64,000 nucleotides of DNA from contig RDOB01000005.1 of assembly GCA_011364965.1 (NCBI GenBank), positions 64,001-128,000 of the forward strand. The letters run 5' to 3'. Under the pieces are notes generated by a model, which was not told the origin of the DNA, searched no databases, and saw only the letters and a list, made by a program, of their open reading frames with translations. The stretch is from Candidatus Heimdallarchaeota archaeon. Lineage in GTDB: Archaea > Asgardarchaeota > Heimdallarchaeia > Hodarchaeales > Hodarchaeaceae. Positions 1-64,000 of this stretch are shown here, piece by piece; within the stretch, counting starts at the first letter, position 1, and the number at the start of each line of letters is the position of its first letter. A program made the position numbers and the translations under genes.

Positions 1-468
1 ACTATTGACCAAAAATTTCTAGATTATTGGACTCAGGTTTTAGAAACTAGTTTAGGAGGAGTAGATTTCATTCATGGGGATTCTCATCTTTCTAATATCT
101 TGGTTTCTCCCATGCGAATAGCTTGGATTGATGCAATGATGTTACCCAGATTAGATAGGATGGATGATATTGGATACATACTCAGCCATGCAATTCAGGA
201 ATTTGTAGCTATAAACATCAATTACAGATATGATGAAACCGATTTTCTCAATACTATAACTCGGTCGTGGGTTCCTCTTATTCTTACCACATACAAAAAT
301 ACATATGATATTTCTCAACTGTACACTCGCTTGCCTCTAGATTTCTTCATAGGAACCCATTTGATAATTAGAGCGGAATTATGGGAATTAGAAATTGCAA
401 AAGCATTAAAAAGATTAGGTCAAAGATTTATTTATGAAATGCCAATATCAAATCTAATACAAAGTTGA
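1..468 (+). CDS. Phosphotransferase, APH/choline-kinase-like (5' partial)
   Basis: Frame 1 is open from base 1 (TIDQKFLDYW...). It has the catalytic-loop motif HGDSHLSN followed by AWID, upstream of the listed start at 100. Confidence 0.7.
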   Translation, partial: TIDQKFLDYWTQVLETSLGGVDFIHGDSHLSNILVSPMRIAWIDAMMLPRLDRMDDIGYILSHAIQEFVAININYRYDETDFLNTITRSWVPLILTTYKNTYDISQLYTRLPLDFFIGTHLIIRAELWELEIAKALKRLGQRFIYEMPISNLIQS

Positions 469-474
469 AATTTG

Positions 475-1464
475 CTAGTTCTTGAAAATCGTACCAAGAG
501 CGAAAGCAGCTGCTTGGGATGCACGTAATGGTTCTGATGATTTATTTCCGATTCTGAAGATGGGAATTTTTTCACGAATACTTAATGGTAATCCAGTTTC
601 CTCATTCCCGAAAATGAAATAGAGATTCTGATTAGTTTTTAATGCCTTTTTTCTTAAGAAATAATCCTTTTCAAGCTCTTCAGTAGTTTTATTACCCCAA
701 AGGGAAAATCCAAAACAATTTTCCAATTCTTTTTCAATATGATCCTCAATAGATGGAATAATACGGTAATTTACTTTCGAAATCCCTTTAAAGTATGTTT
801 TTTCCACTTGATCAACTAGATTTTTTACACGATGATTTTCATCGGAGAATAAAATAGTTGTATTGAATACTAATCCCAATCGGAAAAAATCCGCTATTTC
901 TTGAAGTGTAAAAGGAGAAAAGAGAACGAGGATTGGAACTTTTCCTAATTTTTCGTCTTGAATCATTTTAGGATGCTTTCTACCTAAACGGACGTATATT
1001 TTGCTGTTTTCACCCTGTCTAATTTCTATATAAAGAATGAAATCATTATCCTCTAAAACCTGAATTTTATTTCGTTGTAAACGGTCAATCACGGCCTTTC
1101 TATGTATGGGAATCTTACCAATTCTACGAAAATCAAGTGCACATCGCTCAGTTGAGTTATTCATTCTTAGATACCTAACAATCTCCTTTATAAGTGCTGA
1201 AAAAGATGATGATTCCCAATCGAAGAGACCATTTTCAAATGAAATTACAGAAATCACAGCAGGATGAGACAAAACTCGTTCAAGTAATTTTGAAGTCTGG
1301 GGTTTTTCTAATTTAATAAGAAAGCGATTCTTAGCTCTCCAATTATCAGTAAGTACTTTATTTTCGATAGAATATTTAATAAGGTTCTTATTAAAGATTT
1401 CTCTGACTTTTTCTTGTTCTTTGGGTGTGATAAACCTTGCTAGTTTAACCAAAAGGATTTGCAT
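475..1464 (-). CDS. SPOUT-family RNA methyltransferase with probable N-terminal THUMP-like domain
   Basis: C-terminal SPOUT knot motifs FIFGNEETGL and EPLRASQAAAFAL; basic alpha/beta N-terminal half. Confidence 0.7.
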   Translation of the reverse strand: MQILLVKLARFITPKEQEKVREIFNKNLIKYSIENKVLTDNWRAKNRFLIKLEKPQTSKLLERVLSHPAVISVISFENGLFDWESSSFSALIKEIVRYLRMNNSTERCALDFRRIGKIPIHRKAVIDRLQRNKIQVLEDNDFILYIEIRQGENSKIYVRLGRKHPKMIQDEKLGKVPILVLFSPFTLQEIADFFRLGLVFNTTILFSDENHRVKNLVDQVEKTYFKGISKVNYRIIPSIEDHIEKELENCFGFSLWGNKTTEELEKDYFLRKKALKTNQNLYFIFGNEETGLPLSIREKIPIFRIGNKSSEPLRASQAAAFALGTIFKN

Positions 1465-1661
1465 TGTGTTTCATACTACTTACTTCTCACATACATTAAT
1501 ACTCCATATTTAAAAATATGTTAGTGAAATTGTCTGTTAATTCTGTAAAAATTCATTTGGAGGTTTCCTGGGCCTTCGATTGCGTTATATTCATCTATAA
1601 TAGTCCCTCAAAAACAGGAAATCACTTAATTACATCAAACGCACTTCACGGGGTTATTCCA

Positions 1662-2153
1662 TTGGATGTTACAAGCGAACTGCATCGATTGATACTCAAA
1701 ACGGTAAAAACGACCCCTGGTATTAGACAAATGATTCTTTCTGATACCACAGGTTTAATACTTACTACAATATCGAAGGAACGACCTAAGGGTGAAGAAG
1801 CATTCGTTGATTTTGAGGGAGTAGCTGCAATATCTAGTGCAATGTATTTGGGACTAGGGTCAAAGGAATTAGATTTAGGAGACCTTGGTTTTTCAATAAC
1901 AGAATTTAGCTATGGGAGACTTTTCTTGTTAGGAATCAGCAAGGATTATGTTTTATCATGTATAACCAATTCTGATGCTTCACCTCAAAGTATAAAAGTA
2001 TCTATGAGGGCATTGAGTAGATCTTTGTCAGAAAAGCTTGATTTATTGAAAGCATCAAAGAGAATAAAGCAACACGAAGATGAATTTTTTGAGAAAGCAA
2101 AAATCCTTTCTGATGAAGAATTTAATAAATTATTGGATGATTTTTCTTTTTAA
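1662..2153 (+). CDS. Roadblock/LC7 (MglB-like) domain protein
   Basis: PGIRQMILSDTTGLILT...VAAISSAM...LGDLGFSITEFSYGRLFL roadblock pattern. The in-frame TTG at 1662 after GGGGT is a more likely start than 1518. Confidence 0.8.
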   Translation: MDVTSELHRLILKTVKTTPGIRQMILSDTTGLILTTISKERPKGEEAFVDFEGVAAISSAMYLGLGSKELDLGDLGFSITEFSYGRLFLLGISKDYVLSCITNSDASPQSIKVSMRALSRSLSEKLDLLKASKRIKQHEDEFFEKAKILSDEEFNKLLDDFSF

Positions 2154-2185
2154 ACAAGTGAAAAAGTACGAATTATCCTTTTCTG

Positions 2186-3280
2186 GTGTTTTCAAGGTGT
2201 TTAATTGTGAAACTTAACATCAATGGTCAAATTATAGATAAACATGCTGTATGGTGGGATGAAGAAATAAATAAGGTGAAATTGATAGATCAAACGAAGA
2301 TCCCTTTCGTCGTTGAAATCCTAACGTGCAATACATATCGTGATACTGCTGATGCAATAAAAAATATGAATATTCGTGGAGCTCCTGCCATAGGTGCAGC
2401 AGCTGCATATGGATTTGTCCAAGCTATTTGGGAATTCTGGGGCGATAAGGATTATGAATCCAAATTAAAATACGCTTATAAGACCTTACTTGCCGCAAGA
2501 CCGACCGCGATTGATTTAAAAAATGGATTAGACTATATTCAATCTTTTTTTCCTATTGATCCAGAAAATGCTTTAAAAAAGGCCAAACGATTAGCAGATG
2601 AAATTGCTGCAGAGGGGAAAAAAATTGGACAGATCGGGAAAGAATTAATACATGATGAAATGAATATTCTTACACACTGTCATACTGGAGCTTTAGCTCT
2701 TGTTGATTTTGGTAGTGCAATTGCCCCTATAATAGCAGCATGGGAAGATGGAAAACAGTTTCATGTTTATGTGGATGAAACGCGACCTAGAATCCAAGGA
2801 CGAATGACAGCATGGGAATTATACCAATATAAAATAAACCATACCGTAATTTGTGACTCGGTAAGCGGGTACTTGATGTCTAAAGGTAAAATAGACATGG
2901 TTATTTTGGGAGCTGATCGGGTAGTTCAAAATGGTGATATTGCTAATAAAATTGGTACTTACAACATAGCAGTTTTAGCAAAGCATCATCAGGTTCCTTT
3001 TTATACTGCTTTCCCGAAATCCACATATGATCCTAGAACAAAGTCTGGAAAAGATATAAAAATAGAAACTAGAAGTAATGAAGAGATAACTCATGTAATT
3101 GGTTACTCTAGTGAAGAAAAAAGATTAACAAGAATAGAATTATACGGTTCTGGGTCTAAATTTTATAATCCAGCCTTTGATGTAACTCCTGCTGATTTGA
3201 TTACTGGTTACATCACTCCTTACGGAATATTAACTTCTAGTCAAGAACTGAAAACCTTTTTTCAACCAAGGACCGAATAA
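2186..3280 (+). CDS. mtnA: S-methyl-5-thioribose-1-phosphate isomerase (eIF2B alpha/beta/delta family)
   Basis: IDQTKIP, IRGAPAIG, ARPTA, LTHCHTGALA, DETRPRIQG, GADRV, NKIGTY, NPAFDVTP. Confidence 0.9.
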   Translation: MFSRCLIVKLNINGQIIDKHAVWWDEEINKVKLIDQTKIPFVVEILTCNTYRDTADAIKNMNIRGAPAIGAAAAYGFVQAIWEFWGDKDYESKLKYAYKTLLAARPTAIDLKNGLDYIQSFFPIDPENALKKAKRLADEIAAEGKKIGQIGKELIHDEMNILTHCHTGALALVDFGSAIAPIIAAWEDGKQFHVYVDETRPRIQGRMTAWELYQYKINHTVICDSVSGYLMSKGKIDMVILGADRVVQNGDIANKIGTYNIAVLAKHHQVPFYTAFPKSTYDPRTKSGKDIKIETRSNEEITHVIGYSSEEKRLTRIELYGSGSKFYNPAFDVTPADLITGYITPYGILTSSQELKTFFQPRTE

Positions 3281-3392
3281 GAATTGCTGATAAATTAATT
3301 AGAATACTTTTAAATTGAGACCATAAAGACTAGTACCGTTATATTTTATCGATTCTTTAGTTCTAAGATGGTCTGTGAAGGATACTTGAGAA

Positions 3393-3701
3393 ATGAGAGA
3401 ACTAGTAAGCCAAATCCGTTCAATTGTCACATTTTGTGGTTATGAAGTAGAAACAATTAATTCTCACCCTAAATATATCGAAATGAATTTAAGATCCAAA
3501 AGTAGATTTAGAAAACGAAATTATCATCTTGCTTTATCAAAAAGCCTTACAGGAATATTAGCTGCAGAGAGAGAGATGAGTCGAACTTTTAAAAAGAATA
3601 TTATTATATACGATCCTACTAACAACCTACCTGCTCCTACGTTCAATAATGTCGAATTATTCCACGATTTAGATCTTCTACAGGAGTTCTTGTCCAATTA
3701 A
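3393..3701 (+). CDS. Hypothetical protein
   Basis: Clean 102-aa ORF between co-oriented genes; no recognised motif. Confidence 0.6.
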   Translation: MRELVSQIRSIVTFCGYEVETINSHPKYIEMNLRSKSRFRKRNYHLALSKSLTGILAAEREMSRTFKKNIIIYDPTNNLPAPTFNNVELFHDLDLLQEFLSN

Positions 3702-3753
3702 ATACTAATCTTAATAATCTAGGATTGACTCGTATTGGTTGATTAATATTTAA

Positions 3754-5184
3754 ATGAAATACGAGTGTTCTAAGATGGCAAAAAAACGGGGGAATCTACC
3801 TCTGGAATTCCCAGATCTAGGGGTTTCAGATAAAGGATATTCCATACTTATTAAAGGTCTACCAGGAACAGGCAAAACCAGTTTGGCCTTAGAATTAACG
3901 TCTCATCTACCAAATGCGTTTTTTATAAGTACTCGTATAAGCCCTGACGTAATAATAAATGATTCACCCTGGATCACTGATGAATTTCCTAAAAACCGCA
4001 AAAAACCATTTTTTGTTGATGCTACTGGGACAAGTTCAACATCATCGTCTCATTATGTTAATTTATCTTTCGAAACTATGCCAGAGTTTGTGCAACAACT
4101 ATTCGCTATTGGTAATGACTTCGAGAATAAAGTAATGATTATTGATAGCTGGAATGCATTGATCTCCAATTTAACAAAGAGTCAATCAAATCATTGGGAA
4201 TCAGCAATTGTACAACATTTCAGGTCTGAGAATTCCACTATCATATTTGTTATGGAAGGAGATCATGAATCGACGTTGGATTGGATTGTGGATGGAATAG
4301 TTGTTTTAAGTAAGAAATCTGTTGTTTCTCCAAATGGTATTCCTCGTAGGATTCGCGAATTGAGTTTTCATAAAATGAGAGGGATAGAAATAAGCAACGA
4401 AGCCTATTTAGCAACATTAAATCAAGGTAGAATGAAAACCTTCGATCCATTTAAGTATCGATTCCCTGCAATCATTCTGAAATCAAAAACAATTCCCGAT
4501 TCAGATGATGATCACATTTCTAGTGGTTCTTTAAGTTTTGATGAATTATTAGGAGGAGGTTTTCAGAAAGGGTCTTGGAATTTATTTGAAATTTCAACAA
4601 CAATTGGAGATGCTTTAGATATAATATATTATCCTCTTCTCACGAACCATCTTAACAACCGAAGACCAGCAATCATGATTTTTAGAGAAGGAGTTACAAT
4701 TGATTCCAAACGACAATTTCTAGATGTATTTACTGGTTCTGAAAAATGGATTGAGCAAACCATTAATTTTGAGAGATATGTTCCTGAAGATACAACTAAT
4801 AGATATGAGCTACCCGAGACAGTGGAAGAGTTAATTAACTTAATAGAGAGCTCGAGAAGTAAATTGCGATCTAAGTTTGGAGGACCGTTTTTGATTAGCT
4901 TGGGATTGGACGTTATTGAAAATAAGTATGGTATCCCGTCATTGAATAAACTTATTGCAATTATAGTCTCAAAAGCCCGCATTGAAGGAGATATTGTAGT
5001 TGGATGGCTCAAAGAACAACAAAATTTTCGTGGGGGTACAACAGCAGCAAATTCACATTGGAAAATTGATTTAATTGACCGGGCGCTGGTATTAGAAGGA
5101 GTGATACCCGCAACAGAATATTATGCCATTGAATCAATACTAGTGAAAGGATATATTGATTACCTTCTTATTCCTGTTATATAG
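3754..5184 (+). CDS. KaiC/RecA-superfamily ATPase, GvpD-like, with two domains
   Basis: Walker A GLPGTGKT and Walker B MIIDSW. The second repeat starts SSGSLSFDELLGGG but has no intact Walker A. Confidence 0.75.
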   Translation: MKYECSKMAKKRGNLPLEFPDLGVSDKGYSILIKGLPGTGKTSLALELTSHLPNAFFISTRISPDVIINDSPWITDEFPKNRKKPFFVDATGTSSTSSSHYVNLSFETMPEFVQQLFAIGNDFENKVMIIDSWNALISNLTKSQSNHWESAIVQHFRSENSTIIFVMEGDHESTLDWIVDGIVVLSKKSVVSPNGIPRRIRELSFHKMRGIEISNEAYLATLNQGRMKTFDPFKYRFPAIILKSKTIPDSDDDHISSGSLSFDELLGGGFQKGSWNLFEISTTIGDALDIIYYPLLTNHLNNRRPAIMIFREGVTIDSKRQFLDVFTGSEKWIEQTINFERYVPEDTTNRYELPETVEELINLIESSRSKLRSKFGGPFLISLGLDVIENKYGIPSLNKLIAIIVSKARIEGDIVVGWLKEQQNFRGGTTAANSHWKIDLIDRALVLEGVIPATEYYAIESILVKGYIDYLLIPVI

Positions 5185-5216
5185 CTTCTTATTGAAGAAT
5201 AACCGCTTATTTTCTG

Positions 5217-7406
5217 GTGAAGTTACATATGGTTACAGATAGAAACAAAGTTGACGAGCTATTTAATCAAATTAAATCAATGGACGATTCTGGTAAGTTT
5301 GATGAAGTTAATAAAAAAATAAGTAATTTAACCGAAGAATCTCGTCTTCTCCTTTTTCTGACGCTGGCAAATGAGCAAATAAACCTTTTAAATATATTTA
5401 ATCTTGAAACTGAACTCTGGAAACAAATTAAATTGCTATTCAAGGGAAGTTTCAAAGAATCACTAGATTTGACAATGAATTATAACCTCTCTTTATCAAT
5501 AGGAGAAGTAGCTTTAATCAATTCAATCATTGATCTCGAAGAATATCGTACATTAATACGATTTTTATACACTAGCACTTCTGAATCCGAGAAAATCATA
5601 ACGGCTTTAAACATTTCAATATTGCGGTATTTGAAAGCTCAGTCAATAGATAAAGAAATATTGTTCTTTTTTAGTCGAATGTTGAGATTTATTGGAATAC
5701 CTTTAGCCCAAGTTGAGGATATTAAGGATTTTCTCCAATCAAATTTTCTCGAAGCAAAAGTAAGTATAGCAAATTTCTTGGAGCTTCCTATTTCAACTGT
5801 ACAACGATATCCCCAGTATATTGAGGAAATGGGTGAAAATTTCAATTATGATAACATCGTACCTTCCTTAAAACAGTGGCTCGATAATTCTTCATTATCT
5901 CAAATTGAAACATCAAATTTTCTTCAATTGTCGGAATCTTTAAATTTCAGCAATGTAGACTCTCCTGAAGAATTATTAAGAAGGATGAAAAAAGAATTAG
6001 AAGAAAAGTGTTTGACAAGTCTCCCAATATCTTACCAAACAGTCATTAAACCATATATCCAAACTCTTATACCAAAACAAATTAAACAGAATGAATTAAG
6101 CTCAAACATTCCAAAAGAAATTCTACCCTCATATGTTGAAAAACTAGCTTACTCGTATTCTAGTTCTAAAGATCACGAAATAAAGGTATTTTTCTTAGGT
6201 GGAGCACAAATTGGTTCAACAGGAATCATTATCTCAACCCCAAATTCAAATATACTAATCGATTTTGGAATATCGGTTGCTAATTATCAACTACCTATTT
6301 GGAATGAGAGATTAAATCATTTAGATGCAATTTTAGTGTCTCACGCGCATTTAGACCATTCAGGTGGATTACCATATTTATATGCTCATGGTTACAACGG
6401 TTATGTTTTTGGAAGTGGAATAACAAAGACACTTATTGGTTTATTGATAAAAGATAACATGGAATTAATGAATAAGAATATAACTGAATCAATAAGAACT
6501 TCAGATCATCGATTCCGTTATCTTAGTCAATCCCGTTACTTTTATCAGATGCTGGAAAGCTATCTACCTATTTCTCAAAGTGTGGAGCTCCAAATTACTC
6601 CCGATATTGTAGTAAAAGCATTTAATGCTAATCATATACAAGGATCATTAAGTTATTTGATTGAAACTCACGGTAAAAGTATCTTCTTTAGCGGGGATGT
6701 TAATCTTGGATCATCAGTGTTATTTGGAAATAATAAACTTCATTTACCAACCGATTCTGATTTAACAATAATTGATTCAACATATTATGGACATAAACCA
6801 ATTAATTATTCTAAAAGGGATGAATTATTACAAAGAACCATAAGAGAAGAAAAAAGAGTCATTATCCCAGCATTCAGTGTCGGACGCGCTCAAGAGCTCA
6901 TGATCAAATTAGATGAAATGGGACTTACAAGTCAACGGAAAGTTTCAATGATAGGTATGGCTACTAAAGTAGCAAGAGCAACTGGACTTACCACCAAGGG
7001 CTTTTTAAGTGATTTTCTTGATTCAACATTTGAAGACGAGATCATCATTACTGGAGGAGGAATGTTAAATGGTGGATTTGCAAGAGAACTTGCTGAACAA
7101 ACTAAAGACGATCCTTCAACAGCAATTGTGCTTTGTGGGTATCTAGCCAAAACGACATTAGGTTATCGATTATTAAATAAGCTAGAACCTGAGTACAGGC
7201 AAAAAATCGTTTATACTCGATTTAGTGGCCATTCTTCACATGAGGAATTGTTTAATTATCTGAAGTCGGTATCTGGCCAGAAAGTTCTAGTACATATGGG
7301 TGAATTGACAAAAGGGCCTTTTGAAGAGGATAAAAAACTTCATTCCAAAGCTTTTAAGAATTCTCCAGGATATATTCCACCAATCGGATCATCTATAAGT
7401 ATTTAG
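5217..7406 (+). CDS. Metallo-beta-lactamase/beta-CASP ribonuclease with long N-terminal helical extension
   Basis: FLGGAQIG, LIDFG, SHAHLDHSG, ANHIQGS, FSGD, DSTY, PAFSVGRAQE and FSGHS motifs in the C-terminal ~410 aa. Confidence 0.85.
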   Translation: MKLHMVTDRNKVDELFNQIKSMDDSGKFDEVNKKISNLTEESRLLLFLTLANEQINLLNIFNLETELWKQIKLLFKGSFKESLDLTMNYNLSLSIGEVALINSIIDLEEYRTLIRFLYTSTSESEKIITALNISILRYLKAQSIDKEILFFFSRMLRFIGIPLAQVEDIKDFLQSNFLEAKVSIANFLELPISTVQRYPQYIEEMGENFNYDNIVPSLKQWLDNSSLSQIETSNFLQLSESLNFSNVDSPEELLRRMKKELEEKCLTSLPISYQTVIKPYIQTLIPKQIKQNELSSNIPKEILPSYVEKLAYSYSSSKDHEIKVFFLGGAQIGSTGIIISTPNSNILIDFGISVANYQLPIWNERLNHLDAILVSHAHLDHSGGLPYLYAHGYNGYVFGSGITKTLIGLLIKDNMELMNKNITESIRTSDHRFRYLSQSRYFYQMLESYLPISQSVELQITPDIVVKAFNANHIQGSLSYLIETHGKSIFFSGDVNLGSSVLFGNNKLHLPTDSDLTIIDSTYYGHKPINYSKRDELLQRTIREEKRVIIPAFSVGRAQELMIKLDEMGLTSQRKVSMIGMATKVARATGLTTKGFLSDFLDSTFEDEIIITGGGMLNGGFARELAEQTKDDPSTAIVLCGYLAKTTLGYRLLNKLEPEYRQKIVYTRFSGHSSHEELFNYLKSVSGQKVLVHMGELTKGPFEEDKKLHSKAFKNSPGYIPPIGSSISI

Positions 7407-7410
7407 TACA

Positions 7411-8292
7411 TTAGTAATAATGATGCTCTTTCCTATGTTTCAATGAATCGAAACTTTTTTTTGCTTCATCTAAGCTTTCTGGGTCTAATGCCATATGTAG
7501 AACCGATTCAGACTCATCTCCTTCAATAAGGATGTTACCACTTGGATCAATGATTCTTGAATAACCAAAAAATTTCGCTCCTCCCCCTGATTTGGGATCT
7601 TTTCCGACTCTATTTACTCCGCATATGTAAATTTGATTCTCTATTGCTCTTGCTTGTAATAAACACTTCCATGCTATCCTACGTGGGTCTGGAAATTCTG
7701 CTAAATAAAAGAGGATTTCTGCACCAGATTTAGCCAGAAGACGACTGATCTCAGGGAATCTTATATCAAAGCATATTAAAACTCCAATTTTCCCCCATTC
7801 TAATTCAAATATTGGTTTTTCAGATAAAAATCCTCCTTCAGTGAGTACTTTTGTTTCATCTAAAGGATTTAGAGGAAAAAGATGAATTTTCCTGTATTTT
7901 CCAATAAATTCCCCCTTACGGTTTATAATTACAGCAGTATTATAATAAAATCCAGTTTCGTGTTCGATATAGCTAGCAACCACCGCAGCGTCAAACTTTA
8001 TGGCCAATTTTTTGAGATAATCCGTTGTGAGTCCCTTTGGGATATTTTCTGCATGTTTTTTATGATTTTGGAGATCGTAGCCTGTTGAAAATAATTCTGG
8101 GAGTGCAATAACTCGAAAAACATCAGGATTTGCCTTTAAATTAGCTTCTGTTAATAAATTAACAACTTTCTGGTAATTCGCGGCCTTATTTCCAAATTTC
8201 ACAAACATTTGCACAAGAAAAACATCAAGAGATTTCATTTCTAATGCATTACTGAGTCTCTTCGATTGGACCCTTTCTTTTCTGGTATTCAT
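7411..8292 (-). CDS. Carbon-nitrogen hydrolase (nitrilase/omega-amidase family)
   Basis: Catalytic triad LPELF, YRKIHLF, ICFDIRFPE, plus ARAIENQ. The true start may be MKSL, 17 codons in. Confidence 0.9.
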   Translation of the reverse strand: MNTRKERVQSKRLSNALEMKSLDVFLVQMFVKFGNKAANYQKVVNLLTEANLKANPDVFRVIALPELFSTGYDLQNHKKHAENIPKGLTTDYLKKLAIKFDAAVVASYIEHETGFYYNTAVIINRKGEFIGKYRKIHLFPLNPLDETKVLTEGGFLSEKPIFELEWGKIGVLICFDIRFPEISRLLAKSGAEILFYLAEFPDPRRIAWKCLLQARAIENQIYICGVNRVGKDPKSGGGAKFFGYSRIIDPSGNILIEGDESESVLHMALDPESLDEAKKSFDSLKHRKEHHYY

Positions 8293-9139
8293 AAACTAGA
8301 TAAAAGATAACACCTGCTCCTGCAACTGAGGCCAGAATCTCCATCAATGCTTGTGATAAAGTTTCGTATACAAATTCGGCCTGAAAAACGAAGAGGAAAA
8401 AATCCCAAAAGCCATGGATAGAAATCGGCAAGATTAAATTATATTTTGTAATTTTGAAAGTATAAGAAAGGCTAAGTCCAATAGAGAAAGCACTAAAAAG
8501 GATAGCTACCATGCTAAATAGATTTCCTCCTGGAGCGAAAAGCGAAAAATGGAGCAATCCAAAGAGGAAAGCTGAGATGACCGCAGAAGTTTGAAATGAA
8601 TAAGAAGTTTGTAAAATTCTTTGTATATAACCTCGGAAGAGTAATTCTTCGCCCATTCCGATAGCTATTACTGTCACAAAGAGAGTTAGAACTATTCCGA
8701 TAAGGTCTAAAAGCCCTGAAAAAGTTACTATTCCGAACAATAATTCTAAAATTACTGTTGGTATTAAAGCTACGAAAGCAATGGGAATTCCGATTAAGAG
8801 CCATTCAATTCCCTTTTTTTCGTCCCATTCGAGGCCCACAGCTTTCATTTGCAAGCGATCGAACCTTAGAAAGAAATATACCAATCCCACTCCTACTACC
8901 CCATTCATAGCTCGGATGATATTGTTACTTAGGGTTTCAGGGAGAGATGTACCATTGAAAAATACGGTTTCTATTAATGGAAGAACAAATGATTGTAAAG
9001 AGAAGATCAAAACAGTGCAAATTGCAAAGAACAAGATTATACGTATCCATAAATCGCTTAATGCGTATTTTCTCATATTTACAGCCTCTGATTGTTGTTT
9101 GTAATGGTTTAATCGTGTTGACAGTGAGAACAAGTTCAT
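8249..9139 (-). CDS. CPBP family intramembrane metalloprotease (CAAX protease/Abi)
   Basis: EELLFRGY, FGLLH and HGFWD motifs; multiple transmembrane segments. Confidence 0.9.
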   Translation of the reverse strand: MNLFSLSTRLNHYKQQSEAVNMRKYALSDLWIRIILFFAICTVLIFSLQSFVLPLIETVFFNGTSLPETLSNNIIRAMNGVVGVGLVYFFLRFDRLQMKAVGLEWDEKKGIEWLLIGIPIAFVALIPTVILELLFGIVTFSGLLDLIGIVLTLFVTVIAIGMGEELLFRGYIQRILQTSYSFQTSAVISAFLFGLLHFSLFAPGGNLFSMVAILFSAFSIGLSLSYTFKITKYNLILPISIHGFWDFFLFVFQAEFVYETLSQALMEILASVAGAGVIFYLVYEYQKRKGPIEETQ

Positions 9140-9428
9140 TATGATGAATTCTGTTTCAAATTTGATAGCAACAGTGGATTGGAACTAGGAATATTAAAGG
9201 GTAACTAGGAAAACTCACAGCTTATATTAAACATTTCCTGTTTAATCAGCTGGATTTTTGACGATTTAGGAGTGTTTAGTATATTTCAAAAGGAAATCAA
9301 ACAAACATTCTGTGATTTTGATCCAAATTGGAATGAATGGACTTAGGGGTTAGATCTGAAGTGATTTTCACTGTCAGTTTCGATAGATTTTAAAAGAAGC
9401 AGAGTAATAGAGAATGTAGTGAAAGGTT

Positions 9429-11000
9429 GTGGTCGCAACATTCCTTCCTTTTATCGGTTTAACAATTGGTGCTCTAATAAAACAAGTCTTAGCGGATTAT
9501 ACTGCTGACATAGCAAAGAAGAAACTTGCAAATTCGTTTTTGATTGAAAGAATAGATGATAAACTCGAGAAAAAGCTTGGAAAAGATTATTTAAAGAAGA
9601 GGCTCTCTGATCATAATTTGGAACTGGTAAGAAAAGTTTTACATGAAGAATTAAGCGCATTTTCACCTCGAAAAGATATTGATCAACTAGTAGTTAATAG
9701 TTTGAGAGCCCTATCAGATGAGCATCAAGAAATATTATTACGATTGGATAATGTGGAATCACTGCTTGAGAAAATTGCAATCCCTTTGTCTTATACTGCA
9801 CGTAAAGAATTTGGCGATGAAGTACCAGAGGAATTACTATCAGGACTATTGGAAGGAAGTTTGAAGGGAACTGAGTCTTCAAAAAGAGTTTTATCGGAGT
9901 TAACGGAAAAGCAGAAAATTCCCGAAACATTAATGAATACGATTTCTGAATATCAATTTCTCTCTCGCATCACACAAGAGAACGAAACTGAAATCTCCAG
10001 ACTAGCAAAGAAATTTTCCAAATCTCCTGATGAGATAAATAACTTAAGTACCCTGATGGAAATTTCCACTCTATTAACAGGATCCGAGGAGAAAATCGAT
10101 AATATTGTCTCTGAATTTGTGTTCAAGTTAATAGCGGACGGGCTAGATAATGCATTAATTGAGGATTCCGTCATTTCTTTTTGTTTTCTTGTTCATCGAC
10201 TTGGAAAGATTGATTTACTCTCCCAAAGTGATAAATTGATTCTAAATTCATTTTTAAGGAAATCTTTAACGCATATCGATGACCCCACTCGAATGTTAGA
10301 AGCATATTTTCTCTTATCCTCAATGAATATGGTTTTTGATATTGACCAAGATTTCATTATAGATGTAGTAAAGGAGCACCAAAGACGAGGATTCGATTCT
10401 AGCCTACAGATGAAAGGACAGCTTAAAATCAACAATAAACTTGCAAGATTTCTAAAGAAAATTGGATTTAAATCCGCCTATAAAGCAGAAACATCCTTTA
10501 AGACGGTGAATTACCTCATTCGGAAACTAGAAAAACGGAAGTTTGCAAGGAGTACTCAACTACTTAAATTCCAGCTTGAAAGATTAACAAGTGAAATTAA
10601 CCTACTAATAATATTCTTTGAGAAACAGGAACCGACTAAAATTGATCTGACCGAGCTAATTGAGCTTCTTCAAACTCTTTTAGAGATATTAAATCAACCT
10701 AATATTTATAAACTCGATCTAGAGACCCAAAAACGAGTAGTTGAGACGATGGATGCTACTTGTTATCTTTATGATTTATGTGCAATACGAAATTCTTGGA
10801 ATTTACTAACAAATTACGAAATGAATGTTAAATCTGTTTATTCACCGACATTAGGTGAATATAAGCGAGTAACGAAAGATGAAGCGGCTTTTAATCTTTC
10901 ACTTAATGAGTACTCTCGTGATCGATTAAAAAAGATCGAACAAGATTTACCAAGCCCTCCTAAGAAGCCTATTAAGCAGAAAGTGAAAAGATCAGGGTAA
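9429..11000 (+). CDS. Hypothetical alpha-helical protein
   Basis: 523-aa ORF rich in Leu/Glu/Lys with a hydrophobic N-terminal helix; no catalytic motif recognised. Confidence 0.65.
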   Translation: MVATFLPFIGLTIGALIKQVLADYTADIAKKKLANSFLIERIDDKLEKKLGKDYLKKRLSDHNLELVRKVLHEELSAFSPRKDIDQLVVNSLRALSDEHQEILLRLDNVESLLEKIAIPLSYTARKEFGDEVPEELLSGLLEGSLKGTESSKRVLSELTEKQKIPETLMNTISEYQFLSRITQENETEISRLAKKFSKSPDEINNLSTLMEISTLLTGSEEKIDNIVSEFVFKLIADGLDNALIEDSVISFCFLVHRLGKIDLLSQSDKLILNSFLRKSLTHIDDPTRMLEAYFLLSSMNMVFDIDQDFIIDVVKEHQRRGFDSSLQMKGQLKINNKLARFLKKIGFKSAYKAETSFKTVNYLIRKLEKRKFARSTQLLKFQLERLTSEINLLIIFFEKQEPTKIDLTELIELLQTLLEILNQPNIYKLDLETQKRVVETMDATCYLYDLCAIRNSWNLLTNYEMNVKSVYSPTLGEYKRVTKDEAAFNLSLNEYSRDRLKKIEQDLPSPPKKPIKQKVKRSG

Positions 11001-11176
11001 AATCGCTTGATTTTTCCAAAATCAGCAATTTAGAGGAAATGATTTCTTAAGCTTGATTTTTAGAGCATTCTTGATATTTGATCTCATCAAAATGAATATA
11101 TTTTTAACAACCATTATAGGAAAAAAACGTAAACGAAATTTATTATCTTCTCTCTAATAAAACTGAAATACCAAAA

Positions 11177-12295
11177 TTGTTAAACCATCGGGGCGATGCC
11201 TTCTTCAAAATCATTGAGAAAAGTGTAATCGTTACACCTGAAGATATTTTCCCAGCTCGGTGTGAATCAATGCTAATTAATGGAATCGTATTGTCAGTAA
11301 TGGCTGATACAGGTCCTGTAACTGAGATAAATCTTTCAAAGTTAGATGAAACAAGTACGATGAAGCTTTCGATAAGTTTAATGACTGCTCTTGGTCTCGG
11401 GGAAAGCCAAGATCAGCTAAATCAACTTCATGGATCATTTCCAGTTCCAGGTAGAAAAGAATTAGCATTAGCATTCCCTTTCACAGTTGCGGGTGAAACT
11501 TCTAGCGATCCCCGTATTCAAGCGTCAGGAAGATACTGTACATTATTCCTCTTATTCACAAGAGAAAATAAGACTCGTATTTTATCATTCCATGGATTAA
11601 TCGAACAGATACTCGGAAATAGATTAAGATCGGTAAGAAAACAAGAAGAATTAGATATTAATTTAATGAAAGAAATATATACAGAGCTTGAGAGTCTAAT
11701 AAAGACTCGTGAGGGACAAAGTCCCCCTATTGCTATCAAGCAATCATCAGCAAATCTAGAACAACTTCGTGTCGACCAAGAAAAGCAACAGATATTATCT
11801 AGCCTTATAAGAGACATAACCCAGGTACAGACTTCACTCACAAGACTCTTAGACGAATTAATGGTCTTTACTGATACTCCAGTTCTTGAAGGTGCTTTTT
11901 ATATGCGTCCAAATATCCGGCCCGAGGAATTTCTAAAAATCTTACCTCTCATTGTACGATATGAGAAAATCCTCAGTCGTTTGGATGGGGAAGATCTCGG
12001 AACTGTTAGAGAGATTGTAGAGATATCAACTCTTGTACGAGTTGGAAATCTCTTTTATTGGAAAGCAATAAGCTCTCAACAGACTTTAGAATATGAGAAG
12101 GCAATAGAGTTTTATATACGAGCTAATCAATTAAAAGATGATTCTATATTATATTTAACAATAGGATCTATCTATAGAAAACTTTCTCGGTCCGAGGAAG
12201 CAAAAGATTGGATTGAAGGGGGATTCTCGCGAATGAGGAAAAGAGGAGAATCTATTAGAATTTCAAGAAATATGCTCTTTGGCGATATTAAATAA
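11177..12295 (+). CDS. Putative uDENN/longin-like domain plus C-terminal TPR protein
   Basis: N-terminal IVLSVMADTGP...HGSFPVP...AFPF...DPR...GRY pattern. C-terminal TPR-like YEKAIEFYIRA...YLTIGSIYRKL...EEAKDW. Likely start MLING. Confidence 0.55.
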   Translation: MLNHRGDAFFKIIEKSVIVTPEDIFPARCESMLINGIVLSVMADTGPVTEINLSKLDETSTMKLSISLMTALGLGESQDQLNQLHGSFPVPGRKELALAFPFTVAGETSSDPRIQASGRYCTLFLLFTRENKTRILSFHGLIEQILGNRLRSVRKQEELDINLMKEIYTELESLIKTREGQSPPIAIKQSSANLEQLRVDQEKQQILSSLIRDITQVQTSLTRLLDELMVFTDTPVLEGAFYMRPNIRPEEFLKILPLIVRYEKILSRLDGEDLGTVREIVEISTLVRVGNLFYWKAISSQQTLEYEKAIEFYIRANQLKDDSILYLTIGSIYRKLSRSEEAKDWIEGGFSRMRKRGESIRISRNMLFGDIK

Positions 12296-12316
12296 AAAAG
12301 TGATAGAGAAGTTATT

Positions 12317-13558
12317 TCAATCTCTATTTCGTTTTTGGGGTAAGCTGTTCTCATTGGGTTTTGCAAAACCCATTTCTTTTGCCAGTTCCATGAAAGGGAG
12401 AACCATTTGCGCAATAGATCGATAAGCATCCTGTCCTTCTCCAAGAAGAATCATTTTGTCAACATCGATATTCTTAAATATTTCAGGAAGTATATCAATA
12501 GTTTTAAGTTGAATATACTTTTCATCAGCTTGACTGAGAGCTTTTGCTTGTTCTAAAATACCTTCGGCCAACGCTATCTGTGTTTGTCTAATTTTAGCTG
12601 CTTCTCCTTCTGCTTCCGCCAACAGTCGATCCTTTCGGGCTAATGCTTCTTGCCGTATTCGCTCTGCTTCTACTCCTACTTCCTGTGTTACCCGCAAGAA
12701 CTTCTCTGCTTCTGCTTGTATTTGTTTTTGCTTTCTTTCAGTTTCTGCTGCAATAACTGCTCGTTCTTGCTCTAATTCCGCTATTTTTATTTCACGATCT
12801 TTGGCTTTTCTTTCAATAGATAACTTTACTTCTTGATCAGATTGTCCAGTTTTTTGTTTTACTTCCAAATTTCGTAGTTGAACTAGTTCTTCCATCTCAG
12901 CTTGACGTAACTGGGCTCTCTGTGATTCCTCAATTTTTTTAACTGCCTCTAAATTATCTTTAAGTCGTCTATCAAGAACCTCAACATCTCTGATTTCTAC
13001 TGATTCTACTGTAATACCCCAATCACCTGCAAGAGCATGTAGTTCACTTGTAACGTTTTTTATAATTTCTATACGATTACGGATAATCTGCTCGATTTTC
13101 ATATTTGCACATGTTGTCCTGATAATGGCTTCAGTTGCATTTTTTATTGCTTTTTCTATATAATCAGATCTTTGTGGATTCCAACTTACTTTAGAAAACG
13201 ATACTTCAGGATCGGAGACTCTCCAGTAAACAAAAGCAGTAAGTGCCACATCCTGGTACTCATATGATACTACTTTCTCTTTTGCTTCCAGTAAAGTTTG
13301 TTGAACGGTGGTGGGAATGACAATGACTTCATCAAATATTGGCCACAAAATAACAGTACCACCAGTGCCTGCTCGTTTAATTTTACCGCGCCTAAAGTGT
13401 ATCACATATTCATTAGTTTTGTATTTTCGATAACGCGAAACATAGAAAATTATAAACATTAAAACTAGCACAAATACTAGTACAAAAGCTAACCAAAGGC
13501 TATCCAGTAGGATATTGCCCGTTTGTAGGAAAATAAAATTTTGCACTTTATCTTTCAC
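12317..13558 (-). CDS. SPFH/band 7 flotillin-like protein
   Basis: N-terminal TM helix, SPFH domain (WGITVESVEIRDVEV) and an AEAE-rich flotillin coiled coil. Confidence 0.9.
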   Translation of the reverse strand: MKDKVQNFIFLQTGNILLDSLWLAFVLVFVLVLMFIIFYVSRYRKYKTNEYVIHFRRGKIKRAGTGGTVILWPIFDEVIVIPTTVQQTLLEAKEKVVSYEYQDVALTAFVYWRVSDPEVSFSKVSWNPQRSDYIEKAIKNATEAIIRTTCANMKIEQIIRNRIEIIKNVTSELHALAGDWGITVESVEIRDVEVLDRRLKDNLEAVKKIEESQRAQLRQAEMEELVQLRNLEVKQKTGQSDQEVKLSIERKAKDREIKIAELEQERAVIAAETERKQKQIQAEAEKFLRVTQEVGVEAERIRQEALARKDRLLAEAEGEAAKIRQTQIALAEGILEQAKALSQADEKYIQLKTIDILPEIFKNIDVDKMILLGEGQDAYRSIAQMVLPFMELAKEMGFAKPNENSLPQKRNRD

Positions 13559-13578
13559 CTTTTAAATAATATTACATT

Positions 13579-14364
13579 TTAGTCCCATTTTATGCTACCT
13601 TCGGGAATAGGCCTTTCTTTACTATCCGAGGACGGCCATTCATCGATAATTAGAATATTTCCTTTGATATCTGCAACATAGGCAGTCATATCTTTTGCAA
13701 TTACTCCATATTTAGTTTTAGCAGCCATTTTGCTTGGCCCATGAATCGAGGAAGTCTTTATTAATACTAGTCCCCCTTGAATGTCAACATTCGTTAAAGT
13801 TTTTACTTGGTCATCAACTTTAATGGTTTGTAGAGCAGTTTCATATATTTCTTCAACTGCAAGTTTACCCCAAGCCTTTGAAGTAACGTATGTAACCCCA
13901 ATAGGTAGGATTATTATTATTACGATTGATAAGATTGGGTTTAAACCAGAATCAAGAAAAATCATGCCAGATCCTCCAAAAGTGATCATAAATGTTCCCA
14001 AGAGGAGCATGAGAGGAGTAGGAGTGGTTGAACTAATATCGTGACTGATATCTTTATCAATCCCAACATCTTTATCGATATGAAAACTTAAATCTTTATC
14101 CAGTCCAATGCTAACATCACTATCAACATCTACATCCATATCGGCATCAATATCAACATCTGAATCGATTTCTATTCCAGCATGGTCAATTGAGACATCA
14201 TGACCTAGATCATGATCAAAGTCAGCATCATGATCAAATAAGTGGCTACCTTGTACAAACAATGTAAGAAAGAATATGATTAGACCAGAAATAAGACTTC
14301 CAAAGCAAATTTGCTTCAAGATATAGATAAATAACTCTAAATTGACCATTGCCATGACTCTCAA
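13579..14364 (-). CDS. NfeD/YuaF-like membrane partner of flotillin, with Asp/His-rich loop
   Basis: TM helices, a DHD/DxD low-complexity loop and an OB-fold-like C-terminus; directly upstream of the SPFH gene, the usual gene pair. Confidence 0.75.
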   Translation of the reverse strand: MRVMAMVNLELFIYILKQICFGSLISGLIIFFLTLFVQGSHLFDHDADFDHDLGHDVSIDHAGIEIDSDVDIDADMDVDVDSDVSIGLDKDLSFHIDKDVGIDKDISHDISSTTPTPLMLLLGTFMITFGGSGMIFLDSGLNPILSIVIIIILPIGVTYVTSKAWGKLAVEEIYETALQTIKVDDQVKTLTNVDIQGGLVLIKTSSIHGPSKMAAKTKYGVIAKDMTAYVADIKGNILIIDEWPSSDSKERPIPEGSIKWD

Positions 14365-14858
14365 GCTTTAAGTAACCTTTGTACTTTTTATATATTATGA
14401 TGTCAGAACCTTAACGACAATCTTCTAAGGAGAATAAGGCGCATTTTAAAAATATATAAGGGTAAGTAAGTTTATTACGAAAAAATCAATAAATTATTGA
14501 AATATATTATTCAAAATATCTTAGTTTCATACTAAGTAGGATCTGGAAAAGACTGAACAACGCTTTCGTGAAATAGTGGGAGATTTTAGTATTATAGAAA
14601 TTTTTAAGACTTAATTATTGAAGTTTTGTCAAATAAAGGTGATTGAGAAGATATAATGACCTACCCATCTAGATCATAGGGGTGAACGTTATTTTCCCGA
14701 TACCTTCTTAAAGGAGGAAATAAACCTATTATACCGGCAATAAGCTAAAAATCTTTATTATTCGAAGGTAAATCTACGTAGGTTGGTAAAAAAGCAACAT
14801 TTCTATGTGAGTTAGGATACTCTCTGTAACAGATAGATGTCCAGAATCAGGGATCATT

Positions 14859-16550
14859 ATGTTTAAACGAATCCTCATCGCAAATAGAGGAGAAATTGCG
14901 AACCGTATTATTGCTGCAGCTCAAGAGATGGGCATTGAAACTGTCGCAATCTATTCTGATGTCGATGAGGATGCTGTACATGTACATGCAGCTGATTTTT
15001 CATATCCACTAAAGGGAAATACTCCATCTGATAGTTATCTCAATATGGAGAAGATTATTAAGATAGCAAAAGAAAGTAAATCCGAAGCAATCCATCCTGG
15101 ATACGGATTTCTTTCTGAGAACTCTGTTTTTGCACAAAAGGTATGGGATGCTGGAATAGTCTTCATTGGTCCTACTCCTAAAGCGATATATGCTGTTGGA
15201 GATAAAATTCAAGCTAAACGAACGATGAAAGCTGCAGGCATACCTGTAATTCCTGGTTACCATAAAGGATCTCGTAATAAAAAATTTCTTCTGAAAAAAG
15301 CTCAAGAAATTGGATTTCCTATAATAATTAAGGCAACAGCTGGAGGAGGAGGAAGAGGAATGAGAATCGTAAATTCTGAAGAAGAGTTCCCTTCCGCGTA
15401 TGAAAGTGCCAAGCGTGAAGCAAAAGGGGCCTTTGGTAAAGGGGATGTCTTCCTCGAAAAGTATTTTTCCCATATTAGGCATATCGAATTTCAGATATTA
15501 GGAGATAGCTTTGGAAATATTATCCATCTAAATGAACGTGAATGTTCTATTCAACGAAGACACCAGAAAATCATTGAAGAAACCCCATCAACGGCTTTAA
15601 CAGGTGAATTGAGACAAAAAATGGGCGAAACCGCCATTGCTGCCGCTAAAGCCGTGAATTATTCTAATGCTGGTTCAGTTGAATTTGTATTAGATGATAG
15701 AAATAATTACTACTTTTTAGAAATCAATGCCCGACTCCAAGTAGAACATGCAATAACTGAAGCTACAACAGGAATCGATCTTGTTAAATGGCAAATTAAA
15801 ATCGCAGCTGGTCAAGAGCTTACTATTAACCAAGAAGATGTTGTTGGAAGGGGTCATGCTTTTGAATTTCGGATTTATGCTGAGAGTCCTGAAAATCAAT
15901 TTATGCCAGCTGCAGGGAAAATTTATCAAGTTCAGGTACCAGTTGGGGTAAATATAAGGAACGATCTGGGAATTCCTACATCTGGAGGTAATGTTTCAAC
16001 CTACTATGACCCAATGATTGCGAAGCTTATCGTTCATGCCGAAACACGCGATGAAGCTATACAAAAAATGCAATGGGCATTAAGAAATTATACTGCTCAA
16101 GGAATTCCCACAAATATTAACTTCTTAAAAGAAATTTTACTGCACAAAGAATTTCTCAATGGTAATACTCATACAAATTTTGTAGAACAATACTTTTCTG
16201 AGTGGAAAGGAGAAGAAAAGGAAACTCCTTATCAAGTATTACTTGCTGCGGCTCTTTTTGAAGTAATGGAGCCATTTATGAGTGCAGGTTCGGAATTTTC
16301 GGCAATGGTTGCACCTAATAGTATTGATCCCCATTCTCCATGGCAAAAGGTCGGGATGTGGGGACGTGAAAGTCTTGATGTTGTATCTGGTAAACTTTCT
16401 GGTACTTTAGGAAAGGGTAAGAAGGCATTCAAGAAAATTTTACCCAAAGTTGACGATATTCATTCATCGTTTCTTCCTGAAGATCCCTATTCCCCTTGGC
16501 GGAGTATTGGTTTTTGGGAACATGGAAAAACCCCGAAACGAAAACTCTAG
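14859..16550 (+). CDS. Biotin carboxylase subunit (3-methylcrotonyl-CoA carboxylase alpha-type)
   Basis: ILIANRGEIA, HPGYGFLSEN, GGGGRGMR, ERECSIQRRHQK, EINARLQVEH, YYDPMIAKL. Confidence 0.95.
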   Translation: MFKRILIANRGEIANRIIAAAQEMGIETVAIYSDVDEDAVHVHAADFSYPLKGNTPSDSYLNMEKIIKIAKESKSEAIHPGYGFLSENSVFAQKVWDAGIVFIGPTPKAIYAVGDKIQAKRTMKAAGIPVIPGYHKGSRNKKFLLKKAQEIGFPIIIKATAGGGGRGMRIVNSEEEFPSAYESAKREAKGAFGKGDVFLEKYFSHIRHIEFQILGDSFGNIIHLNERECSIQRRHQKIIEETPSTALTGELRQKMGETAIAAAKAVNYSNAGSVEFVLDDRNNYYFLEINARLQVEHAITEATTGIDLVKWQIKIAAGQELTINQEDVVGRGHAFEFRIYAESPENQFMPAAGKIYQVQVPVGVNIRNDLGIPTSGGNVSTYYDPMIAKLIVHAETRDEAIQKMQWALRNYTAQGIPTNINFLKEILLHKEFLNGNTHTNFVEQYFSEWKGEEKETPYQVLLAAALFEVMEPFMSAGSEFSAMVAPNSIDPHSPWQKVGMWGRESLDVVSGKLSGTLGKGKKAFKKILPKVDDIHSSFLPEDPYSPWRSIGFWEHGKTPKRKL

Positions 16551-16567
16551 TCTGACTGGGAAATAAT

Positions 16568-17095
16568 ATGAGTGAAAATTTCACCTTTGAAAAAGGTAAT
16601 CGCCGATTTATGGTTCGCTTACGTCGCGATGAAGAAACTAATTCATATTTTGCCATTATTCAAGAAGAAGATGGGTCAGAGAAAGAGATACAGGTCACTG
16701 CTAAAGTTTTAGGTGTTGGTCAATTTCAATTTACACTTGAAAATATTATCTACAAGTGTTCTGTAGCTAAAGACGGGAATATTAGGTTTATTCATCTAGA
16801 TGGCCATGATTATCAATTAACTCGCGTTACAGATCTAACAGAAGATTTTGAAGAAACTATAGAGGAAGGAGGACTTACCAGTCCAATGCCAGGACGAATT
16901 ATCAAATTATTGGTAAAAGTGGGCGATAAAATCAAGAAAGGACAGGAACTTTTGGTAATCGAAGCCATGAAAATGGAAAATAAGGTATCAGCTCCATTTG
17001 ATGGATTTATTGAGGCTATTTATTATAAGAATGGGGATCAGGTAGAAGCAAACGTTCCATTAATGGAAATCATTCAGTCAGATAATCCCAAATAA
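16568..17095 (+). CDS. Biotin carboxyl carrier protein with N-terminal BT-like domain
   Basis: SPMPG and the biotinylation motif EAMKME. Confidence 0.92.
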   Translation: MSENFTFEKGNRRFMVRLRRDEETNSYFAIIQEEDGSEKEIQVTAKVLGVGQFQFTLENIIYKCSVAKDGNIRFIHLDGHDYQLTRVTDLTEDFEETIEEGGLTSPMPGRIIKLLVKVGDKIKKGQELLVIEAMKMENKVSAPFDGFIEAIYYKNGDQVEANVPLMEIIQSDNPK

Positions 17096-17233
17096 CAAAT
17101 AGAAGGAAATTAGAACCTTCTGCCTTCTCATAATCAATTTTTATTGCATTGACTTTATTTTTTCAGAGAAGAAAAATCCATAAATTATCATATGAAACTC
17201 TCTAAACTGCGTTGTTAAGATGAGGATGTTCTG

Positions 17234-18838
17234 ATGGCTATTTTAAAATCCAAAGTCGATGTAAAATCGAAAGAATATATGGAGAATTGGGAGTATTATC
17301 AGACAGTGTTGAAACAGCTTCGCGAAACACTTGAAAGAGTGCGGGAGGGTAATCCAAAAGCTCTGGAAAAACATCTAGAAAGAGGAAAAATTCCCGCTAG
17401 ACAACGAATTAAAATGGTTTTAGATCCAGACACTCCATTCATGGAATTAAGTCCATTAGCTGCATTAGGGTTATATAATGATGATGCTCCCTATGCTGGC
17501 ATTGTTACAGGGCTTGGTATGGTATCTGGAAGGGAAGTGATGTTCATTGCTAATGATGCTACAATTAAGGGTGGAACTTATTTTCCTATGACCGTTAAAA
17601 AGCATCTTAGGGCACAAGAGATAGCAGAAGAGAATTACTTACCCTGTGTATATCTAGTTGACTCTGGTGGAGCTTTTCTCCCTCTTCAAGCTGAAGTGTT
17701 TCCTGATAGAGAGCATTTTGGCCGAATTTTTTATAATCAGGCACAAATGTCAGCTAAGTCTATTCCTCAAATAAGTGTTGTAATGGGGTCATGTACAGCG
17801 GGTGGCGCATATGTTCCTGCTATGAGTGACGAAACAGTTATAGTCAAGGGTACAGGAACTATTTTCCTAGGCGGACCACCATTAGTGAAAGCAGCTACAG
17901 GGGAGGAAGTCTCAGCTGAGGATTTAGGAGGGGCAGATGTACACTGCCGTACTTCTGGTGTAGCAGATCACTATGCTACGAATGATGACCATGCTTTACG
18001 AATTACTCGGAATATAATTGAGCATCTAAATCTTCCTCCCAAAACAAAGGTAGATGTCCGTAATCCGGAATCACCTTTGTATGAAATCAGCGAAATTTAT
18101 GGAATCCTCCCTAAAGATCCAAAACAAGCTTATGATGTCCATGAAATTATTGCTCGGTTGGTCGATGGTTCACGTTTTCATGAATTCAAAGCTTTATATG
18201 GAGCTACACTAGTCTGTGGTTTTGGCTGGATTATGGGATATCCTGTGGGAATATTAGCAAATAATGGAGTTCTTTTTTCTGAAAGCGCACTGAAGGGTAC
18301 TCATTTCATAAATTTATGCACCCAGCGTAAACTTCCTTTGATCTTCCTTCAAAATATTACTGGCTTTATCGTAGGTAAAGATGCTGAATCCGGAGGTATA
18401 GCAAAAGATGGAGCAAAATTAGTAATGGCTGTAAGTAATGCCCAAGTACCAAAAATCACAATTATAATTGGAGGTAGTTTTGGAGCTGGCAATTATGGTA
18501 TGGCTGGTCGTGCTTATTCACCTCGCTTTTTGTTTATGTGGCCAAACGCTCGAATCTCCGTTATGGGAGGAGAACAGGCAGCAAATGTACTTGCTACCGT
18601 TAAGGAAGCTCAATTAGAATTGCAAGGAGAACAAATAACACCAGAATTGAGGGAGAAAATAATGGCCCCTATTCTTAGAAAATATGATGAAGAATCAAGT
18701 GCATATTATTCTACTGCAAGATTATGGGATGATGGAATAATTGATCCTGTAGATACTCGAATAATTTTGGCTTTGTGCATATCTGCGACCTTGAATGCAC
18801 CGATACCTGAAACAAAATATGGTGTATTTCGTATGTAG
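17234..18838 (+). CDS. liuB: 3-methylcrotonyl-CoA carboxylase carboxyltransferase (beta) subunit
   Basis: [55 protein letters not shown]. Confidence 0.92.
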
Positions 18839-18856
18839 AAAGGGACCGAGATTCAA

Positions 18857-19654
18857 ATGGAAAATTATGACACAATTTTAACTGAGCAGATAAATCATAT
18901 AGCTCGAATCACTCTAAATAGAGTACAGGTACATAATGCCTTCAATCCAACAATGATTGAGGAGCTAACCTCTGTTTTTAAACAACTGGGAAATGATTTA
19001 TCTATACGGGCGATAATTTTAACTGGAGCAGGAAAATCATTTTCTGCAGGCGCTGATCTAAACTACATGAAATCAACCAAAGATTATTCTTTGGAAGAAA
19101 ACCAAGAGGATGCATTTCGATTAGAACAATTATTTTACACGATTTATACCACTCCTAAACCAGTTATTGCGAGGATAAATGGAGCAGCGTTTGGAGGGGG
19201 AGTGGGACTTATTTGTGCATCTGATATAGCAATATCGGTTGAAACAGCCAAAATGGCATTTTCCGAGGTCAATTTGGGTATTATGCCTGCAGTGATATCT
19301 CCTTATGTAATTCCGAAGATAGGTATGGCCAATACTACGAGATACTTCCTAACCGGAGAAATTTTTAATGCGATAAAAGCTAAAACCATGGGATTAATTC
19401 ATGAAACAACAAAGGATCATTCAGAGCTTGATAAAAAGATTCAGGAGATCATCAACCATATATTTTCCAGTAGCCCTTTGGCAATGACTGCTATAAAGCA
19501 ATTACTAGTAAAAAATCGTGATAGTGACTTTCAAACAGTCAGGAAATATTGTATTGAAAAAATTGCTGAAATTCGAACCTCTGATGAAGGTAAGGAAGGA
19601 TTGAATGCGTTTTTAGAGAAACGCTCTCCCAAATGGAAAATAGAGAATTGGTAA
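18857..19654 (+). CDS. liuC: Enoyl-CoA hydratase family, probable methylglutaconyl-CoA hydratase
   Basis: HNAF, FSAGADL, GAAFGGGVGL, SEVNLGIMPAVISPY; adjacent to MCC. Confidence 0.8.
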   Translation: MENYDTILTEQINHIARITLNRVQVHNAFNPTMIEELTSVFKQLGNDLSIRAIILTGAGKSFSAGADLNYMKSTKDYSLEENQEDAFRLEQLFYTIYTTPKPVIARINGAAFGGGVGLICASDIAISVETAKMAFSEVNLGIMPAVISPYVIPKIGMANTTRYFLTGEIFNAIKAKTMGLIHETTKDHSELDKKIQEIINHIFSSSPLAMTAIKQLLVKNRDSDFQTVRKYCIEKIAEIRTSDEGKEGLNAFLEKRSPKWKIENW

Positions 19655-19683
19655 GATTAATCCCAAAGGTTTTGTTATAAAAG

Positions 19684-20439
19684 ATGATTAGAACAATCGA
19701 ATATGATTTTGAAGAACCCAAGAAGAAGAATATGCCATATATTGTATTTGTTCATGGTGCAGGAGGAAGTAAAGCGCAATGGAGAAAGCAAGTTGATTTT
19801 TTCAAATCATTAGGCTTTGGATTACTCGTTCCTAACCTTCCGGGTCATGGTTCTAGTAAACCCATAGAAATGACAAGTGTTTCTCATTTTGCAAAGACAA
19901 TAATTGATTTGATTACCGAGTTAAGAGTAGAACCATTTATTCTTTGTGGACATTCCATGGGAGGGGCTATTATTCTAGATATAACACTCAAATATTCAAT
20001 AAAAAACCTCAAAAAAGTTATTTTAATTGGTACTGGAGCAAAATTAAATGTTGCCCCTTTATTTTTCGAATTAATTGAAAATAATTTTGATCAAGCATTG
20101 GAAATGATGGAAAAATTCGCTTATGGAGAAGAAGTAGACCCTAATATAATAATAGAAAATAAGAAGATATTTCAAGGCAATGGAGCGCAAATATTGCTTC
20201 AAGATTTCAATTCTTGTACAAAGTTTGACATTCGTGGTCATATTTCCCAAAACATTTCAGTTCCTGTTCTTATAATCTGTGGTGAACAAGATCGTTTAAC
20301 GCCAGTAAAGTATTCAAAATATCTGCAAGAGAATATAAAGGGGTCAGAGTTAATAGTTATTCCTCGTGTTGGACATTTTGCTTTTCAAGAAGCTAAAGAT
20401 CAAGTAAATACAATAATAAATAAATTTATTCAAACTTAA
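19684..20439 (+). CDS. Alpha/beta hydrolase
   Basis: HGAGG oxyanion motif, GHSMGG nucleophile elbow, D and GH catalytic residues. Confidence 0.9.
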   Translation: MIRTIEYDFEEPKKKNMPYIVFVHGAGGSKAQWRKQVDFFKSLGFGLLVPNLPGHGSSKPIEMTSVSHFAKTIIDLITELRVEPFILCGHSMGGAIILDITLKYSIKNLKKVILIGTGAKLNVAPLFFELIENNFDQALEMMEKFAYGEEVDPNIIIENKKIFQGNGAQILLQDFNSCTKFDIRGHISQNISVPVLIICGEQDRLTPVKYSKYLQENIKGSELIVIPRVGHFAFQEAKDQVNTIINKFIQT

Positions 20440-20459
20440 AATAAATCTTTAATCTTGGA

Positions 20460-21365
20460 ATGTGTATCGAAGTGTCAAAAGAATCTTTAATTGAGAAATT
20501 AGGTTTTAATGCAAGTGATAAGGTGATCATTTTTCATATTGATGACATGGGGTTTTCACATGCATCCAACGTTGCCTCATTTGAATGCTTGGATTTTGGG
20601 GTAGCAACTTGCGGATCCGTTATAGTTCCTTCTCCATGGTTCCTTGAAACTGCTAATATTTGTAAAAAAAATTCCCAATATGATGTCGGTGTACATTTGA
20701 CTTTAACTTGCGAATATGATCTGTATCGCTGGAGAGCTATCAGTAGTGTTGATCCCAAAACTGGATTATTAGATCACGAAGGTTGCCTTTGGAGAACATC
20801 AGAGGCTGCTGTAGAAAATATTTCTACCGAAGCTGCTGAATTTGAAATGCGAGCTCAGATTCAAAGAGCAATAAATCATGGTATAGATGTAACTCACATT
20901 GATACCCATATGGGTACAGTTATGAATCCCAAATACATTCAATCTTATTTAACGCTGTCTCAAGAATTTAAAGTTCCTGCTTTCATGCCTAGGGTGACAC
21001 GAGAGCAGTTAATAGAAATTGGTTTGGGTGAGTTTGCAGATATTTATCTTGGATTTCTCACACAGCTAGAAAATGATGGATTTCCTCTTATCGACCAAAT
21101 GATAATTGATACAGGAGGAGAGCAACCAAACAAGGTGGAATATTATTGTGATAGGTTAAAAGAAGTCAAGGAGGGATTAACCCACCTATTATTTCATCCT
21201 GCAAAGATGTCTGAAGAACTGAAAGCAATAACTCCTGAATCTTCAGGGTGGAGAAATCAGGATTATGAAGCTTTTACAAGCTCAGAATTGAAAGAATATA
21301 TAGAGGAATTAGGTTTCAAGATAATTGGATACCGTAAAATTAGAGATCTAATCCGTAAAGCTTGA
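20460..21365 (+). CDS. YdjC/ChbG-family carbohydrate deacetylase
   Basis: HIDDMG, GVHLTLT, THIDTHMG, FHPA. Confidence 0.88.
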   Translation: MCIEVSKESLIEKLGFNASDKVIIFHIDDMGFSHASNVASFECLDFGVATCGSVIVPSPWFLETANICKKNSQYDVGVHLTLTCEYDLYRWRAISSVDPKTGLLDHEGCLWRTSEAAVENISTEAAEFEMRAQIQRAINHGIDVTHIDTHMGTVMNPKYIQSYLTLSQEFKVPAFMPRVTREQLIEIGLGEFADIYLGFLTQLENDGFPLIDQMIIDTGGEQPNKVEYYCDRLKEVKEGLTHLLFHPAKMSEELKAITPESSGWRNQDYEAFTSSELKEYIEELGFKIIGYRKIRDLIRKA

Positions 21366-21400
21366 ATAGCTAATGTCGCTAAAATATCGAGAGAAAAAAA

Positions 21401-22675
21401 ATGTATAACATCCTTGAGATTAGATTTGTTGACATAAATGGATCATTAAAAGCTATGAATGTACCCGTTGAAATAGAAGAGATTACTAATGCCTCTAATG
21501 ATCCGATATTTACAGAGGGTGCAAATATTGATGGGAGTTCAGTTGCTGGGTTCACCCCATTGGAGGACTCAGATCTTCATCTCATTCCAGATTTATCGAG
21601 TTTAACTGAAATCTCATACACTGAAGAGCCCAAGCTTGCTACTATGTGTACGATTTATCAAAGAGGGAAAATTTTTCCTGGTGATACACGTTCACGTTTG
21701 AAGTATATCATTAAAGAAAAACTAGAATCTAGAAATTGGACTTTAAAGGTTGGCCCTGAACCTGAATTTGTATTGTTGAAAGATTCTAAGCCTATCGATG
21801 AAGGTGACTATGCTGATATATACCCTAGAGCTATTGCAGAAGGAATGGTAAAGCGATTTCCACAGCATTTGTCAAAAGCCAAAATTAAAACCAAAGTTCA
21901 TCATCATGAGGTTGGACCTGGTCAATATGAAATAGAAATTGGCCATAATGAGGTTTTACTGCAAGCAGATGCTATACTTACTTATAAGGCGACAATAAGA
22001 GCACTTGCGGTAAAAATGGGGTACCTTGCTTCTTTTATGCCCAAACCCTTTGGAAACCAGCCTGGAAATGGAATGCATTTTCACATTTCACTATGGGAAG
22101 ACGAAAAAAACCTCTTTGCGACTAAAAATGTCAATGAAATATCAAAATTAGGTCAACACTTTATGGCCGGTATTTTGGAACATTCTCAAGCAATAACAGC
22201 ACTTGTTGCCCCAACAATTAACTCATATAAACGACTAGTACCTGGATTTGAGGCCCCGGTATATATTGCATGGGGTCCGCTCAATCGATCTGCTCTTATC
22301 CGTGTTCCCATGTACCAAATCCCTTCACTCGCACGATTTGAATACAGATGCCCCGATCCGAGCACTAATCCCTATATTGCATTTCTAGCTCTTATATCAG
22401 CAGGATTAGATGGTATTGATCGCGAGCTTGAGCTAGTGTCTCCCGTCACACAAAATATTTTCACGTTATCATCTGAGGAACGTGACAGATTAAATATCAA
22501 AACTCTTCCTGGGAATTTATTTGAAGCCCTGAGCTTCTTGAAATCCAATAGACTTCTGCGTCAAGCCTTGGGAGAACATATTTATTCGCAATTCCTCAAA
22601 ATTAAACAAGAAGAGTGGCTACAGTATTCCACCCAAGTAACAGACTGGGATTGGAAGAAATATCTGCATATATAA
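21401..22675 (+). CDS. glnA: Glutamine synthetase, type I
   Basis: DGSS, GPEPEF, HHEVGPGQYEI, FMPKP, GNGMHFHISL, NSYKRLVPGFEAP, NRSALIRVP, EYRCPD. Confidence 0.9.
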   Translation: MYNILEIRFVDINGSLKAMNVPVEIEEITNASNDPIFTEGANIDGSSVAGFTPLEDSDLHLIPDLSSLTEISYTEEPKLATMCTIYQRGKIFPGDTRSRLKYIIKEKLESRNWTLKVGPEPEFVLLKDSKPIDEGDYADIYPRAIAEGMVKRFPQHLSKAKIKTKVHHHEVGPGQYEIEIGHNEVLLQADAILTYKATIRALAVKMGYLASFMPKPFGNQPGNGMHFHISLWEDEKNLFATKNVNEISKLGQHFMAGILEHSQAITALVAPTINSYKRLVPGFEAPVYIAWGPLNRSALIRVPMYQIPSLARFEYRCPDPSTNPYIAFLALISAGLDGIDRELELVSPVTQNIFTLSSEERDRLNIKTLPGNLFEALSFLKSNRLLRQALGEHIYSQFLKIKQEEWLQYSTQVTDWDWKKYLHI

Positions 22676-22693
22676 TGTAATTTAGGTGATATA

Positions 22694-23524
22694 ATGAAAT
22701 TCCAAATTGCTTTAGCTCAAATTAAATCATTTCAAGCTGATCCCAAGAAAAATCTTGATCAGATTCAAAAAATATGTTCTAAATCCGAAATTGTATCCCA
22801 TTCGAACACCATTGTAGTCTTTCCCGAATTATCAGTTACTGGATATCTAATGCACGATGATATATTTGAGTTAGCTCAACCAACTCCACAGGGATCATAT
22901 TGTGAGAAGTTAGTGAAGATTGCAAGCCAAAATTCTTGCTTTATTGTAGCGGGGATGCCAGAGTCATCACTACCTGGACTTATCTACAATACAGCAATAT
23001 TAGTAGGACCAGAAGGATTCTTAGGCAAAGCAAGGAAGATAATGATTCCAAATCATTCCGTATTTAATGAACGAAGATATTTCCGTAGTGCTACTCAGAT
23101 TGGCATTTTAGATACCCCGTTTGGGAAACTTGGATTACAAATATGTTATGATATTTTCAGTCCAGAAGTGACTCGCGCCCACGCTTTTTTAGGCGCCCAT
23201 ACATCCATTTGCATTTCAGCGTCTCCAGGGATACGAAGACACTATTTCGAAGCATTCATTCCCTCTAGAGCAATGGAAAACACTATAAATTTGGTTTATG
23301 TTAACCAAGCTGGTATTCAAGATGATTTAATTTTTTGGGGTGGATCAGAGGCTAGAAATGCTGCAGGGAAGCAAATTGTGAAATTGAAGTATAATGAACC
23401 AGATTTTGGTGTTATTACATTAGATACCGAGGTAGTGAGACAATCAAAACACTTTGTTCCAACTTTGAGAGATGTTCCGCCTTGGATGTATTCAAAACTA
23501 GAATTAGAAAGTCGTGAGTTATAG
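22694..23524 (+). CDS. Carbon-nitrogen hydrolase, probable glutaminase partner of NadE
   Basis: Triad FPELS, RK, ICYD and an FNERRYF motif like the glutaminase domain of Gln-dependent NadE; 14 bp upstream of nadE. Confidence 0.8.
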   Translation: MKFQIALAQIKSFQADPKKNLDQIQKICSKSEIVSHSNTIVVFPELSVTGYLMHDDIFELAQPTPQGSYCEKLVKIASQNSCFIVAGMPESSLPGLIYNTAILVGPEGFLGKARKIMIPNHSVFNERRYFRSATQIGILDTPFGKLGLQICYDIFSPEVTRAHAFLGAHTSICISASPGIRRHYFEAFIPSRAMENTINLVYVNQAGIQDDLIFWGGSEARNAAGKQIVKLKYNEPDFGVITLDTEVVRQSKHFVPTLRDVPPWMYSKLELESREL

Positions 23525-23538
23525 ATGGTGATGAAGTA

Positions 23539-24378
23539 ATGAAAACCATTCCCCCGATTGATGTGGAGCAAATAACTAAACTGATTGAGGAATTCATTCG
23601 CATCCGAGTGAAAGAATCTGGATTAAATGGAGTAGTGATTGGTGTTAGCGGAGGGATTGATTCAGCTGTTGTTACTACTTTGGCTGTCCGTGCATTGGGC
23701 CCTGAAAGGGTTTTTGCGCTTTTTCTTCCCAGTGGTACCACACCTTCAGAAGATTTAGCTGATGTCACTAATTTATGTAAAATTCTTGGGATTAATCTAA
23801 AGGTAATTGATATCCAGAACATTATTCATTCAGTTTCAACCGAAATAAAGGAAAAAGAAGATTCTAATCGACTAGAATGGATGAATTTAAAACCTAGAAT
23901 TCGGCAAACAATCTGGTATTTTTATGCAAATAAGATGAACTGCCTTATATGTGGAGGAGGCAATAAAAGCGAATTAATGATAGGGTATTATACCAAATAT
24001 GGCGATGGAGCAGTTGATCTTTTACCAATTGGAGATATCTATAAAACGCATGTCTACCAACTAGCAAAATATCTTAAAATTCCTAAAAAGATTCTTATGA
24101 AAGCCCCTTCCGCAGGATTATCAGAAAATCAAACTGATGAAACAGAAATTGGCATGAGCTACGATTTATTAGATGCAATACTATTTGGACTTGAACATTT
24201 CCAAACCGAATCCGATATTGCTAATTTACTTGAAATTTCCATCGAAAGAGTAAAAGAGGTAAAATCAATGCTCTATTCAAGTGAACATAAACGAAGGGGG
24301 CCAATTTTGTTAAAATTAGGTGTGAGAACTCCAAATATTGACTGGCGGATACCTCTAGTTGAACCAAGTGAGTTCTAA
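23539..24378 (+). CDS. nadE: NAD+ synthetase
   Basis: SGGIDS PP-loop, NLKPRIR, NKSELMIGYYTKYGDG, YKTHV, KAPSAGL, QTDE, SEHKR. Confidence 0.95.
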   Translation: MKTIPPIDVEQITKLIEEFIRIRVKESGLNGVVIGVSGGIDSAVVTTLAVRALGPERVFALFLPSGTTPSEDLADVTNLCKILGINLKVIDIQNIIHSVSTEIKEKEDSNRLEWMNLKPRIRQTIWYFYANKMNCLICGGGNKSELMIGYYTKYGDGAVDLLPIGDIYKTHVYQLAKYLKIPKKILMKAPSAGLSENQTDETEIGMSYDLLDAILFGLEHFQTESDIANLLEISIERVKEVKSMLYSSEHKRRGPILLKLGVRTPNIDWRIPLVEPSEF

Positions 24379-24416
24379 TATAAAATTAAATTGAATTAAT
24401 TCATGCAGGGAACGAA

Positions 24417-25178
24417 ATGTGTCGACTTCTAGGAATTTTTCGAGAAAATCCAATTTGGCAAGAAATAGCTTTAGAATTTCAAAAGCAGGCTGAAGTTGGA
24501 AATGTTCCTCCAGAGGCAACAAGTTCAGGCCATAAAGATGGTTGGGGTATGGCATATTCAAAAAATAATGAAAAAATGATACTACTAGCTAAAGGTCTTG
24601 GTTCAGCTCTTGAGTCGGAGAGATATCTGGAATCTTTAAAGTCGTTAGAATTCTCCCCTCATGTTTTTCTTTGCCATTTACGAAAAGCGAGTCCTAAAAT
24701 CGCTGTATCTTATGCCAATACTCATCCATTTTTCTGGGAGTCTTGGGCATTTATACATAATGGAACCGTTCATGACGCGAATCAACTATCTTATGATATT
24801 AGTTACCCATTAAGTTCCGAAGGATCTGATTCCGAATATTTCTTTAGATATTTAATGAAATCAATTAATAAAAATCCCAAAATATCAGTTTTACAAAATT
24901 TAGTAAACTCTCTAGATAATTTGACCGTTCAATTCACAGCAATTAATTTTCTGTTAAGTAATGGTAAAATTTTATATTCTCTAAGGTGGGCAAAGCAAAA
25001 TCTAAATTATTATTCTCTCTATTTTCAGAAACATAACTCTTCTATAATTTTTTCTTCTGAACCTATTGGTTTTAAGGGCTCTAAAGAATATTCATGGGAG
25101 GAAATTCCAAATAAAACGCTCCTAGAAGTTTCAATGCCATCTAACGAAATTCGGATAGAATCCCATTCTTTCGATTAA
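24417..25178 (+). CDS. Class II glutamine amidotransferase (YafJ/EgtC-like)
   Basis: N-terminal MCRL, HKDGWG, HLRKAS, NTHPF, HNG, DSE. Confidence 0.9.
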   Translation: MCRLLGIFRENPIWQEIALEFQKQAEVGNVPPEATSSGHKDGWGMAYSKNNEKMILLAKGLGSALESERYLESLKSLEFSPHVFLCHLRKASPKIAVSYANTHPFFWESWAFIHNGTVHDANQLSYDISYPLSSEGSDSEYFFRYLMKSINKNPKISVLQNLVNSLDNLTVQFTAINFLLSNGKILYSLRWAKQNLNYYSLYFQKHNSSIIFSSEPIGFKGSKEYSWEEIPNKTLLEVSMPSNEIRIESHSFD

Positions 25179-25183
25179 ATATA

Positions 25184-26953
25184 CTATTCTATTGTCGCTC
25201 GGATTCTTATTAAGCCTGTTCCGATATTCTGCTGCTTTTGAATTATAAAATGCTTAATTTCACTCGTATTTCTGACATGGGGTCCTGTACAAATTTCTTT
25301 GGAAAAATCTCCAACAGAATAAACAGATACATTTTCTTCATATCGATCATCAAAGAAACCTAAAGCTCCTTGTTTTTTGGCTTCTGAAGGCTTCATAATT
25401 ACTTTCTTAACTGGTAACGCTTCCTGTATTTTTTGGTTAACAAGATCTTCAACTGCTTTCAGTTCTTCCCTAGAGAGTTTCTGTGAATGAGTAAAGTCAA
25501 AGCGTGTCCTTTCTGATGTGATATTACTTCCTCTTTGCTGAACGTGTTCACCTAATACCTCTCTCAAAGCTTGCTGAAGTAAGTGAGTTGCTGTATGTAA
25601 TCTTGTAGTTCTTGATGAATGATCAGCTAATCCACTTTGAAAAGTTCCTTCAGTTGCTTTCCGTGAGAGATCTCTATGTCCTTCAAATTCCTGTTTAAAT
25701 TTATCAAGATCGATTTCTAGATTTTTTTCAGCAGCTAATTCAAGAGTAATTTCCAATGGGAATCCGAATGAAGTAAATAATAAAAAAGCATCCTTTGCTG
25801 TAATTGTACCAGTCTGCGAATAGATTTGATTAAATTTTCTCAATCCTTTTCTTAAGGCAGTAGAAAATTTCTGCTCTTCTTGAGTTAACTGCTCAATTAT
25901 AAAGCTTTTATTATTTTCAAGTTCTGGGTAAATATTTTTGTAGGTTTCTATGACTATCTGAGCAAGAACTGGAAGAAAGCGTTGTTTGATATTTAATAAA
26001 TTTCCCTGTCTAATAATCCTTCTTATTAAACGCCTTAAAACGTATCCTTGCCCCAAATTAGATGGTGTTAAATGTTTATCGTCTCCTAGAATGAAAGTTG
26101 CAGCACGAATATGATCTGCTATTATATGGACTGATTCTATTTGTTCTGGGTTAGGATGGTCTATTTTCGTGAAATCTACTATACGATCCACTATTGGTTT
26201 AATCGTATCAATTTCGAAAATTGTCTTCATATCATTTAATACTGCCACAGTCCGTTCAATCCCCATGCCTGTATCAACATTTTTCTGTTTTAATTTTTCG
26301 TATTTATTCTCTGAAACTTTATTATAACTCATAAATACGTCATTCCAGATTTCAAAATACTTACCACAATTACAACCTGGTTGACAGCTTGAAGAGCATT
26401 TTTTCTTTCCTGTATCGAAAAACATTTCAGTATCTGGACCACAAGGCCCTGTTTCCCCAGCTGGTCCCCACCAATTATCTTCACGAGGTAGATAATATAT
26501 TCTTTTTTCAGGAATACCCACTTTTTTCCAAATAGATGCAGATTCCTCATCACGAGGAACCTCTTCATCGCCTTCAAAAACGGTTACAGAGATTTTATTT
26601 GGATCTAGGCCTAGCCAACGTGGATCCGTTAAGAACTCCCAGCTCATCTCTATTGCTTCTTCTTTGAAATAATCCCCTAAAGACCAGTTACCAAGCATTT
26701 CAAAAAATGTTAAATGAGTCGAATCTCCAACATCTTCAATATCACCTGTACGGATGCATTTTTGACAATTTACTAGGCGTTTACCAGACGGATGGGGTTC
26801 TCCAAGTAAAAATGGTTGCAGAGGGTGCATGCCAGCGGTCGTGAAAAGGACTGTAGGATCATTTTCAGGTAGTAAAGAAGCTGAGCTAATGATAGAATGA
26901 TTTTTTTCTTCAAAAAATTTCAAGTACAATGTTCTAAGCATATCGGAGTCCAC
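25184..26953 (-). CDS. alaS: Alanine--tRNA ligase, short form lacking the C-Ala domain
   Basis: LFTTAGMHPL, HLTFFEMLGNWS, GPCGPDTE, DTGMGIER, DHIRA; editing motifs HTATH and CTGPH. Confidence 0.95.
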   Translation of the reverse strand: MDSDMLRTLYLKFFEEKNHSIISSASLLPENDPTVLFTTAGMHPLQPFLLGEPHPSGKRLVNCQKCIRTGDIEDVGDSTHLTFFEMLGNWSLGDYFKEEAIEMSWEFLTDPRWLGLDPNKISVTVFEGDEEVPRDEESASIWKKVGIPEKRIYYLPREDNWWGPAGETGPCGPDTEMFFDTGKKKCSSSCQPGCNCGKYFEIWNDVFMSYNKVSENKYEKLKQKNVDTGMGIERTVAVLNDMKTIFEIDTIKPIVDRIVDFTKIDHPNPEQIESVHIIADHIRAATFILGDDKHLTPSNLGQGYVLRRLIRRIIRQGNLLNIKQRFLPVLAQIVIETYKNIYPELENNKSFIIEQLTQEEQKFSTALRKGLRKFNQIYSQTGTITAKDAFLLFTSFGFPLEITLELAAEKNLEIDLDKFKQEFEGHRDLSRKATEGTFQSGLADHSSRTTRLHTATHLLQQALREVLGEHVQQRGSNITSERTRFDFTHSQKLSREELKAVEDLVNQKIQEALPVKKVIMKPSEAKKQGALGFFDDRYEENVSVYSVGDFSKEICTGPHVRNTSEIKHFIIQKQQNIGTGLIRIRATIE

Positions 26954-27056
26954 TGGATGCCCACCTATTTAATTCATGCTCTAAGAAAACCCACTCTTGT
27001 AAATTAATAAACTATTATCTCTGGTATTTTGTATGATGGAGAAAATGATACCAAAT

Positions 27057-30000
27057 TTACTTATTCTTCACATTATTAATCGAAATCGTGAGCTCTCTAG
27101 TTTTACTGTAAGGATCTTGAATGACCCAGTTTTTAGTAAATCCTTTTACTGTAGAAAAATCGAGAGACAAAGCGAGGACTTCTTCTTTAATCAAGTTTAG
27201 ATAGCGTTGTATCATTTCTTGAGTTTCATTGGTAATATTACTTATTCCCACACATATTTCGTCGTCATATGCGAGCTCCATATCTTTTCGCATTGATTGG
27301 ATTCGTCTAATTAAATCACGTACGAACCCTTCTTGTAGAAGTTCCTCACTAGGATTCATATTGAGGAATAGATCTCCATGAGTGAAAGAAGCCCCGCTAT
27401 ATCCTTCTCGTTCTGTAATTCGAATTTCTAAATCTTCTTTAGAAATTGTAACAATTTGTCCATTGATCTCAATTTCAAGTGTACCGTTTGCATTTAAGAT
27501 TTCAGCAATATCTTTTGCAGTTTGCCCTTTTTGTCCCCTCATCCAAGAAGCAACATCATTTGCATTCTTTTTAAATTTAGGGCCTAATTGTTTGAAATTT
27601 GGTGCAAAAGAAATCTCCTGAAATTCAACAGGATTATCAGAAAAAAGCATCTCTTTTACGTTCAACTCTTGAAGTAATAAATCTTTAAATGCAATTAATG
27701 CTTCTTTTCCTTGCGAATTAGTGACAAAGATAACCTGGGGAAGAGGCCAACGAGCTTTAAAGTCTTTTCTTGCTCTAATGGCCCTTCCGGTAGTTATCGC
27801 GTCACGTGAGATACTCACCAATGATTCTAGTTCTGGTTTTATAGCCTGTTCATTGACGTGGGGATAGGTTTCAAGATGTACACTTAATTTTCCATGACCT
27901 TGGCTTACAACAAGGTCTTGGTAAATTTTTTCACTAAGAAATGGTAAAATTGGAGCGATTACTTTGGATAAAGATTCTAATATCTCATATAAGGTAGAGT
28001 ACGCTGATTTTTTTGAAACAGTTAATTTTTTTTCCCAAAATCTCCTTCGAGACTGTCTGATCCATAAATTGGAAAGGTCTGCGTTCAAGAAATTTTTAAG
28101 AGCTTTTATAGCAAAATGAATTGATAAATCGTCATACCCTTGTTCTATTTCCTTTAATGTGGTATTATAACGAGAGAGTATCCATTGGTCAAGCAATGGT
28201 CTTTTAGATGGTGCAATTTGATATTTTTTTAGCTCTGGAGAGTAATTATCTAGATTTGCATAAGTGACAAAGAAAGATAATACATTCCAAAGCGGTAAAA
28301 TGAATTCTTTGAGACTTTCCTCTACAAGATTGTCACCAAATCGAACATCATTCCAAGTAGGTGTGCTAAAGAGAAGCCATCTGGAAGGATCAGCTCCATA
28401 TTCACTGAAAATATGCTGTGGATCACTGTAGTTTCCTTTTGATTTGGACATCTTCTTACCGTCTTCATCTTGAACATGCCCCATAGTTAAACACGTTAGA
28501 TATGCAGGTTTATCAAATACAACTGTAGAGATCGCTAAGAGAGAGTAGAACCATCCTCGGGTTTGATCGATAGCTTCAGTAATAAAATCAATTGGAAAAT
28601 GCTTTTCAAATTCTTCCTTGTTTTCAAAGGGATAGTGCCATTGAGCGAATGGTGCTGATCCAGAGTCATACCAGCAATCTATTACATACTCTTCTCGTTT
28701 CGCTAAAGATTTACATTTAGGGCATGTGACTTGTATTTTATCAACATCTGGTTTATGAAGAGAGAATCCTTTAGGTAAACCTCCTTTAGTCAAATTATGA
28801 AGCTCTTTACGGCTTCCCACAATGAATTCATGTCCCTTTTTGCAGGTCCAAATTGGAAGAGGAGTACCCCAATAGCGCGAGCGGGATAAAGACCAGTCTT
28901 TTAATTCATCTAGGAAATTACCAAATCGGCCATCTTTAAGGTGCTTGGGTTGCCATCTGATTTGTTGATTTAATTCTCGGATGCGATCACGGACTTGGCT
29001 CATACCAATAAACCAAGATTCCATGGCATAATAAAGAAGAGGGGAATCACATCTCCAGCAAAACGGATATGTATGGGTTATCTCTTCAACTCGAAGTAGT
29101 TTATTCTCTTCCTCTAATTTGTTTATAATAAGGGGGTCTGCTTTTTTGACATGTAAACCACCAAAATCAGGCATATCTGGATCAAAAGTTCCATTTTCAC
29201 GAACAGGATTTAGCATATCTACTCCTATTGCTTGACATAGCTCATAGTCTTCCACACCAAACGCAGGTGCACAATGAACTATCCCTGTTCCTTCTTCCAT
29301 TGAAACAAAATCCGCTGCAACAATGAAATGAGCTTTACCAGTCTTTTTGTTGGCTGTATAAGGGAAAAGAGCTTCATATTCTAAATCGAGGAGTGTTTCG
29401 CCAGGATATTCCTTGAGGATATCTTTTTTCTCATGAAAAACCCGTGGTAAGAGTTCTTTTGCAAATATGAGGATTTCACCTTCGTGATCGACTTCAATGT
29501 ATGCAGCTTCTTTATTAACAGCTAATACTAAATTGGAAAGTAAAGTCCAAGGAGTTGTAGTCCAAGCTAAGGCGTACTTATTTGTTTCTCCTTTTAATTT
29601 GAACTTGATGAATATACTCGGATCTTGGGTTTCCTGATATCCCTGGGCAACTTCATGAGAGGAAATAGGAGTTCCACATCTAGTACAGTAGGGGACAACT
29701 TTATACCCTTTGAATAATAATTTTTTATCATAAATCTGTTTTAACGACCACCAAACCGATTCAATATAATCTTCAGACATTGTGATGTAGGATTTGGAGA
29801 GATCAAGATGAAAACCAATTCTTTCAGACAGCTCTTCCCATTCTTTGACATAACGCATCACAGACTCTGGACACTTAGTAATGAACTTATCAATGCCATA
29901 TTCGATAATATCCTCTTTGCTTTCCAGACCAAGCTCCTTTTCAACTTCAATCTCGACAGGGAGTCCATGACAATCCCAGCCTCCTATTCTTGGTGTTACA

Positions 30001-30236
30001 TAGTGGCCTGTCATGGTTTTGTATCGTAGATAAATATCCTTTATTGCTCGAGTTAACGCATGGCCCATATGGGGGTGTCCATTTGCTGTCGGGGGTCCTT
30101 CCAAAAAAACAAAAGGTTTTTTGTCTTTAGATGCCTCCTGTATCTTGTTATAAATATCATTTTGTTTCCAAAATTCCAGTATGTGCATCTCTTCTTTCGG
30201 AAGGTTTGGTTTGGTTGGTAGATTCGGGAATTTCAC
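27057..30236 (-). CDS. ileS: Isoleucine--tRNA ligase (archaeal/eukaryote type)
   Basis: EGPPTANGHPHMGH, GWDCHGLPVE, WTTTPWTL, GTGIVH, SRSRYWGTPLP, DQTRGWFY, KMSKS. Confidence 0.97.
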   Translation of the reverse strand: MKFPNLPTKPNLPKEEMHILEFWKQNDIYNKIQEASKDKKPFVFLEGPPTANGHPHMGHALTRAIKDIYLRYKTMTGHYVTPRIGGWDCHGLPVEIEVEKELGLESKEDIIEYGIDKFITKCPESVMRYVKEWEELSERIGFHLDLSKSYITMSEDYIESVWWSLKQIYDKKLLFKGYKVVPYCTRCGTPISSHEVAQGYQETQDPSIFIKFKLKGETNKYALAWTTTPWTLLSNLVLAVNKEAAYIEVDHEGEILIFAKELLPRVFHEKKDILKEYPGETLLDLEYEALFPYTANKKTGKAHFIVAADFVSMEEGTGIVHCAPAFGVEDYELCQAIGVDMLNPVRENGTFDPDMPDFGGLHVKKADPLIINKLEEENKLLRVEEITHTYPFCWRCDSPLLYYAMESWFIGMSQVRDRIRELNQQIRWQPKHLKDGRFGNFLDELKDWSLSRSRYWGTPLPIWTCKKGHEFIVGSRKELHNLTKGGLPKGFSLHKPDVDKIQVTCPKCKSLAKREEYVIDCWYDSGSAPFAQWHYPFENKEEFEKHFPIDFITEAIDQTRGWFYSLLAISTVVFDKPAYLTCLTMGHVQDEDGKKMSKSKGNYSDPQHIFSEYGADPSRWLLFSTPTWNDVRFGDNLVEESLKEFILPLWNVLSFFVTYANLDNYSPELKKYQIAPSKRPLLDQWILSRYNTTLKEIEQGYDDLSIHFAIKALKNFLNADLSNLWIRQSRRRFWEKKLTVSKKSAYSTLYEILESLSKVIAPILPFLSEKIYQDLVVSQGHGKLSVHLETYPHVNEQAIKPELESLVSISRDAITTGRAIRARKDFKARWPLPQVIFVTNSQGKEALIAFKDLLLQELNVKEMLFSDNPVEFQEISFAPNFKQLGPKFKKNANDVASWMRGQKGQTAKDIAEILNANGTLEIEINGQIVTISKEDLEIRITEREGYSGASFTHGDLFLNMNPSEELLQEGFVRDLIRRIQSMRKDMELAYDDEICVGISNITNETQEMIQRYLNLIKEEVLALSLDFSTVKGFTKNWVIQDPYSKTRELTISINNVKNK

Positions 30237-30398
30237 AATTTACGCCTCTTTATGTCTTTAGACGGAGAATTGCATGCATTCTTACTTCAAAGATCTTTCC
30301 CAAAAAACGTTTGGCTAGTTTTGGAGGAAATTTCCTTATGTGATTACAAAAGGGAATCTGAATGTCAAAAATACAGCAATCTAAATATCCGTTCAAAC

Positions 30399-30548
30399 TC
30401 TCAAACTCCCAGGAAAAGTTGAGAAAATACTTTTTAAGCAAAAATAATTTGTGCGACAATAATAATGGCTCCTATGAGCTCATTGAAATTAGATTTGTCT
30501 AATTGCATATTGTCACATCATTTTAACAACTAGAGTTTCCTGGCCTCC
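30399..30548 (-). promoter_or_regulatory. Conserved structured leader element, copy 1 (upstream of ileS)
   Basis: Aligns without gaps to 62028-62177 (offset 31629), with identical 16-nt and 29-nt terminal blocks and complementary internal segments. Confidence 0.85.
30434..30508 (-). CDS. Ile-rich 24-aa putative leader peptide MQLDKSNFNELIGAIIIVAQIIFA
   Basis: Manual translation. Same length as the paralogue at 62063-62137, 12/24 identical, with synonymous changes. Confidence 0.75.
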   Translation of the reverse strand: MQLDKSNFNELIGAIIIVAQIIFA

Positions 30549-30554
30549 GGTTGA

Positions 30555-30571
30555 TTGAACAAATTGTTCAA
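30555..30571. promoter_or_regulatory. Perfect inverted repeat TTGAACAA-A-TTGTTCAA, candidate operator
   Basis: 8-1-8 palindrome between the TATA box and the leader element. Confidence 0.5.
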
Positions 30572-30573
30572 GC

Positions 30574-30590
30574 TCTTATAAGCTTTTGTT
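30574..30590 (-). promoter_or_regulatory. BRE/TATA promoter of the ileS leader
   Basis: Minus strand reads AACAAAAGC-TTATAAGA; TTATAA at 30576-30581 lies 27 nt upstream of the element, the same as in copy 2. Confidence 0.7.
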
Positions 30591-30718
30591 TTACGTCCAC
30601 AAAAATCCTTCCCAACATGATAAGCTATAGAAATATATGCACTAAAAAGAATATCTGAGAATTATAACCCAAATGTCTTGACATCATGCCTGATTCGGAG
30701 ACTCTATTCTATTTTTTA

Positions 30719-31717
30719 TTAAATGGCTCTCCATCCAATTCTTTGTTTAAAATCCAGATGTCTTACATTTTCAATTTTGAAATCGTACATTTTTTCAGCT
30801 TTTATACCCCACAATCCCAGTCTTCCATCAGTGGAGATGCGTATATCTTCTATAAAAGCTCTAAAAACATCCATTTTAGAAATTTGGTAAATCCCAGAGC
30901 TTAATACGAATGAAATACATCTTTGACTCGTTGAATCAACATCATAACGATAGAACCATTCATTTGCGATCAAAAAAGATAGAATATACCTTCCAGATGA
31001 TTCCAGTTCGAACGTTTCTGGATAAGCTTTTGGTAATAAGATTTTAAACCAATTTAAGTTTCTTTTTGCTAATGCAATAGAAATTAATTTAGCATTTTTC
31101 AAGGTAATGGCAGAGATCGCTTCAAAGTTGTTGCTAGCAGTCTCTAAGTCTCCATTCTGTAGAAATAATTCCCCCAGAAGGCAAAATTTTTCATCTTCTG
31201 AATTGAACTTATAATCACCAGCTTTAATTGCAGCAATTTCATCTTCTATATTTAGAATTACATCCCGTTCAAAAAATCTATTTTTCTTTTGAGAAACAAG
31301 CTTCTCTATTTGCGGATTTGCTTTCAAATCGGATTGACCTTGCGTATAAAAACTAAAAAGAATTTCTGCAAACGAATCAAATTCTTCTTCACTTAATTGC
31401 TCGGGTTTCTCATGTTTAATTTCAGTTAGATCATATACCTTTTCTCGCTCCATAATCTCCATGAAAAATAAGTCATTCTCCTCTAGCGATGTTTTTTCTA
31501 TTAAAAAAGCATGAATTCTCTTAACCTGAGTGAAATAGGTCGGAATAGATACTGTTCCCGCTCTAAACTTTGACTCTTGACTTAAAAACCAGTTTTTCCA
31601 TTCAACCCACTCATTTTCCGTAATATTTGGAATATCAGAAGATGAAAATAAATCTACTAAGATTTTACTTGCAATTTTCAATGATTCGAGGTCTTGTGTA
31701 ATGGTTATCGGATTCAT
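30719..31717 (-). CDS. Hypothetical protein (possible TPR-like segment)
   Basis: 332-aa ORF; LLGELFLQNGDLETASNNF resembles a TPR helix pair. Confidence 0.6.
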   Translation of the reverse strand: MNPITITQDLESLKIASKILVDLFSSSDIPNITENEWVEWKNWFLSQESKFRAGTVSIPTYFTQVKRIHAFLIEKTSLEENDLFFMEIMEREKVYDLTEIKHEKPEQLSEEEFDSFAEILFSFYTQGQSDLKANPQIEKLVSQKKNRFFERDVILNIEDEIAAIKAGDYKFNSEDEKFCLLGELFLQNGDLETASNNFEAISAITLKNAKLISIALAKRNLNWFKILLPKAYPETFELESSGRYILSFLIANEWFYRYDVDSTSQRCISFVLSSGIYQISKMDVFRAFIEDIRISTDGRLGLWGIKAEKMYDFKIENVRHLDFKQRIGWRAI

Positions 31718-31977
31718 GATCTCACTATCTGCAATAACGGCTAATTTCCAACAAAAGTTAAGTAGAAGAGTATCTTAAAGTATTTTTAGGAGATTAGCTT
31801 TAACCCCCTCGTACATCCTTTAATAACAAATGTTTTTCAAGGAGGACTGAATTCCTCTCTTCAGTAATTCCACCTTACGTATTAATTTATTTAGTAAGGG
31901 AAAATCTTGACCAGAATTTAGCTTAATGGTAGAAATAAGCATTTTAGGGTTATTTTTTTCTCAATGAGTTGTAAAAC

Positions 31978-32367
31978 ATGTCTGAAATAGCTCAAAAAGC
32001 AATTAATCTTGTCCAGAAGGTTTTTGATAGTAAGAGTGTAGAGATTCCTCTGTGTATATCCATCGTATCGTCTGATGGATTAGAATTATTTTCAACAAAA
32101 ACCTGCAATACAGAAGAGATGGAATCGATAAATATACTCGGGCTAATTGCATTTGAGGAGTTGAAATCCTCTTTCAATGCTCGTACGAATGAGGATATTA
32201 ATATTTTGATATTTAGAACAAGTAATAAAGAGTGTTATGTCGCTCCTGTCTCAGAAAATATATTTATGGTAGCATCTGCCTCACCAGGTGCTGTAGGTGA
32301 TGTTACACCGCTACTAGACGGACTGAGTGCTCAAGTGATGCACGAACTTACGAAATTGAATAAATGA
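31978..32367 (+). CDS. Roadblock/LC7- or profilin-like fold protein
   Basis: 129 aa with ISIVSSDGLELFS and a helix-strand pattern typical of the roadblock fold. Confidence 0.6.
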   Translation: MSEIAQKAINLVQKVFDSKSVEIPLCISIVSSDGLELFSTKTCNTEEMESINILGLIAFEELKSSFNARTNEDINILIFRTSNKECYVAPVSENIFMVASASPGAVGDVTPLLDGLSAQVMHELTKLNK

Positions 32368-32377
32368 GGTCAAAAAA

Positions 32378-33196
32378 ATGGAAGAACACTATAGAATTGT
32401 AGCGGAACAAGCAGCTAAAATGGCTGGATCTTTTCTGAGACTAATGTCTTTTAAAGACCTTCAAGTTTTTCGAAAAGGTGACGATGATTTTGTAACTAAT
32501 TTCGATATGGAATCTGAACGTTTAATTAAAAATCATATTCTCATGCATTTCCCAACGCATTTAATTCAATCCGAAGAGTCAGAAATAAAACTAGCGTCGA
32601 TGCCTGAAGAAGTAATTTGGTATATAGATCCTTTAGATGGGACAAAAGCATTTTTAAGAGGAAATTTGGCTTTTGTTTCTATGTCTATTGCAGCTTGGGA
32701 TAAGAATGGATTAGTCGCGGGTGTTGTTTACAATCCTTTTACTGATATGCTCTATTCTGCTGCAAGAAATGGTTCTGCTCGCTTGAATGGATCGAATCTA
32801 TTCAAGCCTAAAACATACCCAATTCAGAAGGCTCGTCTTTTAATCGACTTTTCCGATAAAATCCCAAAGAAACTCCAATACAAATTAGCAACAGCTGATA
32901 TTTCTGGTCGAATTGGACGATCCTACCGTTTAGGAGGAGGTATTTCTCAGCATTTGATGCTCATAGCCCAAGGAACACTTCATGGCGGGTTATTCTGGGG
33001 TGCAGGATATAAAGGGCAATTTTGGGATATTGCTGCAGCAAATTTAATCATTAAGCGATTGGGTTTGGAATTTACGAACCTTGATGGGGATAAGGTTCAT
33101 CCAAGTGACGAAATTTTTGATCAACTAGTTATTGCCTGCAATCCACTTCATAGTGAGATTCTAGAGTGGGTTAAAGATCTGAAAAGTGAAGATTAA
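32378..33196 (+). CDS. Inositol monophosphatase family protein
   Basis: DFVT, SEE, WYIDPLDGTKAF, WDIAAA. Confidence 0.92.
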   Translation: MEEHYRIVAEQAAKMAGSFLRLMSFKDLQVFRKGDDDFVTNFDMESERLIKNHILMHFPTHLIQSEESEIKLASMPEEVIWYIDPLDGTKAFLRGNLAFVSMSIAAWDKNGLVAGVVYNPFTDMLYSAARNGSARLNGSNLFKPKTYPIQKARLLIDFSDKIPKKLQYKLATADISGRIGRSYRLGGGISQHLMLIAQGTLHGGLFWGAGYKGQFWDIAAANLIIKRLGLEFTNLDGDKVHPSDEIFDQLVIACNPLHSEILEWVKDLKSED

Positions 33197-33210
33197 TGGA
33201 TAATAATAGA

Positions 33211-33978
33211 TTATTCTAAATCCCCCAGAAACCTTAACCTTTGTCTGTGTTGTCCATCTACAACATATTCATAAAGTACGAAGTCACCAGAGCGAACTAG
33301 TTTATCGAAAATCCTTTCACGAAGTTTTTCACCCAATTTAAAATACTCTCCAAATTCCCACCAGTCTAATTGTAAGGAGGTTCCAGTTATTGGATCTCTA
33401 GAATTCTTGAATTCGTTTCGGATCCATTCTTCTATATAAACAAGCAAATCTTTTTCTCTTTTCAGAGTATTTTGAATTACTTCAGCTTGTCTGAACGTAA
33501 TGTTTGGATAACGTTTATTTAACAGGTCTATTATTGTATCAGGGTCAATTTCTTCTCCAAAATTAGCATTTATCCTTTTATTTTGATTTTTAAGCTCTGG
33601 TTTATTGTACAGAGCCGAGATAGCGTTGAATAAGGTTAGAATATAATCTTCAGGAAGAAAACCGATCTCATTCATGTCGATTTTTACCAGTATCTTTTGA
33701 TGAGTTATATTCCAGTGCTTTACCTCTCTTCCTCCTGATTCCATTCGTTCCATGGTAAATTCTGCTAATCCTAATTCTTCGAGACTTTTTAGATGATGAA
33801 GAATCGTAGGTATCTTCTTCCGTAATTTGTCCGCTAATTGAGAGGCTGTTAATCCTTTTGGAGCATTCTGTTGGATGAGAAGAAGTATTTTTCTTCGAGT
33901 AGGATCTGCCAAAGCTTCTATAACTTGAATTCCATTGGCAGATTTATCAATATACTCTTCCATCACTTTTCGCTCCAA
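33211..33978 (-). CDS. ArsR-family winged-helix regulator with C-terminal extension
   Basis: ALADPTRRKILLLI...TASQLA...TILHHLKSLEELGL. Confidence 0.85.
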   Translation of the reverse strand: MERKVMEEYIDKSANGIQVIEALADPTRRKILLLIQQNAPKGLTASQLADKLRKKIPTILHHLKSLEELGLAEFTMERMESGGREVKHWNITHQKILVKIDMNEIGFLPEDYILTLFNAISALYNKPELKNQNKRINANFGEEIDPDTIIDLLNKRYPNITFRQAEVIQNTLKREKDLLVYIEEWIRNEFKNSRDPITGTSLQLDWWEFGEYFKLGEKLRERIFDKLVRSGDFVLYEYVVDGQHRQRLRFLGDLE

Positions 33979-34175
33979 TTACTCTGACGTCTCTCTCTTT
34001 TATATACTTCAAGTTCATGGCATCTAATAATGATTTAAATGCGAGTATATAAAGAATATAAGGTAATAATCCATTTATTACCATTCTTACCAACCTGGGT
34101 TCTTTATTCTTAAACTTTAAACTTTCAATACTGACAAAAAGACAGATCAAGTATATTTTTATTAATATGGAACAA

Positions 34176-34439
34176 TTACAGATTTTTAATATTTTTCCTT
34201 GCTCTTTCTACAATTATAATTCCAAAAAGCGACAGGGTTCCACTAAGAAGAAGTAAGAATCCCAAGATAAAACCCTTTCCAAAATAGAATATGGAGCTTC
34301 CCTTTGAGGCGGTAAAGATGCTAAATACTATTATAATTCCAATTAAAGATGCAGTAATTGAAATGAGGGTTAATATAAGAAGTATGGCTTTAGATGGTTC
34401 TACATGAAATTCATCTGGGAAGTCTTTTAAATCTGACAA
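34176..34439 (-). CDS. Small two-TM membrane protein
   Basis: Two hydrophobic helices, a basic tail and a GAGGAG ribosome-binding site upstream. Confidence 0.65.
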   Translation of the reverse strand: MSDLKDFPDEFHVEPSKAILLILTLISITASLIGIIIVFSIFTASKGSSIFYFGKGFILGFLLLLSGTLSLFGIIIVERARKNIKNL

Positions 34440-34961
34440 TAATATACTCCTCTAATTCTTGGAAATACGACATCCATATTATGAATAGTCTAAACTACAG
34501 AATTATCATAAGGATTTTGTGCCATAGAATTTGGATTATTATCGATTTATTAAGCTAGGAATCGAAAGGTGAAAGAAAATGAGAGACTATGTTCCTAAAG
34601 TGTAATTCTGGTCTTTTTGCTGAGATTGCATTGAAATATCCAAAATTTTCAAATAAAGAGGAATTTCTACAGTGTATTCATCTTAATGAGAGATTATGAA
34701 GGAATTAACTGCTTATTAGCTTTAATCAATGCACACTTTTGACCAGTAATTTTAATTATCGTTTGAATACAATTACACGTGATAATGTATGTTTAATCAT
34801 TGAGTATCCTGTAATACATGATTAGAGAGGGAATCTGATACAAAGATTCGAAATTAGGTCAACTTTTCATCAAATTCCCTAAAATCTGAACAAGAAAATT
34901 AATTCTATTTCTGATGTGAAACTTTAAGAAGAGAATGATCCATTTCATCTAAAAATGATGT

Positions 34962-35813
34962 ATGGTGAGACATTTGGTAGCTAATAAGGTGATTGTCGCT
35001 GCTTATGCTCATCCTGATGATGGTGAGTTTCTAGCTGCAGGAACACTTGCACGTTGTGTAGAAGAGGGAAATGAAGTATATGCAATTTGCGTAACGAATG
35101 GGGATCTGGGAGCAAAAACTTTGAGTAAATCGTCTAAAGAATTAGCTCAAGTTCGACAGAATGAGTTAATAGAGGCAATGAAAGTCATTGGGGGGCATCC
35201 TCCAATATTTCTAAATTGTCCTGATGGTTTTGTACGAGATCACTTAGAAGAACTTAAAGAGAGGCTTGTATATTGGTTTCGAAAATTAAAAGCAGAACTA
35301 GTTATAACATTTGATCCGTGGAAGATGTATGAAATTCATCCAGACCATATAGAAGTAGGTAGGATGGCATCAGAAGCTGCCTGTTTTGCTTGTTTTCCTT
35401 TGTTATACCCTAACCATATGAAAGAAGGTCTAGAGCCACATCAACCAGCGGAGGTTTGGTATATGTCTCCTTTTGAACATAAAGCTAACAGATTAGTTAA
35501 TATTTCCACAACCATGCGAAAAAAGATTGAAGCAGTTCTCTGTCATCAATCGCAAGTTGAGATGCTTGCAGATATGTTTATTCCAAGTGCAGATCCTCGA
35601 TCATTATCTTCTGAAGATAAAAGTCAACTTAAAGAGGCCACAGAAAATTTCTTATTAATGATTGCTCAAGGAATGGGATCTTTGTCAAATGGGAAGGTTG
35701 AACTTGCAGAAGCATTCTATGCAATTAAGGTAGGACCAGGTCATTTTGATAATTATCAAGAAATGCTTCAAGAGGCAATTGGAATACCAATAGACGAATT
35801 AGAAATAATTTAG
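34962..35813 (+). CDS. PIG-L/LmbE family deacetylase
   Basis: AHPDDGE, TNGDLG, RQNE, HPDH, HQSQ. Confidence 0.92.
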   Translation: MVRHLVANKVIVAAYAHPDDGEFLAAGTLARCVEEGNEVYAICVTNGDLGAKTLSKSSKELAQVRQNELIEAMKVIGGHPPIFLNCPDGFVRDHLEELKERLVYWFRKLKAELVITFDPWKMYEIHPDHIEVGRMASEAACFACFPLLYPNHMKEGLEPHQPAEVWYMSPFEHKANRLVNISTTMRKKIEAVLCHQSQVEMLADMFIPSADPRSLSSEDKSQLKEATENFLLMIAQGMGSLSNGKVELAEAFYAIKVGPGHFDNYQEMLQEAIGIPIDELEII

Positions 35814-36796
35814 ATCTGAAGTCTCTTAGTTGGAACTAATTTTATGATCTTATCAATTTGAGATTCAAGTTGGAAAAGTTCTTGTTTTCCTTTTAATTCG
35901 ATCTTAGGAGAGAAATCAAGAAGAAATTCAGGTTTTTCTTCACTTAGAATAACTAATGATCCGCTACTTCCTCCTAGTTTTACTCCAAGCACTCCATGTT
36001 GATCACAATAATTAAGCATTTCTTGGTCCATCTTTCTTTCCAATAAAACCTCAGGAGATGGATTTCCATAATAACCATATTGAGTTGTTAGTTTTTGGTT
36101 TTTATTGATCAATTCCGCCATCAAATTGATATCATTGTCAATTATTGCACGTTTACCTTGTATACCACAGTCAATTAATGATTTAATTATACTTTGGAGA
36201 GAAAAATCATTGGGATAAGCCACATATGGATATTTATGAACATCTCCACTCGAAATATTTTTACTCCTGATTCCAACCCAGAATGGAAAGTTATTCAGTG
36301 ACAATTCCTCCAAAACATAGCTATTATAATCTTTTGAGGTGAAATCCATATACATAACACCTCCTATTGTTATAATAAACCTATCTGAAGGGCCTGCTAT
36401 AATTCCAATGACATCTCGTTCAATTTTTGTGGAATAATGCGCAAGTTGTCTTTTTTCAAGTTTAAGATCAAATAATTCATCCAATCCAAGTAGTAAATTA
36501 ATTATAATAGCTGAAGATCCAGCTAATCCCCCTTGCTTGGGTATATTGGATTCGAAATTAATTTCAAATTCTTTAACATCATATCCTTGATTCTTTAGAA
36601 ACTTGAGTGAATTAAATATCAACGAATCTAATTTAATATCTTCAGAATTATTAATGGTAAATTTAAACTTATTTGTTTCTTTGATTTTTCCATCTACATA
36701 AAGATCTTTTAGGGTTGAAGATATAACAACTCCAAAATAAATATCAGAAGGATTTCCAAGAATTCCTACACGTCCATGAGTTCGATGTTTTATCAT
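35810..36796 (-). CDS. GHMP kinase, glucuronokinase-like
   Basis: GRVGILGNPSD N-terminus and ATP motif IPKQGGLAGSSA. Confidence 0.8.
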   Translation of the reverse strand: MIKHRTHGRVGILGNPSDIYFGVVISSTLKDLYVDGKIKETNKFKFTINNSEDIKLDSLIFNSLKFLKNQGYDVKEFEINFESNIPKQGGLAGSSAIIINLLLGLDELFDLKLEKRQLAHYSTKIERDVIGIIAGPSDRFIITIGGVMYMDFTSKDYNSYVLEELSLNNFPFWVGIRSKNISSGDVHKYPYVAYPNDFSLQSIIKSLIDCGIQGKRAIIDNDINLMAELINKNQKLTTQYGYYGNPSPEVLLERKMDQEMLNYCDQHGVLGVKLGGSSGSLVILSEEKPEFLLDFSPKIELKGKQELFQLESQIDKIIKLVPTKRLQI

Positions 36797-39231
36797 TATG
36801 ACATCACATATGGAATTTTGAATGAAATTCTGAGTTTAGCTTTGTTTGAAGGCATAGTAAGATGAACATTTAGGGAATTCAGGGATTGAGAAAATATCCA
36901 CCCTTCTTGTTTAGTTTTCAACGATTCATCAACTTTAACAATATCTTTTTCTTCTAAAGTAACTTTGGTTGGCGCATTTTTAGCATAAAAAGTTAAAGTG
37001 ACTGTTTCTGTTGGAAGCGAATCGATTTCAATGACTAATTCTTCCCCAATCCAATTTACCTTTGGAAATTGTTTAGTGGAACACGTAATAAATTTCTCTG
37101 TATCTCCAATGAAAGCAACCTTTTCCCCATGAATCGGAGCTAGAATCCAGTAAGAAAAATCATTCTTACTTAATTGGGTTTTAATTGAAGTGTTGGATTC
37201 AAGAACATTTAATTTTCGGGTTTTGTAATCATAACCAACATAATTTTCATTAATACCGAGTTCTGATAATTTTATCGATTGATCCTTAATTTTACTCGGG
37301 TATAAGTTTATTGAACAGACATAATACCAGATTAAGTCCTTTTTCTGGGAAATAGTACTGATTATGTAATATTTTCTGTGAGGTTGGAACATCCTGTCAA
37401 TAGGAGTAGCAGGGCGGTCTGGTTTTAATAATAATCCATCTGAGCGACAAGTTTTCATTAATAACTCCCTATCTAAAAATTCAGCTTTGTCGGCTGGACC
37501 CACAATACCAGCACTGAGAATACTGATTAATGTAGATAATTCTGGATATTTTTCCTTATAAAAAAATCGTGTAGACTCTCTAGATGTGAGATAACAGTCA
37601 ATAAATGGCCATATTCCTAGTGCGTAAGATAGAATGCAAGTTTGGGTGAAATTAGGGATATAAAATGATTTCGGAAATCGCGCGTTGTAATCTTGAGAGC
37701 ATCGTATTTGCGTAACTGCTGGAAATTCCATTGCTTGAAGGAAGAAAGCTGGAGTGGGCATGCAATATTGAATGGTTACATCTTTCCTTGCTGCTGCAGT
37801 CGCCATATCTGAGAGCCACTTATATCCTGTGTCAGTGTTTTCTTGTAAGTATTTAAAATGTTCAAATTGATTTTTAAGCCAATCTTGTTCATAAGTAACA
37901 ATATTCCATTCCCTGCATTTTTTCATTATCATTTCCCAGAACTCTATGGAAGTTGGATGAGCCCAAAATTTCTCTATCCTATGTGGGAAATTTTCATGTC
38001 CAAAATGAAAATTTTTTTTAGCGAACCACCTGTTATGGGCGATTAAAGGTTTTTTTATCTCTTTTGAAAATTCTTCTAGACCCTGTGGAAAATTCTTTTC
38101 CAGAGGAGCCCATTCCATGTTCCCTCCAATGAATAATTTGATTATTCGGAACGGCATCCAACGATAAGCCTTTTTATACCACCAGCTATCGAGCTGGTAA
38201 TAACATATTGGTATCTTCTTCTTTTTCGCAATACTATCAATCATATTGAAAGTTTCATGGTAATTCAGATTTTTTTCTGTTCTATAGTAATAATAAGCTC
38301 CATTATCAGTCCAGAATCCTAAGTATGAGAGAATAGGATCAGTATAAGCAGATTTTCTTTCTGTTTTATAATATCTAAGTAAAATATCTCCCCATTGAAA
38401 AAAGGAGTTGTTAATTCCTTTTCCAAAAACTAAAATTGATTTATTGGAGAAAAATTTCGGAATAGTAGTAATTTTTCCCTCTATTCCAAATTCTATGAAC
38501 CCTTCTTTCTCTTTTATCACTCCAAGAAGAAAATTATTGAGGGAAGAGAGAATAATCGTATTCAAATCATTATCATAAAGCATAACAGGGCCAGTAGTAG
38601 GTTTTTCTAGTTTATCCGTTGGAGGAGCGAATAAATCATTTCTGAACGTAAATATTTTCCGATTAGGACTCCGATTTTCAAAACATGGGAATATACAACT
38701 AAGATCGTAAAAATTACCTGTTGAAACCTCATTGAATTCCTCTAGGAATTGCTGTTCGAAAAGAATGAATGAATTTTTTGTATATTCCTTAAATACAGTT
38801 TGTATTACTTTATTTTCGATCATCCAAGTTAATTTGGTAGCTTTATACTCACCTAAGATATCCTCTTGCATTGAATCCTCGATATTAGAAAGCTGAAGTG
38901 CTTTTTCACCTATTTTGGGATGAGACGAATATGTATTCCTTTTATATCTGATTTTTACAAGTCCTTCAGAAAGAGCTCTGTTCTCACCAAAATCAATGGA
39001 ATAAATCCCTGTGATCGGATTAATCGTTAACATGGGTTTTTCCTGAATAGAAATTACCTGATTTCCTTCCGCTTCGTCTTCAAGTAAGGAATTATATGTT
39101 GCATCATCTGCTTTAGCTCTCTGCTCTAAAAAAAAAGGAGCCAGAAAATATCCAATGATAGATATAATACCCAAAGTGATTATAGAGGTTAGAAGCACGA
39201 TTAGAATGAGGATTAATTCACTACCGATCAT
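36796..39231 (-). CDS. Membrane-anchored putative glycoside hydrolase (clan GH-D-like TIM barrel)
   Basis: N-terminal TM; FWTDNGAYYYY, QLDSWWY, YEQDWL, QYCM, IRCSQDY, DGLLLKPDRP. Confidence 0.6.
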   Translation of the reverse strand: MIGSELILILIVLLTSIITLGIISIIGYFLAPFFLEQRAKADDATYNSLLEDEAEGNQVISIQEKPMLTINPITGIYSIDFGENRALSEGLVKIRYKRNTYSSHPKIGEKALQLSNIEDSMQEDILGEYKATKLTWMIENKVIQTVFKEYTKNSFILFEQQFLEEFNEVSTGNFYDLSCIFPCFENRSPNRKIFTFRNDLFAPPTDKLEKPTTGPVMLYDNDLNTIILSSLNNFLLGVIKEKEGFIEFGIEGKITTIPKFFSNKSILVFGKGINNSFFQWGDILLRYYKTERKSAYTDPILSYLGFWTDNGAYYYYRTEKNLNYHETFNMIDSIAKKKKIPICYYQLDSWWYKKAYRWMPFRIIKLFIGGNMEWAPLEKNFPQGLEEFSKEIKKPLIAHNRWFAKKNFHFGHENFPHRIEKFWAHPTSIEFWEMIMKKCREWNIVTYEQDWLKNQFEHFKYLQENTDTGYKWLSDMATAAARKDVTIQYCMPTPAFFLQAMEFPAVTQIRCSQDYNARFPKSFYIPNFTQTCILSYALGIWPFIDCYLTSRESTRFFYKEKYPELSTLISILSAGIVGPADKAEFLDRELLMKTCRSDGLLLKPDRPATPIDRMFQPHRKYYIISTISQKKDLIWYYVCSINLYPSKIKDQSIKLSELGINENYVGYDYKTRKLNVLESNTSIKTQLSKNDFSYWILAPIHGEKVAFIGDTEKFITCSTKQFPKVNWIGEELVIEIDSLPTETVTLTFYAKNAPTKVTLEEKDIVKVDESLKTKQEGWIFSQSLNSLNVHLTMPSNKAKLRISFKIPYVMS

Positions 39232-39419
39232 TCACTCAACTCTTCTTTTCATTAAGGTTAATGCTTACATCAAATTGATTACTTTTTCTCACTTTTTTCA
39301 AAGGATAATTAAAGCCTTAATTTTCAATTTTCAATTCTATACTGATATTATCCTAATGATATACGGGTTTTAGTATAACGTGATGATGTGTAAAATATCA
39401 CAGATTTGAGGGATATATA

Positions 39420-39683
39420 GTGACTGTACGAATTCAAACAAACCCCATGTCAACTCAAATGGTAAATCAATTTCAAGTTAGAAATTTTACAGATGAAAGG
39501 ATCGATGAAGAAGAACTTGCATGCTTAGTGCAGTTTTTAGCTTCTCTAGATATATGCAAATCATGTATCTCACAGATCCCTAAAATACAATCGCAATTTG
39601 GATCCGACCTTAGTTTCTCAATTGACTTTGAGAATCGTATTTTGGATATCAAATACGGTACGGGTTCTGTATGCGGATGGTGA
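39420..39683 (+). CDS. Small hypothetical protein
   Basis: 87-aa ORF with GAGGGA upstream; contains CxxC. Confidence 0.5.
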   Translation: MTVRIQTNPMSTQMVNQFQVRNFTDERIDEEELACLVQFLASLDICKSCISQIPKIQSQFGSDLSFSIDFENRILDIKYGTGSVCGW

Positions 39684-39849
39684 AGTTTTTCTTAAATAAA
39701 TTAGGTATCTAAAGTTGCACTAGAGTTCTCTCTTAGAAAAAGATAACTTCCATATTTTTCTTTCCCATTATTGAGTAATCCACGAAGAATAATCATATGG
39801 TAAGATAAAATACTATATATTTAATTCTTTTTTTTTAGTATTCAAGACT

Positions 39850-40551
39850 ATGCCCAAGGAAAAAATCAAGCGGAGTATTGATAGAGAACACCATACATAC
39901 ACAGAGGGTGAAAGGAGAATATTTTTGCAATTAAGAGAGCGTTCAATGGAACTTTTGGAAACATTGCAAAAAATAGGATATAAAGCCTTTATTCATGGTT
40001 CCGTTGCTAGGGGAGATGTTACTGAAAGCTCCGATATTGATATTCATATACCCATTCAGATTCCGAGCTTTAAATTAGATATTTTGCATGAATTCAACAA
40101 TTCTAAAAGACGAATACTTGTCGGTACTCCAAATTCAGTAATAAAGGGGTGGATTGAACGCGATGACGGAGTTACTTTAACTTTTCCACTGAGTCGTCCC
40201 AAAGAACGTGAATTGGAGTTCTACATATTTTCTGGGCATCTTTATTTATCAGGATTACAGAAAAAAATCCGAATTGCAGGCGTTAATAAAAATTTATTAC
40301 TAATCGAACCTACGGAGAATGGTTTTTGGGCATCTTCCATAATAGAGAACCCTGAACGAGTGATACAAGTGTTAAAAATCTCTCAGAGAATTGTTGACGA
40401 GCGAATTCGTGTACTTACACGTCGTGATGCAATAGGTAGGACTGGAATAGTACTAGACTATACACTTAATCCTGAAGAAAATTTTGAGCAAGCATTAAGG
40501 TACATTGCAGATAGAAACCGGATTATAAGGAAAATCATTCAATCACAATAA
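39850..40551 (+). CDS. Pol beta-superfamily nucleotidyltransferase (archaeal)
   Basis: HGSVARGDV..SDIDI motif. Confidence 0.85.
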   Translation: MPKEKIKRSIDREHHTYTEGERRIFLQLRERSMELLETLQKIGYKAFIHGSVARGDVTESSDIDIHIPIQIPSFKLDILHEFNNSKRRILVGTPNSVIKGWIERDDGVTLTFPLSRPKERELEFYIFSGHLYLSGLQKKIRIAGVNKNLLLIEPTENGFWASSIIENPERVIQVLKISQRIVDERIRVLTRRDAIGRTGIVLDYTLNPEENFEQALRYIADRNRIIRKIIQSQ

Positions 40552-40665
40552 CTACCTTGAATCCCATTTTTGCCTAAACATAATCATACATATACTAGAC
40601 TGTAAATAATTTCCAGTACCATATTATAGCTCATAATTCTACCTGAAAAGGAGTTAAATCAAAAA

Positions 40666-42564
40666 ATGAGTAATATCGCTAGTTCAAAGTCAACAGATGA
40701 TCAATCAGTGTCCATATCAGTTGTGTTAATTGGAATAATATTAGGGTTAGTGATGAATTGGCTAGCACTTTACCTTAATATAGTACTTGGCCTATTATCA
40801 ATAGGAATTTCCAGCTTTGTAGTGTTATTATTTACAAGGATCGTATTGAGAGAAAGAGCAACTAAGAGAAATTTATCACTTGTCTCAATTGCATATGGCG
40901 CAACCTCCGCTGCTGAAGCTAGTGTTGGGCTCTTATTTTTGCTCTGGTTGTCAGAAAATGCCTCATCATTTAGTTTGGATTTCAATCCTCCAAGCTGGTT
41001 GCTACCAAGTTCTGAAATCATAGCTAATCGTCTTATATTTTCGGTGGAGTGGATAATACCCCTTCTCATTCATTATTTTTTGATGTTAATCCCTGGAATA
41101 TCTGGTTTAATTCTGGGGATTTATTTAGCACCCAAATTTCTCCATAATGATGAGGAATACCCTTTTCCTGGAACAATTCAGGCAGTTAAAACAGTAGAGG
41201 TTCTTGTAACGAATCAAAAATCCAAAGTACAATTATTTAAACGATTCCTATTTCTAGGTTTCATTATTGCTTTTGTTACATTATTAATTCCTGTAATTGA
41301 CTTTTCTCAAGTTAGTACAGGGATGATTTTTGGAATTATGCTTGGTACTATCGGGGTTACAATGTTTGCAGTTGGGATTGTTGTGAACAATCCAAAGATT
41401 ACCGTCCCCGCAGGAATAGCCTCAATTGCTTTTTATTCAATTTTAAGTCCAATGCTCATTGATATAGCTGATTTTCAAAGCAAAGTCGCGTTAGGGATTG
41501 TTTCCAACGATTTTTATGGTATTTATTCTTATCTACTTCAAAATACGTTTTTATCTTTCATAATTGGATTTCTACTATCAGCAGCATTACTAAATCCCAT
41601 TTTCTGGAGATTACTTAGGAATTTATATCATAAAATCAAACCAATCAAAAGCAAGAATTCAGATGCAGAGGCTTCTTTTAATCAGGTGGAATCAAAAGAG
41701 GTTGAAATAGATGTTTCACAGAATGAAAAAACTAACAGCCAACTCTCTCTTTTTCAAAAACTTATCTCAAAACTAAAAATAACTAAACGAGAATTAGTTC
41801 TCTCTGGTGTATATGTTGGAGTATTAGTAATTTCTACACTTTTCGTGGTCTTATTGGATATTCTACCTGGTGTTGAATTTGAAGTTGTTTTTCTGCTTTT
41901 AATTTGGATTTTATTACTTGCTTCAGTAATTCAGGGGTACATTACTGCCTCAACGATCGCAAAAAGCTCTACAGCTATTGGGCTCCCTTTTATTTTTGAT
42001 AATATACCAATTTTTCTGACTGGGGCTCGTGGATTACTTCCATATATAGCTACCCCAAAAGCGGAAATTGGGGAGACCATTCACATAATAACAACCTTAA
42101 AATTCGGACAACAAATGAGGATAAGACAGAAGCATACACTATCTGCGTTTCTCGCAGGTTATCTTGTTGCAGCACTTATTACACCGTTTTTTGCTCTTTT
42201 CTTATGGAATGCACTTGGAATTGGGACTGTAAATTTTCCAGCACCCGGATTTCCAATAACATTAGCAATGATCGGTCCTTTTGCCGCTGGAGCTATAGAA
42301 GTTTTCTTCAACATTGGGGAATTAATTTTAGGAGCTGGTGCAGCACTTTTCTTTCCTGGAATCGGTATTAGCATAGCTATTGGATTATTTCTTCCTCCTC
42401 ATATGGCTATCTGCCTTTCTTCGGGCGGAATTCTGGCCATATTTCTCCAGAAGCATTATGGTAAAGAATGGATGGATGATAAAGGGAAAATCATTGCTAC
42501 AGCCCTATCTGTTGGCGCAACTTTCACTGTGCCGCTTCTAATCCTAATTAACTTGATTTCATAA
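40666..42564 (+). CDS. OPT/YSL-family oligopeptide transporter-like membrane protein
   Basis: About 15 TM helices; YPFPG and FPAPG motifs. Confidence 0.7.
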   Translation: MSNIASSKSTDDQSVSISVVLIGIILGLVMNWLALYLNIVLGLLSIGISSFVVLLFTRIVLRERATKRNLSLVSIAYGATSAAEASVGLLFLLWLSENASSFSLDFNPPSWLLPSSEIIANRLIFSVEWIIPLLIHYFLMLIPGISGLILGIYLAPKFLHNDEEYPFPGTIQAVKTVEVLVTNQKSKVQLFKRFLFLGFIIAFVTLLIPVIDFSQVSTGMIFGIMLGTIGVTMFAVGIVVNNPKITVPAGIASIAFYSILSPMLIDIADFQSKVALGIVSNDFYGIYSYLLQNTFLSFIIGFLLSAALLNPIFWRLLRNLYHKIKPIKSKNSDAEASFNQVESKEVEIDVSQNEKTNSQLSLFQKLISKLKITKRELVLSGVYVGVLVISTLFVVLLDILPGVEFEVVFLLLIWILLLASVIQGYITASTIAKSSTAIGLPFIFDNIPIFLTGARGLLPYIATPKAEIGETIHIITTLKFGQQMRIRQKHTLSAFLAGYLVAALITPFFALFLWNALGIGTVNFPAPGFPITLAMIGPFAAGAIEVFFNIGELILGAGAALFFPGIGISIAIGLFLPPHMAICLSSGGILAIFLQKHYGKEWMDDKGKIIATALSVGATFTVPLLILINLIS

Positions 42565-42606
42565 CAAAATGTCAACCTTTAATAATCTTCTCACACCTAA
42601 TAGCGA

Positions 42607-43458
42607 TTGAAAATGGCATTGGATGATACTGTTGATAGACGATACCTTCTTAGGAAGTTTCACCAATCAAAAGTGATCTTGGTCGCAGATTTACATCTTG
42701 GATTTGAAGCTGAATGGTCTCATAGAGGAATTGATTCTAAAGATCCATCAATTTCATATACAATCATTGATCGATTAATGTCTGATATTAATCGTACCAA
42801 AGCGAATCATTTAATCATTTTGGGAGATATTTTCCATAGTGTGTTTGATTTCAGATCGGTGACGAAGGGAAAATCATGGAAAACTCCCGATTGGATTCTG
42901 GACAAAGTTGGATCCTATTTTAGATCAGAAATTATTTCTAGATCAGAAGTAAAACTTACAACAATTCAAGGAAATCAAGATGGTTTCCTTCGTTCTTATA
43001 TTAATAATAACTCAATAATCCCTCCCGAGGGAGAATTTCTTGAGAACTACAATCTTGGAGTTCTCCATGGCAATGTTCCACCAGCAATGGATGTTCTAAA
43101 TGCTTCTGAAATCATGCTGGGCCATATACACCCGATGATTGAATTAATTGATGAGATGGGGTTAAAGCATAAACTACCAGTTTTTGCAAGGCTTTCAATT
43201 TCTCGGGAGCAATTATTTAAAATATTTGGAATATATATTGATGAGGATGAATTATTTGACGTAGGGTTAATTGATTTGGTGAAGATCATTATTTTACCTA
43301 GTTATAATGTTCATATTCCTGGATTGGTTCTAAATAACAGGAAAGGAATCATGAAAAAAACACAAGATTTTCCTATATTGAGAAAAATTATATCTCACCC
43401 TGAATTAGAAATCCAAATGACAAATGGAGTAGTGTTAGGTAATTTAGAAGATATATAA
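42607..43458 (+). CDS. Metallophosphoesterase (Lhr-associated type)
   Basis: ADLHLG, LGDIFH, GNQD, LHG, GHIHP; convergent with Lhr. Confidence 0.85.
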   Translation: MKMALDDTVDRRYLLRKFHQSKVILVADLHLGFEAEWSHRGIDSKDPSISYTIIDRLMSDINRTKANHLIILGDIFHSVFDFRSVTKGKSWKTPDWILDKVGSYFRSEIISRSEVKLTTIQGNQDGFLRSYINNNSIIPPEGEFLENYNLGVLHGNVPPAMDVLNASEIMLGHIHPMIELIDEMGLKHKLPVFARLSISREQLFKIFGIYIDEDELFDVGLIDLVKIIILPSYNVHIPGLVLNNRKGIMKKTQDFPILRKIISHPELEIQMTNGVVLGNLEDI

Positions 43459-43482
43459 GGGGAAATTAGAAATCCGAAAAAT

Positions 43483-46350
43483 TTATCCCCAATACTCTCT
43501 GGTTCTCGAGAAATTAGCCTCATGTTCATATATTGAGGCTAGTAGATCCTCTGTATTCTTGTGAGGTTCTCTTAAGATTCTTACAGCAGTTTTTGGTCCA
43601 ATTCCCCGTCCTGCAAGAATGAAAGCAGCACTTTTTCCAAATGATAAAATTAAATCCGCTGATTTTTTAGCAGTATTCAATTCTCTTCTCTCATCTTTAG
43701 TTAATCTATCCTTAGGATTCTTTGAGACAGATCTATTAAGTAATTTTTTTATGGTTGTATTGGTAGGATGGACAACAGCCACATATCGTGACTGACATTG
43801 AGGGCAACGGATAATATCAGGTAAGCTTGCGATTCTTTGAGTTTTTTCAAATTTACATCCAATTCTCATACATACTAAACGGATCCATGTATTTTCCAAT
43901 CGTTTTTCAATTTTGTTAAGAATAACATGAGACGGTCGAATTTTCAAGACATTAAGTGAAATGGGTTGAGTAGCAGCCGCAGCAAGAGGAGAATCAAAAC
44001 TTTCAACCCGAACTACCTCTATTTGGAGTTTACCTGAAGAAATATCACTAAAAAAATCAATTACTGTTTCAATATCCATATTCTCTGAGAATATTTCATT
44101 GAGAGTTTCCTCCCCAATGATCGTATTTTTATATCTAGATAAAATAATTCTCGTCATCATGGGGGAATTCTCTACCGAATCTGTAATTGCTCCAAATCGC
44201 TGAGCTACTTGTCGAATCCTCCATGCAAAAAGGTCGCTATTCAATATTCTTTCCCTTAAAAGAGGGCCGATATGTTTAGGATTAATAGAGAAAATAATTT
44301 CATGGAAATCGATGGGCCGTGGAAGTGAGATAAAAACTGAATAAGGATCAGCTCGGTATTGGACAGATAAACCTTGTTTCGCTCCAATGATCGAAGTGAG
44401 TAATAAACCTAAAGTATCATTACCCTTGGAACCTAGAAATGTATGAAATACAGCGCTTAAACCAGTTGATTCTATTAAAACACAATTCTTTCTTGGTAAT
44501 TTCCCTAAAAGCTTCTGATTATAAATAAAATCGTGAATTTCTTTATTGATTGATGGAGACTCGTGAATTTCAGGATTTTCAGATTCAAAGAGGTCTAAAG
44601 CTGATTGAGTAACTAATTTTGAAACTGGGATTAGTTCTCCTTCCCAAGTAGGAATTGCAGCTTCCCCAACACTTTTCACTTGCCGTACTTCAATTCTATC
44701 GTCCTTTATTGATAAAAATTCCCAAGGTAAACCATTTAAAATAAAAATAGTCCCCTTCTCACCACGAGTTGCAACAAAAGATTCGTCTAATTGCCCCACA
44801 CGCTCCTTTCTTCCCACATCAAAGACATGATAACTTTTCTTTGTAGGAATACTGCTAAGATTTGAATAATAATATTTGTATGCCTTTCTTTTAGCCCTAA
44901 GGTAAACCTCGTTTGTCTCCTGATCTTTATCTATGAAGAAAAAGTAATTATCTCTTCCATATTCAAGGAGTGGCAATAAATCTTTAGCAGTATATTCAAG
45001 GAATGGTTGAGCATTCGTTATTATCATAAGAATCTTACGAACTGAAGTTTTTCCATGATCCAATAATATTCCTATAATTGCATGAAATAAAATGTCCAGG
45101 GCAGCGTTGTGTATATGAGATGATTCAATTTTTCCTCTGTTCACTAAAGTTTTAATGAGATATGATTCTAGTAATTCTCTTGGTGTCTCTGTAATAATGA
45201 TACCTTTACTTTCCAGATCTAGACCGTGACCAGATCTCCCTATTCGTTGGATAATCGTTTCAATCTGTCTTGGACTCATATACTGAATTACCAAGCTTAT
45301 TGCACCTATATCAATACCTAACTCTAAACTTGATGTGGCAATGATTAAATCAAGGTTTCCCGCTCTTACTTCGTGTTCTGCGATCATTCGTGATTGCGAA
45401 CTGAGGCTAGAATGATGTACTTCAAAATTTATTCTCTCCGACTCGTCTATAACTTCATTATATCGATTGAATCGATAACCCAGTATTTCAGCTTGCTGTC
45501 GAGTATTTGTAAATAAAAGAACAGTTCCTTTTTCCTTTTTAACAATCTCCACCACTCTTAAAAACCTTGAAGCTGCTTCATCAGTAGTATGTAAGGTTTT
45601 AGAGAATTCTTGGCTATTCACGGGAAGGAGAGTGGGAAATTCAATTTTAATTTGTAATTTTTTTAGCGGAGGAATTTCAACAATTCTCTTCCGATAACTT
45701 GTAGGAGCAAGAAAATTCATAACTTCTTCTGGATTACCCAATGTCGCTGAAAGGCCTATGCGTTGAACATGATCTGATGCACGATAACATAATCTTTCTA
45801 ATGCTAAGGAAAGTTGAATACCTCGTTTTGTACTAACCAATTCATGAATTTCATCAATAACGACCGTTTTTACATTTTTTAGATATTCACGACCCAGAAT
45901 TTTCGCTGGAAGAATAGCTTGGAATAATTCTGGGGTAGTAATTAGTATCTGCGGAGGTTTCTTTGTCTGTCTTGCTCGTTCTGATTTGGGAGTATCTCCA
46001 TGCCGTACAGCAATGGAAATCCCTAATTTCTCTGCCAATTGTGGTAGGACTCTTCGAAATATGTCACGATTTAATGCTTTTAGAGGAGTAATTATAATTG
46101 TAGAAATAGGTGTGTGTGAATTAGTTAGAATGTTGTGAATGCAAGCAATCGCAGTTCCAAATGTTTTACCTGACCCTGTGGAAGCTATTACTAAAACATC
46201 TTCATATGATATAATCGATTTAAGGTATTCCAGTTGTCCAGGGGTTGGTGTGATATTTAACTCTTCCAATACCTTTTGTATTCGCTTATCAAGCATTTGG
46301 AACGACAAAGAATGTTTTCTTCCTTTTTTATTATTTAGAATCCAAATCAT
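43483..46350 (-). CDS. lhr: Lhr-family DEAD/DEAH helicase
   Basis: TGSGKT, PLKALNRD, RHGDT, DEIH, GLSAT, HHSSLS, SSLELGIDIG, QRIGRSGH; C-terminal Zn finger and GRGIG HhH. Confidence 0.92.
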   Translation of the reverse strand: MIWILNNKKGRKHSLSFQMLDKRIQKVLEELNITPTPGQLEYLKSIISYEDVLVIASTGSGKTFGTAIACIHNILTNSHTPISTIIITPLKALNRDIFRRVLPQLAEKLGISIAVRHGDTPKSERARQTKKPPQILITTPELFQAILPAKILGREYLKNVKTVVIDEIHELVSTKRGIQLSLALERLCYRASDHVQRIGLSATLGNPEEVMNFLAPTSYRKRIVEIPPLKKLQIKIEFPTLLPVNSQEFSKTLHTTDEAASRFLRVVEIVKKEKGTVLLFTNTRQQAEILGYRFNRYNEVIDESERINFEVHHSSLSSQSRMIAEHEVRAGNLDLIIATSSLELGIDIGAISLVIQYMSPRQIETIIQRIGRSGHGLDLESKGIIITETPRELLESYLIKTLVNRGKIESSHIHNAALDILFHAIIGILLDHGKTSVRKILMIITNAQPFLEYTAKDLLPLLEYGRDNYFFFIDKDQETNEVYLRAKRKAYKYYYSNLSSIPTKKSYHVFDVGRKERVGQLDESFVATRGEKGTIFILNGLPWEFLSIKDDRIEVRQVKSVGEAAIPTWEGELIPVSKLVTQSALDLFESENPEIHESPSINKEIHDFIYNQKLLGKLPRKNCVLIESTGLSAVFHTFLGSKGNDTLGLLLTSIIGAKQGLSVQYRADPYSVFISLPRPIDFHEIIFSINPKHIGPLLRERILNSDLFAWRIRQVAQRFGAITDSVENSPMMTRIILSRYKNTIIGEETLNEIFSENMDIETVIDFFSDISSGKLQIEVVRVESFDSPLAAAATQPISLNVLKIRPSHVILNKIEKRLENTWIRLVCMRIGCKFEKTQRIASLPDIIRCPQCQSRYVAVVHPTNTTIKKLLNRSVSKNPKDRLTKDERRELNTAKKSADLILSFGKSAAFILAGRGIGPKTAVRILREPHKNTEDLLASIYEHEANFSRTREYWG

Positions 46351-46653
46351 CTGATGTTTATGGAAATTAAATCACAATAAGGGAAATAATTTAGGTTTTT
46401 TTTCTTTCTTATTCATACAGGTTTCTATTTCAATTGATTTAAGCTAGATTTAAAATTTCAAGTATATTGACAACTTTATCTACATTCTTCCATCTACATT
46501 CTTCTTTATAGCATAGATACAATAAAATTACATTAATAAATTAATAATTTTTTAAACTGATATTGTAAAATCTAAGCATAGATGAATATTTTTTTTGATC
46601 AAAGCTCGCTAATTTAGCCATATAAATTTTTATATTGATATTGGTGAATTATT

Positions 46654-47583
46654 TTGGAAGATCTGGACATTAAAGTTCGAGTTCACAGCATTTATGAGAA
46701 TTTAAAGACATTTATTGAGACACAAGTTCGTGAACGCGAAGTTGAAGGAGCTCTTGTTTTATTCTCGGGTTATATGGATTCAACAGTTGTTTCAAAACTT
46801 GCTATTGATGCTCTTGGACAGGATGCGGTTCAAGTCATTCTCCGAACAGATAAGTATGTAGAGAATCAAGAGGAAGTATTTAAAGAATCTATTGCCTTTT
46901 TAGATATATCTGAAGAAAAAATTATTAGCTGTGATATAGAAAAATTAATGAGAAATTACGGAGCAGAAAATCTGTCCATTCCTGGATCTATAAGAGAAAT
47001 TCCTTCACTTTATCAACCCCTTAGTTATTCATTGTTAAAATTTGCTGCACGAAAAGAAATTGAAGGAAAAACATATGGAATGGTTGGAAAAGCAAGCTCC
47101 GATAGAGAGCGATTGATCCATAAAATCATTGCCTATTCTAAATTGCGTTCTCGTTTGCATATGTCAATTGCTTATTTGAATGCTGAGACAAAGAACTTAT
47201 TTTTGTTTGGAACAATAAATAAAACTGAATTATTAACAGGTCTTTTTACTAAATGGGGACATGGACATGCTGCGGATTTAATGCCATTAGGAAATCTGTA
47301 CCGTTCTCAGGTATTTCAACTCGCCGAATATTTAGAAATTCCTGAGACTATTAGGGGATTAGCAAAAGCAGATCTTCTACCAGGGATTGCAAATAAATAT
47401 CAATATTTCTTTAATATGGATGCAATTGATGTTGATCGAATATTGGTTCGTTTAGAAAATGGTTTGGATAGTAAGGATATTCAAAAAGAAACAGATTTTT
47501 CAGAGGAATCAATTGATAAAATCCTTTCTTATTTTAACTCATCGGCATACACTAGAGCTGCTCCATTAATACCTAAAATATAG
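46654..47583 (+). CDS. NadE-like paralogue, divergent
   Basis: SGYMDS, NKTELLTGLFTKWG, DLMPLGNLYRSQV; lacks the canonical SAGL, QTDE and HKR motifs. Confidence 0.75.
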   Translation: MEDLDIKVRVHSIYENLKTFIETQVREREVEGALVLFSGYMDSTVVSKLAIDALGQDAVQVILRTDKYVENQEEVFKESIAFLDISEEKIISCDIEKLMRNYGAENLSIPGSIREIPSLYQPLSYSLLKFAARKEIEGKTYGMVGKASSDRERLIHKIIAYSKLRSRLHMSIAYLNAETKNLFLFGTINKTELLTGLFTKWGHGHAADLMPLGNLYRSQVFQLAEYLEIPETIRGLAKADLLPGIANKYQYFFNMDAIDVDRILVRLENGLDSKDIQKETDFSEESIDKILSYFNSSAYTRAAPLIPKI

Positions 47584-47591
47584 TATCTTAG

Positions 47592-49127
47592 CTAAATTAT
47601 TTCTAAAATAAAGGCCAAGAAAGATAGATACACGCCACTGAAAACAAGTAATATTAGTGATATGGGTACCAATCTTATCATGAAATATTTAAAGTCTAAG
47701 GGTCGTCCTTCTTTAGTTAAAATAGAAATAGCTAATATTGATGCTGCTGAACCAAATGGAGTTAAACCACCACCAAAAGCTCCTGCAAAGAGCAATATAA
47801 ACCAAAGAAAATTGGGATTATTTAGAGCAGATGGTAGTTCATTGATATCTGCTACTATTGGTATCAAAGCTGCTGTAACAGGAATATTATCAAGAACTCC
47901 ACTTACAAATGAAGCAATGATTAAAACCAAAATACCTGCAGAAAACAAATCACCTCTACTAATCTCTTTAAGTAAAGCTGCTAAATCTTCTAGAACGTGT
48001 GTTGCTTCTAATGTGCCAACTAGAATAAATAATCCCGAAAAGAAAAGAAGAGTATCCCATGAAAGATTTTGGAGTAACCTATATTCATCTGATTTTGTGA
48101 GGACTATGGCTAATATCCCCCCTAGTATAGCTATCACTCCTATAGGCACATTCAGGGTATCACTGAAAATAAAACCTAAAATGGTGAGCATTAGAGAAAG
48201 TGCAGCAAGATAAAATCTATTTCGATCTTCTACAACTCCCCATTCATCAAGAGATAAAATCATATCAGTATCAATGCCAGAAGTTGTAATATTACTCAAG
48301 GGAATTCTTTCTGGAGGGAATACTTTCCGCATATAATATATCGAAAATGGTATTACGAACAAAAGAAATGGGAGGGATATAACCAGAAAATCTACGAAAC
48401 CAATTCCTCCTGCTTGGCCAACCATTATTGATGGAAGAGAACTTACAAGAGTTGCCATTCCTGCAAGACTTGTAGCAAGGACAGCGCCCAATAAAAAAGG
48501 TGTGGGATCATAATCTAAGCCATTGCAGACCGTTAAGATCATGGAGCTGATTAGGATCATTGCTGTGACATTTGCTAAAACAGTGGAAAGAGCAAAAGTT
48601 AGAAGAAAAGTTAGGACAAATAACGGAAAAACCCGTCCCTGAGATATTTTTAACATGCGGATGATGATCCAATCAAACAAACCAGTCTCTGAAGTGGCTT
48701 CAACTAATATTGACATACCAAAAACAACTGCTAAAACCCCCCATTCCATATATCCATGGAACGGATCACCTGTGGGTAATATCACTAAATGCCATGCAAA
48801 ATTATCTAATAATAACACGGCAGAGAGGAGGGTTATAGCACATGCAACAAAAATAATAGTTATTTGTTTATGATGATATTTAGCAACCAAAATAAATGTT
48901 GAAATGAAAATCAATCCAAAATACATCATTTTTCCATATCGAATCGGAATTAATAGAAAAGGTATTATTATTCCAAATATAAAAATTCCTAAAACAAGTA
49001 TAATTAGTCTTACAATTCTATGAGAAAGAACTTTCCTAAAAATTGAATCTTGAGTAAATATGAACGTCCAAATATCCTTCAATTCTTTGGTTAATGGCTT
49101 TTCTTCGATACTCATATTTGAACACAT
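47592..49127 (-). CDS. ArsB/NhaD/SLC13 (ion transporter superfamily) permease
   Basis: STVLANVT, SGVLDNIP, GGGLTPFGSAAS; many TM helices. Confidence 0.88.
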   Translation of the reverse strand: MCSNMSIEEKPLTKELKDIWTFIFTQDSIFRKVLSHRIVRLIILVLGIFIFGIIIPFLLIPIRYGKMMYFGLIFISTFILVAKYHHKQITIIFVACAITLLSAVLLLDNFAWHLVILPTGDPFHGYMEWGVLAVVFGMSILVEATSETGLFDWIIIRMLKISQGRVFPLFVLTFLLTFALSTVLANVTAMILISSMILTVCNGLDYDPTPFLLGAVLATSLAGMATLVSSLPSIMVGQAGGIGFVDFLVISLPFLLFVIPFSIYYMRKVFPPERIPLSNITTSGIDTDMILSLDEWGVVEDRNRFYLAALSLMLTILGFIFSDTLNVPIGVIAILGGILAIVLTKSDEYRLLQNLSWDTLLFFSGLFILVGTLEATHVLEDLAALLKEISRGDLFSAGILVLIIASFVSGVLDNIPVTAALIPIVADINELPSALNNPNFLWFILLFAGAFGGGLTPFGSAASILAISILTKEGRPLDFKYFMIRLVPISLILLVFSGVYLSFLAFILEII

Positions 49128-49294
49128 CGGTTCATGCTATGTTGCGAGCTTTGAACTATTCTAAAGTTATGATTTGCAAAGTGAGCGGCGTATGCGAAAA
49201 TACTCATACCTTAAATGCGATTTTTTTCTTGAATTAGTATAAAGTTTCCGTAGATTCAATTCTTCAATAATCTTTTGGCCTAGTAATGTAAATT

Positions 49295-50302
49295 TTGAAC
49301 AGCGAGTCAATTATAAAAACCAAGGTATTTCTATGTTATTTTGGAGAATCCTGTATGAGTTTAAATGATCAATTAAAGATTGAGCCGACAAAAGTAATAT
49401 CTGCTATAACTAATTTTATCACTCCAATACTTGACAGACGGGGAATTGAGGGAGTTGTAATATTATACAAGAAAGACTTAGAATGCGCAGTTAATGTTGA
49501 AATTGCTAAAATGATTGTTGGAGAAAAAAATATTAGACTAGTTGTAACAAAAGGACGATTTACAGATAAGCAGCCCCGTGAAACAATGACTCTTGAAGAA
49601 GTCCGAAATTCAATAAATTTACCAAAAAGCAGTATTATTTTCATAAATAAAGAAAGAATATTAAATGAGATTCAGAGTAGCTATTCTGAGAAACCTAAAC
49701 TTTCAAGAGGTCTAATGGCCTCTGATTATTTACCTATTATTAATTATAATTTAAGCTATTATCTATTACGTAGTATGATTTCATCAGAAATTCGAGAGAA
49801 AACATTTAAAGCTCCAACAAAGAGACCTACTACCAATCGAGAGAAATTTTTCCAACGAAGTATCGCAAATTATAAAACACAAGTTCGGCTGCGCATGTTA
49901 CTTGCCTTTCTCGTTGCAGAGTCAGAGAATAAATCTTATTTTAGTAATATAAACAAATCAGAATGGTTGTTGGGATTATTTACAAAATTTGGGAGTTATC
50001 ATGCAGCAGATTTTTTACCTCTAGGAAATGTATACCGAACCCAAGTTTTTCAATTAGCAAAGCATTTGGGAGTAGAAAAAATTATTGAAAATGATCGACC
50101 GATTAAACCTTCGAGTTATGAATTCTTTTTTGGTCATTCTGCTGATGAAGTGGACAAAGTGCTTATCAGATTAGAGCAGGGATTAGCTATAGAGATTATT
50201 TCCAAAGAAACTGAGGTTCCAGTTGAGACAGTACAAAAAATTTTGACTCATTATGAAAGTTCTGATTATGCCCGTTATGTTCCTCAAATCCCACGAATTT
50301 AA
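49295..50302 (+). CDS. NadE-like paralogue with PP-loop lost
   Basis: NKSEWLLGLFTKFG and DFLPLGNVYRTQV are retained, but the SGGxDS position reads YKKDLEC. Likely start MSLND. Confidence 0.7.
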   Translation: MNSESIIKTKVFLCYFGESCMSLNDQLKIEPTKVISAITNFITPILDRRGIEGVVILYKKDLECAVNVEIAKMIVGEKNIRLVVTKGRFTDKQPRETMTLEEVRNSINLPKSSIIFINKERILNEIQSSYSEKPKLSRGLMASDYLPIINYNLSYYLLRSMISSEIREKTFKAPTKRPTTNREKFFQRSIANYKTQVRLRMLLAFLVAESENKSYFSNINKSEWLLGLFTKFGSYHAADFLPLGNVYRTQVFQLAKHLGVEKIIENDRPIKPSSYEFFFGHSADEVDKVLIRLEQGLAIEIISKETEVPVETVQKILTHYESSDYARYVPQIPRI

Positions 50303-50307
50303 TGAAT

Positions 50308-51111
50308 TCACAAAGTTTTCATCTTTCTTTTGAGAAATAATACCCCAAAACCAAAGATAGCTGCCACTGCAATTGAGGCTACAAAAATTTCAGCGATAAT
50401 CCATCTTCTCGGGTCAGGATTGGGAGGATTTGCATTTAGACCCAATGGATAATAAATTGGCAAGCCAGAGACATCAACATATGGATGATCATCATAACCT
50501 AAATAGGGATAGGTTCCAATATAATCATATGTTGTAATATTAATATACGCAATCCATTTAATCCATTTATAGCCATAAAACCTTGGACAGACCAACCGGA
50601 GGGGGAACCCGTGTATTTTAGGTAAAGGTTCTTCATTCATTTCATATGCTAATATCACATCGTCCCAATACGCTTCTTCGATACTCAAACTGCTTGAATA
50701 AGCTCCAACTGTCAGATCTGGAGTATGAAATGAAATGTCAATAGCTTTATCCTCCTGAATTTCTGCTAGATCAAGGATGTAAGAAAGCTTCACACCAGTC
50801 CAATTTGCTACTCCAGTCATCTCTCTCGCTCCCACTGTAAAAGCAATGCAAGTAAGTCGTACGATCTCTGAAGTGACTGGCATTTGTTTGATATCTTCTA
50901 GACTCAAATTCAAATAATTTCTAACTGCACCTGAGACCATTAATCGATATGATGTGGGTTCTATATCAAAATAATCAATAGCTGCAGTAAAAAAATCATC
51001 ATTTGAAGTAATGGGGATTTCTTCTTCATAGGAGATTACATTTATAGCAGCTGTTTGAGTAATCAATAAAGTTGAAATTATTAATAGAGAGTAAAACCAT
51101 TTTAAACTCAT
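50308..51111 (-). CDS. Molybdopterin-dependent oxidoreductase (sulfite oxidase/MsrP-like), secreted and membrane-anchored
   Basis: Signal peptide, LTC, ANWTGV, LAYEMN, HGFPLRL, GYKWIKW, C-terminal TM plus basic tail. Confidence 0.88.
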   Translation of the reverse strand: MSLKWFYSLLIISTLLITQTAAINVISYEEEIPITSNDDFFTAAIDYFDIEPTSYRLMVSGAVRNYLNLSLEDIKQMPVTSEIVRLTCIAFTVGAREMTGVANWTGVKLSYILDLAEIQEDKAIDISFHTPDLTVGAYSSSLSIEEAYWDDVILAYEMNEEPLPKIHGFPLRLVCPRFYGYKWIKWIAYINITTYDYIGTYPYLGYDDHPYVDVSGLPIYYPLGLNANPPNPDPRRWIIAEIFVASIAVAAIFGFGVLFLKRKMKTL

Positions 51112-51129
51112 TTGTTTCCCTTTTTCTCT

Positions 51130-52191
51130 TTAATTAATCTCTGATAGACTTGTAACTAAATATTCTAGAATTGGATTTTTTCCATTAATTTCACTAAAGG
51201 TCTCATAAATTATAAATGAAATATCCTTATGTTGAGTCATACGACCTTTAGGTAATCGGGGAATTTTTGATACAATCATAATTATTTTACAATCTGAGGG
51301 CATTTCCAGATTGTGAAGTACTCGAAGATCCTTGGAAGAAACATTTTCCTCTACAACTAGGATATTATAAATATTTTTAGAATTCATTGAATTAATTGCC
51401 CTTACCAAAGATTCGAAATCCAAACTTCGCAACGGATGAATCTCCCGTCCAATAAACGCTGTTTCTAATACATCATATAAATCATCATTCTTGCATACAA
51501 TTATCAAATCTCTTGTGTCTTCTTTTGAAACATTTAGTTGTAAATTCCTGTACAATCTTCTTAAAGCATCCAATATCTGTGCAGCAAAAATTTTATCTGA
51601 AATTATAGTTGGTACAACATCTTCAAGACCAGAGATCATCTCGAGGGCTTGATTTATTACATTTGGTGCTGTGTCGGCAAATAGCTGGATTCCTCGCCAA
51701 TGGATGTATTCTATAGGTAATTTATCTGCAATTACTTCATTAAATAAGTTCTGAAATTGCTCCCTCTTAATGTCTTCAAGAAGATCGTTATCTTGAATGA
51801 AATTCTTGATTTCATTCGTAAAAGGATTGACATCAATATCCCAGTCATATAATAGATCTTCGGTTGCATCTACATACATATCTAAGAATTTTGTTCCTAT
51901 AAATTGTAAGAGAGTTTTTACCGTAAATGAGTGATATTTTTCATCTGTTGCACTTATGATTGCAGCTACAATTATGTTTCCTAATGTTTCAAAATGAAGT
52001 TCATCTTTTCCCATTTTAAGATATTCTATTGCTTTATGTTTTGTACTAAGGGAAATTGCAAAATTCGATAAGCCTGCAACTAATCCAGAAAAAAGATTTT
52101 CATCTATAATTTCATAATCTGAGACTGGAGCGTTATAATTATAATAACAAAGCCCCACGTTTGAAATTATCCATAAATTTTTAATAATCAT
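51130..52191 (-). CDS. Longin-like domain protein with receiver-like C-terminal region
   Basis: IKNLWIISNVGLCYY...DENLFSGLVAGLSNFA...IGTKFLDMY is the typical Asgard longin-like pattern. Confidence 0.65.
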   Translation of the reverse strand: MIIKNLWIISNVGLCYYNYNAPVSDYEIIDENLFSGLVAGLSNFAISLSTKHKAIEYLKMGKDELHFETLGNIIVAAIISATDEKYHSFTVKTLLQFIGTKFLDMYVDATEDLLYDWDIDVNPFTNEIKNFIQDNDLLEDIKREQFQNLFNEVIADKLPIEYIHWRGIQLFADTAPNVINQALEMISGLEDVVPTIISDKIFAAQILDALRRLYRNLQLNVSKEDTRDLIIVCKNDDLYDVLETAFIGREIHPLRSLDFESLVRAINSMNSKNIYNILVVEENVSSKDLRVLHNLEMPSDCKIIMIVSKIPRLPKGRMTQHKDISFIIYETFSEINGKNPILEYLVTSLSEIN

Positions 52192-52338
52192 CTTTTTTCA
52201 TACCAAAAAAAAGAGTTTCACTCTAATGCAGTTATTTAGTAAATTATCCGCATTCTTCCTATATTAAACTTGGGTTTTAAACTGAGTTAAATAGGTGATT
52301 TCTGAGTCACTTATAGGATGAAGAACACCCATACTAAA

Positions 52339-54231
52339 CTATATCACTTGATTTAACCATTCCAAAATCTCAGAATAAGTCTTGATTCGATTTCGTAATT
52401 TTGTGACCCCATGCCCTTCATCGCTAAATCTCAGTAGCTTTACATTAAGATTTTTCTCTCTAAGTTCGTTATACATCTGAATAGTTTCAGAGAGAGGCAC
52501 TCGCTCGTCATTATCCCCATGGACAATAAATAAAGGCGCATTAATTTCATTTACTTTATGAATAGGACTTATCCGAGTCAGTGTATCCATATTAGCTTTT
52601 AAACTACCATATTCAACTTCTCTTAATTTTCTACGCCATGATGCAGTGTTTTGCAGGAAAGTGATAAAATTCGCTATACCTACTATATCGATCCCCGCTT
52701 TCCATAGCTCTGGGTATTCTGTCATAGCTGAAAGAACTGCAAATCCTCCGTAACTTGCTCCCATTACTACTAATCGATCAGAATCAATCAGTAAATCGGT
52801 TTTCTTGAGGTGACTAACAAGCTCAGATATGTCTCTGATGGAATCTAGACGCTTTTCTATGTTATCCAAATCAAGATATTTCTTCCCATAACCTGTACTA
52901 CCTCGAATATTAGGAGTTATTATTGCATAACCTGCTGAAAGGAAAAATTGAATTATCGCTGAAAAACTGGGTCTAATCTGTGCCTCTGGCCCTCCATGAA
53001 TAATTAGTATTGCTGGCCATCCTTTCGAGGGAGGAGATCCTGTGGGTAAATACCTGAAATATGGGACTGAGAGATTATCAAAGGATGAAAATTGAACTAA
53101 TGTACAATCTACAAAGTTTTCTTTATTCAATCCTGCTGTATCAGTGTTTGTTGCCTTCCAGAAAGAATTACTCTGGACACTATATATCCAAATATTTGTT
53201 GGGGAATTAGGTGAAGTGATTGTAAGAGCTATCATAGTGCCATCAGGTGAAACGGTCATTCCTGAAGTGAACGTTCGGATATCTCCAGCAGTTATGACTC
53301 CTTTGAAAGGTAATTTAATTTCAGAATAATTTTCACATCTATTTGATATGAAAACTCCTTTGAACAGTTTACTGTATCCTTTTTGATTTGCTACAAAATA
53401 GGTAATATCGGAATTGGTACTCCAAGCTACTTTTTCAATATCATATGGTAATTCCTTGTCTAACGTTTCCAACTTAATAAAATTACCCTCTAAAGAAATA
53501 ATAGCCAATCGAAAATAATCAGATTCGTAATCGGTAATCACAAGTAGATGTTCATCATCTAACCATCTCACTGCATCCCATCGAATCTTCTCATCCCCCG
53601 AAACAACCTTGGAGATATCTACTATCTCTCGAGATTCAATATCAAAGAGGAGTAACTCTTGATGATTATTTCCTAGGTATTTTCTTAAAATTAATTTGTT
53701 TTCATCATTTGGGGAAACTAAAACTGTTAAAAAATAACCCTCGTCAGGTTGAAAGAGTAATTCTGGTTCATATTCTAAGAGAGGGATTTTGTGTCGATAG
53801 ATGGCAAAGATTGATTTATCAATTAAATTCGCTGAAAAATAGATATAATCATCTGTAGTAAGAGTAATTAAGTGTTTGGCATTCTTGTCATTAGTAATCC
53901 ACTCCAATTTTTTATCTTTGGTCGCAACTCCAATCTGAAAATTTTCCTTTCCTCCCTGATCTCCAAGAAAGACAATACTTTCATCTGATAAGTATCTTGC
54001 GTCCGTACACCGATCTATATCATGACTTATACGTTCGGGCCATAATTGGATTCCGTTCTGAATGGGAACGGTATATACCTGAAAATAACCTGGATTATCA
54101 TATTCAAAGGTGATTTTCTTTTCCTTTGGATGCCAATCTGCTCCGCCTGCGGTTTCTATGGCAAGATAAGCTTTGAATTTCTCTTTTTGAGTCATAATCA
54201 CTTTGGCGTCTCCTTGTTTCTCTGCATTCAA
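52339..54231 (-). CDS. S9 family peptidase (acylaminoacyl-peptidase-like)
   Basis: HGGPE, PNIRGSTGYG, GASYGG, HGDNDERV, DEGH. Confidence 0.93.
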   Translation of the reverse strand: MNAEKQGDAKVIMTQKEKFKAYLAIETAGGADWHPKEKKITFEYDNPGYFQVYTVPIQNGIQLWPERISHDIDRCTDARYLSDESIVFLGDQGGKENFQIGVATKDKKLEWITNDKNAKHLITLTTDDYIYFSANLIDKSIFAIYRHKIPLLEYEPELLFQPDEGYFLTVLVSPNDENKLILRKYLGNNHQELLLFDIESREIVDISKVVSGDEKIRWDAVRWLDDEHLLVITDYESDYFRLAIISLEGNFIKLETLDKELPYDIEKVAWSTNSDITYFVANQKGYSKLFKGVFISNRCENYSEIKLPFKGVITAGDIRTFTSGMTVSPDGTMIALTITSPNSPTNIWIYSVQSNSFWKATNTDTAGLNKENFVDCTLVQFSSFDNLSVPYFRYLPTGSPPSKGWPAILIIHGGPEAQIRPSFSAIIQFFLSAGYAIITPNIRGSTGYGKKYLDLDNIEKRLDSIRDISELVSHLKKTDLLIDSDRLVVMGASYGGFAVLSAMTEYPELWKAGIDIVGIANFITFLQNTASWRRKLREVEYGSLKANMDTLTRISPIHKVNEINAPLFIVHGDNDERVPLSETIQMYNELREKNLNVKLLRFSDEGHGVTKLRNRIKTYSEILEWLNQVI

Positions 54232-54266
54232 CTTATAAATCCACTAAAAAGTTAGTCTAATTGGTG

Positions 54267-55463
54267 CTAGTCTAATTTATCCACAATATCCACAAATTCT
54301 AAAGCAATTTCAGCCCCTCGTGCTATACTTGGGCCTGATAGTTTATCAGGAGTATCTTCTAAAGTATGCCAATAAGTAGGAACTCCAGTTTCTGCTAAAC
54401 CAAATAATGTGGTAGCATCAAGGCCTTTCCGAGAGAAATTCGCTGCATCTGAGCCTGCAAAATTCATCGCTTCAATTTTTACAGGGATTTTGAGGTTGTT
54501 TGCAGCTTTCTCTCCTAGCTGAATTACTTTTTTTGAGTGAGTAGCTAAAAACATGACTTCTTTCGTTGCGATTAAGAATGTTTCGGCACTTAAGCATTCC
54601 AAATTGAACAGCATTACATTCCTGTGTTTTAATTCTGGCCCAAATTTTTGTACAAATCTTTTCGAGCCTCTCATATGCTCTTCTCCTGCGAAACTTACAA
54701 GCCATACCTCAGTATTTTCAGGTTTATTTTTATAGAGATATTTACCACATTCTCGAATCGCAGCAACCGCTGTTAAATTGTCATTTGCTCCTAGAACCCC
54801 TTTATTTGATCTAAGAAAGATTGCCAAAACTAGAACTACTAATGTACCGATAGCAAAAAGAATTAATTGTAACGTGTCAATAAATTGAATCATTTCTACT
54901 GGTGCCAAGATTTTAATAATTCCCAATATGATGTTAAGAACTACGATCGATATGGCTATATAAATGACATAAGAAGATTTTTGGCCTAATTTACTTAGTA
55001 ATGGAAATTCATAAGCGGAATCATGATGACCTGATAATATTATTAGATGTTTGGGTTTATTCATTGGTTTTATTTTGCCAATAACATGGAATGAGGTTAT
55101 TTTAGGGAAAAAGAAATCAACTGCTTCAAAGAGAAAATTCTGTTGTAAACTATAAATTGCTAAGGCCCCAAAAACCAATATAATTGACACAAGGGAATGA
55201 ATAAAAAAAAAGGCCAAAAAACCAAGAATATAAAGACCAGCTGTGACCCAGATGAAATCTAAAAAGCCCCCTGGATGGCATGTGAATTCTTGCGTAAGAG
55301 TTTCATCAGTATATTGTTTAAAATCATTAAAAATAAGATTTCCTACTTTATCTTCTTCCTTGGTGCCTGCGATTCGCGGGCCAATCTCATTACAAATCTT
55401 CTCAATAAAGACTAACATATCCTTTCCAGATGGGTCTATTCTAGGTTTATATCCTTCTTTCAA
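54267..55463 (-). CDS. M28 family membrane metallopeptidase
   Basis: GPRIAGT, GHHDS, GANDN, GEE, SDA, WHT; internal TM helices. Confidence 0.88.
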   Translation of the reverse strand: MKEGYKPRIDPSGKDMLVFIEKICNEIGPRIAGTKEEDKVGNLIFNDFKQYTDETLTQEFTCHPGGFLDFIWVTAGLYILGFLAFFFIHSLVSIILVFGALAIYSLQQNFLFEAVDFFFPKITSFHVIGKIKPMNKPKHLIILSGHHDSAYEFPLLSKLGQKSSYVIYIAISIVVLNIILGIIKILAPVEMIQFIDTLQLILFAIGTLVVLVLAIFLRSNKGVLGANDNLTAVAAIRECGKYLYKNKPENTEVWLVSFAGEEHMRGSKRFVQKFGPELKHRNVMLFNLECLSAETFLIATKEVMFLATHSKKVIQLGEKAANNLKIPVKIEAMNFAGSDAANFSRKGLDATTLFGLAETGVPTYWHTLEDTPDKLSGPSIARGAEIALEFVDIVDKLD

Positions 55464-55497
55464 TTTGAATCACCAGTTAAATGTTGATATACTGTTC

Positions 55498-56334
55498 TTA
55501 TAAGAAATCATCTAAAGCCAGCTGTCCTCTGATATATATATTATGTTTTTCAAAACCTACTGTAGCAATATTAGATTTAGATAAAATTTCTCTTATTGAA
55601 ATCGCATCATTGATAGCATAACCTGAAAAACGGTTATTTATCACAATGAAAATGGATTCGAAGTTAGATTTAAGTCTAATGAATTTCTCAGACCAATATT
55701 TTAATTCTTTTGTTTTATTTAGGTGTAATTTCCCAAGTTTTGCATCTGGTATTAGCTCTCTGTCCCCTAAAAGTCGAACATAGTAGCAAGAGGGAGATAT
55801 GCTTTGAAATTCCGATGGTAGTTCAAGAAACGGAGTATCTATTATGGGAACTGAAAGCTCCTTGACTAGATCCAAGACCTCAAAAGTTATCCAAGATTGA
55901 TTTCTAAACTCAACTACCACATGTTTTGAGAACATAGATCTACATTGCTCAAGTAGACGATGTAAATAGTTGAAATTGTCTTTAGTTCGTTGAAAACGAG
56001 GAGGAAATTGAATAACAACTATCTGAAATTTGTCCTCTAACCCTTTCATGCGCAAAAAAAATTTACGTAAGATCTCTATGTTCAAGTTCCTATGAGAAGT
56101 GTGAGTGATATCTCGAATAAGTTTAGCAGCAAAAATGAAGTCATCAGGAGTATAATGATACCATTGTCGAACCATGAACTCCGAGGGGATACGATAGAAA
56201 GTTGTGTTTATTTCATTCAATCTTGAAAAATAAGAGTAATATTCTAATTCATTAAACGAGTCAGTTCTCACTCTAGGATAAAATTTTCCCCTCCAGTGAT
56301 TATAAGACCAACCTGTGGTTCCAATGTAAATCAT
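55498..56334 (-). CDS. DUF72 domain protein
   Basis: IGTTGWSYNHW, EINTTFYRIP, QFPP, VEFRN, YVRLLG, INN. Confidence 0.9.
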   Translation of the reverse strand: MIYIGTTGWSYNHWRGKFYPRVRTDSFNELEYYSYFSRLNEINTTFYRIPSEFMVRQWYHYTPDDFIFAAKLIRDITHTSHRNLNIEILRKFFLRMKGLEDKFQIVVIQFPPRFQRTKDNFNYLHRLLEQCRSMFSKHVVVEFRNQSWITFEVLDLVKELSVPIIDTPFLELPSEFQSISPSCYYVRLLGDRELIPDAKLGKLHLNKTKELKYWSEKFIRLKSNFESIFIVINNRFSGYAINDAISIREILSKSNIATVGFEKHNIYIRGQLALDDFL

Positions 56335-56597
56335 TTTAATTCCATACTTCGGTTTGAATGACTCATATCAGAATGAATTAGAATTGTTTTTTACCTTAAT
56401 AATTTTGATTATCCTCAATGTAGTACCAAAAAAATAGAAATAATCGCTAAAATATTTAAATTATGAAATTACTTATTTAGAGACGTAATCCTTTTTAAAT
56501 TTGGAAGTTCTGTTATTTACAGATATAAGCGGGTTCCCAATGAAAGTAATTTACTTCAAAAATTTTTCGGAATTTAAACTGATAAGATGAAATAGAA

Positions 56598-56846
56598 TTG
56601 ACCAACAAAGATAATTTATTATTTATTTTTTCTCTTTTCCTTAGTCTAATCACTATAATTGCTTTTTTTGTGTTTCAGTTTCCATTTTTATTCTTTATTC
56701 TTCTATTTCCTCCATTTCTATTCAGAAAAACACAGAAAAAACAGCAATTACTTATATGTGAAGAATGTCAGTCTATTTTAAACCCAAACTGGAAATTATG
56801 TCCATATTGTGGTAGGAAGGTTGAAGGTTATATGAAAAGAGGCTAA
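56598..56846 (+). CDS. Small membrane protein with C-terminal zinc ribbon
   Basis: Phe-rich TM hairpin followed by CEEC...WKLCPYCG. Confidence 0.8.
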   Translation: MTNKDNLLFIFSLFLSLITIIAFFVFQFPFLFFILLFPPFLFRKTQKKQQLLICEECQSILNPNWKLCPYCGRKVEGYMKRG

Positions 56847-56921
56847 AATTGATCATCTCCAAGGTTTTAGAAAATAAATAAGTTAAATTATCAATTATGA
56901 TTTCGCTTTATTTGATGTTTT

Positions 56922-57086
56922 ATGAAGAAGCTTGTGTGTCCTTGGTGTCATACACCTTCGATTACCCCAGTTCAGTTATCAGGAAAAATTCGATTGCAAT
57001 GTCCAGATTGTGGTATGGATGCGTATGTTATAAAGCCTCCAGAGACATTAAGTAACCCTGATGCTGACCAAGTTAAAGCTTATTAG
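56922..57086 (+). CDS. 54-aa zinc-ribbon protein (not in ORF track)
   Basis: Manual translation MKKLVCPWCHTPSITPVQLSGKIRLQCPDCGMDAYVIKPPETLSNPDADQVKAY; two CPxC knuckles. Confidence 0.75.
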   Translation: MKKLVCPWCHTPSITPVQLSGKIRLQCPDCGMDAYVIKPPETLSNPDADQVKAY

Positions 57087-57129
57087 TCAATTGACCTTTT
57101 AGATTATGGATAATTGATCTTAGGTTCAC

Positions 57130-57456
57130 CTAATCATTCTTTGATTTAAATTTTGGAAATTGACATGATTTGCATAAGGGATTATCCATTTCATATAATT
57201 CACAAAAGTACCTAATAGAATTTGTATTTTCTTCTTTGGATCTAGAAAAATAAAGGCAATTGTATAAGAAATTATTTGTGGAAACCTCTTCCATTGATCC
57301 ACTCGATCCGTGAAGAAAGAATAGACACTTATCTGGGCATTGGTTGATATATTCACGATATTTCAGGCAGTACGCAATTGTTTCCGCTTTTGTTGTTAGT
57401 AAGAATTGACAAAACTTATACATCATACAGTTTTTTACTCCAGCAATCTCTCTCAT
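57130..57456 (-). CDS. Cys-rich small protein
   Basis: 108 aa with 9 Cys in two similar clusters; its start directly abuts the stop of the upstream gene. Confidence 0.65.
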   Translation of the reverse strand: MREIAGVKNCMMYKFCQFLLTTKAETIAYCLKYREYINQCPDKCLFFLHGSSGSMEEVSTNNFLYNCLYFSRSKEENTNSIRYFCELYEMDNPLCKSCQFPKFKSKND

Positions 57457-58794
57457 TCATTCCTCTACTTTTTGAGGGATATTGGCTACGATTTCTCCAT
57501 CTCGACCAATATCAATCAAGTCTCGTTGGTGAAGAGGATTTAATTGCTGCTTTAGCACAATAGGATCCATTCCTACACTTTTAGCCAACGCTTCCAAGCT
57601 CATACGACCGTTCATACGCAATAAAATGGTAATTGGTGCAAAGTTCGAAAGTGATAGAACTTGATCAATGTATTCATTCATATTTTCAATCTGAGTCATT
57701 TTTTTTGCTAATGAAATTTCTTCAACGTGTTTCTTTTCTTTTTCTAAATCAACTTTTAACTGCTCGTTTTCAGAACGAAATATAGCAATTTCCTTCTGCA
57801 AGTTATCATTCTTTTCAATAATATCCGCTAGTTGCTCTTCTAATTCATCGTTCTTTCCCAATAAAATTTCATTCGTAGTACGTTGTTCAGAGAATTTTGT
57901 ATTTACCACCTCTAACTTTTTCACCTCTCCAGCTAGTTTTTCAGCCAGTATTTTGACATCTTTTTGGTATTTTTCTGAGTTCTCTTTGATTCGTATTTGA
58001 ATTGAATTTTCATATTGCTCCTTTACCTGTGCAATAGTTTTTTGAAAGTGGGATTCTTGATCCTGATAACTTGCAGCCCATGTTTCCATTGCTTCAGCTG
58101 CTGCAGCATCCATTGCATTTGATAATCTTGAAATTTCTGCTCTTTTATCCACCAATTCCATCCCCAATTTGTTGTTTTGCTCTTCTAGAGTAAATATACG
58201 ATTTATTTTTTCCTTCAATTGAGTTTCAAGCTCTATTAATTGTTCCTCAACGTACTCTCTCTGAGATTCAAGATTATCAGCTTTAGCGCGTTCAGCTATA
58301 AGTTCCTTTTCGATATTAGCTAATTTTATTCTATGATTTGACTCCTGATCTTTAATCAACCTCTCTTTATTTGATAATTGCTCCTTAAAAGAATTGATAG
58401 ACTGGTTTAAATCTGAGATTTCTCTAGATTGTTGGTCAATAGTCAATTGTTGCTTTTCCAACTGTTTTTGATCTTTTTCCTCAATAATGATCCGTTCATC
58501 CTGTATCAATACTCTTTTTATCCAACCAAGCGATTTGATAGTGATTCTAGTTAATTGACTCTCAATAGTTCTGTTAACTTCTTGCTGAAGTTCTTTAAGT
58601 AGATCCTCAACATATTTACGATCCTGAACTCTAGATAAAAGGGAGGAATCACGCAATATTCCAGAACGAAATCCACTAAAGGATACACCCAGAGCTTGTA
58701 CGGCAAGATTTCGATCTTTGGCCAGATCGTTAATAAATTCTAAACCATACTCACGTAAGTCTAGATTTACGGAAGAAGTCATTAAATTCACCAA
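57457..58794 (-). CDS. Long coiled-coil protein with C-terminal winged helix
   Basis: About 270 aa of heptad-rich E/K/Q sequence; C-terminal MSLEALAKSVGMDPIVLKQQLNPLHQRDLI. Confidence 0.75.
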   Translation of the reverse strand: MVNLMTSSVNLDLREYGLEFINDLAKDRNLAVQALGVSFSGFRSGILRDSSLLSRVQDRKYVEDLLKELQQEVNRTIESQLTRITIKSLGWIKRVLIQDERIIIEEKDQKQLEKQQLTIDQQSREISDLNQSINSFKEQLSNKERLIKDQESNHRIKLANIEKELIAERAKADNLESQREYVEEQLIELETQLKEKINRIFTLEEQNNKLGMELVDKRAEISRLSNAMDAAAAEAMETWAASYQDQESHFQKTIAQVKEQYENSIQIRIKENSEKYQKDVKILAEKLAGEVKKLEVVNTKFSEQRTTNEILLGKNDELEEQLADIIEKNDNLQKEIAIFRSENEQLKVDLEKEKKHVEEISLAKKMTQIENMNEYIDQVLSLSNFAPITILLRMNGRMSLEALAKSVGMDPIVLKQQLNPLHQRDLIDIGRDGEIVANIPQKVEE

Positions 58795-58885
58795 AATAAT
58801 AATTATTATCTTGTCTGTAGGTTTTTTAAATAGCTTGTTTTTAAGAAATTATGAGGAATAGATTATCTTTCTGGAGATAGAATCT

Positions 58886-60559
58886 ATGCTGTTGAAATTT
58901 AGACGGAATTTCGTATTTTTCAGATATAATTCAATCTATATAATAATAATCATTAGTATTTCATTCTTTTTTTCGGATTCTTCTAAAATCTTTGGGACTT
59001 CTGTTACAATCATTGAAGGAAATACCTTGGTTAATCCTTTACATCCTTTAAACTCCGACAATTTAATTAATTTAACCATTTTGCATATTAATGATCTTCA
59101 TGGATGGTTAAATCCCCATGAAGGATATGGTGGAGTTGCAACTTACATGACGTATTTTAAAAATGAAGGATTCAATCCTAATGATAGAGATTCATCCTTT
59201 TTATTACTTTCAGGAGGAGATCAAAATACTGGACCTGCGGTTGCAACATTAAGTAAAGGAGAAGCCGTAGTTGATGTTATGAACTCCATGGGTTTCTCAG
59301 CTGCAGCAATAGGAAATCATGAATTCGATTTCGGGATTAACTGGATGGAAAAGCGACAAATTCAAGCGAATTATCCAATTCTTTCATCTAATATCTACGA
59401 AACCGGTACCACAAAGTTAGCAAATTTTTCAATACCATGGGTCATACAAAATCATTCAGGAGTAAATATTGGAATAATTGGATTGACAACGATAACTACT
59501 TATTCATCTGCTCATCCTAAAATAACACAATATTTCGATTTTGGTGATTATGAAACTGCACTTCGTTCCTACATTCCCGCAATGCGCGATGAAGGTGCAG
59601 AAATCATTATTTGCTTAGCACATGTTCCTCCAATAGAACTACAATATTTAGCAGAAGATGTGGCTGATTTAAATATCGATTTATACTTGGGCGGTCATAG
59701 CGGAGGGGGCCTGATTTCACAGGTTTCATCTTCACTAATAGCAGGAGCTGAACATTATGGTCATCAATATGTAAAAGTTATTCTCAGTTATAGTAAAGAA
59801 CAGTCTGAAGTAATTGTACGATCTGGAACCCTAATCGATAATCTAGAAGCTGAAGTTGAACCTGATCAAGCAATTCAATCGCTTGTTGACGAATGGATTA
59901 ACCAAGTAGATGCTGATCGAATAATAACATATAGTAGTACAGATGTAAGAGATGATGGCGGAGACTCAGGAATCAGTGCATTAGTAACAGATAGCTTCTT
60001 GTACTACTTCAATTATACATACAATTTTGGGATTGCTAATGCTGGTGGGGGATTCCGCGATTATTTTCGAGCAGGAAATATCACTCTAGCTGATATAGTG
60101 TCTGTATTTCCTTTCGAGAATAATCTTCTTGCATTTTCAATAACAGGAGAAGAGTTAAAATCCCAATTCGCGTCCCAATTTCTGGATGACGCACATTCTG
60201 GATTAAAATTAAAAAATGAAAAATTATTTGTATTCGAGAACGGTCATTTTACCGAAGTGATTACCTCTAAGACTTATAACGGACTTATTCTTGATTATAT
60301 TTGGTATGTATCCTATAAGGATTCATTCAATGCAATTGATACAGCTGTTCATTATCGTGATGCAGTTGTATATTATTTTGAGCATTTAGAAGATTTATCT
60401 AACCATGTAAGTGCTGAAAGATCAATGATTACTTTGCCATTTCCAATAGAGAAAAGCTCAACCCAACCAACTTCTGTAACTGGAATAGAACCACTATTAG
60501 CATTATTTTTCTTAACATTTATTCTGCAAAGATACAAAAAGAAATGCAGATTTTATTAA
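58886..60559 (+). CDS. 5'-nucleotidase/metallophosphatase, surface-anchored
   Basis: HINDLHG, GGD, GNHEFDFG, LAH, GGHS, FPFEN; C-terminal S/T linker, TM helix and basic tail. Confidence 0.92.
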   Translation: MLLKFRRNFVFFRYNSIYIIIIISISFFFSDSSKIFGTSVTIIEGNTLVNPLHPLNSDNLINLTILHINDLHGWLNPHEGYGGVATYMTYFKNEGFNPNDRDSSFLLLSGGDQNTGPAVATLSKGEAVVDVMNSMGFSAAAIGNHEFDFGINWMEKRQIQANYPILSSNIYETGTTKLANFSIPWVIQNHSGVNIGIIGLTTITTYSSAHPKITQYFDFGDYETALRSYIPAMRDEGAEIIICLAHVPPIELQYLAEDVADLNIDLYLGGHSGGGLISQVSSSLIAGAEHYGHQYVKVILSYSKEQSEVIVRSGTLIDNLEAEVEPDQAIQSLVDEWINQVDADRIITYSSTDVRDDGGDSGISALVTDSFLYYFNYTYNFGIANAGGGFRDYFRAGNITLADIVSVFPFENNLLAFSITGEELKSQFASQFLDDAHSGLKLKNEKLFVFENGHFTEVITSKTYNGLILDYIWYVSYKDSFNAIDTAVHYRDAVVYYFEHLEDLSNHVSAERSMITLPFPIEKSSTQPTSVTGIEPLLALFFLTFILQRYKKKCRFY

Positions 60560-60567
60560 AAGAAAAA

Positions 60568-60858
60568 TTAAGCAGCTAGGGGGATAATTGGAGGATTCAA
60601 ATTATAAGTATTATTAATTACCTCTTTAAAGGTTTTAAGGTTAAATTTTTTCCCATTTTCATCCCGAATTATAAATTGGCTTTCATTGACTAATATTTGA
60701 AAAACCTCGAATGCCATTGAGGGGAAGAACGAGTTTCCACTGAAAACACCCAGTGATATTGTCTCAAATTTATTATCATGTGTCTTACGTTCCAAAAAAT
60801 ACTGTACTCGCATCTTGGAATTCGCTCGTTCTGTTTTTTTAATCTTAAAGGGCATCAA
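60568..60858 (-). CDS. Hypothetical protein
   Basis: 96-aa ORF filling the intergenic gap. Confidence 0.5.
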   Translation of the reverse strand: MMPFKIKKTERANSKMRVQYFLERKTHDNKFETISLGVFSGNSFFPSMAFEVFQILVNESQFIIRDENGKKFNLKTFKEVINNTYNLNPPIIPLAA

Positions 60859-60981
60859 TGCTAGTTTCTATTAGGAAATTTGTGATTGATATTCCAACAT
60901 AATATCTGGAGAGTATTAGGCTATTGAACCAATTTCCTCCCCAATCCGGTTTGAGAAAATTAGAAGTGTCTTAAAAATATA

Positions 60982-61665
60982 GTGAGGAAAATGTGTTTCA
61001 TGCAAGCTGAATCACTAACAGTGCTATTATTTACGCTTTGGGGAACACAACACTCTATACTTGCATCAAACAGGGTAAAAAAACGAGCAGGATTTGATCC
61101 TCTAGATCAAAAATATAGAATCGGTTTCATTGTGATCTCTCTCCTTTCTTTTGCGTTTCTTGAGTCAATCATAAATATATATCTTATTCCTGAGGGAAAA
61201 TTCGTCTCCTCAATAATAGATATGTCTATCCTATCCGATCTAATTCTTTATTATATCCTAACTATTACAGGATGGATTATGGCAATTGGCGCATTTATTC
61301 AAGCAGGCCCATTGACTTTCAGTGGCTTAAAAGGCGAAAAAAGAGCTCCTATTAAATTTAATGGATTCTATCGGTTTTCTCGCCATCCTATTTATTTTGG
61401 AGTGATGTTAGCTACTCTTGCATTAATGTTGACAGTATCTAATAGTGTTTTACTAGTAAAGTATTTAAGTTTTCTAATTTATTTTGTAATTGGGGCAAAA
61501 TTAGAGGAGCGAAGGCTTACTAATGTATTAGAAGGATATGAAGAAATGCTAAGTCGACCATTCTTATTTCCGTATCGAAAAGAGCACATTAGGATTCTCT
61601 TTGGTAGAGAAAGGAAGGAGAAGGTGGAAAAAAACCATAAAAAAATGGATTATTCAATCCAGTAG
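60982..61665 (+). CDS. ICMT/PEMT-like (MddA/NnrU-like) membrane methyltransferase
   Basis: QHSILAS, GFYRFSRHPIYFG, GAKLEERRL; TM helices. Confidence 0.8.
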   Translation: MRKMCFMQAESLTVLLFTLWGTQHSILASNRVKKRAGFDPLDQKYRIGFIVISLLSFAFLESIINIYLIPEGKFVSSIIDMSILSDLILYYILTITGWIMAIGAFIQAGPLTFSGLKGEKRAPIKFNGFYRFSRHPIYFGVMLATLALMLTVSNSVLLVKYLSFLIYFVIGAKLEERRLTNVLEGYEEMLSRPFLFPYRKEHIRILFGRERKEKVEKNHKKMDYSIQ

Positions 61666-61865
61666 TATTCAATTTTGTCTCCTTTAACTTCTTCCTCAGG
61701 GATTATAGCGATGAGATCATGGTGTAATTGGTGATGGATTAAATAACATGTTTCGTGAATATATTGCGTACACTGGTCACATTGAATAATAAGGACAAAT
61801 CCTGTCGTATCCTGTTTCAATAATAACCTGTTACAGACAGAACAGTATCGGATATCTCTACTCAT
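61650..61865 (-). CDS. 71-aa PHD/RING-like zinc-finger protein
   Basis: CSVC...CDQC...HETC...HH; GGTGA ribosome-binding site upstream. Confidence 0.75.
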   Translation of the reverse strand: MSRDIRYCSVCNRLLLKQDTTGFVLIIQCDQCTQYIHETCYLIHHQLHHDLIAIIPEEEVKGDKIEYYWIE

Positions 61866-61874
61866 CGCATCACC

Positions 61875-62003
61875 CTAACTTACTGTTTGAGAATTCACAG
61901 GAATCTGACTATTACTTCTTATTTGCAACTCTTCTTCTTTTCTTTTACAATTTACGCATTCCTTATTGGGATTAAGGACAGTTCCACAGACATCACAAAA
62001 CAC
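61875..62003 (-). CDS. 42-aa C4 zinc-finger microprotein (not in ORF track)
   Basis: GTG start after AGGAGG; MFCDVCGTVLNPNKECVNCKRKEEELQIRSNSQIPVNSQTVS. Confidence 0.7.
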   Translation of the reverse strand: MFCDVCGTVLNPNKECVNCKRKEEELQIRSNSQIPVNSQTVS

Positions 62004-62027
62004 TGAAATCTAAACCTCCTTTCAGAA

Positions 62028-62177
62028 TCTCAAACTCCCAGGAAAAGTTGAGAAAAAGTTTCTTAGACAAAAATATATTGTGTAACAATGATGATGACAC
62101 CCATAAGCCAATGGGCATTGGGATTTATAGATTGCATATTGTTACACCATTTTCAGAACAGGAGTTTCCTGGCCTCC
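62028..62177 (-). promoter_or_regulatory. Conserved structured leader element, copy 2
   Basis: Ungapped paralogue of 30399-30548. Confidence 0.85.
62063..62137 (-). CDS. Ile/Val-rich 24-aa putative leader peptide MQSINPNAHWLMGVIIIVTQYIFV
   Basis: Manual translation; paralogue of 30434-30508. Confidence 0.75.
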   Translation of the reverse strand: MQSINPNAHWLMGVIIIVTQYIFV

Positions 62178-62202
62178 TGTATAATAGAATAATAACTGGA
62201 GT

Positions 62203-62219
62203 TTTTATAAGGTTTTTTC
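62203..62219 (-). promoter_or_regulatory. BRE/TATA promoter of leader copy 2
   Basis: Minus strand reads GAAAAAACC-TTATAAAA; TTATAA at 62205-62210, same spacing as copy 1. Confidence 0.7.
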
Positions 62220-62318
62220 TGCATGCAGACGAATTATCTATTTAGCTTGCTGACAAGAACAGCTCCTAATATTATTGTTTGTTTGACTTCTTAAGGCAAT
62301 CCTAGTATAATGACTTAC

Positions 62319-63389
62319 TTAAATTATTGTTTCAATCCATCCATATGGATCTTCTTTTCGGCCATACTGGATATCAATTAGATTTGTGTATAAGAGCTTA
62401 GAAATTGGGCCCACAGTCGATTTGTTGATCATATAAGACTTATCTTGATAATAAAGACTACCTATTGGAGCCACAGAGGCTGCAGTTCCTGCAGCAAAGC
62501 ATTCAGTTAGAGAACCATTGCCAATGGATTCTATCACAAAATCGATGCTTAAAGCTTTCTCGCGAACATAATATCCAGAATCATTAGCTAGAGTAAGAAT
62601 ACTCTCACGAGTAATCCCTGGTAAAATAGTTCCAGACAATGGGGGAGTGAAAATTTCATCATCTATTATGAAGAAGATATTCATTGCCCCTACTTCTTCT
62701 ATATAACGTTTATGGATGGCATCCAGCCATAAAACTTGGTTGAATCCTTTTCTTGTTGCTTCAGCAGTTACAAGCAAGCTCGCAGCATAATTACCTCCAG
62801 TTTTTACATTTCCCATCCCTCCTGGAGCTGCTCGAATATAATTTTCACTAACATAAATATTGACACATTGAAATCCTTCAGGGAAATAAGGTCCTGATGG
62901 TGACAAAATGATGTAAAAAATGAAATCTTGTGCAGTTCTAAGTCCAAGCATGGGAGTAGTGGCAATCATAGTTGGTCTTATATAGAGTGACGATCCTAAT
63001 TTCTTAGGGGCCCAATCTTTTTCCAGTTTAAGTAAAGTTATCAATCCTGTTCGATACAGCTCTTCATCAATTTCAGGCATCACTAAACGTCGTGCTGAAG
63101 AGTTGAAACGTTCGATATTTTTATCTAGACGGAAAAGGTTCAGGTTTCCTTCAGGTGTTCGATATGCTTTTTGACCTTCAAAAATAGTCTGACCGTAATG
63201 TAAGCAAACTGCAGAGGGATTTAACTCAATATTATCATATTTCACTATTCTAGGAATCTTCCATTGATCTTCTTCATAGTTCACAATAAACATTCTATCA
63301 GTAAAAACTTGGCCAAATCCTAACTCTTCATCCGATGAATATTTTACCTTTAAATCCTCAAGCGATAATGATTCAATTGTAATTTCCAA
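62319..63389 (-). CDS. ilvE: Branched-chain amino acid aminotransferase
   Basis: LGFGQVFTDRM, LHYGQTIFEGQKAY, LYIRP, KTGGNYA, EEVGAMNIF, ILPGITRES, GTAA. Confidence 0.95.
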   Translation of the reverse strand: MEITIESLSLEDLKVKYSSDEELGFGQVFTDRMFIVNYEEDQWKIPRIVKYDNIELNPSAVCLHYGQTIFEGQKAYRTPEGNLNLFRLDKNIERFNSSARRLVMPEIDEELYRTGLITLLKLEKDWAPKKLGSSLYIRPTMIATTPMLGLRTAQDFIFYIILSPSGPYFPEGFQCVNIYVSENYIRAAPGGMGNVKTGGNYAASLLVTAEATRKGFNQVLWLDAIHKRYIEEVGAMNIFFIIDDEIFTPPLSGTILPGITRESILTLANDSGYYVREKALSIDFVIESIGNGSLTECFAAGTAASVAPIGSLYYQDKSYMINKSTVGPISKLLYTNLIDIQYGRKEDPYGWIETII

Positions 63390-63587
63390 TTTGACTTACT
63401 CCATGATAATAATTACACTTCAATAGGTAAAAATGAAAAAACTGATGTATCTACCATCTACTGATGAGAAAAAGGATTATTACGAAGATGTTAAATATAT
63501 ATCAGGTGTTATCATTTGTAGGTTCGGTATCAGGAAAAAGCTTAAACATAGAAGTCATTCTTTTATTTGAGATCCGTGTGTGTTAAC

Positions 63588-64000
63588 ATGATTGGGATTG
63601 AATTTACGAGTAAAATCAGTGGAATGCCTCTATTCAGTCATGAATTCCGTCCCCACACGCTTTTTAATAGTGATATCCGAGGTGGACTGATTACTGCTAT
63701 AATGCAAGTAATGGGAGAGACTTTTGGGCAACAAGAAACGAAGATTGTTAGTTATGGACATTATTCTGCTATCCTTGCTGAAGGAGAATATGTATATGGT
63801 ATTCTCTTTACCTTTCAAGTCTCAAGTCAATATGAGAAATTTATTGCCAAGATGGTAGCAGATTTCGAGGAAAAATATAAGGAAATGCTCTCGGTTATTA
63901 ACGAACCTGATACAATAATTCTAACTGAGGATTATGATTTCTCCCAAGAATGTGTTGATGCTTATAATTCTTTATTACATATTGATGCAACTCGATTAAG
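63588..64000 (+). CDS. Longin-like domain protein (3' partial, not in ORF track)
   Basis: Open to the window end: MIGIEFTSKISGMPLFSHEF...DIRGGLITAIMQVMGETFG...KMVADFEEKY. Confidence 0.65.
   Translation, partial: MIGIEFTSKISGMPLFSHEFRPHTLFNSDIRGGLITAIMQVMGETFGQQETKIVSYGHYSAILAEGEYVYGILFTFQVSSQYEKFIAKMVADFEEKYKEMLSVINEPDTIILTEDYDFSQECVDAYNSLLHIDATRL

Follow-up and report, generated by a model that had tools for sequence, protein, structure and literature searches.

A genus-confined leader RNA with a conserved small open reading frame upstream of zinc-finger and tRNA-synthetase genes in Hodarchaeales

Bacteria control many genes of amino-acid metabolism through short translated leaders. In the leader-peptide attenuators of ilvGMEDA, ilvBN, thr, his, trpL and pheST, a short ORF enriched in cognate codons and overlapping an RNA helix lies between the promoter and an amino-acid or synthetase gene. 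Arrest leaders (TnaC, SecM, MifM, ErmCL/ErmBL, and uORFs like the arginine attenuator peptide) act through the nascent peptide; TnaC has 24 amino acids and an essential Trp. T-box riboswitches (RF00230), which are bacterial only, are structured leaders of synthetase genes, ileS and tyrS included, that are retuned via a codon-sized specifier and depend on essential tertiary loop contacts. The type I toxin mRNAs of the hok/sok kind combine a small ORF, a helix-sequestered ribosome-binding site and a long-range lock between the 5' and 3' ends. Literature searches found no description of an archaeal leader-peptide, arrest-peptide, T-box-like or synthetase-leader system, and to our knowledge very few cis-regulatory RNAs are known in archaea.

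The present study concerns a locus in a Candidatus Heimdallarchaeota genome (GCA_011364965.1) of the Hodarchaeales, the archaeal order closest to eukaryotes. The window, that is, the whole stretch of DNA analysed, comprises 64,000 nt of contig RDOB01000005.1. A sequence-only reading of it had proposed that an unannotated 24-codon ORF between a TATA box and ileS is the leader peptide of an isoleucine-sensing attenuator and that the surrounding element recurs at 62028-62177. The ORF, its six Ile residues, the TATA box, the repeat and the listed codon differences between the two copies are all present, and the recurrence of the element in 17 further congeneric genomes and five metagenome contigs shows that it is not due to chance. 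The attenuator interpretation itself is partly supported by the results below. The element is a previously undescribed folded RNA of about 170 nt, confined to one genus and possessing its own BRE/TATA promoter, and the small ORF indeed lies inside a promoter-proximal leader. The copy upstream of ileS is designated copy A and the second copy is designated copy B (Table 1).

Table 1. Positions of the features of both leader copies and their surroundings in the window
Feature	Position	Strand	Basis or remark
ileS (isoleucine--tRNA ligase)	27057..30236	(-)	TIGR00392, 922 bits vs cutoff 621
GTAAGAATGCATGCAA, diverged counterpart of the GCAAATGTAYAA box	30271-30286	(-)	comparison with relatives
T6 run	30302-30307	(-)	between leader and ileS; a T4 run also lies there
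Decayed zinc-ribbon gene start, copy A side	30325..30392	(-)	pairwise alignment with copy B
T5 run in the decayed zinc-ribbon start	30367-30371	(-)	28 nt after P3
P3 hairpin, copy A	30399..30424	(-)	starts 9 nt past the stop codon; 9-nt loop 30408-30416 = UUUCCUGGG
Small ORF, copy A, 24 codons, peptide MQLDKSNFNELIGAIIIVAQIIFA	30434..30508	(-)	sequence read, family alignment
T5 run in the last codons of the copy A small ORF	30440-30444	(-)	
Ile codons of the copy A small ORF	30458-30466 and 30443-30448	(-)	
P2 3' arm, copy A, UUGUCGCAC	30451..30459	(-)	codons 17-20 of the small ORF
P2 5' arm, copy A, GAUGUGACA	30511..30519	(-)	Shine-Dalgarno-like (GUGA/GGUG); 11 nt before the small-ORF AUG
P1, 5'-terminal hairpin, copy A	30530..30550	(-)	loop 30536-30544 with invariant CCAGGAA(A)
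BRE/TATA promoter, copy A (AAAAGC TTATAA)	30576..30587	(-)	TTATAA = 30576-30581
PHD-like zinc-finger ORF, 71 aa	61650..61865	(-)	usual second gene behind the leader
Zinc-ribbon ORF, 42 aa, CxxC-x9-CxxC	61875..62003	(-)	DZR similarity weak
Leader copy B	62028..62210	(-)	TATA 62205-62210, P1 62159-62179, small ORF 62063-62137, P3 62028-62053
ilvE (branched-chain aminotransferase), upstream of copy B	62319..63389	(-)	NF009897, 451 bits

Homologues were sought by BLAST in relatives and then with a covariance model built from 11 sequences. The leader is present in 18 of the 22 genomes of one Hodarchaeales genus (17 of 21 congeners and this one), a lineage of Hodarchaeota/Heimdallarchaeota MAGs; the covariance model detected it in none of 61 genomes from elsewhere in the class. 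It is single-copy in all 17 other carriers; only the genome studied here has two copies. A pattern scan of JGI metagenomes gave six further matches, five of them distinct from the genome set, and the family alignment comprises 24 members: copies A and B, the sequences of the congeneric genomes and those of the five metagenome contigs. A second covariance model, made from all 24 members, found nothing new within the genus. When all GTDB species genomes and the JGI metagenomes were scanned by pattern, the same lineage alone was returned, apart from chance matches (four bacterial ones among the genomes and two unrelated contigs among the metagenomes), and an Rfam cmscan at E <= 10 returned only chance-level matches to unrelated families. 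One weak covariance-model match (L066) was discarded as spurious; it falls within a coding region, on the opposite strand.

The consensus fold contains three compatible helices, P1, P2 and P3, and a complementarity between two loops. Across the 24-sequence alignment, 89.5% of cells are paired, versus 36-52% after sliding the partners; both sides have changed in 15 pairs, and the covariation score was reached by none of 500 shuffles. Compensatory changes affect eight of the nine pairs of P1, the stem of which is weaker in copy A (4 bp, a mismatch and 1 bp), and four of the six pairs of P3 (4-5 covarying), with two more covarying pairs (UA 14, AU 5) in an extension of P3. The long-range helix P2 hardly varies, a single pair being compensatory (GC 22, AU 2); it joins G(G/A)UGUGA(C/U), located 11 nt before the AUG, with UGUCACAC. 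The loops of P1 and P3 (CCAGGAA and UUCCUGG, the latter within the 9-nt family sequence UUUCCUGGG) are invariant, more so than the helices. They are complementary over 7-8 Watson-Crick pairs that, though outside the model, are 93.5% paired, and both flanking pairs covary (CG/UA/UG and AU/GU/UA). From these patterns we infer that the loops form a kissing-loop or pseudoknot lock and that the 5' arm of P2 sequesters the ribosome-binding site of the small ORF.

The geometry of the element is strict. The BRE/TATA box (AAAGCTTTTAAC-like) is situated about 24 nt before the first helix with the same spacing in all homologues, and the transcription start of copy A, predicted about 24 nt downstream of this box, falls at the foot of P1. 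All length variation is within the P2 loop. Although the ORF varies in length, the first base of P3 comes 9 nt past the stop codon in 23 of the 24 members and 8 nt past it in the remaining one. Neither mutually exclusive terminator and antiterminator hairpins nor a hairpin-plus-U terminator is conserved in the 24-member fold, so the transcription attenuation envisaged by the sequence-only reading lacks its structural pair. Partition-function models with a ribosome mask placed at the stop or at the Ile codons gave no consistent change in the accessibility of the downstream Shine-Dalgarno sequence, the loop-loop pairing being left out of these thermodynamic models. The 3' arm of P1 was considered as an anti-Shine-Dalgarno element and rejected, as only some clades (UCUCCUU) agree with it and the clade with CUUUUGUC does not.

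Frame 0 of the small ORF is open in all 24 members. Stops occur in 24 and 18 of the 24 members in the other two sense frames and in 11, 24 and 24 in the three antisense frames. Among the 179 distinct codon states of the variable N-terminal columns there is no stop (P about 8.5e-5). The ORF measures 20, 23, 24, 25 or 26 codons, so that all indels are multiples of three; the stop codons TAA, TGA and TAG interchange at one place, and the Gly codon varies in its third base (GGT, GGC, GGG). Judged by this comparative evidence, the small ORF is genuine and translated.

The family consensus peptide, MK..IA..MWF.GNGIIVTQPYFK, has no transmembrane helix. The conserved residues are Lys2, a single Trp (23/24), a Gly, and then [I/L]-I-V-T-x-x-Y-F-x ahead of the stop; in the columns of this C-terminal motif, Phe is kept in 24 members, Thr in 23 and Ile in 23. 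The I-V-T codons constitute the 3' arm of P2, and the conservation of the motif may therefore be partly nucleotide-level. The same overlap affects a further point of the sequence-only reading, which had taken the synonymous differences between the two copies as selection on the peptide: the changes are there, but several of them lie in P2 and are compensatory (GTC GCA -> GTT ACA). Phe is encoded by TTT throughout, and the preceding codon invariably has T as its last base; together they give an invariant T4-T5 run. The spacing from Trp to the C-terminus, 10 to 16 residues, is unusual for arrest peptides.

Copy A encodes six Ile among 24 residues, with the codons ATT ATT ATT GTC and then ATT ATT ahead of the stop. 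Across the rest of the family the number of Ile is 1-5 per peptide, with a single near-invariant Ile column, and the III and II runs are limited to the two copies of this genome. The family thus keeps the ORF, in 24 of 24 members, but not the Ile run, which cannot be regarded as a hallmark of the element.

The usual genomic context of the leader is a pair of small zinc-finger genes. About 10 nt past P3, 22 of the 24 members have a GGAGG followed by a zinc-ribbon ORF of 39-48 aa (MFCETCGTVL...CVNC), and in most of those 22 a PHD-like zinc-finger ORF of 67-86 aa comes next. Comparison of the members shows leader, zinc-ribbon gene and PHD-like gene as the ancestral order. When the downstream genes are tabulated, ileS and tyrS agree with the expectation of an amino-acid-related target, and the 22 zinc-ribbon genes do not. 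The leader and the zinc-finger pair co-occur in 17 of the 18 leader genomes; four genomes (G002, G007, G009 and G014) have neither the leader nor the PHD-like protein. The PHD-like family is restricted to this lineage, with only five full-length clusters in a set of 1.8 billion representative proteins. Neither the zinc-ribbon nor the PHD-like proteins reached a family cutoff in Pfam, NCBIfam or PADLOC, and a word-based homologue search recovered the query alone.

Both mini-proteins, found in the window at 61650-62003 (-) and in L047, L048, L059 and other loci, are genus-confined. The zinc ribbon has the pattern CxxC-x9-14-CxxC, and the second protein has a PHD/C1-like finger pattern, C-x2-C...C-D-x-C...H-E-x-C...H-H...H. 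The genes flanking the cassette vary by species; in about five lineages PLP-dependent amino-acid enzymes are among them (class I/II aminotransferases, a threonine-aldolase-like lyase, ilvE in the present genome and a PALP enzyme). The most divergent members, L063 and L064 (genomes G001 and G016), have small ORFs of 26 codons and a zinc-ribbon gene behind the leader without the PHD-like ORF; a PALP (cysteine-synthase-like) gene is located about 230 nt downstream on the same strand.

The 2.97-Mb assembly contains two copies of the element only. The repeat at 62028-62177, on the same (-) strand, aligns with copy A without gaps over 150 nt at 78% identity (E = 1.4e-27), and its peptide MQSINPNAHWLMGVIIIVTQYIFV has 12 of 24 residues in common with MQLDKSNFNELIGAIIIVAQIIFA. 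Copy B precedes a zinc-ribbon gene and not a gene of branched-chain amino-acid metabolism; ilvE lies upstream of it. In the pairwise alignment the homology of the two copies extends from the TATA box to about position 30325, which indicates that the duplication took in the start of the zinc-ribbon gene. This gene has decayed on the copy A side: GGAGG has become GGATA, GTG has become CTG, frame-breaking indels have appeared and only about 60% identity is left.

The leader itself has not decayed. Copy A departs from the family at 4 of 53 conserved columns against a neutral expectation of 13.2 (P = 0.001), and copy B departs at 5 of 53; the two copies agree at 46 of the 53 conserved columns versus only 35 of 60 variable ones. 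This indicates that copy A is functional and under purifying selection, a point in favour of the sequence-only reading. Taken together, the alignments show the ileS copy as a duplicated cassette in which the zinc-ribbon gene decayed and the leader was kept. Three conserved residues, Trp, Thr and Tyr, are missing from the peptide of copy A. Its six Ile are the family maximum, but the paralogue, which heads zinc-finger genes, already carries five; the net gain of copy A is one, and its Ile richness is mostly inherited.

Genome G015 (CP070760.1) provides a second case of relocation. Its sole leader copy is intact (152 bits) and ends 80 nt before tyrS (NF006330, 368 bits); the leader is not followed by a zinc-ribbon ORF, and a search of this genome did not recover the PHD-like gene. 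The peptide MKSPIASYSWLKGYDFYVTQTYFV contains four Tyr versus 0-2 elsewhere, and the Ile column kept in 23 of 24 members (alignment column 19) is Tyr in this tyrS-linked copy only. From the leader to tyrS there is no run of T5 or longer. The tyrS gene still has a promoter-like box as well as the usual AAGGTGA ribosome-binding site. Between the leader and tyrS, a 5-codon mini-ORF (ATG TCG AAA ATA AGG TGA; L054:1725-1750) extends into the region of the GTG or ATT start of the gene.

Both relocated copies thus immediately precede a tRNA-synthetase gene and share its orientation. The chance of two such relocations is roughly 5e-5, assuming about 21 synthetase genes among about 2900. This adjacency is a stronger argument than the codon shift: the change of codons towards the cognate amino acid (Ile before ileS, Tyr before tyrS) amounts to one case each and is suggestive. 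The re-use of the leader before ileS and tyrS with shifted codons suggests that the supply of charged tRNA may be one of its inputs.

The stretch between copy A and ileS is of importance for any influence of the leader on ileS. Upstream of ileS, 18 relatives have a conserved palindrome, CCCTAAAG...TTTAGGGG, which is degenerate in this genome, and in most of these relatives a TATA-like box, GCAAATGTAYAA, stands some 36 nt ahead of the ileS GTG. Here the search for a separate ileS promoter yielded a diverged remnant of the relatives' box, together with the T5 and T6 runs (Table 1). Oligo-T is the signal of intrinsic termination in archaea; for this reason read-through from copy A into ileS would be partial at best. 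The copy A leader and ileS may be co-transcribed.

It is proposed, tentatively and with somewhat less than even confidence, that the leader is a translation-coupled cis-regulatory element. P2 would pair the ribosome-binding site of the small ORF with its codons 17-20, and ribosomes would have to open this helix to start. A ribosome at the last codons or at the stop would have its leading edge at the base of P3. A ribosome at a stop codon protects about 9-10 nt beyond it, as known from toeprint and footprint sizes; since this footprint equals the 9-nt spacer, termination or a pause there would pry open P3 and the loop-loop lock. The melting of P3 would then alter the fate of the downstream RNA: in the usual copies it would affect initiation at the GGAGG situated some 10 nt beyond P3, and in the synthetase-linked copies the fate of the transcript, which for ileS means read-through or stability of the RNA extending into the gene. 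The dwell time at the end of the ORF would depend on the peptide or on the codons, as the C-terminal motif and the single Trp suggest. The conserved C-terminal peptide may be what is expected of an arrest-type leader, with stalling predicted, and the replacement of Ile by Tyr before tyrS may be what is expected of a hungry-codon sensor; either or both of these readings may apply.

The evidence bearing on isoleucine sensing is divided. The gene downstream of copy A is ileS, its peptide has six Ile of 24 in III and II runs, the family Ile column is replaced by Tyr solely in the tyrS-linked copy, and the cassette is often flanked by genes for amino-acid (PLP) enzymes. The Ile codons are located at the entry of the 3' arm of P2, where a paused ribosome would hold P2 open. 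However, 22 of 24 members head zinc-finger genes, the paralogue without a link to ileS already has five Ile, the conserved Trp, Thr and Tyr-Phe favour peptide sequence over codon content, and ileS is preceded by T runs and promoter remnants. It seems unlikely, therefore, though by no means negligible, that pausing at scarce Ile-tRNA raises ileS expression by whatever mechanism. Classical terminator/antiterminator attenuation of ileS transcription is far less probable and hardly credible, as no alternative hairpins or hairpin-plus-U terminator were found; also, as far as we know, termination by archaeal RNA polymerase has no hairpin dependence, which counts against attenuation. Copy A might instead be an autonomous gene for a dual-function small RNA or micropeptide, ending at the T5 run and leaving ileS without its control. 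Its own promoter and 5' hairpin fit such a gene, as does the T5 run that has arisen, 28 nt after P3, within the remnant of the zinc-ribbon start; the RNA blocks have stayed conserved though no Shine-Dalgarno sequence or ORF follows, and ileS retains the remnant of its own promoter box. Against this, the usual arrangement is unambiguously that of a 5' leader, with P3 about 10 nt from the GGAGG of the next gene, both relocated copies are placed directly upstream of, and codirectional with, tRNA-synthetase genes, and the leader of G015 has no T5 or longer run before tyrS. The autonomous gene is about as probable as isoleucine sensing.

Another possibility is a ligand for the P1/P3 loop-loop fold, either a metabolite or a protein such as the zinc-finger products (autoregulation), with a small ORF that is merely regulated or coupled. 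The invariance of the CCAGGAA and UUCCUGG loops above that of the helices and the compact three-helix fold would agree with this, as would the zinc-finger pair in 17 of 18 leader genomes and the lack of the PHD-like gene in the four leaderless ones. Loop-loop pairing explains the invariance equally well, however, no Rfam family matched, the leader of G015 is intact without a PHD-like gene or a zinc-ribbon ORF, and the strict 9-nt spacing of stop and P3 speaks for the involvement of translation; such a binding RNA is thus improbable. The view that copy A is a decaying non-functional duplicate or a MITE-type mobile repeat has been largely refuted and retains very little probability. The ends of the element do resemble inverted repeats (CCAGGAAA and TTTTCCTGG), the adjoining zinc-ribbon gene is dead, and the peptide is without Trp, Thr and Tyr. 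But the ORF of copy A is intact and 49 of 53 conserved columns are kept versus about 40 expected under neutrality (P = 0.001), and a repeat element is ruled out by the single copy in each of the 17 other carrier genomes and the covariation of the helices.

Taken as a translation-coupled leader, the element most resembles the leader-peptide and arrest-peptide devices in its mode of action. Like the bacterial attenuators, it has a short ORF behind a promoter and overlapping an RNA helix, and cognate codons are enriched in both synthetase-linked copies. The downstream gene fits the pathway of the putatively sensed amino acid in two cases (ileS here, tyrS in G015) and is a zinc-ribbon gene in the other 22. 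Unlike them, it is archaeal, has no exclusive terminator and antiterminator hairpins, conserves a peptide sequence and not a codon run, and precedes zinc-finger mini-proteins in nearly all members. Because neither a conserved codon run nor alternative hairpins were found, the leader falls outside the bacterial attenuator class. With arrest leaders it shares a length of 20-26 aa, a conserved C-terminal motif with a Trp, and a fixed distance from the stop to a downstream structure or ribosome-binding site; it differs from them in the variable spacing of its Trp and in stalling that is predicted here, and its loop-loop architecture has no counterpart among them.

The predicted loop contacts of the leader and its place before ileS and tyrS recall T-box riboswitches, but it possesses no Stem I, specifier loop or T-box sequence and has a translated ORF. 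It is not a T-box, since a match to RF00230 is absent. A T-box-like pairing of the tRNA 3' end with the UGG of the P3 loop was rejected, as the base after UGG (G/A) misfits the A73 discriminator. Nor is the leader a type I toxin mRNA, for all its likeness to hok/sok in the small ORF and in the proposed helix-sequestered ribosome-binding site and long-range 5'-3' lock: its peptide is not a membrane helix family-wide, the element is single-copy, nothing points to an antisense RNA gene, and further genes always follow it.

The result is a new family of RNA plus small ORF of a general kind that is already known. With 24 members, covarying P1 and P3, a conserved small ORF and a fixed geometry, this compact RNA is directly testable in vitro. 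Should the expression of ileS and tyrS depend on the small ORF being translated, a ribosome-mediated sensing device of their own would have evolved in Asgard archaea, and such devices would spread via duplication of a cassette followed by retuning of its codons. It would then be the first archaeal counterpart of the bacterial sensors of amino acids and tRNA charging, with a retunable codon (Ile before ileS, Tyr before tyrS) and with the collision of a ribosome against a kissing-loop lock, in place of a terminator hairpin, as its read-out, a proposition we consider unlikely at present. Even if the zinc-finger pair alone were regulated, Hodarchaeales would still have, in this leader, a structured RNA that is new and carries a translated upstream ORF.

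Some further features were observed around ileS. The palindrome or hairpin CCCTAAAG-(T-rich)-TTTAGGGG of the relatives (L076-L092), which is located about 40-95 nt upstream of ileS and immediately precedes the GCAAATGTAYAA box, is kept even where the upstream gene differs, and it could be an operator or a terminator. Upstream of copy A, at window positions 30719-31717 (-), there is an ORF of 332 aa that matches no family in Pfam, NCBIfam or PADLOC. About 100 nt after ileS, on the same strand, an alaS-like ORF of 589 aa follows (25184-26953 (-); tRNA-synt_2c and tRNA_SAD), and the two represent tandem tRNA-synthetase genes, although 589 aa looks short for AlaRS.

Follow-up and report, generated by a model that had tools for sequence, protein, structure and literature searches.

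The leader and its two copies in the window

The window, by which we mean the whole 64,000-nt stretch of DNA analysed, carries a 220-nt repeat twice on its minus strand; the two copies are 73% identical and are the only ones in the genome. Copy 1 lies upstream of ileS, and copy 2 lies 3' of ilvE and 5' of two small ORFs, one for a 42-aa zinc ribbon (ORF1) and one for a 71-aa C1/PHD-like protein (ORF2). The repeat includes a leader of about 150 nt, which consists of an upstream ORF (uORF) of 20-26 codons and three hairpins, P1, P2 and P3. A second frame, which overlaps the end of the uORF in the +1 register, is referred to as ORF-B. The features of both copies are as follows; sigma-70 promoter scanning does not apply to archaea, and the promoters given are sequence motifs.

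Copy 1 and its surroundings
30576..30587, minus: BRE/TATA-like promoter, from sequence; a similar A-rich stretch with a TTWTAA motif stands 5' of P1 in homologues; presumed to set the start site
30527..30553, minus: hairpin P1, loop CCAGGA at 30538-30543; 7/7 stem pairs with double changes; weak, -4.4 kcal/mol
30434..30508, minus: uORF, 24 codons, 6 Ile among the last 13; an SD-like motif lies 5' (-4.4 kcal/mol against the genus anti-SD)
30452..30517, minus: helix P2, arms 30508-30517 with 30452-30461, pairing the uORF SD/start region with codons 16-19 and burying the +1-frame UUG too
30399..30424, minus: hairpin P3, loop UCCUGG at 30409-30414; 4/8 pairs with double changes; 26/26 identical to copy 2
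30250..30459, minus: ORF-B, +1 frame from the UUG at codon 17/18, 69 codons; putatively translated, from stop avoidance
30386..30390, minus: decayed SD, with lost start, of a zinc-ribbon gene remnant, from pairwise alignment; GGAGG in copy 2
30301..30314, minus: promoter-like motif common to the upstream regions of relatives' ileS; probable native ileS promoter
27057..30236, minus: ileS, isoleucine--tRNA ligase, TIGR00392 above cut-off

Copy 2 and its surroundings
62204..62216, minus: BRE/TATA-like promoter, from sequence
62157..62181, minus: hairpin P1, loop hexamer 62167-62172
62063..62137, minus: uORF, 24 codons
62138-62147 with 62080-62089, minus: helix P2
62028..62053, minus: hairpin P3, loop hexamer 62038-62043
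61993..62088, minus: ORF-B, 31 codons, with an 11-nt overlap with the zinc-ribbon gene start
62015..62019, minus: zinc-ribbon gene SD, GGAGG
61875..62003, minus: ORF1, 42-aa CxxC zinc-ribbon microprotein, the ancestral target of the leader
61650..61865, minus: ORF2, 71-aa C1/PHD-like zinc finger, found in this genus only

On the same strand as ileS and 116 nt 3' of it is alaS (25184-26953), for a short PRK01584-type AlaRS, which is possibly co-transcribed with ileS under copy 1. The ilvE gene (62319-63389, minus strand), for a branched-chain aminotransferase, is directly 5' of copy 2, an arrangement seen otherwise only in homologue L119, the other leader homologues having unrelated neighbours. 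Elsewhere in the window there are short imperfect tandem-like repeats with a period of about 6 nt (14055-14172, family D2).

Distribution and targets of the leader

A DNA search and two covariance models (R1 and R2) gave 19 copies in 18 of the 22 genomes of the genus, and contigs encoding ORF2 homologues gave 8 more, so that 27 copies were available, all from one Hodarchaeales genus. The host genus is probably Ca. Hodarchaeum. ORF2 of the same-genus genome G006 is identical to a protein named Ca. Hodarchaeum mangrovi, and the best relatives of the window IleRS (67-77% identity) are labelled Hodarchaeales or Heimdallarchaeota. Outside the genus the models found no copy, either in the 61 further genomes of the class that were searched or in a sample of about 145 from the phylum, and no leader copy was found in viral contigs. 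The first-pass annotation had named an Rfam search as the way to exclude known families. At gathering score Rfam 15, with its T-box, riboswitch, leader and sRNA families, has no match in the window, and for five loci searched up to E 5 the matches were at chance level, none of them covering the leader.

A pattern scan of the genome contigs gave three matches, all unrelated and attributable to chance, and the weak extra matches L048, L049 and L140-L142 lack the uORF layout and were dropped. One stretch in the first of these (L048:1501-1617, genome G008; E 0.001 with R2) resembles P3 followed by an SD and ATG. It is antisense within another ORF, has no uORF, and is a chance match or a relic.

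In 25 of the 27 copies the leader heads the zinc-finger microprotein gene, ORF1. The other two head ileS (window copy 1) and tyrS (genome G015, NF006330 above cut-off). Since the other ileS and tyrS loci of the genus, 16 and 18 respectively, are without the leader, the ileS and tyrS copies can be treated as lineage-specific relocations and the zinc-finger cassette as the ancestral target. In a tree copy 1 clusters with copy 2 and L119. The two relocations are independent, and both are to a position before an aminoacyl-tRNA synthetase gene. The G015 leader may have been moved or duplicated to its position before tyrS: ORF2 was not found in G015, a genome that is 70% complete. A search of G000, which is 87% complete, found no tyrS. 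The tyrS start in G015 (L079) is ambiguous, being either a GTG inside an SD-like motif or an ATT where relatives have TTG or ATG.

All 13 ORF2 homologues match both the C1 and PHD Pfam models, PHD falling below cut-off in the window copy; by fold, ORF2 matched PHD only weakly (E 0.08 or worse), with nothing to indicate the signal. Among 400 Asgard genomes ORF2 is confined to this genus. A distant ORF2 homologue (L118:460-672) is without ORF1 or leader. At L116:678-1025 (P0124) gene callers translate a TGA as Trp and thereby fuse ORF1 to ORF2; the TGA overlaps an SD, so the fusion is probably an artefact of gene calling, although there may be readthrough of the TGA.

RNA structure

The sequences that the first-pass annotation had named are all present on the minus strand where it placed them, and alignment of the 27 homologues gave double changes in P1, P2 and P3. 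In that alignment, which is fitted to the structure and so leans toward it, 94% of cells are paired and 13 of 30 pairs have double changes, a count inflated by relatedness among the copies; no shuffle reached this level, and the same structure slid along the sequences gave 34-54% paired. A plain MAFFT alignment of 19 copies, blind to structure, was similar, with 90% paired and 10 double-change pairs. Covariation as seen in the alignments is convincing for P1 (7/7 pairs) and P3 (4/8).

P2 is the helix between the start region and the Ile-Ile-Ile-Val codons that had been proposed from the two window copies. It is retained across the 27 homologues, with 94-96% of cells paired and one double change (G-C in 23, A-U in 4). 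The U-G to U-A difference that was also put forward as compensatory is not covariation, because the change is one-sided. The proposed AAAAUG/UAUUUU extension can form in both window copies and is poorly kept elsewhere, at 4-15 of 19 per pair. P3 corresponds to the local hairpin described after the peptide stop and is real, with the limitation that the U-tract it was said to hide is not conserved, several lineages having only one or two U there.

All 27 copies have CCAGGA in the P1 loop and UCCUGG in the P3 loop, whereas the surrounding stems vary. These hexamers are the core of a longer invariant pairing that had been suggested earlier, and only this 6-bp core is conserved: the flanking seventh pair is C-G in 7, U-G in 7, U-A in 3 and unpaired in 10. 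The alternative AAACUC/GAGUUU helix is at chance level, with 77% paired and 412 of 500 shuffles as high. An invariant core cannot show covariation. The two loops are both invariant and complementary, which suggests a kissing interaction, with the P3 loop as candidate partner of P1. The long-range pairing had been taken to exclude P3, in an analysis that overlooked P1. As P1 presents CCAGGA in its loop, the pairing is most simply loop-to-loop and compatible with P3, and P1, P2 and P3 are themselves mutually compatible. In copy 1, where P1 is weak, a nested fold favours the 8-bp long-range helix of the earlier description instead.

Since the three hairpins and the kiss are compatible, one fold accounts for all of the covariation, and the leader could be a static structured RNA (a small RNA, a stabiliser or a type I toxin-like mRNA) that travels with its promoter and does not switch. 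The two window peptides do have a hydrophobic tail. However most of the homologous peptides are polar rather than membrane-like, so that the conserved transmembrane peptide of type I toxin-antitoxin systems is lacking, and no antisense partner was seen. A static RNA would also leave unexplained the conserved stop position, the retuned codons and the open +1 frame described below, and we consider it very improbable.

Downstream of P3 the sequence is A-rich and then has the SD, and no intrinsic terminator of the hairpin-plus-U-run type was found in the region. A translational switch might act by SD occlusion, with the P1 3' arm or the P3 loop pairing with the downstream GGAGG once the kiss is broken. 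The P1 3' arm of copy 1 is also complementary to GGAGG, the computed pairings with the SD range from -2 to -8.5 kcal/mol for the P1 3' arm and from -4 to -9 for the P3 loop, in 26 copies the distance from the beginning of the P3 loop hexamer to the SD is 23-39 nt, and the pairing is present in some MFE folds. Against this, an invariant SD cannot covary, compensatory evolution through G-U would by itself give P1 its purine/pyrimidine polarity, which adds no evidence, and copy 1 has lost the SD, which in the tyrS copy is a long way from the start of tyrS. We give this explanation little probability.

The uORF and its codons

There is good evidence, from comparison of the copies, that the uORF is translated and that the position of its stop matters. 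This follows from three properties. The length of the uORF (20-26 codons in the 27 copies) changes by triplets only; its ATG or TTG start has in 27/27 an SD that fits the genus 16S tail (-4.4 to -6.5 kcal/mol); and its stop is interchangeably TAA, TAG or TGA at a fixed distance from P3, the P3 hexamer being 18-19 nt 3' of the stop in 27/27. Folding with masked ribosome footprints, in which the kiss cannot be modelled, adds only that P3 starts at the edge of the footprint, as the loss of P3 with a 12-nt footprint is forced by the mask. The residues are weakly constrained: pN/pS is about 0.8, not below its value in the other frames, and is uninformative for this uORF.

Because the Ile-Ile-Val-Thr block can pair with the start region, the Ile codons could be retained by structure alone, and they are weaker evidence for sensing of isoleucine than at first sight. 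As 25 copies head a gene of undefined function, only the ileS and tyrS copies count for a match between codons and gene, and these two relocated copies, with codons of the downstream synthetase, offer what we infer to be the better evidence for amino-acid sensing. Among the last 13 codons Ile is commonest in the ileS copy (6, with 4 in the paralogue and 1-3 in most others). Compared with the paralogue and the outgroup L119, Met and Tyr have become Ile and two Val have become Ala, and Trp has been lost relative to the paralogue. With 3, the tyrS copy leads all others in Tyr; it is the sole copy without Ile in the last 13 codons, where Phe-Tyr replaces Ile-Ile. Only these two relocations are known, a small number, although both are at synthetase genes. 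Two copies with the usual zinc-finger cassette behind them have Asn or Val at codon 17, which counts against such sensing.

The conserved uORF and the synthetase-matched codons in both relocated copies support the earlier proposal of a switch that depends on ribosome position, and the leader is very probably a ribosome-dependent switch of some kind, all readings considered. One such reading is nascent-peptide arrest of TnaC/SecM type, or a general sensor of translation stress, in which the ribosome would be stalled by the peptide rather than by tRNA supply and the codon match in the relocated copies would be partly due to chance. Trp is 13-17 codons before the stop in 22/27 and is regained at shifted positions, Phe is two codons before the stop in 26/27, and the zinc-finger cassette has no evident link to isoleucine. 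However five copies, including copy 1, are without Trp, the length varies over 20-26 codons, there is no signal of selection on the protein, and both relocations are at synthetase genes with matching codons. We regard peptide arrest as improbable.

A second frame, ORF-B

From codon 17 of the uORF across P3, the +1 frame has no stop between the uORF stop and the SD in any of 26 copies, where 7.9 were expected to have one. In the -1 frame of the same linkers 10 copies have a stop, against 10.8 expected. By frame, the linker stop triplets number 16/0/9 (25 in total, none in +1), against 6/6/6 in a control linker, and within the uORF the +1 frame has 20 stops in the 5' part and none in the 3' part. 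The pattern was first noticed post hoc and was then tested on separate positions; the avoidance of +1 stops has P = 3-7e-4 over 19 clades and 0.04 over 8 deep groups.

The two relocated copies each have an open +1 frame from codon 17 to the start region of the synthetase gene, with shuffle P 0.026 for ileS, a value somewhat too small because about a third of the spacer is ORF1 remnant, and 0.048 for tyrS; the upstream regions of relatives have open frames in 3/48 and 1/54. In copy 1 a 1-nt deletion shifts the ancestral TGA out of frame, and the new ORF-B stop abuts the ileS SD, 13 nt 5' of the GTG. Termination-reinitiation calls for the first ORF to stop about 20 nt or less from the start of the second. 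The ORF-B stop is that close, at -16..+11 of the next start in 24/27; the uORF stop is at least about 59 nt away. In the G015 copy the ORF-B stop overlaps a GGTGA SD, as at ORF1-ORF2 junctions, and in L120 ORF-B is in frame with ORF1 and fused to it. In two divergent copies (G001 and G016), both without ORF2, there is a +1 stop at codon 17 and the frame overshoots to +28.

Entry into ORF-B could be by initiation or by frameshift. A UUG or AUG overlapping the uORF frame is found in 25/27 copies, although a UUG at codon 17/18 is a trivial outcome of Ile-Val codons and P2 pairing. The SD-like signal 5' of this UUG averages -3.5 kcal/mol against -1.3 inside genes, and may equally be P2 pairing. 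A conserved open +1 frame is what programmed +1 frameshifting calls for, but there is no conserved slippery site. In the tyrS copy codons 16-17 are UUU-UAU, which would allow a perfect +1 slip just ahead of a Tyr codon, and with the Ty1-like CUU-AUU of five others 6/27 are perfect or Ty1-like; most copies have AUU-AUU, a poor slip site. A -1 slippage on U-UUU before the stop was rejected, as the -1 frame closes at the chance rate and L121 is without the site. A +1 shift at the uORF stop, of antizyme or pheL type, is disfavoured, as the last codon is not conserved.

Output of the leader

The earlier proposal had the switch expose a U-tract to archaeal termination. This output is not supported in that form: the U-tract varies among lineages, one of the two alternative helices pairs at the chance rate, and the proposal leaves the conservation of a stop-free +1 frame unexplained. 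An amended version, a transcription attenuator of classical type with ORF-B incidental or secondary, would have a ribosome at the uORF stop melt P3 and break the kiss, leaving pyrimidine-rich RNA open to intrinsic or aCPSF1/FttA termination, while a ribosome stalled at codons 15-17 would let P3 stay folded and transcription continue. That direction suits synthetase induction under starvation. Copy 1 has lost its downstream SD and kept P3, 26/26 identical, so that SD occlusion is not needed and control of termination is a serious rival. The genome encodes aCPSF1/FttA (TIGR03675 above cut-off), the distance from stop to P3, fixed in 27/27, is at the edge of the ribosome footprint of about 12 nt (PMC4833913), and archaeal U-rich termination requires no hairpin (PMC13675443). 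However, besides the variable U-tract of P3, the region lacks a hairpin-plus-U-run terminator, the U4 before the uORF stop is broken in L121, and the attenuator gives no reason for the stop-free +1 frame. It is on balance unlikely.

We tentatively prefer, at slightly less than an even chance, a portable amino-acid sensor read by the ribosome, with a relay through the second frame as its output. The promoter-like motif, P1, the uORF with its SD, P2, P3, the invariant loop complementarity and the stop-free +1 frame are shown by comparison of the copies; sensing, kiss and relay are what we infer from them. With no ribosome the RNA would fold as P1, P2 and P3 with the loop-loop kiss, and P2 would hide the uORF start and the ORF-B UUG alike. 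A ribosome reading the uORF fast would stop 9-10 nt short of P3 and then leave. Lack of charged tRNA would hold it at codons 15-17, from where it might enter the +1 frame, either by shifting +1 at codon 17 when that codon is hungry or by restarting at the overlapping UUG or AUG. Once in ORF-B it would pass through P3 and the kiss and halt at the next start site, where it could restart, open the site, or shield nascent RNA from aCPSF1/FttA; the relay and termination models can be combined, as a ribosome travelling along ORF-B would protect nascent RNA too. A 13-nt gap retains 40-60% reinitiation in Haloferax (PMC10666635). For the ileS copy the effect would be a starvation-inducible transcript, responding to Ile-tRNA, added to that of the native promoter. 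The opposite sign is conceivable, with ORF-B read in plenty and inhibitory as is ATF4 uORF2. A more specific form of the relay, a reprogrammable sensor in which a hungry codon leads to the +1 frame, the kissing-loop lock is broken and the ribosome is passed on to the next gene, with one or two codons sufficing to retune it from Ile to Tyr, is possible but doubtful.

Comparison with known systems

E. coli ilvL, thrL and pheM-pheST are bacterial leader-peptide attenuators. The Asgard leader resembles them in its short uORF with cognate codons, its structured leader before an amino-acid gene, and its fixed distance from stop to hairpin. It differs in having an archaeal host, no conserved hairpin-plus-U-run terminator, loop-loop complementarity, a second overlapping frame, and one chassis reused for different amino acids. 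Other leader-peptide attenuators are reported from actinobacteria (PMC1262725), and a three-hairpin model for Corynebacterium ilvBNC (PMC11857589).

For frameshifting, the ermCL leader undergoes a ketolide-induced shift, and +1 frameshifting on E. coli pheL has been described as incidental (PMC5009743); the same review stated in 2016 that no starvation-specific productive use of hungry-codon frameshifting was then known. As proposed here, a ribosome off the leader frame would enter the spacer, unfold structure and permit downstream initiation, as with ermCL and pheL. However ermCL answers an antibiotic, and the +1 entry of the Asgard leader is a proposal. With no intrinsic terminator, no universal slip site and no Rfam family, the leader is not a member of the attenuator or ermCL types.

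Translational coupling by termination-reinitiation is known in archaea (PMC6728339, PMC10666635). The ORF-B stop on or beside the next SD or start is like the ORF1-ORF2 junctions of the cassette in this respect. However known archaeal coupling links two ordinary genes constitutively, and ORF-B would be a conditional relay. In eukaryotes, GCN4, and ATF4, whose main start is overlapped by an out-of-frame uORF, are cases of uORF control by amino-acid limitation. The two upstream frames, the overlap of the second with the main start, and amino-acid limitation as signal are similar, by analogy only, as the Asgard leader has SD-led starts and not cap-dependent scanning, and we claim no homology.

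Another Asgard family has Leu-rich uORFs ending in a Leu run, 5' of an archaeal-type leuS, at 7/7 loci (L143-L149). These leaders too have a synthetase gene behind a uORF that is of similar length and carries the cognate codons, but the codon run is directly before the stop, the hairpins are others, no CCAGGA/UCCUGG was seen and there is no consistent open frame to leuS. As the layout is different and our leader model found no match in 25 genomes of that Asgard family, we treat the leuS leaders as a separate family.

Significance

In the open-access literature we found no paper on ribosome-mediated attenuation in archaea. A leader with Trp codons has been discussed for Methanothermobacter. Transcription-translation coupling as opposed to aCPSF1/FttA has been called a hypothesis (PMC11616081). 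The leader, which stands before three different genes, offers a direct test of whether the position of an archaeal ribosome controls downstream expression, and also of transcription-translation coupling against aCPSF1/FttA. It presents regulatory evolution in action: a single chassis has been relocated twice, each time with a change of codons that retuned it. A close relationship of Hodarchaeales to eukaryotes has been proposed and is debated, and starvation control with two uORFs in this group would bear on the origins of GCN4/ATF4-type control, at least by analogy.
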